Below, in pieces: positions 1 through 30,885 of a DNA stretch of 30,885 bases. The DNA lies in assembly GCA_027046625.1 (NCBI GenBank), contig JALTXX010000018.1:1-30885 (forward strand), given 5' to 3'. The position numbers were made by a program, and so were the translations under genes. This DNA is from Candidatus Micrarchaeota archaeon (GTDB taxonomy: Archaea > Iainarchaeota > Iainarchaeia > JAADDC01). Under the pieces are notes generated by a model, which was not told where the DNA came from, did not search any database, and saw only the letters and a list, made by a program, of their open reading frames with translations. The stretch's first letter is position 1; every line of letters starts with the position of its first letter.

Positions 1-879
1 AGACGCCGTCTTTTCAAGGCTAAGACTTATCTCAGAAGGTTTAAACACTCTCTCATACCCCTTTAAACGCTGACGGGCCGTTAAGGCATGAGCATATAAA
101 TGCTCAATGTGAACAGGCCATTTTCTAAGCTCCTCTATGATTCCATAGAATCGCTCCTCCACTATTCGTTTGCTCTCTTCATCTTCCAGATAGTCCAGAT
201 ACTTCCACATCTGAGTTAATATTCCCATCCACTCTCCTAGAAAAGAGGGTTCATTTGCCATAGAATCAGAGAAATCTCCTATTATACACTGAACCCTTAG
301 TATATTTTCTGTAGTCCTCTCGAGGAGCTTTTTTCTATCCTCTTCTCCTATCCACTCAAGGTTTACAGGCATATCTGTTTCATTCTTTGGGTTTAGGTTT
401 GTAGGAAAAGACGTAACGTAATAAACATAAAGATCCCCATCGAAGAACGATTTTATCCTCTCAACACCCACCTTAGCTCCTATGGTAATGAGATGCAATT
501 CCTCTGGCTGTGCCACCTCCAGGAAGGCCTCCATAGTAGCTCCGGATGCAACCGTATCTCCTATAAGCATATATTCTCCGTCCACCAATTTATTATACAT
601 AACACGGGCCTCCGTACTGCCCGGCTTCAGCCTTGACTCAATTTTTACATACCCTGTTATTGGGGTGTATCCGAATACCTCTTGAAATGCTGGCAGCACA
701 CCATAAAACCTACTTCCCATTAATATTTCATTTACCACTACACTTCTGTCTTCAGCAAGCTCCCTTATCCTTTCACTATTCCTCAAAATATCTGCTACCG
801 ATGTGTAAACAATGTTATAAAAAGTTCTTCCGCGCACCTTTTCTGGTGCTGTTATCTTTTCATACCACTCTGCCTGCAT
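1..879 (-). CDS. Type I phosphoribosyltransferase-like protein, partial (runs off window start, >293 aa)
   Basis: Not in the ORF track. Manual translation from ATG at 879 stays open to base 1 (MQAEWYEKIT...). Contains a PRPP-binding-loop-like motif MLIGDTVASGATM. Confidence 0.7.
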   Translation of the reverse strand, partial: MQAEWYEKITAPEKVRGRTFYNIVYTSVADILRNSERIRELAEDRSVVVNEILMGSRFYGVLPAFQEVFGYTPITGYVKIESRLKPGSTEARVMYNKLVDGEYMLIGDTVASGATMEAFLEVAQPEELHLITIGAKVGVERIKSFFDGDLYVYYVTSFPTNLNPKNETDMPVNLEWIGEEDRKKLLERTTENILRVQCIIGDFSDSMANEPSFLGEWMGILTQMWKYLDYLEDEESKRIVEERFYGIIEELRKWPVHIEHLYAHALTARQRLKGYERVFKPSEISLSLEKTAS

Positions 880-894
880 AAGATTAAATGGTAC

Positions 895-1059
895 TTATCC
901 CTTTAAGAAGTAGAGATAGATGTATAAGATTCCCACCCCAACCATAAAATAGGGCCATATATCCATTAACAAAATTGGGGGTAGCAAATCCCATCGGGAG
1001 AGAAGAATCAGTACTCCACCAATCAACAAAATTACGCCTGATATTAACCGCTCGTCCAT
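895..1059 (-). CDS. Small two-helix membrane protein (54 aa), LiaF/DUF5668-like
   Basis: Manual translation MDERLISGVILLIGGVLILLSRWDLLPPILLMDIWPYFMVGVGILYIYLYFLKG. The G-x-x-L-L-I-G-G...WP...G-x-G pattern fits the family; below the ORF-track cutoff. Confidence 0.65.
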   Translation of the reverse strand: MDERLISGVILLIGGVLILLSRWDLLPPILLMDIWPYFMVGVGILYIYLYFLKG

Positions 1060-1112
1060 GAACATATTTAGGATGAGTTATTTAAACCTTCTCTCCCAAA
1101 TTCTCAAAGGTT

Positions 1113-1216
1113 CCGGGGGTAGCTCAGCCTGGTAGAGCGGCCGGCTGTAGTCGGGCGATCTGCCGGACAGTCCGTCAGAAACCGGCAGGTCGGGGGTTCA
1201 AATCCCTCCCCCCGGA
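1113..1216 (+). tRNA. tRNA-Tyr(GTA) with 30-nt intron at 37/38 (1151-1180)
   Basis: C1-G72 acceptor CCGGGGG/CCCCCGG + A73; D-arm GCTCAGCCTGGTAGAGC; anticodon arm GCCGG-CTGTAG^A-CCGGC; T-loop TTCAAAT. Intron forms a bulge-helix-bulge (CGGGC/GTCCG; one U-U pair in the central helix). Confidence 0.93.
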
Positions 1217-1219
1217 CTG

Positions 1220-2032
1220 CTATCCTTCCCTTATGATAACCTTAGCTGTAGAAGGAAGTAGCTCCTCTATTCTCCTTCTCAATAACATTTCTACCCTTTC
1301 AAAGGAATCCGGCAGATGGGAAACATCAATAGATATATCCACAATGTAGAAGGGTCCTATACCAAATACCTCCCACTCGTTTAATCTTACTCCCATAGAT
1401 TTGGCCCTAAACTTTATAGCCTCCTCCACAAGGGGGTCAGAGGACCCAAAGAGTGTTCTAAAGCTTAGGAATGAAAATCTAAGAGCCTTGTAAAGTAAAT
1501 AAACTGATATCAACGATGCTACTATAGCATCCATGGACGGCATCCCTACCATCACAAATAGAGCCGCTATAATCACCCCTATGGATGCTATAATGTTTGT
1601 TTCCACATCCCTGGATATAAAAGCCATAGCTCTCACGTCTTCTCTCAGGCTTCCTTCCCTCAAGGAAGCATAGATGTAGAGGAGCACAAAGATGTATAGA
1701 AGCTCTGCAGCTATAATAAATAGGGGATTCTGAACGGTATAAGAGACTATAAGGGATAGAAATGAGGTATAAACCATAAGAGAGGAGGCTAGTACCAACA
1801 TAAGGGACATAAGAAAGATTCCTATAGCTGTAACCTTCCTCATAAACTTGTTATGCCACATATTGTCCAACAGAGTTAATACCGCCCAGAGAGAGAATAC
1901 GTAGGCGGCATCCACTATGGCATATAGGGCATCTGACAGTACTGCAAGAGAATTAGTGTACATAAAGGTGGCAAAGAGCAGTATTGAGAGAAGAATCAAC
2001 ACAAACGTCTTCTTTAACAGTCCTTTTGCCAT
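1220..2032 (-). CDS. Cation diffusion facilitator (CDF)-like membrane protein, degenerate
   Basis: About 6 TM helices; SLAVLSDAL...D and DAIVASLIS match CDF TM2/TM6 patterns; C-terminal alpha/beta domain. Confidence 0.6.
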   Translation of the reverse strand: MAKGLLKKTFVLILLSILLFATFMYTNSLAVLSDALYAIVDAAYVFSLWAVLTLLDNMWHNKFMRKVTAIGIFLMSLMLVLASSLMVYTSFLSLIVSYTVQNPLFIIAAELLYIFVLLYIYASLREGSLREDVRAMAFISRDVETNIIASIGVIIAALFVMVGMPSMDAIVASLISVYLLYKALRFSFLSFRTLFGSSDPLVEEAIKFRAKSMGVRLNEWEVFGIGPFYIVDISIDVSHLPDSFERVEMLLRRRIEELLPSTAKVIIREG

Positions 2033-2085
2033 ATATAAAATAGTGTCAGCAAGGCCATAAAAACCATCATACCCTAAATTCCATT

Positions 2086-2823
2086 ATGCGATTGCTGGGA
2101 CTATCTTATGAGGGTGTTCACTGGGGTTCTGGAGGATCAAGAGAGGCTCCTTATCATATTTTTACAGCACTAAAAGATCTGGAAGGTTACTCTCTCTTAT
2201 TTGAGAGGGATATAGACTTTGAGGTAATAGGAACGCTTCAAATAGAGGGATATGAGGAGGATGCGATAAATGAAATTGAGAGTGCCGTTACACAGGACAT
2301 AGGAGGGTACATAGGTGGGGATCATTCTATCTCCCTCGGAGTTATAAGAGGGTTGAAGAGATATTGGGATAGATTTAGGGTGGTAATACTGGATGCGCAT
2401 CTTGATTTCCGAGATGTATTTATGGGTAGTAGGTTGAATCATGGGACAGTTACGAGGAGGATATATGAAGAAATTGGAGATGTCACAGTTATGGGTGTGA
2501 GGAATGTTTCAAGGGGGGAGGTTTTAGAGGCAAAGGAGAAGATCCGCTTTGTTCCATACAAGCTCACGCCGCTGTATACAGACACACCCGTATACTTATC
2601 TATAGATATCGATGTATTTGATCCCTCTGAGGCCCCAGGTACCGGAACCCCAGAGCCAGGAGGAATATCCTTTAGGATGTTTCTAAAATGGCTCAGAGAA
2701 TCTTCCTTCCCCCTTATAGCCTTTGACATTGTAGAGGTCTCACCCTCAAAGGATTATTCTCAAAATACGATAAGGCTTGCTGCTAACATCATAAAGGAAA
2801 TAGGTAGCAGATTTTTTGGATAG
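2086..2823 (+). CDS. speB: Agmatinase / ureohydrolase family
   Basis: Motifs GGDHSIS, DAHLD, SIDIDVFDP, PGTGTPEPGG, DIVEVSP. Confidence 0.9.
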   Translation: MRLLGLSYEGVHWGSGGSREAPYHIFTALKDLEGYSLLFERDIDFEVIGTLQIEGYEEDAINEIESAVTQDIGGYIGGDHSISLGVIRGLKRYWDRFRVVILDAHLDFRDVFMGSRLNHGTVTRRIYEEIGDVTVMGVRNVSRGEVLEAKEKIRFVPYKLTPLYTDTPVYLSIDIDVFDPSEAPGTGTPEPGGISFRMFLKWLRESSFPLIAFDIVEVSPSKDYSQNTIRLAANIIKEIGSRFFG

Positions 2824-2893
2824 CCCCGCGGGGATTCGAACCCCGGTCGCGGGATCCAGAGTCCCGCATGCTTGGCCGCTACACCACGGGGCT
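2821..2893 (-). tRNA. tRNA-Gln(CTG)
   Basis: Reverse complement AGCCCCGTGGTGTAGCGGCCAAGCATGCGGGA-CTCTGGA-TCCCGCGACCGGGGTTCGAATCCCCGCGGGGCTA; A1-U72 typical of archaeal tRNA-Gln. Overlaps the speB stop codon. Confidence 0.95.
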
Positions 2894-2901
2894 TCTATGT
2901 G

Positions 2902-3144
2902 TTATGGTGGGTAAAAGATTTTTATTAGGTATAGAAGGAAAAGGGAAAGGACAAATCCTATTAGGGGAGGTAGTGCAAGGTATATCCACCGCTCCTTTCC
3001 CCTTGAGAGATTATACTCCACCCCAAATGAGGATACTAGTATAGTAATAAGGGATAACAACCCAAAGTACTTCCATAACAGAACCAAAAAGGGCAAATGT
3101 ACCACAAATATCACAAAAAGTCTACCAAGGTTCACGTTTAACAC
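2902..3144 (-). CDS. Hypothetical small membrane protein
   Basis: 80 aa, about 3 hydrophobic segments, overlaps the carS end (operon-like). Confidence 0.55.
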   Translation of the reverse strand: MLNVNLGRLFVIFVVHLPFLVLLWKYFGLLSLITILVSSFGVEYNLSRGKERWIYLALPPLIGFVLSLFLLYLIKIFYPP

Positions 3145-3574
3145 CCAGTCTATGCCCTATTATGTTTGCTATCCTGTGAATAATAGGTGTGGTCCACAAT
3201 ATTACAGTAGCTGTGTACGAGTCTGGTTTTGCAAACAGAAAGGCACCAGCTACAAAGTCCAGTTGATCCAGTAAGGGAGCTTCCTCTCCACGTTCCAGCC
3301 CTCCCCTCCTCTTTATGAAAGATCCTATTATATCCCCCACCATAGCTCCTACAGACATAAGAAGTCCCTCAACAGGGTTTCCTATAAGGATAGCCATTAC
3401 TCCTCCCGCCAAGATACCTATAAAAAAGCCTTCCCACGTTTTCCCATCACCTAAAATTCTCCTTCCGTCAAAAAACATCAATCCCATATCTATAGGATGT
3501 GTTTTCATATGCCTTGCCAAGCTTGCTGATGCATTGGCAACATAGGCTGGAAGGAACCATATGATGGGGTTCAT
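3122..3574 (-). CDS. carS: CDP-archaeol synthase (DUF46)
   Basis: PAYVAN, PIDMG...DGRRILGDGKTWEG, GDIIGSFIKRR, LDQLDF, C-terminal KREPW. Confidence 0.92.
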   Translation of the reverse strand: MNPIIWFLPAYVANASASLARHMKTHPIDMGLMFFDGRRILGDGKTWEGFFIGILAGGVMAILIGNPVEGLLMSVGAMVGDIIGSFIKRRGGLERGEEAPLLDQLDFVAGAFLFAKPDSYTATVILWTTPIIHRIANIIGHRLGVKREPW

Positions 3575-4152
3575 GAAGAGGATACCACCCTTACCTTTGC
3601 AACCTCTGCCCTCTTTATAGGTGCTATCTTTTTTAGCTGTTCTGAGAGGCGTTTCATTATATCTCCTGCAAAGAATTCCTTAAGAAGGACGTCTTTATCC
3701 GTCTTTGAAGCTATATCCCTTATGAAAGACTCCACTTTCTTTCTTATATCCGTCATCTTACCTCTTGAAACCTTTACAGCAGTCCACACAAATACTTTTA
3801 TATGCAGAGTTTTTCCATCTCGCGTATTAACATCAAAAACTGTTTCTATCTTGGACGTATGCCTTCTTGTGAGCCTCTTTACAAAGGATCTCTCCAACTC
3901 ATACCCCTCAAACTCCGTAAATGCCTTGGATCCCGTTACACTGGTAATTCTAAAGGTTAAGAGATATTGTAGGTGTGAGAGTGAGCCTGTAACCTCTGTT
4001 CCCAGCACTTCTACCCTTCTCCCTATTACCATCTCTGGTTCCTGGGCTGCTGTTTGTCCTACCTCCTTTTCATTAAATATTTTAGGAGCCAGAACTGTAA
4101 ACCACTGTTTTGTTTTCCATGTATCAGCTGCCCTAACCCTCTTTTTCACCAT
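3571..4152 (-). CDS. rps3ae: 30S ribosomal protein S3Ae (eS1)
   Basis: DTWKTKQWFTVLAPKIF...IGRRVEV...KKIAPIKRAEVAK. ATG at 4152 is preceded by a GGTGA SD. Confidence 0.93.
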   Translation of the reverse strand: MVKKRVRAADTWKTKQWFTVLAPKIFNEKEVGQTAAQEPEMVIGRRVEVLGTEVTGSLSHLQYLLTFRITSVTGSKAFTEFEGYELERSFVKRLTRRHTSKIETVFDVNTRDGKTLHIKVFVWTAVKVSRGKMTDIRKKVESFIRDIASKTDKDVLLKEFFAGDIMKRLSEQLKKIAPIKRAEVAKVRVVSSS

Positions 4153-4264
4153 TTGTATCACCCTTCCACTTAACTATTATCTCATCTGCCTCCTTTAACA
4201 CCTCTTCAGGGGATCCTTGAAGGATTACTCTTTCCTTTCCCTCCAAGATGAGTGTTATCTTCAT
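4133..4264 (-). CDS. Micro-ORF (43 aa) between rps15 and rps3ae; possible Pcc1 remnant
   Basis: ATG overlaps the rps15 TGA (ATGA); [43 protein letters not shown]; fills the whole gap between the two genes. Confidence 0.45.
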
Positions 4265-4719
4265 CGTTTCACCAACACTGCAGCTGTTTCGGGGTCGTAT
4301 CTCCAGTCTTGAGGTAGTACCCCCTCTCTTTTGTAGTATTTTACAAGTCTTTTGATCTTGGACTCTATCCTCATGAGGGCTACCTTATTATGCATATCTT
4401 TCTTGTTTCTTTCCAAGTGTCTTCTTACCCTCACGGCCTTTTCTATAAGATTTGACAAGTCTTCAGGTATTGGAGGAGCAAGGTTGTGCTCTTTTAGAAT
4501 ACGCATAATCTTCTTTCCTGTAATGGCTCTCACATCTGGAATGCCATAATTATCTCTAAGGATGGTTCCTATCATAGCAGAGGAATAACCCTTCTTTGCC
4601 AGCTCGACCACAAGCTCCTCTACCTTTTTTGGGTCTACTTCCACCCATTTGGGTGGTACCCTGGATGCTGGCTTCTTAGAGCCTGAACGTCCCTTCCTTC
4701 TTGCATGGATGCGTGCCAT
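4261..4719 (-). CDS. rps15: 30S ribosomal protein S15 (uS15/S13e)
   Basis: [17 protein letters not shown]...[12 protein letters not shown]...[13 protein letters not shown]. Confidence 0.96.
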
Positions 4720-4749
4720 GCTCCCTTAGGTGAAAGGGGGGATAATATT

Positions 4750-5343
4750 TTATAAATAGCGTGCCCTCTTTGCCACCTCTTCCATGCGCTTAAGCACATC
4801 TTCCCCATCTCCGTCCATATATTCTACATAACGCTCCAAAAACCTCTCCCACCCCTCATAGAGTTGTGGGTGTGTGGCTATATAACTTCTCCTAAAGGAG
4901 AGAAGATCCACAGCCCTGTCCTCTACAGAGCGAGAGAAGAATCCAAGTCCTAAATCTATAACGTATATTTCACTATCTTTTACAATGAAGTTTGAGGTTG
5001 TTAGATCGCCATGAATGATGCCAGCTTTGTGTATCTTAGCTACCACATTGCCCACATCCTCCATTATATCTATTTTTTCAGGAGATAGGTACCTCTTCAG
5101 GGTAACCCCATCCACGTACTGCATGATAATTGTATAGTCTTCCTCCTTCACCTCAATAAGTTTCGGTGTGTTTACCCCTATCTCCCTTAACTTTTGGAGA
5201 AGTTTGGCTTCCCTCCGTGTTCTATACCTTCTAAGGAACTTATCAAGCTCTGGGTGTCTGTATCGCTTTTCTAACCTCTGCTTTATCACTCTATCCTTAT
5301 CTCTGTAGAGGGCTGCTTCTGCACCTAACTTTATTAGTTCCAC
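4750..5343 (-). CDS. bud32: KEOPS kinase Bud32
   Basis: GAEA, KRYRHPELD, RTRREA, IHGDLTTSN, IDLGL, EDRAVDL, C-terminal RARY. Confidence 0.93.
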   Translation of the reverse strand: MELIKLGAEAALYRDKDRVIKQRLEKRYRHPELDKFLRRYRTRREAKLLQKLREIGVNTPKLIEVKEEDYTIIMQYVDGVTLKRYLSPEKIDIMEDVGNVVAKIHKAGIIHGDLTTSNFIVKDSEIYVIDLGLGFFSRSVEDRAVDLLSFRRSYIATHPQLYEGWERFLERYVEYMDGDGEDVLKRMEEVAKRARYL

Positions 5344-5361
5344 AATCCATATACTTCAGCA

Positions 5362-5655
5362 ATGCACATAAAAACACATCAACGACGTATTGCCAAGGAA
5401 AGAATAGACATCCTCTTCCGTATGGCGGAGAAATTCCCTCACTATAGAAATAGATATGCCTGGCTAATCTGGAATATTGCAAAAAAGCATAGGGTAAAGC
5501 TAGGTAGGCTAAAATACAGATTTTGCAGAAGATGTTTCACCTGGTGGACGCCAGAAACCCTTGAAGTAAGGATTGTAAGCAGACCTTCTCCCTCTGTAAG
5601 ATACAAATGCCGTATTTGTGGAACCACATATAGATTCCCCTTGGTTAAGAAGTAG
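5362..5655 (+). CDS. rnp4: RNase P protein component 4 (Rpp21)
   Basis: IAKERIDILF, RY...IAKKHRVKL, Zn ligands CRRC and CRICG, RFP. Confidence 0.9.
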   Translation: MHIKTHQRRIAKERIDILFRMAEKFPHYRNRYAWLIWNIAKKHRVKLGRLKYRFCRRCFTWWTPETLEVRIVSRPSPSVRYKCRICGTTYRFPLVKK

Positions 5656-5705
5656 AATAGTCTGCACTATCTACTTAGAAAAACTAACCAGGGCTCCTTT
5701 TAATC

Positions 5706-7814
5706 TTGGTCCCTCTAACTTTTCCTGTGCTCACCACCCTAGTAGACGAGGAGCTACTCAAGAAGGTTGAACAGTTCCTCCATCTGTACTATCTAAAGGA
5801 ACTAAGAAACATTGCCGAACATTACCCAAGAAGGAGAAGACTTATTATAGATTATGAAAAACTAGCAAAATTCGACTATAATCTAGCGGATCTCTTCCTT
5901 GAAGACCCAGATACCCTCATATCAGCCTTTGAGCAGGCTATAGAGAAGATGGAAGTAGGTAGCGGAAAGGATCTTGTTATCCGTGTAGGATTGAAGAACG
6001 TTCCCTCTGTAAGAAAGGTCCTCATAAGAGATCTATCATCAGATTATATAGGAAAGGTTATCGTGGTAGAGGGTATTGTAAGAGAGATGACCGATGTAAT
6101 GCCAAAGATTAAGGTAGCTGTCTGGCTATGCAAAAATAAGGAGTGCAACGCCATGATACCTGTGGTACAGGAAGGTCCCACCCTTAAGAAGCCGCCCTAC
6201 TGTCCCTTTTGCGGCAAGAGAGAGTTTGACCTTGTGGAGGAAAAATCTAGCTACACAGATTTTCAAAAAATACGTATCCAAGAACCTCTTGAATATCTAA
6301 GAGGTGGGGAGCAGAGTAGACACGCCGCTATCTACTTGGAGGATGACCTTGTAAACACCACCACCCCTGGTGAGAGAATCCTTGTAACAGGGGTCTTGCG
6401 TATAAAGAAAGGGCAGGGCAAAAGTGCGGTACATGACAAATACATAGAAGCCCTTTCTGTGGAGCACGTCCAGAAGGAATTTGAGGAGCTCGAACCCACT
6501 CCCGAGGAACTGCAGAAGATTAGGGAATTGGCTTCAGATCCTAACATATACGATAAACTCGTAGCATCCATAGCGCCTGCTATAAAGGGTCATGAAAAGG
6601 TGAAAGAGGCTATTGCCCTTCAGCTATTTGGAGGTGTTAAGAAGGAATTACCGGACGGTACAAGGATTAGAGGTAATATCCATATTTTGCTCCTCGGAGA
6701 TCCCGGTACCGGAAAGTCTCAAATACTTGAATATGCAGCCAGGCTTGCTCCAAAAAGTTTCTATGTGGCTGGAAAGACTGTTACGGGAGCTGGTCTAACA
6801 GCTTCCGCTGATAGGGATGAGTTTGGAGAAGGTGGATGGGTTATTAGAGCTGGAGTATTGGTGTTGGCATCGGGTGGATTGGCAGCGGTAGACGAGTTTG
6901 ACAAGATAGAGGCCAAGGAGAGACAAGCACTTCATGAGGCCATGGAGCAACAGCATATTTCCGTGGCAAAAGCTGGCATAGTAACACGATTTAAGGCAGA
7001 AACCTCCATTTTGGCGGCTGCAAACCCCAAGTTTGGAAGATTCGACGAGGACGAGCCTATTATAAACCAGATAAGCATAGAACCTACCATACTAAATAGA
7101 TTCGACCTTATGTTTGTTATTAGAGAGGTTAAGACATCGTCAGAGGACAAGGAAATAGCCTCTCACATCTTAAAAACACACAAAGCGGGTCAGATGAGAG
7201 CACAGTATGAGAAAGGATCCACAAGTATAACTGCAGAGGAGGTAAAGGAGGCTGAGGATGTGGTAAGGCCGGCTATTGACCTAGAGCTACTAAGGAAGTA
7301 CATTGCCTATGCGAGAACCCATGTGGTTCCTACTCTCACACCCGAGGCAGAAGAAACACTTTTAAACTTCTATGTGGGTTTGAGAGAGAAAGGTAGAGAA
7401 AAAAGAGTGGTTCCCATAAATGCAAGGCAGATGGAAGCGCTCATAAGGCTGGCTGAAGCGTCTGCAAGGGTTAGACTATCCCCCTATATTACAAAGGAGG
7501 ATGCAGAAAGGGCAAAGAACCTTCTTTTAAGCTCCATGGAGGAAGTACTCATGGATCCAAAAACACAGGAAATAGATATAGATGTACTATATACTGGAAT
7601 GCCCAAGGGTAAGATACAGAAGCTAAAGCTTGTGTTAAACACTATACGGGAAAAGACTCAGATTCAAGATGTAGTATCCTTTGAGGATATATATAACGAG
7701 GTGAATGTGTACGACATTAACAGGGATGAGCTTGAAGAGTTGCTGCATGAGCTATTAAAGAGGGGAGACATCATAGAACCTCGGAAAGGCTTATACACCT
7801 ACGTCAAACCATAA
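5706..7814 (+). CDS. mcm: Replicative MCM helicase (no intein)
   Basis: Zn finger, DFQKIRIQE, Walker A GDPGTGKS, AGLTAS, VDEFDK, EAMEQQ, AAANPKFGRF, RFDL, C-terminal wH. The start may be GTG 5727. Confidence 0.97.
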   Translation: MVPLTFPVLTTLVDEELLKKVEQFLHLYYLKELRNIAEHYPRRRRLIIDYEKLAKFDYNLADLFLEDPDTLISAFEQAIEKMEVGSGKDLVIRVGLKNVPSVRKVLIRDLSSDYIGKVIVVEGIVREMTDVMPKIKVAVWLCKNKECNAMIPVVQEGPTLKKPPYCPFCGKREFDLVEEKSSYTDFQKIRIQEPLEYLRGGEQSRHAAIYLEDDLVNTTTPGERILVTGVLRIKKGQGKSAVHDKYIEALSVEHVQKEFEELEPTPEELQKIRELASDPNIYDKLVASIAPAIKGHEKVKEAIALQLFGGVKKELPDGTRIRGNIHILLLGDPGTGKSQILEYAARLAPKSFYVAGKTVTGAGLTASADRDEFGEGGWVIRAGVLVLASGGLAAVDEFDKIEAKERQALHEAMEQQHISVAKAGIVTRFKAETSILAAANPKFGRFDEDEPIINQISIEPTILNRFDLMFVIREVKTSSEDKEIASHILKTHKAGQMRAQYEKGSTSITAEEVKEAEDVVRPAIDLELLRKYIAYARTHVVPTLTPEAEETLLNFYVGLREKGREKRVVPINARQMEALIRLAEASARVRLSPYITKEDAERAKNLLLSSMEEVLMDPKTQEIDIDVLYTGMPKGKIQKLKLVLNTIREKTQIQDVVSFEDIYNEVNVYDINRDELEELLHELLKRGDIIEPRKGLYTYVKP

Positions 7815-8376
7815 TTCTTACATCCACAGCAAAAGCACCCTTTTCATTAAGCATTAGGGGATTTATCTCTGCTGATGATGGTTTATAGTGTTCCACAAAA
7901 CGGGAAAAGGCAACCACCGATGAAACCAGGTCCTCTATGTTCAGTTTCATCCCTCTAAACACTCTTGGAATGTTTAAATCCTCTATCATCTCCCACACAT
8001 CGATCCCATTTAAAGGAACTAGTCTAACCTCAAAGCGGTTCATTACCTCTGCCATAACACCTCCATATCCCAACATAAGAACATCCCCATAGCCTTTCTC
8101 CCTCTTCATACCAAGGATGAGTTCTAATCCCCTTATTTGTTCCTGCACTATAGCCTTTTCATAGAGGGAAAGCACTCTTTTCAGCGCTTTCCGAAGTCCA
8201 TCTTTATCAAGAATGTTAGTATACACCAGTCCCTTCTCTGTTTTGTGTTCAAAGGTGGCAGGTTTTACTACAGCAGGAAAGATATTCCACTCCACCTCTT
8301 CTCTATCTGTAATCACCATTCTAGGAATTTTTACATACTCTGACACCATCTCAAAGGCCTCTTCCACACTAACCAA
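7804..8376 (-). CDS. ADP-forming acetyl-CoA synthetase beta-subunit-like ATP-grasp protein
   Basis: FPAVVK...HKTEKGLV (phospho-His loop), VQEQIRGLELILG, GYGGVMAEV, EINPL, AVDVRI. Confidence 0.8.
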   Translation of the reverse strand: MVSVEEAFEMVSEYVKIPRMVITDREEVEWNIFPAVVKPATFEHKTEKGLVYTNILDKDGLRKALKRVLSLYEKAIVQEQIRGLELILGMKREKGYGDVLMLGYGGVMAEVMNRFEVRLVPLNGIDVWEMIEDLNIPRVFRGMKLNIEDLVSSVVAFSRFVEHYKPSSAEINPLMLNEKGAFAVDVRIMV

Positions 8377-8923
8377 TCAACAATCCCCCCAGCACCATAA
8401 TAGCTCCAATAACCATAACCGCTATCTTCCACAGCTGTTCCAGCTCAACTACCGCCCCTACAATGAGAAGGGCTACACCTATAGCAGACAGGATTATTTT
8501 AGGGTGTAAAAGCTTTCTGGTTTTTATGGGAGAACTGCTCTGTTCCTCCTCTAATCTTAACACTTTTCTCTCCAATACATCCACCTTCTCTTCCACCCTA
8601 GAGAGCTCAGAGATATATTTATTCATCTCATCTCTTGTAAGTTTGAAGAGATTCCTGTTTATCATCCTCAGCTGAGCATCCAGATAAGACCTTAGATCCT
8701 CCTTTACATCGGATACAAAAGTTTCCCTTTCCTCTTCCAACACAGATCTTACCACATCCTTTAGTTCATTCCTCAGTGTAAGGAGTATCTCTCTGTTTGC
8801 AAGCAAAATAAGCTTTTTTGCATCCTCCTCTGATACACCCATCTCCTTAAGGGTATTTACTATCTCCGTTACCGTAGCTCCAGAATCAAGCATGGATCTA
8901 ACAACGGAAATAAGGTTTTGCAT
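8369..8923 (-). CDS. Hypothetical coiled-coil protein with two C-terminal TM helices
   Basis: 184 aa; helical N-terminus, heptad-rich middle, hydrophobic C-terminus; overlaps the next gene. Confidence 0.7.
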   Translation of the reverse strand: MQNLISVVRSMLDSGATVTEIVNTLKEMGVSEEDAKKLILLANREILLTLRNELKDVVRSVLEEERETFVSDVKEDLRSYLDAQLRMINRNLFKLTRDEMNKYISELSRVEEKVDVLERKVLRLEEEQSSSPIKTRKLLHPKIILSAIGVALLIVGAVVELEQLWKIAVMVIGAIMVLGGLLIG

Positions 8924-8961
8924 GGTAGAAATAGGTGATTATTATTTTAATATGTTCCGGG

Positions 8962-9039
8962 GGGAGAGGCCAAGAGCCTTAACACTTCTCCCATTTCCCT
9001 TTGGCCGTTGGGCCTTGCTCTTGGCCTCTCCCACTTTTT
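8962..9039. repeat. 16-bp perfect inverted repeat (hairpin) followed by ACTTTTT
   Basis: GGGAGAGGCCAAGAGC (8962-8977) / GCTCTTGGCCTCTCCC (9017-9032). Confidence 0.75.
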
Positions 9040-9137
9040 ATGCCCCTCTACTTGGCTAACACCCCCCTCATCCGTGCGCGTATGTAAGATAGTATTCCAC
9101 CTTATATAGGTGTGCATTCACTATAGTGGTGACAGGT

Positions 9138-9686
9138 TTATATATAAAATGCCAGCACTGCCAAAGGAATAAGCAGCAGGAGATAGGCGCCCAAATTCCA
9201 TGCAAATACCTTGGATCCATCAAGGGGATAGATGGGCAACATGTTAAATGTACCTATAAATGCATTTACCTTTGCTACATAGTAGAATATAGGAAATCCT
9301 GTTAGAAAGGCTAGTAAATAAAATATTATTGCCATTATAAGGTTTGCAAGCGGTCCCACAGCTGAAATTATGCCATTTTCCCTTATTGTAGGGTTTCCAA
9401 ACACATAAACAGCCCCAGGAGCTGCAAATACGAATCTACCATTGGTAAGTACTGCTAAACCTATAGCAAGCAGTAGTCCTTCGCTCCACATAATAAACCT
9501 TGCAGGATATCCAAACATGTTAGCTGCATACCTATGGGCGAGTTCGTGGAAAAGAAACGCCGTACCTACAGCTACAAGGGATAGGGGGAGAGTATATAGA
9601 AATTGATAGGGGTTTAGGTTCCATGAGAAAGCAATAGAGAGGGTCAACCACGATATAATCATCTCTGTTGCTTCACCTCTATCCAT
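9138..9686 (-). CDS. Site-2 protease (M50 family) membrane metalloprotease
   Basis: HELAH, GPLAN, NMLPIYPLDG. Confidence 0.92.
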   Translation of the reverse strand: MDRGEATEMIISWLTLSIAFSWNLNPYQFLYTLPLSLVAVGTAFLFHELAHRYAANMFGYPARFIMWSEGLLLAIGLAVLTNGRFVFAAPGAVYVFGNPTIRENGIISAVGPLANLIMAIIFYLLAFLTGFPIFYYVAKVNAFIGTFNMLPIYPLDGSKVFAWNLGAYLLLLIPLAVLAFYI

Positions 9687-9736
9687 GTTTGGAATGGGTG
9701 GGAAAAGTATTAAATGTGAGAATGCCCATTAATTAC

Positions 9737-9913
9737 ATGAGAAGCCAGGTATCCGCTGAGCTTCTCATTGTAATTGCAGTTCTTGCAGCGCTGGCCTTCT
9801 ACCTCTTTAGCAACATGCAATCCTCCTCAGAGAGCCTCATGTCAAAGTACAGGAGTGCCTCCCAAGGTATAGAAGAGATCATTTCAGAGATGGAGAGTGG
9901 GGCTTCCCCATGA
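9737..9913 (+). CDS. Class III signal peptide (type IV pilin-like) protein
   Basis: MRSQVSAELLIVIAVLAALAFYLF: Q+1/E+5 pilin N-terminus. Start reassigned to ATG 9737. Confidence 0.8.
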   Translation: MRSQVSAELLIVIAVLAALAFYLFSNMQSSSESLMSKYRSASQGIEEIISEMESGASP

Positions 9914-10236
9914 TAACAGTAGATTACCTTATAAACACCGCCGTTACTGCCTTCTTTGTGTTTGCCTTCCTTAGCATCTTTTACACCACCTACACATCAG
10001 CAGAGGAAGGCATAAGGAAAACTCATCTAAGGTACTTGTCCCAAGTAATAGAGGACAGGATGAAGATGTGTCAAGTGGTAGACAACATAAAGATATACGC
10101 ACCCTACAGGGTTTCTATAGACTGTGGGGAGGGAAGAATATGCTGGAAGGATATCTGCTACCCTGTTTCCTGTAACGGTGGAGGGGAGGGCACTACATTT
10201 ATCCTCAGAGATTGTACTATTTACACACTAGACTAG
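9910..10236 (+). CDS. Minor pilin-like protein
   Basis: N-terminal hydrophobic helix preceded by D, Cys-containing soluble part, ATGA coupling to the upstream pilin. Confidence 0.6.
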   Translation: MITVDYLINTAVTAFFVFAFLSIFYTTYTSAEEGIRKTHLRYLSQVIEDRMKMCQVVDNIKIYAPYRVSIDCGEGRICWKDICYPVSCNGGGEGTTFILRDCTIYTLD

Positions 10237-10429
10237 CAAAGATATCATATCTTTCTCCTTTACAATAGACGTGTTCTCCTTTCTCTAACCCTACACTCAC
10301 CCTATCATTTTCGTAAACAAACAAAACAAGAGGTGATATATCCTCATGTACAGGTTGAAGAAGGATAAGAAGAGAGAGGAAGATGAGACCTGCCACTATC
10401 GCCTCTAATAACAACATATACCCTCTCAT
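10217..10429 (-). CDS. Class III signal peptide pilin-like protein
   Basis: MRGYMLLLEAIVAGLIFLSLL. Confidence 0.65.
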   Translation of the reverse strand: MRGYMLLLEAIVAGLIFLSLLILLQPVHEDISPLVLFVYENDRVSVGLEKGEHVYCKGERYDIFASLVCK

Positions 10430-10773
10430 TGACCCACCTCCAGCTCCACCACCCTTCCATTATACATAACAACCCTCTTCACCACCATCCCATCCCTCTT
10501 TCCACACCTAAACTCACCGCACCTTATGTAGGATACTTCATTGCATAGAATTCTAGAGCAGTCAACCACATTCATTGCCTTTACTCCCAACCTGTCAACC
10601 TCTATGCTATTCATAACCTTCTCAGACGTAAGAAGAAGGGATATGATTTCCCTATCTACTTTTTTGTTCATCAACAAAACATCCATCGAGTATAGATGTA
10701 TAAATCCCAAGGAAAATAGGAAGCTCACTACAAGGATTGTAATGAGCACCTCAAGGGGTTGATAGGTGACCAT
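10426..10773 (-). CDS. Minor pilin-like protein
   Basis: MVTYQPLEVLITILVVSFLF; C-terminal VVKRVVMYNGRVVELEV beta hairpin; likely start ATG 10773. Confidence 0.6.
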   Translation of the reverse strand: MVTYQPLEVLITILVVSFLFSLGFIHLYSMDVLLMNKKVDREIISLLLTSEKVMNSIEVDRLGVKAMNVVDCSRILCNEVSYIRCGEFRCGKRDGMVVKRVVMYNGRVVELEVGQ

Positions 10774-11008
10774 TGTACACCACCACTCCATAGGTTATAG
10801 GAAGAGAAAGACTTGCACCCCCAAAGTAGATACCTCCCTCTTCTGTTTTACAGGGAAGAGATAGAGATACTGCTCTTTCCTGGGAAAAGTATATCATATC
10901 CTTACAAAGGTTTACCATCTGAACGTCCATCTTGGGAATACTTATTTCGCTCACAACTGCCATCATACCAAGAAGGAAAAGCATGTACATTACGAAATCT
11001 ATTCTCAT
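10751..11008 (-). CDS. Minor pilin-like / membrane-anchored hypothetical protein
   Basis: MRIDFVMYMLFLLGMM N-terminal anchor; coupled to neighbouring genes. Confidence 0.55.
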   Translation of the reverse strand: MRIDFVMYMLFLLGMMAVVSEISIPKMDVQMVNLCKDMIYFSQERAVSLSLPCKTEEGGIYFGGASLSLPITYGVVVYNGHLSTP

Positions 11009-11379
11009 GGACTTCCCCCTCCTGGTATGTAGATGATTGCATTCCCTATCCTGCCTTCTATGGGGCAGGATAGGTATATTTCATCCTCTCCCACTGCAAT
11101 AGGATCCTCACAATAGGTAATATCTACTACCCTCTCCCATTTCTTCAGAAATGCCTTAAAAAGAGAATTAGAAGTAGAATAGCACTGTTCTACCGTCATA
11201 GAATTGCACAACTCCTCCAAATACTTCATATACATATACACACCTCTCTCAAAATCGCTTCGTATGTACACATCCCTCATAGAGGAAGCAATTTCACCCA
11301 CGGGTAGATAGTAGGTATGGGACTGGAGGGTTTGAAGAAGGGGGATAAGGAGCAGGGTAAAAAGAATGGAAGCCATCAC
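11005..11379 (-). CDS. Secreted/membrane-anchored hypothetical protein (pilin-cluster associated)
   Basis: N-terminal hydrophobic segment, 4 Cys, ATGA coupling. Confidence 0.55.
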   Translation of the reverse strand: MMASILFTLLLIPLLQTLQSHTYYLPVGEIASSMRDVYIRSDFERGVYMYMKYLEELCNSMTVEQCYSTSNSLFKAFLKKWERVVDITYCEDPIAVGEDEIYLSCPIEGRIGNAIIYIPGGGSP

Positions 11380-11387
11380 ATATTATA

Positions 11388-11819
11388 TTATTCTATTTTC
11401 ACCTTAAAGCCCTGTTCCTCCCCTTCCAGCTTTGGCTTTTCCTTCTTTAACCTTACCTCCAACACACCGTTCCTGAAGGAGGCCTTTGTTTCCTCTGGGA
11501 TAACAGGTTCTGGTAGGGTTATTGTCCTGTAAAAGGAGGATACTCCTATCTCCCTCAAGTAGTAGCTCTTACCCTTCCTTTCTTCCCTCGCCTTCCTCGT
11601 AGCCTTTATGGTAACGCTATCCCTGTTGACATAAAGCTCTACATCCTCCTTGTTTACCCCTGGCAGTTCCACTACCAGCAGGAAGTGATCGCCCTCGTCT
11701 ATCAGATCTATAGCGGGCTCTCTTATATATTGAGGCTCCCCTACCCTTCCAAACAAAGATGAGAACATTCTATCAAGTTCTCTATGTATCCTTCTCATCT
11801 CTTCAAATGGATCATACAT
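11388..11819 (-). CDS. hsp20: Small heat shock protein (Hsp20)
   Basis: DPFEEMRR, P-x-ID, ELPGVNKEDV, FYRTITLP, ASFRNGVLEV, C-terminal VKI(E); SD GGAGGTGA. Confidence 0.95.
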   Translation of the reverse strand: MYDPFEEMRRIHRELDRMFSSLFGRVGEPQYIREPAIDLIDEGDHFLLVVELPGVNKEDVELYVNRDSVTIKATRKAREERKGKSYYLREIGVSSFYRTITLPEPVIPEETKASFRNGVLEVRLKKEKPKLEGEEQGFKVKIE

Positions 11820-11837
11820 GTTATCACCTCCTATAAG

Positions 11838-11905
11838 GGAGAAAGGGGGCAGAGGAGGCAGACTAGATCATAGCCCACCTCCTCATGCTCTCACCCCCTT
11901 TCTCC
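11838..11905 (-). promoter_or_regulatory. Structured 5' leader of hsp20 (long hairpin containing a uORF and an anti-SD)
   Basis: 12-bp perfect arms 11838-11849/11894-11905 and inner GAGGAGG/CCTCCTC. The remaining pairs are G-U only on the minus strand. TTTAAAAA TATA lies ~25 nt upstream. Confidence 0.55.
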
Positions 11906-11938
11906 ACTACTATATAATAGCCAAAGATTTTTAAACTT

Positions 11939-11957
11939 TGTCAAAAAATATTTGACA
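11939..11957. promoter_or_regulatory. Palindromic operator candidate TGTCAAA-N5-TTTGACA
   Basis: Perfect 7-bp arms between the TTTTAAA TATA box and the ATG of the wHTH gene. Confidence 0.5.
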
Positions 11958-11958
11958 G

Positions 11959-14654
<2,696 letters not shown>

Positions 14655-14656
14655 GG

Positions 14657-14815
14657 TTATTTCCTATCTATCACCAAACTATCTCCCTCCACCCTCACCT
14701 CCACCTCGGAAGACTCCAAGGTATTTTTCTTTATATCAATGCCCAGAAAGAGAAGAGCTATCATAGCCCCTCCTGTCAGGATAGCCTTCAGGAAGTTCCT
14801 CTTCTCTATGTTCAC
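14657..14815 (-). CDS. 52-aa protein with a Tat-type signal (EKRNFLK + hydrophobic helix)
   Basis: Manual translation from GTG: MNIEKRNFLKAILTGGAMIALLFLGIDIKKNTLESSEVEVRVEGDSLVIDRK; directly downstream of tatA. Confidence 0.6.
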   Translation of the reverse strand: MNIEKRNFLKAILTGGAMIALLFLGIDIKKNTLESSEVEVRVEGDSLVIDRK

Positions 14816-14839
14816 AGCACATTAAGGGTGGGGTGGTTT

Positions 14840-15019
14840 TTATCTTTTGCGCTTCTTTTCCCCTCCTCTTAGCTCCTTCTCAACCTCTCTGGCACCCTCC
14901 TGAAACGCTCTTATGGCAACACCTATATTTCTTATGAAGTCCTTTGCCTTGTAGGGGAAGAAGAGCACCACCAACACTATGATTATTAGGATGATTTCTG
15001 TTATTCCTATGTTTAGCAT
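14840..15019 (-). CDS. tatA: Twin-arginine translocase TatA
   Basis: Not in the ORF track (59 aa): MLNIGITEIILIIIVLVVLFFPYKAKDFIRNIGVAIRAFQEG..., a TM helix plus an amphipathic helix with G-x-A-I-R-x-F. Confidence 0.85.
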   Translation of the reverse strand: MLNIGITEIILIIIVLVVLFFPYKAKDFIRNIGVAIRAFQEGAREVEKELRGGEKKRKR

Positions 15020-15041
15020 GTTAGAAGATGGAAGAGCTCCT

Positions 15042-15680
15042 TTATATCCTTATTGCTCCCTCTATGAGAAGGATAGCAACAAGGGTTATTATGACATCTG
15101 CTACAAGAAGATCACCAGGACTTAATATGGCTGAGAATATAAAGATAAATGTGTAGATAATCGGCCGGTTTTTCTCTATAGATTCCCTTGGTAGGAGCTT
15201 ATACCTTATAAGAAGCTTGAGTATAAGGGGGAGGTGAAAGAGAATGTAAAAGATAATAGTAAAATAGGTTAGGAATCCGATCACATCCGTTGGGGTAATC
15301 AATAGCTCTGCCCCCACCAGGGAGGATAGTGTTCTCGCAAGGTAGAACACTACCTGTCCTGATAGATAGAAAGATACAATTACAGAAAGGATGGCCGCAA
15401 CAAAGGAATATATGATATACTTCTTTAGTGTACGTGATTCCTCCTTTGTGAGGGCATCTCTCAACCACCCATAAAACATAAGCAGAAAAGGTGGTATCAC
15501 AAGAATGAGTGCCAGCTTTGCCACAGCATCAAGGTAAAAGGCCATCACATCCCTCACACCAAGGAAGTACAATCCCTTTCCCACCAGAGTAAAGGAGGCT
15601 ACCAACACAACGTACACTAAGATATACATAAATACTCCTTTCAGCACCAATCCCCTTAACTCCTCAATATATCTCCTCAC
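15042..15680 (-). CDS. tatC: Twin-arginine translocase TatC (short/divergent)
   Basis: YIEELR, ALTKEE, FHLPLI, NR...FIFSAILSPGD correspond to TatC motifs; adjacent to tatA. Confidence 0.8.
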   Translation of the reverse strand: MRRYIEELRGLVLKGVFMYILVYVVLVASFTLVGKGLYFLGVRDVMAFYLDAVAKLALILVIPPFLLMFYGWLRDALTKEESRTLKKYIIYSFVAAILSVIVSFYLSGQVVFYLARTLSSLVGAELLITPTDVIGFLTYFTIIFYILFHLPLILKLLIRYKLLPRESIEKNRPIIYTFIFIFSAILSPGDLLVADVIITLVAILLIEGAIRI

Positions 15681-15689
15681 AACAACATT

Positions 15690-16583
15690 TCACCCAACAA
15701 TTATTTTTACATCAACATTACCACTTCCGTTTGATTGACTTGAATACCAATGGTAGTAGAACACTATATCTACCGTGCTAGCTGGAACCGTTGTATCTAC
15801 CATAGACGCGAAAGAGAAATTCCCATCTATATCTGTAGTTGTGCTCCAGTTTGCACTATCGGTAGCAGGTGACCATCCCGCTAGTTTAGTGGTTCTGTCA
15901 TAAGTATTGGCCTGGGATCTTGTGTTGGATACAGGATCTAAAATAAATGGTATGTCCGAGTTCTGCATAAGATCTATAATAGCATAAGCATCTATTCTGA
16001 CAACACTATTAGAACTATCATAGTATATAACAGCGAACCCTATTGACAGCCCATTAGCTGTTTCTAACACACCTGCATTTGTGTAGGAAATACTGCTTGG
16101 GCTTTCTATTGTAACTCTTAAGCTATTTGGAAGATTCCAGCTATTTATATCATTTAGTGGTATACGCTGGCTATACAATCTAACCGTAAGATCTTCCATT
16201 CCATAGGCTAGGGACTTATTTATAGCTATCCTAAGTTTTCTGTCATAACCTTTGTAGCATATGTTGGTGCTTATAGTGGGTGTATAGTTCGTATTTGTTG
16301 GGGTAGATATCCAATAGCTGGCTGGAGAGAAACACGGTGCACTTTCAGTGGTTACGTTCTGGGTCAGTGTCTTCGTTTGGCTTCCATCGGGGCTATATCT
16401 CCATTCATCGATATCCTGTCTGTACCACAGTTTTCCTGGCTCAAGAGCCGGATCCGACGTCAAAGGTTGAAAAACTATACTATCCGGCTTTATATAAACA
16501 GTGTTTTCACCTATCTTCAGGCCTTCCTTTAGCAGATCTTCCAACAACCACTCTGCAAACCTCCGCTTAAGCCATCTTAGCAT
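15690..16583 (-). CDS. Leaderless fibre/tip-like protein with shared N-terminal module
   Basis: N-terminus homologous to 20507-20746; DPALEPGKLWY repeat-type motif; S/T/N-rich beta C-terminal domain. Confidence 0.7.
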   Translation of the reverse strand: MLRWLKRRFAEWLLEDLLKEGLKIGENTVYIKPDSIVFQPLTSDPALEPGKLWYRQDIDEWRYSPDGSQTKTLTQNVTTESAPCFSPASYWISTPTNTNYTPTISTNICYKGYDRKLRIAINKSLAYGMEDLTVRLYSQRIPLNDINSWNLPNSLRVTIESPSSISYTNAGVLETANGLSIGFAVIYYDSSNSVVRIDAYAIIDLMQNSDIPFILDPVSNTRSQANTYDRTTKLAGWSPATDSANWSTTTDIDGNFSFASMVDTTVPASTVDIVFYYHWYSSQSNGSGNVDVKIIVG

Positions 16584-16615
16584 CGTTAAGAATAACCTAA
16601 CCTTCTATATAATTC

Positions 16616-17005
16616 TTACCCTAAACCATTGTAGAGCTTTGTTAATAATTCACAAGGATCTTCTCCCGTGTATGATAGGATTGCCTCCCCCATAGCCCGT
16701 CCCCACTTCTCTCTATCTCCAAACTCCCCACACTCCTTCAAACGTTCCACCAATCCGCCTTTTATAGCCTTGGAGACTCTCTCATATACATACTCAAGAT
16801 CCTTTTCAGGATCTTGTCTGTTTACATAAAAACTAAGCACATAATACATTATTACACCTGCAATATCCCCTACGATCTTCTCCAACTCCTCAAGAAGGTT
16901 CAGAAAGGGTTTCATATCATACTTCTTACCTGTTGTTATCTCCAAAATATAGAAAAACCATCTAATACCTTCATCTCCTTTTACCATACAAACACTTAAA
17001 CACAT
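16616..17005 (-). CDS. Hypothetical protein
   Basis: 129-aa helical ORF in the operon direction; no recognisable motif. Confidence 0.5.
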   Translation of the reverse strand: MCLSVCMVKGDEGIRWFFYILEITTGKKYDMKPFLNLLEELEKIVGDIAGVIMYYVLSFYVNRQDPEKDLEYVYERVSKAIKGGLVERLKECGEFGDREKWGRAMGEAILSYTGEDPCELLTKLYNGLG

Positions 17006-17022
17006 GAGAATATGTTAAAAAT

Positions 17023-17400
17023 ATGGACAGGCTCCACCTCATCATCGGTGGTGTGATCCTCGTATCCATCATTATGGGTATTGTCCTCTTCTCCCAAAGG
17101 GGTTCCACCTCTTCAGAGAAGAATATTCCCATCCTTTCTGAAGACATCATAAGAACCGCTTGTCCGGAAGGGTTTCCAGGATCTCCGTCGTTTATCAGCT
17201 GTGAAGAAGCTGTAAAGACTGCTTTCAACAAGGTTCCCTTTACCGATGTGAGGGCTACCTATTTGACTGCCTGGACAGATGGTAGCCCTGTATACAGGTT
17301 TACCGTGGTGGAAAACAATTATTATCTCTGTATAACGGTAACTGCAAGGGATTCGCCAAAGGTAATAGATGTTTCTTCGGGCAAATGTCCTAAAGGTTGA
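17023..17400 (+). CDS. Membrane-anchored protein with PepSY-like domain
   Basis: N-terminal TM; ISCEEAVKTA...PVYRFTV...VTARD.PKVIDV pattern; 4 Cys. Confidence 0.55.
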   Translation: MDRLHLIIGGVILVSIIMGIVLFSQRGSTSSEKNIPILSEDIIRTACPEGFPGSPSFISCEEAVKTAFNKVPFTDVRATYLTAWTDGSPVYRFTVVENNYYLCITVTARDSPKVIDVSSGKCPKG

Positions 17401-18280
17401 GATCCCACGGTATTCTTTCACTATTCAGCACTATCACCCTTCTTTTATCAAGATATGGGTAGGTATGGGCTAGTCCCACGAACCAGGGTGTGTGAACCTG
17501 AGCCACCCCATGGTAACTATCCCACACTATGGGAGAGGTGAGTATCTCTTCCAACCACTCAAAGGCTTCTGGGTCTATATCCTCCATCACCTTCCTCCAC
17601 TTCTTCCCCACCCTCTTTGTTCCCTTACATCTATGGGAGTGGGGTAAATGAGTCGTCATACGTATGCCAAAATATCTTAACTCTTGGATGGCTTCAGGGT
17701 AGGGATCCGGAATGTATATTACATATTTATCTTCTTCTAATGTCCATCTGTCCTTCTCAAGGACAGGGTCTCCATCATTTTCTGCTGCCTGCCATAGGGG
17801 ATCGTAGAACCCCTGGCTCCATGTATCCATGAAGAATTCTACACAACACTTTGGATAACCCAACATCTCACCTATCTCTATGTGTCCATCCTTTCTCTTG
17901 GATGCCTCTCTAAATCTTTCTCCGTCCTTTGGATCCCTCACAAGAGCCCCATACCAGAAGAACGGCTCCCCTGGTTTGGGAGGAACATGATAGTGAGAAA
18001 AGCCTTGATAGTATGCGCTTTTTGCTATGGGGAAGAAGTATAGCCCATCCCTTTGAATTTGCTCTATGAACTCTGCAAAATTGTTTACATCCACATGCCA
18101 TGTAGCTGCCCTTCTATAACCTCTCTTTACCATTTCGTATTCTGCTCTGTTTGCCATACGAGAGATTCTACCTAACCTTGGTTCCCATACTGCCTTGTAC
18201 TCGGGTCTTCTCCACACAATCCTTGTAAAGTGTTTTATCTCAAAGTCTGGTTTTATTACCGGTGTTTTGCTCTTAAACAT
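17390..18280 (-). CDS. Conserved hypothetical, putative metal-binding partner of the rSAM enzyme (DUF483-like motif)
   Basis: GEMLGYPKCCVEFF and THLPHSHRC motifs; starts 6 nt after the rSAM stop. Confidence 0.65.
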   Translation of the reverse strand: MFKSKTPVIKPDFEIKHFTRIVWRRPEYKAVWEPRLGRISRMANRAEYEMVKRGYRRAATWHVDVNNFAEFIEQIQRDGLYFFPIAKSAYYQGFSHYHVPPKPGEPFFWYGALVRDPKDGERFREASKRKDGHIEIGEMLGYPKCCVEFFMDTWSQGFYDPLWQAAENDGDPVLEKDRWTLEEDKYVIYIPDPYPEAIQELRYFGIRMTTHLPHSHRCKGTKRVGKKWRKVMEDIDPEAFEWLEEILTSPIVWDSYHGVAQVHTPWFVGLAHTYPYLDKRRVIVLNSERIPWDLNL

Positions 18281-18286
18281 ACATAT

Positions 18287-19588
18287 TCACCCGTCAAGGT
18301 GCCTTAAGCTTCCATCTATGTGTTCTACACCATCAGTATGATTGCCTCCAAAGCAGGAACCTCCCCTCGGAGGATTGTCACTGTCTAGGTGTCTTACACT
18401 TCCATCTGTATGCTCCACACCATCGTTGTGTCCACCCCCGCAGGATCCCTCCGCTATTCCATCTAGGTGTCTTAAACCTCCATCAACGTGCTCTATTCCG
18501 TCGGTATGGTTAGTGCTTAATGAACGGCTTGTCTCAAAGGGAAGTGTAGCTTTTACATAGGCCGGTTCTATACCCATAAACCTTAGAACGTTGTCATAGT
18601 AGCTGAAAACTGCCTTCCAAGCAGGACAGTTTGCATCCCTGTTTCTCCAGTCACCGTTTATGGTGGTTGCGGAACATCCACCATAGCAGATAGGGAAGTA
18701 CTTACATCCCCTACATCCCCCATACTCAAATGGTGTATTATACAATACTTCTTCCCTGATATACATTCTCTCCTGTGTTCTTAGCAGAGGTACATGTCTT
18801 TGGCAGTTTGTAACCATCCTATCTCCCTTTATAACATGGGCAGCAGCTGTGTTAAACGGATCACACGGTCTAAAAACACATACCACTTCTTGTCTTCCCA
18901 GGAGGGCGTTCATGATATCTCTGAAGGGAGACCATTGATAGCCGGTATCCAGCATAAACTTTGCAAGCTCTCTGTATACATATGCTAACCTACCTGGCTC
19001 AAGGAAGTACTGCTTTGGCGCAGGGTAGCCAAGAGGATTTAATCTTCCTGTTATCCTTAGCTCTCCTGAAAGCCAGTGTATGAACTTCTTTAGTTTTTCA
19101 AAGCGCTCATCATCACCGGCGTTAAACTTATGTACCACAATAATAACACTGGTTGGTATCTTTTCCTCCACCAATCTTTGAAGATTCTCCAGTACCTTTC
19201 TTGTTTGGGATGGTGGAGCTCTTAGAACATTCAATTCTTCTGGTCCGTCTATGCTCACTCCCACACTAACTCTATACTTTTTGAAAATCTCTATGATGTC
19301 ATCGTCTATGTTTACACCGTTTGTTTGTATTGAAGGGCGCTGTCCTACCTCTACAATTTTCTTAAATATGGCCTCTATATCCTCTTTAGGAAGGGTTAGA
19401 GGCTCTCCTCCGTGTAAAGTGAACACCCCTCCATATCCATTACTATATTCCGGCAATTTTGCCGTTTCTTCAATGGTATTCAAAATCCATTCCAGATCAT
19501 AGTCCTTTTCCCTCAACAATCTGTTCTGATAACAGTATGCACAAGAAAGGTTGCATGCCAGGGTAGGTTTTATGAGTACTGTCACCAT
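18287..19588 (-). CDS. Radical SAM/SPASM-domain maturase with a His-x-Asp repeat tail
   Basis: CNLSCAYC, HGGEPL, IQTNG, VSIDGP; SPASM-type Cys (C..C, NC, CRGCKYFPICYGGC, NC); SD AGGAGGTG. Confidence 0.9.
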   Translation of the reverse strand: MVTVLIKPTLACNLSCAYCYQNRLLREKDYDLEWILNTIEETAKLPEYSNGYGGVFTLHGGEPLTLPKEDIEAIFKKIVEVGQRPSIQTNGVNIDDDIIEIFKKYRVSVGVSIDGPEELNVLRAPPSQTRKVLENLQRLVEEKIPTSVIIVVHKFNAGDDERFEKLKKFIHWLSGELRITGRLNPLGYPAPKQYFLEPGRLAYVYRELAKFMLDTGYQWSPFRDIMNALLGRQEVVCVFRPCDPFNTAAAHVIKGDRMVTNCQRHVPLLRTQERMYIREEVLYNTPFEYGGCRGCKYFPICYGGCSATTINGDWRNRDANCPAWKAVFSYYDNVLRFMGIEPAYVKATLPFETSRSLSTNHTDGIEHVDGGLRHLDGIAEGSCGGGHNDGVEHTDGSVRHLDSDNPPRGGSCFGGNHTDGVEHIDGSLRHLDG

Positions 19589-19609
19589 TCAACACCTCCT
19601 ATGAAATGT

Positions 19610-20497
19610 TTATATGGGCTGATCGTTGTGCACGTCGTTATGTGAAGATGTGTCAGAGTGTGTATCGTTCCAGTCAGACCAGTTTGCATGTGAATCTGAG
19701 TGAGAGTCTGAGTGGGAGTCTGAGTGGGAGTTTGGCCAGTCAGACCAGTCATAATGTGAATCTAGATGGTCCGAATGATTTGAATGTGGTACATCATCAT
19801 GAGGGGTTGCATTAGCATGTGGCTGGTCACTGTGGTTAGTATGATCGTAGTGCGGACTATCAGCATGTATTGTATTACTATGATCGCCCCAATCTGTGTG
19901 TATAGCATCATTATGGATCCAATCTAAATGTTGTGACGAATCGCTATAGTCTGACCAATCTCCGTGAGAGTCCGTATGAAAGTCAGCATGATCACTATGA
20001 TCTCCATGAGGTGTATCTCCATGGTCTGTCCAATCCCAATGTAAAAAGTCGCTATAGTCGGACCAATTATAGTGAGTGTCGGAGTGGGTATCGTTCCAGT
20101 CAGACCAGTTTGCATGTGAATCTGAGTGAGAGTCTGAGTGGGAGTCTGAGTGGGAGTTTGGCCAGTCAGACCAGTTGGAGTGGTTGGCCCAGTCGGAGTG
20201 AGTATCTGTGTGCCATTCTCTAAGGTTTCCTGTGCCTGTAACAAACTTTATGTAGTTCCCTTCCAACCAAAGAGATCCTGGTTGGCCAGATGAAGTGCCA
20301 AGAGAGACGGTTGGCAGCCTTCTTATGGCTCCGTATTGATCAATATAGTACAGGTAGTTTCCGTCTATCCAGAGGGAGCCTGGCTGGCCAGAAGAGGATG
20401 AAGACACTAATTCGCCTTCCTGGGAACGAATGTTTCCATTAGCATCTACGTATTTCAGTCTTGTTCCTTCTACCCAGATGGATCCTGGCAGTGGCAT
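19610..20497 (-). CDS. His/Trp-x-Asp/Asn repeat protein (putative rSAM substrate)
   Basis: Three N-terminal PGS(I/L)W..G....G..R repeats, then ~200 aa of (H/W/Y)-x-(D/N) triplets. Confidence 0.85.
   Translation of the reverse strand: MPLPGSIWVEGTRLKYVDANGNIRSQEGELVSSSSSGQPGSLWIDGNYLYYIDQYGAIRRLPTVSLGTSSGQPGSLWLEGNYIKFVTGTGNLREWHTDTHSDWANHSNWSDWPNSHSDSHSDSHSDSHANWSDWNDTHSDTHYNWSDYSDFLHWDWTDHGDTPHGDHSDHADFHTDSHGDWSDYSDSSQHLDWIHNDAIHTDWGDHSNTIHADSPHYDHTNHSDQPHANATPHDDVPHSNHSDHLDSHYDWSDWPNSHSDSHSDSHSDSHANWSDWNDTHSDTSSHNDVHNDQPI
19662..20175. repeat. Identical 88-nt direct repeat (19662-19749 = 20088-20175) containing 12-nt tandem units
   Basis: Both copies encode WSDWPNSHSDSHSDSHSDSHANWSDWND. 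Confidence 0.9.
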
Positions 20498-20506
20498 CGT
20501 ATATTA

Positions 20507-20746
20507 TTAGGGCACATACTTATTAGTGCCTACCGGTACCTGCAAGCCGTTGATATTCTTTATGACAGCTGTTCCCCTACCATCGATGTAATTTGCATAT
20601 ATCAGAATACCGCCGTTAACATCTATGTGGTCCGGATAGATCCTTACACTATGCTGGCCAATCCTAAGGTTTATTACCCTTAATTCCTCCACAGTAACAT
20701 CGGAAAGCAACCAGTTAACCAACATTTGTTTTAGTCTCTTCAACAC
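20507..20746 (-). CDS. Small beta-rich fibre adaptor-like protein
   Basis: N-terminus shared with 15690-16583; ends LQVPVGTNKY; GGGGTGA SD. Confidence 0.7.
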   Translation of the reverse strand: MLKRLKQMLVNWLLSDVTVEELRVINLRIGQHSVRIYPDHIDVNGGILIYANYIDGRGTAVIKNINGLQVPVGTNKYVP

Positions 20747-20750
20747 CCTA

Positions 20751-23420
20751 TCACCCCCTTCTAATTTCTCCCCTTATCCACAAGTTTCCTTTATCATCTA
20801 TTCTAAGAACAGGTTCTCCCCTTTGGTTTAATAGCACAATACTATTCCCATCCTCAACAAACCTAAAACCGTTCTTGAAGACAAGATCTCCAGATTGAAG
20901 AATACTAGCCCTCACAACATTGGCATTTAGTTCGTTCACCTCTGACACATTTGAAGGATCTAAGTAGAAGGAGGTGTTATCACTATCATTATACCGCGGG
21001 GCCTTTACCACCTTTGAAGATACCACCTCTGTGGTAGTTTCTGAAAGTGCTGAATCTCCTAGGGTACGCGTACCAACCCAGATTGGTATCTTTCCAGTGG
21101 TTCCGGATCCAAGGGCATCGTCCGTGGGGTTTGTATCTACTGTAGTTGGAACGTATTGGGTTCCATTCCACACCAAAGCTTGACCTGCAGACGGAGCGGT
21201 AGGGGATACAGGTCTTCCCTGTATTTTTGCAACTGTGGGGTTGGGATACGTACCAGATAGGTCTCCTCCTGCAGATTGACCCTCGTTTACAAACCTACCA
21301 TCAAAGGCCGATCCTGTAGCGTATTGATTGGTAAGTACAAGGTTTCCATCTATATCTGTAGAGAAATATGTTGGGTTGTACTTGAGAGAGATGGATGCAG
21401 AGGTTCCCGTAACAGATACAGAGATAGGATCTGTGGAAGTTATGGTGGTTATACCATTGTCAACTCCACACAAAACATTACCTGAAGCGTCTGTGTATAG
21501 TTTTGAGCAGTTTGTTTTTGTGGTTAGACGCAGATTAGAAAGGACGGAAGTGCCTGCAGGGTCTACATAGAAAGAGGTGTTGTCTCTGTCCTTGAACTGG
21601 GAGGCTGAAATACCTGGTCCGTGAACTTCCACACCGGCGTTGAAGTCTCCTGCATAGTTTATTATCAATTTTGTGGGATAGGGTACAAGGGCTCTTTTCC
21701 AATTATAATCTCCCACAACAGTTCTGGCCATCTTAAAATCGAATCCTACTCTCACTTCCCCAGACTGATACGCACCAAACCTTTCATTTCCGGAGGCGTC
21801 TGTAACTTTAAGGCTTCCGTTTACCTCAAGGTTGGCTGTTGGGTTTGTGTTGTTTATACCTACCTTGTTTGCAAGAACGGAAAGGGTACTTGTGTTAGAG
21901 GGTTGGATGTAAACCGGGCCTGCCTTAATATAAACAGGGCTCTGGTACCTCCAATGATCTGTTATATAGAGGTAGTCTGCAGAGTCGTTGCCCCACTCTA
22001 TGTACAAATGCCCATCGGATTTGTCTATACCCCAGGTTCTCAGATAGGTGGGAGGAAGATAGCCAGCATCTCTAGTGGTATATATGAGGCCCGTAGATAC
22101 TAGATCTCCCCTAACATAAGTAGTACCATTTACATCAAGAGTATACTGGGGCGTAGAAATGTTTATACCGAGGCGTTTGTTCGTGTTATCCCAGTATAGG
22201 TTAGAGGCTGATACTGTGGAGGGGGATGTAAAGTAGGGTATGTAGTTCGTGGTGCCGGAGCCTGTAATATCGTTGGAGGGTGTGGTATCCACCACTGTAC
22301 ATGAAATGGTACCGTCAGATGGGTTTACTGCTGTAAGTGCCTGCCCTGATGGACAAGAAAGGGTGGAGGTTATATTCATCTCTAAGGATCCTGCATTTAC
22401 CTTCAAGCCTCTCCCAACACTTAAACCTATGGTTATATCTGAGGAAAGTGCTCCTCCACCTGTTAGAGGTGACAAAACTGATATGGTTCTTGTCTGGGGG
22501 ACATACTTGCTTGAGAGGGGCGTACCTCCCTCCACAAAGGAGGTTGCATACACATTGTTTGCTCCTATGTCTCCAGAGACATGTAACTTATAAGAAGGTG
22601 ATAGATTCCCCACACCTATATTTCCAGAGGTACTATCCAGCCAGAAGTATGCACCGCCTGCTCCCACATAGAGAGGAATTGGAGTACCAGTATTTGCCCA
22701 AGATCTAACCGTAAAGGACCCAAAACCTTCGTCGTAAGCTACATCAAAGAATTTGTTTGGAATAGAGGAAACGTTCATCCTTATACCCTCTGACGTTCTT
22801 GTAGAATGTACATTAGTATCTATTAGGAGAGAGCTCTTCAAATGGAGAGAGTCCCAGGCTGTTGGAAATCCTACGGTCATCGGACCTAGGACGGAAGTGC
22901 CTGCAGGGTCTATATAATAGGAGGAGTTTGACATATCTTCTAACCTTTCTGCTAACACTGTATTGGCAGAGATATTAGCATGCTGGTTAGTTGTGTTATT
23001 CCAGAACACCACATAGTCCTTGTTTGTAACAATACCTACGTGGGTAAATGGTTGGGTAGATTGGATGTAGATGGCGTCAGTTGCCTCGTTTATGTTGGTA
23101 GTTGTTGTATCATCTGGTCTGGTGTTAATGGTAAGGGTGGACATCATACTGTAATTCTGGAATTCGTTAAATTCGTAGGATCCTACTACATTTTCCCTCA
23201 GTTGGATGTCTAAAGTGCTATATGTTCCTGTTACACTGGCGTCTGACGTTCCTGCGTTGGAGAATATGTCGGATCGTTTTAGAACCTCTATATTGTTTAT
23301 GAAAACACTACCACCGTTTACATAAATACTACCGTTTACAACGTTAAGGTCCCTGTTCTCTATAAGAACACCTGCTGCCATTGCTATAGGTAGTAAGAGG
23401 AGTGCGAGGATGTGTCGCAT
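20751..23420 (-). CDS. Secreted mosaic fibre/adhesin (tail-fibre-like repeats)
   Basis: Sec-type signal; 3x (V/L)G(I/V)...P...L.V.G, 3x NxS(F/Y)Y(V/I/L)DP...S, 2x VDT.P..D..GSGTT..IP; GGDLSGTYPNPTVAKIQG motif. Confidence 0.75.
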   Translation of the reverse strand: MRHILALLLLPIAMAAGVLIENRDLNVVNGSIYVNGGSVFINNIEVLKRSDIFSNAGTSDASVTGTYSTLDIQLRENVVGSYEFNEFQNYSMMSTLTINTRPDDTTTTNINEATDAIYIQSTQPFTHVGIVTNKDYVVFWNNTTNQHANISANTVLAERLEDMSNSSYYIDPAGTSVLGPMTVGFPTAWDSLHLKSSLLIDTNVHSTRTSEGIRMNVSSIPNKFFDVAYDEGFGSFTVRSWANTGTPIPLYVGAGGAYFWLDSTSGNIGVGNLSPSYKLHVSGDIGANNVYATSFVEGGTPLSSKYVPQTRTISVLSPLTGGGALSSDITIGLSVGRGLKVNAGSLEMNITSTLSCPSGQALTAVNPSDGTISCTVVDTTPSNDITGSGTTNYIPYFTSPSTVSASNLYWDNTNKRLGINISTPQYTLDVNGTTYVRGDLVSTGLIYTTRDAGYLPPTYLRTWGIDKSDGHLYIEWGNDSADYLYITDHWRYQSPVYIKAGPVYIQPSNTSTLSVLANKVGINNTNPTANLEVNGSLKVTDASGNERFGAYQSGEVRVGFDFKMARTVVGDYNWKRALVPYPTKLIINYAGDFNAGVEVHGPGISASQFKDRDNTSFYVDPAGTSVLSNLRLTTKTNCSKLYTDASGNVLCGVDNGITTITSTDPISVSVTGTSASISLKYNPTYFSTDIDGNLVLTNQYATGSAFDGRFVNEGQSAGGDLSGTYPNPTVAKIQGRPVSPTAPSAGQALVWNGTQYVPTTVDTNPTDDALGSGTTGKIPIWVGTRTLGDSALSETTTEVVSSKVVKAPRYNDSDNTSFYLDPSNVSEVNELNANVVRASILQSGDLVFKNGFRFVEDGNSIVLLNQRGEPVLRIDDKGNLWIRGEIRRG

Positions 23421-23451
23421 CGTTCTATTGATGTTTTTGTGGATTATAATG

Positions 23452-24732
23452 TTATCGGATTGTCACATTACCCAACAAAAGGTTTGAGTCGATAATGTGC
23501 ATGTCAAGGGGGGATGTACTTACTATGTTAATGTCGGATAGTGTATAATCGCTGTTTAGCGAGTATATACCTGTAGTTGAGGTATTTAAACGAAGAGAAG
23601 CTGAGGAGATAGATACATTGGAGGAATTTCTTATTATAACACCGTAAGGATCATTAGTTTCAAGATAGAAGTTAGAAATTCCTACATTTGAAGATTCAAG
23701 GATTGCTATAATAGGATATACCCTCTCCATTGTGGATCCTCCCGCATCTATGGAAACTCCTCCTGTATAATCCTTTACCCAGATGGAAAGGGGGAGGAAA
23801 GGTGATATGGAGGAGAGGGAAGACGGGCGGAAGAGATACATCTTCCTATCACCATATACTATATCTCCAATGGAAAGTGAGAAGCTGAAGGTGAAGGGGT
23901 CAGAAATATACATAACATGGTTCACCTCATTGTTCTCAACAGATGTAATAACCACATTAGTAAGATTGTTCACAAGGAAGGAGGTGTCCACATTCCTTAT
24001 CCTGCATCTTTCTATGGATATATTCGATCCCCCGTCAAAGAGGAAAGTTGTTTCAGACCCGGAACCCCTCAGTGTATGAAGCATACAATCTAACGTTATT
24101 CCGTTGTAATCCTTCCAGAGGTTAATGCACGGATCTCTATCTATTACAATATCTGTAAACATAAGAACTCTTCTGTCAGGCCCAGCGTATGAATCGAGTG
24201 TGGCTTGGCACTGTCCGCATGTATAACAAAAGTATATCTCTCCTAGAGGCCAGCTAATAGGCTTTAGATCCGTCCAAAGCTCCACACCGTTTATGAAAAC
24301 AGTTACTCTATATGGAAGAATGTTTTCATCAGGTATGGGAACTATAGTGTACAATCTATAGTTTATCTTAGGCAGAAAGGCTGAGGACGCATTATCCACC
24401 GCAAACTCCGCCTCCATCACCTTTGTAGCATTTCCTTCCCTGTATAGAATGACTCCTTGTATGGGGTATCTATAGTAAAGAGGGAGTGTTCCCACGTTTT
24501 CTATGATTATATCTACGTATAGCAGAGTGTTTGTATCCCTTCTTATGCTATAGCTTCCTCCGAGAGGGATAAGATATTGTTTGGTTTGTTCGGAAAACTT
24601 CTTTACGTATATATCAAGCTCTTCTGTTTGCTCGGATAGATAGGAAGATAGGGCAAGATAAAGCTGATACAGCACCACTAACGAAAAGGAGAGGACAAGG
24701 AGTACTGTTATTATGTCTGTTTGAAATCGCAT
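23452..24732 (-). CDS. Membrane-anchored (class III-like N-terminus) protein with a right-handed beta-helix
   Basis: MRFQTDIITVLL... anchor; IENVG; CYTCGQC...ITLDC..HTLRG followed by N-x-S-I beta-helix repeats. Confidence 0.6.
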   Translation of the reverse strand: MRFQTDIITVLLVLSFSLVVLYQLYLALSSYLSEQTEELDIYVKKFSEQTKQYLIPLGGSYSIRRDTNTLLYVDIIIENVGTLPLYYRYPIQGVILYREGNATKVMEAEFAVDNASSAFLPKINYRLYTIVPIPDENILPYRVTVFINGVELWTDLKPISWPLGEIYFCYTCGQCQATLDSYAGPDRRVLMFTDIVIDRDPCINLWKDYNGITLDCMLHTLRGSGSETTFLFDGGSNISIERCRIRNVDTSFLVNNLTNVVITSVENNEVNHVMYISDPFTFSFSLSIGDIVYGDRKMYLFRPSSLSSISPFLPLSIWVKDYTGGVSIDAGGSTMERVYPIIAILESSNVGISNFYLETNDPYGVIIRNSSNVSISSASLRLNTSTTGIYSLNSDYTLSDINIVSTSPLDMHIIDSNLLLGNVTIR

Positions 24733-24768
24733 GAGAAAATAGATGGTAGAGCTATATTTTATGGGTTA

Positions 24769-24842
24769 CGGGCCCGGGGGGATTCGAACCCCCGACACCC
24801 CGGTTAAGAGCCGGGTGCTCTACCTGGCTGAGCTACGGGCCC
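24769..24842 (-). tRNA. tRNA-Lys(CTT)
   Basis: GGGCCCGTAGCTCAGCCAGGTAGAGCA-CCCGG-CTCTTAA-CCGGG-GTGTCGGGGGTTCGAATCCCCCCGGGCCCG. Confidence 0.96.
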
Positions 24843-24948
24843 ATATACAGCTATCTAACTGATTGAAGAGACAAGGGTTTTTGTTAGTGTGGGTGGAAAG
24901 GTAACACTTAAAAAGGGGTTTGTTTTGATAGTTAGCGAGGTGTGAGGG

Positions 24949-25206
24949 ATGGCCAAGTATGAGATAGCAAGAAGGCTATCAGGAAAGAGGGTCATCACAA
25001 ACAGAGGCGAAGTATTAGGAAAGTTATTGGATCTATTGGTGGATGAAAAGGAAGGAACACTAGAATACCTTGTAGTTGAAATAGCACCGGATTCCAAGAT
25101 TGCAAAAAAACTAGGATTTGAAAGGAGAGTGGCAGAAATTCCTTATAAAGCTGTGATAGCAGTAAGCGACTATGTAATTATTGATGAGGGTGCTGTGAGG
25201 GAGTAA
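24949..25206 (+). CDS. PRC-barrel domain protein (CdpB-like)
   Basis: LSGKRVITNRGEVLGKLLDLLVDEKEG...IPYKAVIAVSDYVII. Confidence 0.88.
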   Translation: MAKYEIARRLSGKRVITNRGEVLGKLLDLLVDEKEGTLEYLVVEIAPDSKIAKKLGFERRVAEIPYKAVIAVSDYVIIDEGAVRE

Positions 25207-26143
25207 ACTTCACCACAACAGAATTGTTGGTAAATTCTACACTTACACCCTCAATACTAACATTTTCTCCCTTCAAAAGTCGTTCAAACTCGTTCCAATG
25301 TTCATAAATTTTAGATAAAATACCTTCTAAGGCCTCTATTTCTTCCTCTATGTTTCTTAGAGAGGCTTTCATATAGAGCAGGGTTTTGTCCTCTTCCTTC
25401 TCCCTCTGAAAGAGAGTGGGGGTAAAGGTGTCAAGGAGCTCATTAAACGAGTTAGAAACCTTGTTACAGGGGAGGTGGCTTAAGTTTATAGGGAAGGGCT
25501 CGTCCCTGCATAAAAACCCGGAGGGGTGTCTAAGTTCTTCCAAAATATTATTTAGTTCATCTAGAATTTGATTTTTATGATCTTTTGTAGGAGCCTTTGG
25601 ATCCAAGCTAAGCCTATACAATATTTCCTTTGTGTACTCCTTTGGGATGCCGGAACGCACCATATCTCTCTCCACTGTAGAATCATCGAGCAAAGTGAAG
25701 GAGGCTATAGGAGGGGGTGGGGGAGTTTTATACATAACTCCCCTCTCAATTTCCCTGTGCCTCCACTTTCCATACCTTAGAGCTGTAATAACCTTTCCCT
25801 CTTCTAGAAGTATAATATTACCCTCTCTAAACAATTCAAGAACGAGAGTATATTCTCCAAAGGAAAGAGATACTACCCTATCAAGGTTTAGCACTTCTAT
25901 GTTGTCCAGTTTTTTTCCTTCTAACCTTTTTCTAAGAAAGAGAGAAAAGTTATCAGGCTTTAAAGAAGGGATGGAATGAGTCGTTCTGAAGAACAGATTC
26001 GGGGGTTTTATTAGTAGGTCTGCTCCCCTCAGTTTTAGTTTGTAGCCATTTGGAATGGTAGTAAATTTCTGAAAGTATTTACCTTTTAGGCTCTTTAGCT
26101 CTTCTACCACAGCAATGAAGTCAAAGGCTGTAAGTTCCCTCAC
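25178..26143 (-). CDS. Rqc2/RqcH (NFACT-N + HhH) family protein, C-terminally truncated
   Basis: LTAFDF.AVVEEL, FSLFLRKRLEG, LDRVV, LELFREGNIIL, R.I..G..Y..PP, SFNELLD; only 321 aa. Confidence 0.8.
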   Translation of the reverse strand: MRELTAFDFIAVVEELKSLKGKYFQKFTTIPNGYKLKLRGADLLIKPPNLFFRTTHSIPSLKPDNFSLFLRKRLEGKKLDNIEVLNLDRVVSLSFGEYTLVLELFREGNIILLEEGKVITALRYGKWRHREIERGVMYKTPPPPPIASFTLLDDSTVERDMVRSGIPKEYTKEILYRLSLDPKAPTKDHKNQILDELNNILEELRHPSGFLCRDEPFPINLSHLPCNKVSNSFNELLDTFTPTLFQREKEEDKTLLYMKASLRNIEEEIEALEGILSKIYEHWNEFERLLKGENVSIEGVSVEFTNNSVVVKFTPSQHPHQ

Positions 26144-26191
26144 ACATTGAAGGGGTATTGAAAGGGTAAAAACCTTTGGGTGTGTGTTTAT

Positions 26192-26728
26192 ATGGTGGAT
26201 AACCTGCTTGGGTTATTAGAAATAGACATGGTAAAGAACTATATTACTAGGGTTGGTGGGGATCTTGCTGTTGATGTTATGAAGATTATGTTAGAGGCTG
26301 GAGAGCCTGTAACCGATGAGTATATTGCCGGTTTGTTGGGTGTAAAGGTAACCGTTGTGAGAACTGTGTTAAACAGGCTTCATTTTTGGGGTATTGTAGA
26401 CTATCACAGAGAGAAGGATCCGGATACAGGATGGTATACATATACATGGTTCATAAGAAAGGGACGACTTAAAGAGGCTCTGATTGAAGATATTGAGGAA
26501 CAACGAAGAGAAGTGTCTCAAAAGCTTGATGAACTATCTTCTTATATGTTCTTTTCATGCCCAGAAGGTCATGAAAGGGTAGTATTTGAGGTGGCTGTAG
26601 AGTACAATTTCCAATGCCCCATATGCGGCAAACCTCTTGTGGAGGTAAACGTGGAGGAGGAGAAGGAAGAACTCAGAAAGAGGCTTTCCCAGATAGCAAA
26701 TATCAGATCCCTACTTAAGGATGTGTAA
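26192..26728 (+). CDS. tfe: Transcription factor E (TFE alpha)
   Basis: TDEYIA...VRTVLNRL...REKDPDTGWYTYTW, Zn ribbon CPEGH...FQCPICG; ATG 26192 preferred over GTG 26180. Confidence 0.93.
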   Translation: MVDNLLGLLEIDMVKNYITRVGGDLAVDVMKIMLEAGEPVTDEYIAGLLGVKVTVVRTVLNRLHFWGIVDYHREKDPDTGWYTYTWFIRKGRLKEALIEDIEEQRREVSQKLDELSSYMFFSCPEGHERVVFEVAVEYNFQCPICGKPLVEVNVEEEKEELRKRLSQIANIRSLLKDV

Positions 26729-27089
26729 ACACCATCATGCGTATATACCCTTTCTCATATACACCTGTACAATTTATTTCTACGGGAAGGGTTATCATAG
26801 TATTCGGAGTTAGCTGTTTTGGTATTCTTAACATTACTGGCGTTCTCGGCTCGAAGGCGATAGAGACCGTACTACCATCTGTGTTCACTGTACATAACAA
26901 TGTGGATGGGTGGAAGGATGTGAAATATACAGTTATACCTGTTGGGTCTGCTTTCCAGCTGGTAGGGCGTATAATGTAGAATCCTTCCGCTCCTTCCGAT
27001 GGTTGAATCTTTAGGTAAAGCTGGAAAAGGATAAATAGAATTAATATAGCTGCAACCAGCTCATATGCTCTGTTCCTCAAGGAGTACAT
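26715..27089 (-). CDS. Membrane-anchored hypothetical protein (possible pilin-like)
   Basis: RAYELVAAILILFILF N-terminal helix, beta-rich body, 2 Cys. Confidence 0.55.
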   Translation of the reverse strand: MYSLRNRAYELVAAILILFILFQLYLKIQPSEGAEGFYIIRPTSWKADPTGITVYFTSFHPSTLLCTVNTDGSTVSIAFEPRTPVMLRIPKQLTPNTMITLPVEINCTGVYEKGYIRMMVFTHP

Positions 27090-27450
27090 ATCCTACCACC
27101 GCCAACACTATGAGCACGCCCCCCATGAAGAGGGATAGTTGTGCATATATAGGTCCCTGGAGTTTATAAATGAGGGGAGTAAGTGTTATTAGAAGCAAGC
27201 CTGAGGAGAATTGGGTGGCGCTCATGTCTACATGTTTGGGTAAAGTATAATTTTTTATAAAGTCTATAAGTTCTCTTGGTTTTGCAAGTATATAGGCTGC
27301 TACTGTTTGTATTACTGCCCAAATAACATAAATAGATGCCTCAAATACATCCATACCCACTTTTATAAAGGTAATAAATAGTACCATAGATAGGAGCGCA
27401 TTAAAGAGAAGGGCTGAGGCTATAGATCTTTTAAGGTGTGGGTCCATCAA
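27061..27450 (-). CDS. Hypothetical 4-TM membrane protein
   Basis: Four hydrophobic segments; overlaps the downstream gene. Confidence 0.6.
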   Translation of the reverse strand: MMDPHLKRSIASALLFNALLSMVLFITFIKVGMDVFEASIYVIWAVIQTVAAYILAKPRELIDFIKNYTLPKHVDMSATQFSSGLLLITLTPLIYKLQGPIYAQLSLFMGGVLIVLAVVGYVLLEEQSI

Positions 27451-27536
27451 AGAGAGAAGGTATAATGAAGGTTTTAACGATGTTGTTGTAACTCACACGG
27501 TTAACAACCTTTATAAATACCTATTACCATCTTCCA

Positions 27537-27755
27537 GGGATGAAAAGTGGGCTCCCATCCAATAACAATGGACTGTATTATGGATGGGAGTCCATAGTAT
27601 GCAGAAAGCACACATCCATATTTCTGTAACAACCGGGGATGAGGTCCCCAAAAAGTGGGACTGACCCGGTGGGGGAGGGAAAAGGGAAAAAGTTTCTGGG
27701 TGTTTGGCGCCAAACACCCAGAACCCAGAAGACGCTGCGCACGGATGATGGGGGC
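27537..27755 (+). ncRNA. Candidate structured ncRNA with a k-turn hairpin
   Basis: TTTATAAA at 27510; hairpins 27548-27594 and 27601-27627 (G-U pairs on + strand); k-turn ACCGGG-GAT-GAG.../...TGA-CCCGGT at 27632-27670; 30-nt palindrome 27694-27723. Confidence 0.4.
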
Positions 27756-27832
27756 TAAAAATATATAGAACAGTAGGTGGTATTTAAACCTTGTGGTTGG
27801 GGGTTATATACCCCCTTCCATTACATCTTTTT

Positions 27833-28285
27833 ATGCGTGGCGTTTCAAGGATTGTTACAACATCTGCGCTGGTTCTCATGGGATTAGCACTACTAGCTGC
27901 CATATATCCTACCCTACACTCTGCTGTTACAGGCTTGGCAGACGCTATAGGGGTAGGGACGAGAAATCTATCCACATATGCAAAATCTGACGTAGTAATA
28001 GTTCCGCCACCTGCACACAATCCACTTAATGTAAACCAAACACTCATTATACATAACATGGGCTCTACAGTGCTCACACAAGCAAGAGTTATTATGATAG
28101 ACGTTAACGGCAATAGTACCGATTTGAATTTTGTTATACTAGGAGAGAACGGATCTTTCATTTCAAAAAATGATATAAACCCTGGAGAAGCTATTATCGC
28201 AACAGTACCATCAAAGCCCTCTTATATAGGCTATACATTCCTGTTCATTAGTAGAGAATACACCGAAAGTGAGAAGGTGGGATAA
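27833..28285 (+). CDS. Class III signal peptide protein, ArlG/FlaG- or pilin-like
   Basis: MRG|VS followed by a hydrophobic helix; HNMGS and INPGE motifs; start ATG 27833. Confidence 0.65.
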   Translation: MRGVSRIVTTSALVLMGLALLAAIYPTLHSAVTGLADAIGVGTRNLSTYAKSDVVIVPPPAHNPLNVNQTLIIHNMGSTVLTQARVIMIDVNGNSTDLNFVILGENGSFISKNDINPGEAIIATVPSKPSYIGYTFLFISREYTESEKVG

Positions 28286-28716
28286 TGGAAAACCTTGTAA
28301 TATTCATTGTACTCATGTGGATCTTGATTACCATGGCTTTCTCTATATTCACAGCTATAGATCAGAGAACGTTGATGTTGCTGGATGTGTGGAGACCCAA
28401 GCTGAAGGGTGAATTATACATAACAGAGATTAATGGTGTCATCCACACCACCCTAGTAACTACTACAAATATCCTAAAGGTAAGATTCATTTGCTGGAAC
28501 GCAAACAATCCAACAGATGTGTATCTCATAAACTCTGATAGGGGGGCTGTCATAGATTACGCTCCCGTACCAGGTTATAAGACAGCTGATTATAATTTGT
28601 TGGATTACAATTCCACTCCTCTGCTGGGTGGAGGGGGGCTATCAGAGGTAAATAACCTTAGCTGTGTATTTCTAGGGAAAGGCTTTATCCAACCATACGC
28701 TCCGATCGGTCAATAA
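28285..28716 (+). CDS. Membrane-anchored hypothetical protein (partner of the upstream pilin-like gene)
   Basis: TAATG coupling; N-terminal TM; 2 Cys. Confidence 0.55.
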   Translation: MENLVIFIVLMWILITMAFSIFTAIDQRTLMLLDVWRPKLKGELYITEINGVIHTTLVTTTNILKVRFICWNANNPTDVYLINSDRGAVIDYAPVPGYKTADYNLLDYNSTPLLGGGGLSEVNNLSCVFLGKGFIQPYAPIGQ

Positions 28717-29239
28717 GTTCAAGGAGCTTTTTGAATTTTTCCTTTAGTGAGGAAAACCAATTTGACTGGATAATATGTCTTGTCTTAAGCTTTATCTCAG
28801 CCAGCTCATCCAAAGACACATAGAGGCTATCTATTACCTCCTTAATGCTCCTTAAGCCTGTATCCGTACGTATGAAGATGCGCTTTAATGCATCTTCTAT
28901 CGCTTTATGTGCCATGTTTTCACTTACATCTGTTTCTTCTACATAATAAGTTACTTTCCAATCCTTAATATCCTGAAATTCATGGGCTGGATTCTTACCT
29001 TCCTTGAAGAAGTCTACAAGAGGTTTCAAAGCATTGTCTGGGATTATTACGGAATTTCTTCCTTGTTTTATGTAGGGATATAGGGTAAGAACGCCCTCTC
29101 TATAATATACATACATTTTTCCGTTAGATTTCTTTACTACCTGAGTATATCCATAAAGTGCACGGAAGAATCGTTGATATTCATACTTTGGAGATGGTCT
29201 TTCACCCTGATACTTATATCTTATCAGATATCCTTTCAT
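28685..29239 (-). CDS. Conserved hypothetical protein, possible Cas2/VapD/PaaX-like ferredoxin fold
   Basis: YLIRY...FFRALYGY...Y.Y..EGVL...SVII pattern; the fold assignment is inference. Confidence 0.55.
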   Translation of the reverse strand: MKGYLIRYKYQGERPSPKYEYQRFFRALYGYTQVVKKSNGKMYVYYREGVLTLYPYIKQGRNSVIIPDNALKPLVDFFKEGKNPAHEFQDIKDWKVTYYVEETDVSENMAHKAIEDALKRIFIRTDTGLRSIKEVIDSLYVSLDELAEIKLKTRHIIQSNWFSSLKEKFKKLLELIDRSERMVG

Positions 29240-29242
29240 GGC

Positions 29243-29708
29243 ATACCCCCTTACTTCCGGTAAACATAGATGTACTAGTTAAGACTAACTTCGTTATGTA
29301 TAAAAATAAATAGTATTAATAGTTATCTTCTAAAGGAAAGAAGTCCCCCTCTGGGTCTTTCAGATTGTGATGCAGGTTGTGGCTTTGCTTTACCTATCAG
29401 AATAATATCCTTTACAGCTACAACCCTGTCGTAGTTTATAGACTTCTTCTTCAGTATTTGGACAATATCGTGTTTGCTCGTTAGTCTAAAAGGTTCGAGG
29501 GTTATCTTGAAGATTTTGCCTTCTTCAAGATCTATAATAAAGTCATAGGCCTTGCCTACGTACTCCGCATCTGTGGTATATATATCCATTCCAAACATAC
29601 GAGAGAGCTCAATGGCCATCTCCCTCACCTCCTCATGAGTATGTTTTTCCCCTATAAAAACCTATTGGTTGTTGGCATGAAGCGGGAATACCGGAAGTAA
29701 AGGGGTAT
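29243..29708. repeat. Inverted pair of 20-nt elements TACCGGAAGTAA(G/A)GGGGTAT (29243-29262 minus; 29689-29708 plus)
   Basis: 19/20 identity; terminal G-string reminiscent of ORB elements. Confidence 0.7.
29323..29628 (-). CDS. PRC-barrel domain protein (CdpB-like)
   Basis: LSRMFGMDIYTTDAEYVGKAYDFIIDLEEGKI...INYDRVVAVKDIILI. Confidence 0.88.
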   Translation of the reverse strand: MREMAIELSRMFGMDIYTTDAEYVGKAYDFIIDLEEGKIFKITLEPFRLTSKHDIVQILKKKSINYDRVVAVKDIILIGKAKPQPASQSERPRGGLLSFRR

Positions 29709-29713
29709 AAAAT

Positions 29714-29758
29714 TTTATACATAACAAAGATCCATGCGGCATCTTTGTTATGTATAAA
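29714..29758. repeat. 18-bp perfect inverted repeat with 9-nt spacer, followed by an AT-rich tract
   Basis: TTTATACATAACAAAGAT (29714-29731) / ATCTTTGTTATGTATAAA (29741-29758). Confidence 0.85.
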
Positions 29759-29886
29759 TATGATTAAAAATAATATATAGACTTTAATTGAGAAATAAAA
29801 TAATATGAATATTAAGGAGCTAGAAAATTTTGATAATTAAACTAACATAGTTATTTTTTATAAAAGTTATTTTTCATTATACCTTC

Positions 29887-30168
29887 ATGTTAGAGGTGTT
29901 CCTAAAGAGAAAGAATGTAGAGCTTATCATCCTCTTGAGGGATAAAAACACCAAGTGGTATACCTCCCTACTCTCAAAGCAAACCGATCTAACATACCCG
30001 CATACAGTGTACATCATAAGGAAACTAGAAGATGCAGGTCTTGTAACAACAAAAAAGAAAGGTAGAACAAGATACGTAGAACTCACAGAGAGGGGTGAAG
30101 AGGTAGCTATAGCTCTGGAAAACGCCTATAGACAACTTAAGCGTATTGAGGAAGAAAATTCTGGCTAA
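29887..30168 (+). CDS. MarR/ArsR-like winged-HTH regulator
   Basis: YTSLLSKQTDLTYPH...IIRKLEDAGLV...KKGRTRYVELTERG. Confidence 0.85.
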   Translation: MLEVFLKRKNVELIILLRDKNTKWYTSLLSKQTDLTYPHTVYIIRKLEDAGLVTTKKKGRTRYVELTERGEEVAIALENAYRQLKRIEEENSG

Positions 30169-30359
30169 AGCCAAACAGTAACTTAGCTGCCCCATCCCCC
30201 TCCCCTAATCAACATTCCATGCCACAGACATTTCCATCATCCATTCTGTGTAAAACAAAAAATTTATCTTTAAAGCCAAAAAATTGTGTTATTAACCCCT
30301 ACAACCTGAGTTTACCGGCCCCCATAAATTTTTATGTGTTAATACCATAAAATTTTGCT

Positions 30360-30815
30360 ATGAAGTACATCATATCAGAAGAGCCTCCCATCCCAAAGGA
30401 GGTTACAAGCCCCGACACTATAGCTTACTATATCGCAAAGTCTCTAGATCTAATACCTGAAAGGGGAAAGGGAGATGTAGCTATTGAGATGTTAAAGTTG
30501 TTTGCACAAATATCTTCCATAAGAGAGGGCTATATAGAAGAGAAAGGTAAGAAATTTTACGTGAAAAACGGCATGATGAAGGCCAAAGATATAAGAGAGT
30601 ACCTTGAGGCGAAAGGAAAACGCATAAGCCAGTCCCAGTTCTACCGCACCTATCTTGAAAGATTTATAGAAAGGGGTTTGCTGCGTAAGCAAGGGGTATA
30701 CTATGGTCTAAAAGCTCCCACCTTAGCACTAACTTTGGGGGAGGTAAGGAGGGGTGTAATGTACCTTCTGGATAGGTTGGAAGAACATGCGCAGCGGTTG
30801 GGTCGTTATGTATAA
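30360..30815 (+). CDS. Winged-HTH protein, paralogue of 11959-12330
   Basis: Shared P...P..I/M.Y...SL.. N-terminus and GL..K.G..Y.L...TL..T..E.......L..L...A C-terminus. Confidence 0.7.
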   Translation: MKYIISEEPPIPKEVTSPDTIAYYIAKSLDLIPERGKGDVAIEMLKLFAQISSIREGYIEEKGKKFYVKNGMMKAKDIREYLEAKGKRISQSQFYRTYLERFIERGLLRKQGVYYGLKAPTLALTLGEVRRGVMYLLDRLEEHAQRLGRYV

Positions 30816-30885
30816 ATGCTAGATATAAATATAAGTATTTACTAGTAAATATATAGGTATATATTGTATTTATCTAAAATAATAT

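Follow-up and report, generated by a model that had tools for sequence, protein, structure and literature searches.

The HxD protein and its tail

The window, that is, the whole 30,885-nucleotide stretch of archaeal DNA that was analyzed, carries a cassette of three genes on its minus strand (20497 to 17390). The gene of a protein with a tail of His-x-Asp motifs, named here the HxD protein, is followed by the genes of a radical SAM (rSAM)/SPASM enzyme and of a DUF483-like protein. This order, with all genes on one strand, is conserved. The features of the cassette are the following:

19610-20497, minus strand: gene of the HxD-tail protein, 295 aa, from the ORF list and its translation; the end coordinate takes in the stop codon
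20216-20497, minus strand: N-terminal domain of this protein (residues 1-94), with three repeats of the form 'GSxW(V/I)(E/D)Gxx(L/I)xY(V/I)Dxx G'
19613-20215, minus strand: its C-terminal tail (residues 95-295, 201 aa), with 52 aromatic-x-Asp/Asn triplets and the family-conserved end H-x-D-x-P
19650-19749, minus strand: first copy of a 100-nt in-frame direct repeat; the second copy, 98% identical and 426 nt apart, is at 20076-20175
18287-19588, minus strand: rSAM/SPASM enzyme, 433 aa; its gene begins 21 nt past the end of the HxD gene (Pfam Radical_SAM, 8.9e-21)
19532-19555, minus strand: CX3CX2C radical SAM cluster motif of the enzyme (Cys12, Cys16 and Cys19), invariant in alignment A5
18290-18511, minus strand: the enzyme's own C-terminal tail (residues 360-433), with three repeats of the form 'H-T/N-D-G-x-E-H-x-D-G-x-x-R-H-L-D' and nine HxD motifs
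17390-18280, minus strand: DUF483-like protein, 296 aa, gene three of the cassette, with the conserved patterns 'GYPxCC...F...W...D' and 'H-L-P-(C/H)-S-x-x-C'

The HxD protein is a 295-aa member of a protein family with a folded N-terminal domain, and not a small leader-plus-core peptide. The GS.W elements of the three N-terminal repeats are located at residues 5, 40 and 74. At the profile level, a weak similarity connects these repeats with the PQQ-like propeller blades of the designed protein Scone-R (summed E-value 2.7e-5, single stretches being insignificant). No family was assigned to the window protein by Pfam, NCBIfam or PHROGs. At its very end, H290, D292 and P294 show no variation in either alignment A1 or A3.

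About 52 aromatic-x-Asp/Asn triplets had been claimed for the tail in the sequence-only reading, and a count of overlapping [HWYF].[DN] matches in the 201 residues returns exactly 52. The same reading held that nearly all His and Trp are followed by Asp or Asn at +2, which agrees with the numbers per residue: 37/37 for His and 13/16 for Trp, next to 2/5 for Tyr and 0/2 for Phe. The tail is composed of 42 Asp, 38 Ser, 37 His, 16 Trp, 16 Asn, 13 Thr, 8 Ala, 8 Pro, 5 Tyr, 4 Gly, 4 Ile, 3 Leu, 3 Gln, 2 Phe and 2 Val. It is very acidic; Lys, Arg and Cys are indeed missing, as had been claimed, and so are Glu and Met. Shuffling the same 201 residues 10,000 times gave a mean of 17.2 triplets (sd 3.0, maximum 29) versus the 52 observed. 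At every offset from -4 to +4 other than +2, the number of aromatic-Asp/Asn pairs is 3-27. As the 100-nt direct repeat doubles approximately 33 residues and approximately 10 motifs, about 42 of the motifs are independent. Among the 3403 open frames of at least 60 codons in the 652-kb genome, this is the sole ORF with runs of at least six such motifs.

The family of the HxD protein is large, with 97 homologues in one search and 945 cluster representatives in another, and it is borne by viruses. Its members are 180-1640 aa long and share the conserved N-terminal repeat domain: three blade-like repeats, followed by a tail of 6-84 aromatic-x-Asp/Asn motifs (median 28). For the statistics on the +2 position, the tails were taken as all residues past the last N-terminal repeat, a definition independent of the motif. 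In the tails of 120 relatives (17,387 residues), Asp or Asn is found two positions after 2870 of the 2938 His residues (98%), after 384 of the 985 Trp, Tyr and Phe residues (39%) and after 781 of the 13,224 non-aromatic residues (5.9%). The resulting odds ratio of aromatic versus non-aromatic residues is 10.2, with an overstated p-value, as the sequences are related. Where His is replaced before x-Asp/Asn in these 120 relatives, only aromatic residues take its place. The spacing of the motifs is irregular: 3, 4, 5 and 6 residues in 482, 1187, 1387 and 226 cases, respectively, in tails defined by HxD density. Relatives obeying the rule share merely ~23-30% column identity, and the orthologue from a sister genus, 37% identical to the window protein, has kept it as well. 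By these statistics, the tail motif is real.

Seven long relatives contain no Pfam families, and the PHROGs search with ten family members gave one weak match, to a minor tail protein. The ESMFold model of one homologue has a pLDDT of 0.51; the similarity to a viral cluster is confined to its N-terminal 99 residues (TM 0.42).

The partner genes and their viral tail modules

Besides the CX3CX2C motif, the enzyme contains eight further SPASM-type cysteines (237, 242, 262, 292, 295, 301, 305 and 321), invariant in 26 homologues. The best NCBIfam models for the window enzyme are DynA, AmcB, TIGR04083, anSME and YhhB, every score being below the cut-off. DynA reaches 97 bits (cut-off 450) and anSME is nearly as good, with 76 bits (cut-off 349). 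The named 3-CyFE models (AmcB, YhhB, GrrM/OscB, XyeB and FxsB) score 40-82 bits against cut-offs of 310-450, and none was passed. All 26 homologous enzymes match DynA, AmcB, YhhB, anSME, TIGR04083 and FxsB, with the best E-values for DynA, AmcB and YhhB; all of them likewise stay below the named-family cut-offs. The best PDB match is anSME (3e-10, residues 3-330), and the triceptide synthase ChlB matches with 2.6e-7. Since all named-family scores are far below their cut-offs, the enzyme is assigned to the class of SPASM peptide/protein maturases and to no particular chemistry.

The HxD motifs at the C-terminus of the enzyme are not a peculiarity of the window: at least two are present in 30 of 34 homologues, from archaea, a Thermus phage and a Limnochordales genome. 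Clustering of the 31 viral enzymes yields 26 groups at 90% identity and 16 at 50%.

The third protein matches Pfam DUF483 (PF04467) over residues 132-157 only, with an E-value of 1.3e-4 and 22.4 bits, below the gathering cut-off of 25 bits. Several viral homologues exceed it with 26-27 bits, and PF04467 is a precomputed assignment for many homologues in the databases; hence, the window protein is a divergent DUF483 member. Its residues C145, C146, H211 and C218 do not vary across alignment A4. Most of the viral DUF483-like proteins are fused to a class-I SAM methyltransferase. When the DUF483 alignment was compared with PDB profiles, only this fused part was matched, most closely by the peptide N-methyltransferases BpumL and BamL (1e-8). 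Two further DUF483-like matches within the phylum, in genomes G090 and G093, were rejected as copies of the cassette: different small rSAM genes adjoin them and no HxD protein is present, which indicates another system.

Viral loci were picked by peptide patterns of the HxD family alone, derived from the narrowed alignment A2. The sequence-only reading tied such proteins to an rSAM enzyme, so that they should not be common without one. This expectation held: an rSAM gene is present in 32 of the 35 viral records found via the HxD protein alone (30 of 35 when the Pfam cut-off is applied), and in all 11 records that are at least 90% complete. The three records without it are fragments of 4.3-6.4 kb. 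In all 31 loci having both genes, the HxD and rSAM genes are on the same strand. Their stop and start codons overlap in 15 of these loci, a gap of up to 100 nt separates them in nine (24/31 overlapping or within 100 nt), three have gaps of 100-1000 nt and four show another order. Using tblastn with the window proteins, a DUF483-like gene was found after the rSAM gene in 30 of 36 viral loci, and all three cassette proteins in the Thermus phage Cumys and in 29 of the 36 loci.

The surroundings of these viral cassettes are those of tail modules. Genes upstream of the cassette match the central tail fibre J (3.8e-90), 'tail protein and host specificity' and tail-fibre PHROGs. In the cultured phage Cumys, the cassette comes after the baseplate and tail-collar genes. 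A pattern scan of cellular genome contigs revealed one locus, in a Limnochordales MAG; the pattern is very narrow, and this number has little bearing on the spread among cells.

A literature search, made mostly without subscription papers, found PMC11437467 and nothing else on the HxD protein family. In this publication of 2024, the cassette is described as an "rSAM module" of unknown function in the Thermus phages Cumys and phiMa. The same three co-oriented genes are present. Cumys_13 (343 aa, with 54/54 His in HxD/N) is a clear member of the HxD family, Cumys_12 is 37% identical to the window enzyme over 79% of its length, and Cumys_11 is annotated as a DUF483-domain protein. The accessible parts of PMC11437467 present the first module gene as encoding a protein of unknown function and suggest an unspecified DNA modification; His-x-Asp repeats go unmentioned there. 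Unlike the module of the Thermus phages, the cassette of the window is located in an archaeal chromosome.

Candidate modification of the tail

From the combined analysis, it appears reasonably likely that the HxD protein occupies a tail-fibre position and is the dedicated substrate of the adjoining rSAM/SPASM enzyme, with triceptide-like chemistry. Probably, it is a structural protein with many staples, introduced by chemistry in the style of peptide antibiotics. The earlier suggestion that an enzyme imposes the +2 rule, in the manner of triceptides, is supported by the co-occurrence with the rSAM gene, by the shared strand and adjacency, and by the exclusively aromatic replacement of His. Because of this last property, the rule fits a motif for an aromatic-to-C-beta cross-link better than a metal site. 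Judged by sequence, the motif grammar of the family fits that of triceptides, or three-residue cyclophanes, and metal binding fits poorly. The aromatic replacement could also reflect packing rather than enzyme specificity.

As in the triceptide systems (XncB, OscB, MscB, YxdB, HaaB, YhhB, HtkB and ChlB), position 1 of the motif is aromatic, position 2 is free and position 3 holds the candidate for the C-beta link. OscB joins Trp-C7 to the C-beta of Asn or Asp and YxdB joins Tyr-C3 to that of Asp, and HaaB, YhhB and HtkB join His-C2 to the C-beta of Ala, Arg or Lys (PMC11002830, PMC11499958). A His-C2 to Asp-C-beta link is absent from the precedents in the accessible parts of these two papers. 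Other aromatic residues at position 1 are a shared trait, too: HtkB tolerates Phe or Trp in place of His (PMC11002830, PMC11499958). The genes are likewise arranged as in triceptide systems, an enzyme with the CX3CX2C and SPASM auxiliary-cluster cysteines and without a recognisable RRE domain being encoded beside a substrate gene with conserved aromatic-X-X3 motifs.

The HxD system departs from these precedents in several respects. Its substrate is a protein of the tail module, of the sizes given above, and not a released leader-plus-core peptide. The 6-84 motifs of the family compare with one to a few in the precursor families described in PMC11499958. Unlike triceptide and other RiPP clusters, the cassette has no leader, protease or exporter (no protease or transporter/exporter gene was found in it by Pfam and PHROGs scans), possesses an obligatory DUF483 partner and encodes an enzyme that itself bears HxD motifs. 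With anSME, the enzyme shares the rSAM/SPASM architecture and a protein, rather than a small peptide, as its putative substrate. However, anSME oxidises one Cys or Ser in a sulfatase motif, and the HxD substrate has no such motif.

Modeled on the three-residue cyclophane-forming enzymes, i.e., the triceptide synthases, the reaction would start with the cleavage of SAM by the rSAM enzyme. The 5'-deoxyadenosyl radical would then abstract a hydrogen from the C-beta of the Asp or Asn at position 3, and the C-beta radical would add to the ring at position 1: His (at C2), Trp or Tyr. This cross-linking could recur at up to ~50 sites per chain, each with a loss of 2 Da. The expected product is a rigid poly-cyclophane rod, acidic and resistant to heat and protease, located distally on the fibre. 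The DUF483-like protein, with its conserved Cys/His site, would be an obligatory third partner, and the HxD tail on the enzyme itself is probably a tether or a pseudo-substrate.

The pairing of enzyme and substrate may be right and the chemistry another one: C-N or C-O links, links between chains, epimerisation, or oxidation or functionalisation of the Asp C-beta, with the methyltransferase performing a further step. The SPASM enzymes with close scores differ in what they do (oxidation by anSME, C-C and C-N links by DynA, thioethers of the QhpD/PapB type), no family model reaches its cut-off, and the DUF483-methyltransferase fusions show at least one extra step in many loci. Nevertheless, we regard this alternative as rather unlikely: the strict i/i+2 grammar, aromatic and then Asp or Asn, with Trp, Tyr and Phe replacing His, is that of triceptides, and neither epimerisation nor plain Asp oxidation needs an aromatic residue two positions upstream.

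A metal-binding tail is a less probable explanation. Here, the tail would be an unmodified or lightly modified His/Asp fibre segment, like the HxH iron sites at the tip of the T4 long tail fibre, and the rSAM and DUF483 proteins would serve fibre assembly in some other way. His and Asp at i and i+2 point to the same side of a beta-strand and are classical ligands, the tail is very acidic and free of Lys and Arg, and the Cys/His site of the DUF483 protein could handle a metal. Repeated His-x-ligand pairs at i and i+2, forming HxH iron sites, are documented in phage fibre proteins such as T4 gp37 (PMC11705849). In the gp37-type fibres, however, the second ligand is His and there are 6-7 sites per fibre, and the accessible parts of PMC11705849 mention no dedicated rSAM enzyme; the window motif is H-x-D/N, and the motif density of the HxD tails is far above that number, with irregular spacing. 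The replacement pattern also speaks against metal sites, as Trp, Tyr and Phe are found in place of His, and not Cys, Glu, Gln or Asn. Trp and Phe are unable to ligate metals. Moreover, metal binding leaves unexplained both the near-obligatory, translationally coupled rSAM gene and the HxD tail on the rSAM enzyme.

It is very improbable that the rSAM and DUF483 proteins form a nucleic-acid modification module and that the HxD protein is a mere neighbouring tail gene. Homologues of both enzymes are noted beside deazapurine DNA-modification genes in cyanobacteria (PMC11437467), and the DUF483-methyltransferase fusions are mentioned there as well. However, the best family matches of the enzyme are all peptide or protein maturases, the fused methyltransferase most resembles peptide N-methyltransferases, and the enzyme ends in the motif of its own putative substrate. 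Within the tail modules, the rSAM gene overlaps the HxD stop codon in almost half of the loci (15/31). An HxD-rich ORF is present in every examined locus having both enzymes, phiLo included, a set to which the cyanobacterial loci of PMC11437467 do not belong. The idea of a disordered spacer of low complexity, which composition and repeat expansion alone maintain and whose motif has no specific function, is scarcely credible: the recent 100-nt duplication does show growth by repeat expansion and the ESMFold model of the homologue is of low confidence, but 98% of the His residues obey the rule across such divergent relatives, the sister-genus orthologue keeps it, and shuffles of the same composition never came near the observed count.

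If the reading of a fibre protein cross-linked by its rSAM enzyme is true, the cyclophane chemistry of peptide natural products would also build virus particles, acting on whole proteins at up to ~80 sites per chain. Among virion proteins, the HxD protein would be the first with carbon-carbon cross-links, and its modification would be by far the heaviest of any substrate of a triceptide-type enzyme; RiPP enzymology would gain a leaderless, highly processive enzyme-substrate pair. For phages, this would be a new way of hardening receptor-binding fibres, in keeping with the hot-spring origin of the Thermus phages, and a function would be assigned to DUF483 and to the published "rSAM module". The reading is directly testable in a cultured and harmless system, Thermus thermophilus HB8 with the phages Cumys and phiMa.

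The archaeal chromosomal island

In the 652-kb archaeon, the cassette is chromosomal and part of an island; the sister genus (genome G236) has the island in synteny, with the same flanks. Its other features are:

15042-15680, minus strand: short TatC-like gene near one island boundary, present in G236 too
20507-20746, minus strand: 79-aa ORF directly upstream of the HxD gene, kept in the sister-genus locus with 69% identity
20751-23420, minus strand: 889-aa protein with a hydrophobic N-terminal segment and small PHROG matches at residues 397-438
23452-24732, minus strand: 426-aa protein whose N-terminus includes a hydrophobic segment; it has a weak beta-helix match (PF13229, 1.8e-4, below the cut-off)
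24768-24843, minus strand: tRNA-Lys(CTT), the other island boundary, 93% identical at the corresponding place in G236

Pfam, NCBIfam and PHROGs searches of the island ORFs between 15690 and 24732 revealed no capsid, terminase, portal or integrase gene, and the remaining contig has cellular genes (MCM, CDC48, ribosomal proteins and TFIIE). A complete integrated provirus was rejected, given the lack of hallmark genes and the synteny across genera.

A broader scenario can be put forward tentatively: viruses of bacteria and archaea would convert their distal tail fibre into a poly-cyclophane rod by means of a dedicated rSAM enzyme, and tiny episymbiotic archaea would have inherited the cassette vertically. 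The syntenic chromosomal copy in two genera of such archaea raises the question of whether cells took over a viral fibre. A vertically inherited chromosomal cassette beside giant secreted proteins would suggest a virus-derived, enzyme-hardened surface fibre, for example for holding the host cell. The cassette may thus serve a cell-surface fibre, as it is chromosomal, adjoins large proteins whose N-termini are signal-like and lacks capsid or terminase genes in its vicinity. This reading of the archaeal copy is weak, because the window HxD protein has no recognisable signal peptide. The 889-aa protein encoded in this island probably has a role as a fibre or surface protein. It is partly kept in G236, where a 1209-aa protein is similar to it at the N-terminus and the C-terminus.

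The tail of the HxD protein and its family

The HxD protein ends in a long stretch of aromatic-x-Asp/Asn triplets, within which the gene also carries a direct repeat.

19610-20497 (-): HxD protein gene, 295 aa (ORF list, translation)
19613-20215 (-): HxD tail, residues 95-295, the C-terminal two thirds of the ORF
19650-19749 and 20076-20175: copies of a 100-nt direct repeat in the HxD gene

The sequence-only reading had counted about 50 such triplets in this stretch. The recount confirms this with 52 overlapping [HWYF]-x-[DN] triplets, against 17.2 ± 3.0 (maximum 29) in 10,000 shuffles of the same residues. An Asp or Asn stands at +2 of all 37 His, 13 of the 16 Trp, 2/5 Tyr and 0/2 Phe, in line with that reading, which had noticed it for almost every His and Trp; every other offset from -4 to +4 gives at most 27 aromatic/D-N pairs. 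The tail contains no Lys, Arg or Cys, as first read, and no Glu or Met either. The 652-kb genome has 3403 open frames with 60 codons or more, and runs of at least six such motifs occur in this ORF only. About 10 of the motifs come from the direct repeat, which is in frame and 98% identical and shows recent internal duplication as a growth mode of the tail.

Residues 1-94 consist of three copies of a unit GSxW(V/I)EGxxLxY(V/I)DxxG. The family profile weakly matches the PQQ-like blades of a designed propeller protein (repeat-summed E 2.7e-5, single stretches insignificant), a hint that the N-terminal repeats may form beta-rich blades. A word-indexed search returned 97 relatives, and an exhaustive profile search returned 945 cluster representatives at E ≤ 0.001 (502 at ≤ 1e-10, 79 at ≤ 1e-30), of about 110 to 1640 aa. 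Many members start with an N-terminal extension, MAWTAPRTW..., and family alignments show a conserved H-x-D-x-P at the tail terminus.

In 129 distinct family sequences, taken as whole proteins, 3596 of 4121 His (87%) have Asp or Asn at +2. When the tail is defined independently of the motif, as all residues more than 25 past the last N-terminal repeat (120 proteins, 17,387 residues), this holds for 2870/2938 His (98%), 384/985 Trp, Tyr or Phe (39%) and 781/13,224 non-aromatic residues (5.9%), a tenfold contrast between aromatic and non-aromatic residues whose formal p-value is overstated, the sequences being related. In density-defined tails, motifs number 6-84 per protein (median 28), with start-to-start spacings of 3, 4, 5 and 6 residues in 482, 1187, 1387 and 226 cases. 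Many members also have a mid-tail insert with at least two Cys and Gly/Pro/Gln-rich loops (e.g., H.DC.......H.CD), as in P0004, P0007, P0031, P0088 and the gene at 11398-12294 (-) of the sister-genus locus L048; the HxD protein of the window lacks it.

The radical SAM/SPASM enzyme and the DUF483-like protein

Two genes follow the HxD gene on the same strand.

18287-19588 (-): radical SAM/SPASM enzyme, 433 aa, starting 21 nt downstream of the HxD gene
18290-18511 (-): C-terminal tail of the enzyme, its last 74 residues, made of three repeats that carry nine HxD motifs, plus two extra Cys
17390-18280 (-): DUF483-like protein, 296 aa, next after the enzyme gene, with a Pfam DUF483 match below the cut-off

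The CX3CX2C motif of the enzyme is formed by Cys12, 16 and 19, and 26 homologues share eight more invariant Cys. The NCBIfam models that the enzyme matches best are DynA, AmcB, TIGR04083, anSME (the anaerobic sulfatase maturase), Clo7bot, YhhB and GrrM/OscB, each with a score far below its cut-off; the DynA, AmcB, YhhB and anSME models are matched by 26/26 homologues, and the anSME score of the enzyme almost equals those of the cyclophane synthases. The enzyme reaches none of the curated cut-offs and so belongs to none of the named families. In the PDB it is closest in sequence to anSME (3e-10, across the full core) and to ChlB, a triceptide synthase (2.6e-7), and the phage family phrog_1802 is matched at 1e-32. 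At least two HxD motifs, typically HGDxPHGDxHGDHTD, end 30 of 34 enzymes, including distant homologues from a Thermus phage, a Limnochordales genome and viral contigs. The source genome has two further radical SAM genes, G000:C8:1983-2510 (-), a 401-aa frame, and G000:C8:9715-10023 (+), with 30-31% identity to the enzyme over the core.

The alignment of the DUF483-like protein shows an invariant Cys-Cys, His and Cys. In most viral loci it carries a C-terminal class-I SAM methyltransferase, whose closest relatives of solved structure, BpumL and BamL (1e-8), are plantazolicin peptide N-methyltransferases.

The cassette in viruses and its proposed chemistry

The adjacency of a radical SAM gene, singled out by the sequence-only reading as a point to check, was checked in 36 viral loci gathered by HxD family peptide patterns only. 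A Radical_SAM match was present in 32 of the 35 searchable records (above the Pfam cut-off in 30) and in 11/11 of those with a completeness of 90% or more. The three records without a match are fragments of 4.3-6.4 kb, and two of the 32 matches lie at contig ends and are partial. By tblastn with the window proteins, the enzyme was found in 31/36 loci and the DUF483-like gene in 30/36. Gene order was compared in 31 loci holding both HxD and rSAM genes (28 viral, the Thermus phage Cumys, a Limnochordales genome and the sister archaeon). The two genes are co-stranded in all 31, with a stop/start overlap in 15, a gap of up to 100 nt in 9, of 100-1000 nt in 3 and another order in 4. At 90% identity the 31 viral enzymes fall into 26 clusters, and at 50% into 16, so the pairing is not one lineage counted repeatedly.

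The genes directly upstream in the viral loci match PHROGs for tail fibres, for "tail protein and host specificity" and, at 3.8e-90, for the central tail fibre J. The enzyme is present in three cultured Thermus phages. In Cumys, baseplate genes and a tail collar fibre protein are followed by Cumys_13, an "rSAM protein" and a "DUF483-domain protein"; Cumys_13 is a clear family member of 343 aa with 54/54 His in HxD/N. In phiLo (178 kb; locus L042, 3815-4944 and 10810-11083), the cassette has been rearranged, because about 4 kb separate the enzyme gene from an HxD-rich ORF (18/18 His) on the opposite strand. IS605-type transposase fragments lie directly upstream of the phiLo rSAM gene.

According to passages of PMC11002830 and PMC11499958, triceptide synthases belong to the rSAM/SPASM enzymes and join the aromatic ring at position 1 to the C-beta of position 3: Trp-C7 to Asn/Asp by OscB, Tyr-C3 to Asp by YxdB, His-C2 to Ala, Arg or Lys by HaaB, YhhB and HtkB, and, as a further precedent, Phe-C4 to Asn or Ser. 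HtkB tolerates Phe or Trp at the His position. The HxD tail agrees with these precedents in its strict i/i+2 relation, in Asp or Asn at position 3 and in the replacement of His by aromatics only. It is from this match in three respects that the most likely function is proposed: the enzyme would iteratively form His/Trp/Tyr-to-Asp/Asn C-beta cyclophanes along the tail. The DUF483 protein would serve as an accessory, a second tailoring step would in most viruses come from the methyltransferase, and the enzyme's own HxD tail would act as a tether or pseudo-substrate.

The main alternative is a fibre lined with metal, comparable to the T4 long tail fibre with its HxH iron sites, which passages of PMC11705849 describe. 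This reading is weakened by Trp, Tyr and Phe substituting for His, by motif spacing that is irregular and very dense, by the coupling of the enzyme gene and by the enzyme's own HxD tail. Other radical chemistry on the same motif is quite possible. Passages of PMC11437467, the Cumys paper, name an "rSAM module" of unknown function, report similar loci in prophages, suggest an unknown DNA modification and are silent on His-x-Asp repeats; a DNA-modification module fits poorly with the class of the enzyme and with how the genes are arranged. The shuffles, together with a rule kept at low sequence identity, exclude a purely compositional tail.

The cassette is already in print as an unexplained association. 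Nothing on the repeat grammar was found in the openly readable literature searched. The same literature likewise yielded no mention of the first gene as a substrate in tail-fibre position that carries dozens of triceptide-type motifs, of the HxD tail on the enzyme or of a chromosomal syntenic cassette in tiny archaea.

The archaeal island

The window is one whole contig of a 652-kb genome, 94% complete. Its genes for MCM, CDC48, ribosomal proteins S3Ae and S15, CDP-archaeol synthase and TFIIE-alpha mark it as archaeal chromosome. An island of about 9 kb, flanked by a TatC-like gene and a tRNA-Lys, houses the cassette together with a conserved 79-aa ORF and two larger proteins.

2821-2893 (-): tRNA-Gln(CTG), with tRNA-Lys one of the two tRNA genes of the contig
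15042-15680 (-): short TatC-like gene, 212 aa, well below NCBIfam TatC cut-offs
20751-23420 (-): 889-aa protein, hydrophobic signal-like N-terminus
23452-24732 (-): 426-aa protein, hydrophobic signal-like N-terminus
24768-24843 (-): tRNA-Lys(CTT), bounding the island
L048 12562-16191 (-): 1209-aa large island protein of the sister genus, hydrophobic signal-like N-terminus

One genome of another genus of the same family (G236) shares this island and both of its flanks, with identities of 67% (DUF483), 61% (enzyme), 69% (79-aa ORF), 37% (HxD protein, 28/33 His in motif) and 93% (tRNA-Lys). The TatC-like gene, near the island boundary, has the same place there. Pfam, NCBIfam and PHROGs scans found no capsid, terminase, portal or integrase genes in the island; the tRNA-Lys at its edge is compatible with an old integration site. 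The archaeal cassette is read as an old acquisition from a virus, vertically inherited today, and possibly serves a surface fibre. The large island proteins may themselves be surface fibres acting with the HxD protein. The big ones share the C-terminal end ...DGN..VLLN..G.P...ID..G..WIRG.I.

In the phylum, 4 of 215 genomes, the source genome included, gave a hit for the DUF483-like gene; many of the 215 are incomplete. Two of the four (G090, G093) carry what is apparently a separate DUF483-rSAM system, and the HxD protein is absent from these loci. Weaker DUF483-like genes stand there among three or four small radical SAM genes (283-310 aa, C-terminal Cys motifs).

L049 6939-10385 and 13730-14605; L050 1627-3366: DUF483-rSAM loci of G090 and G093
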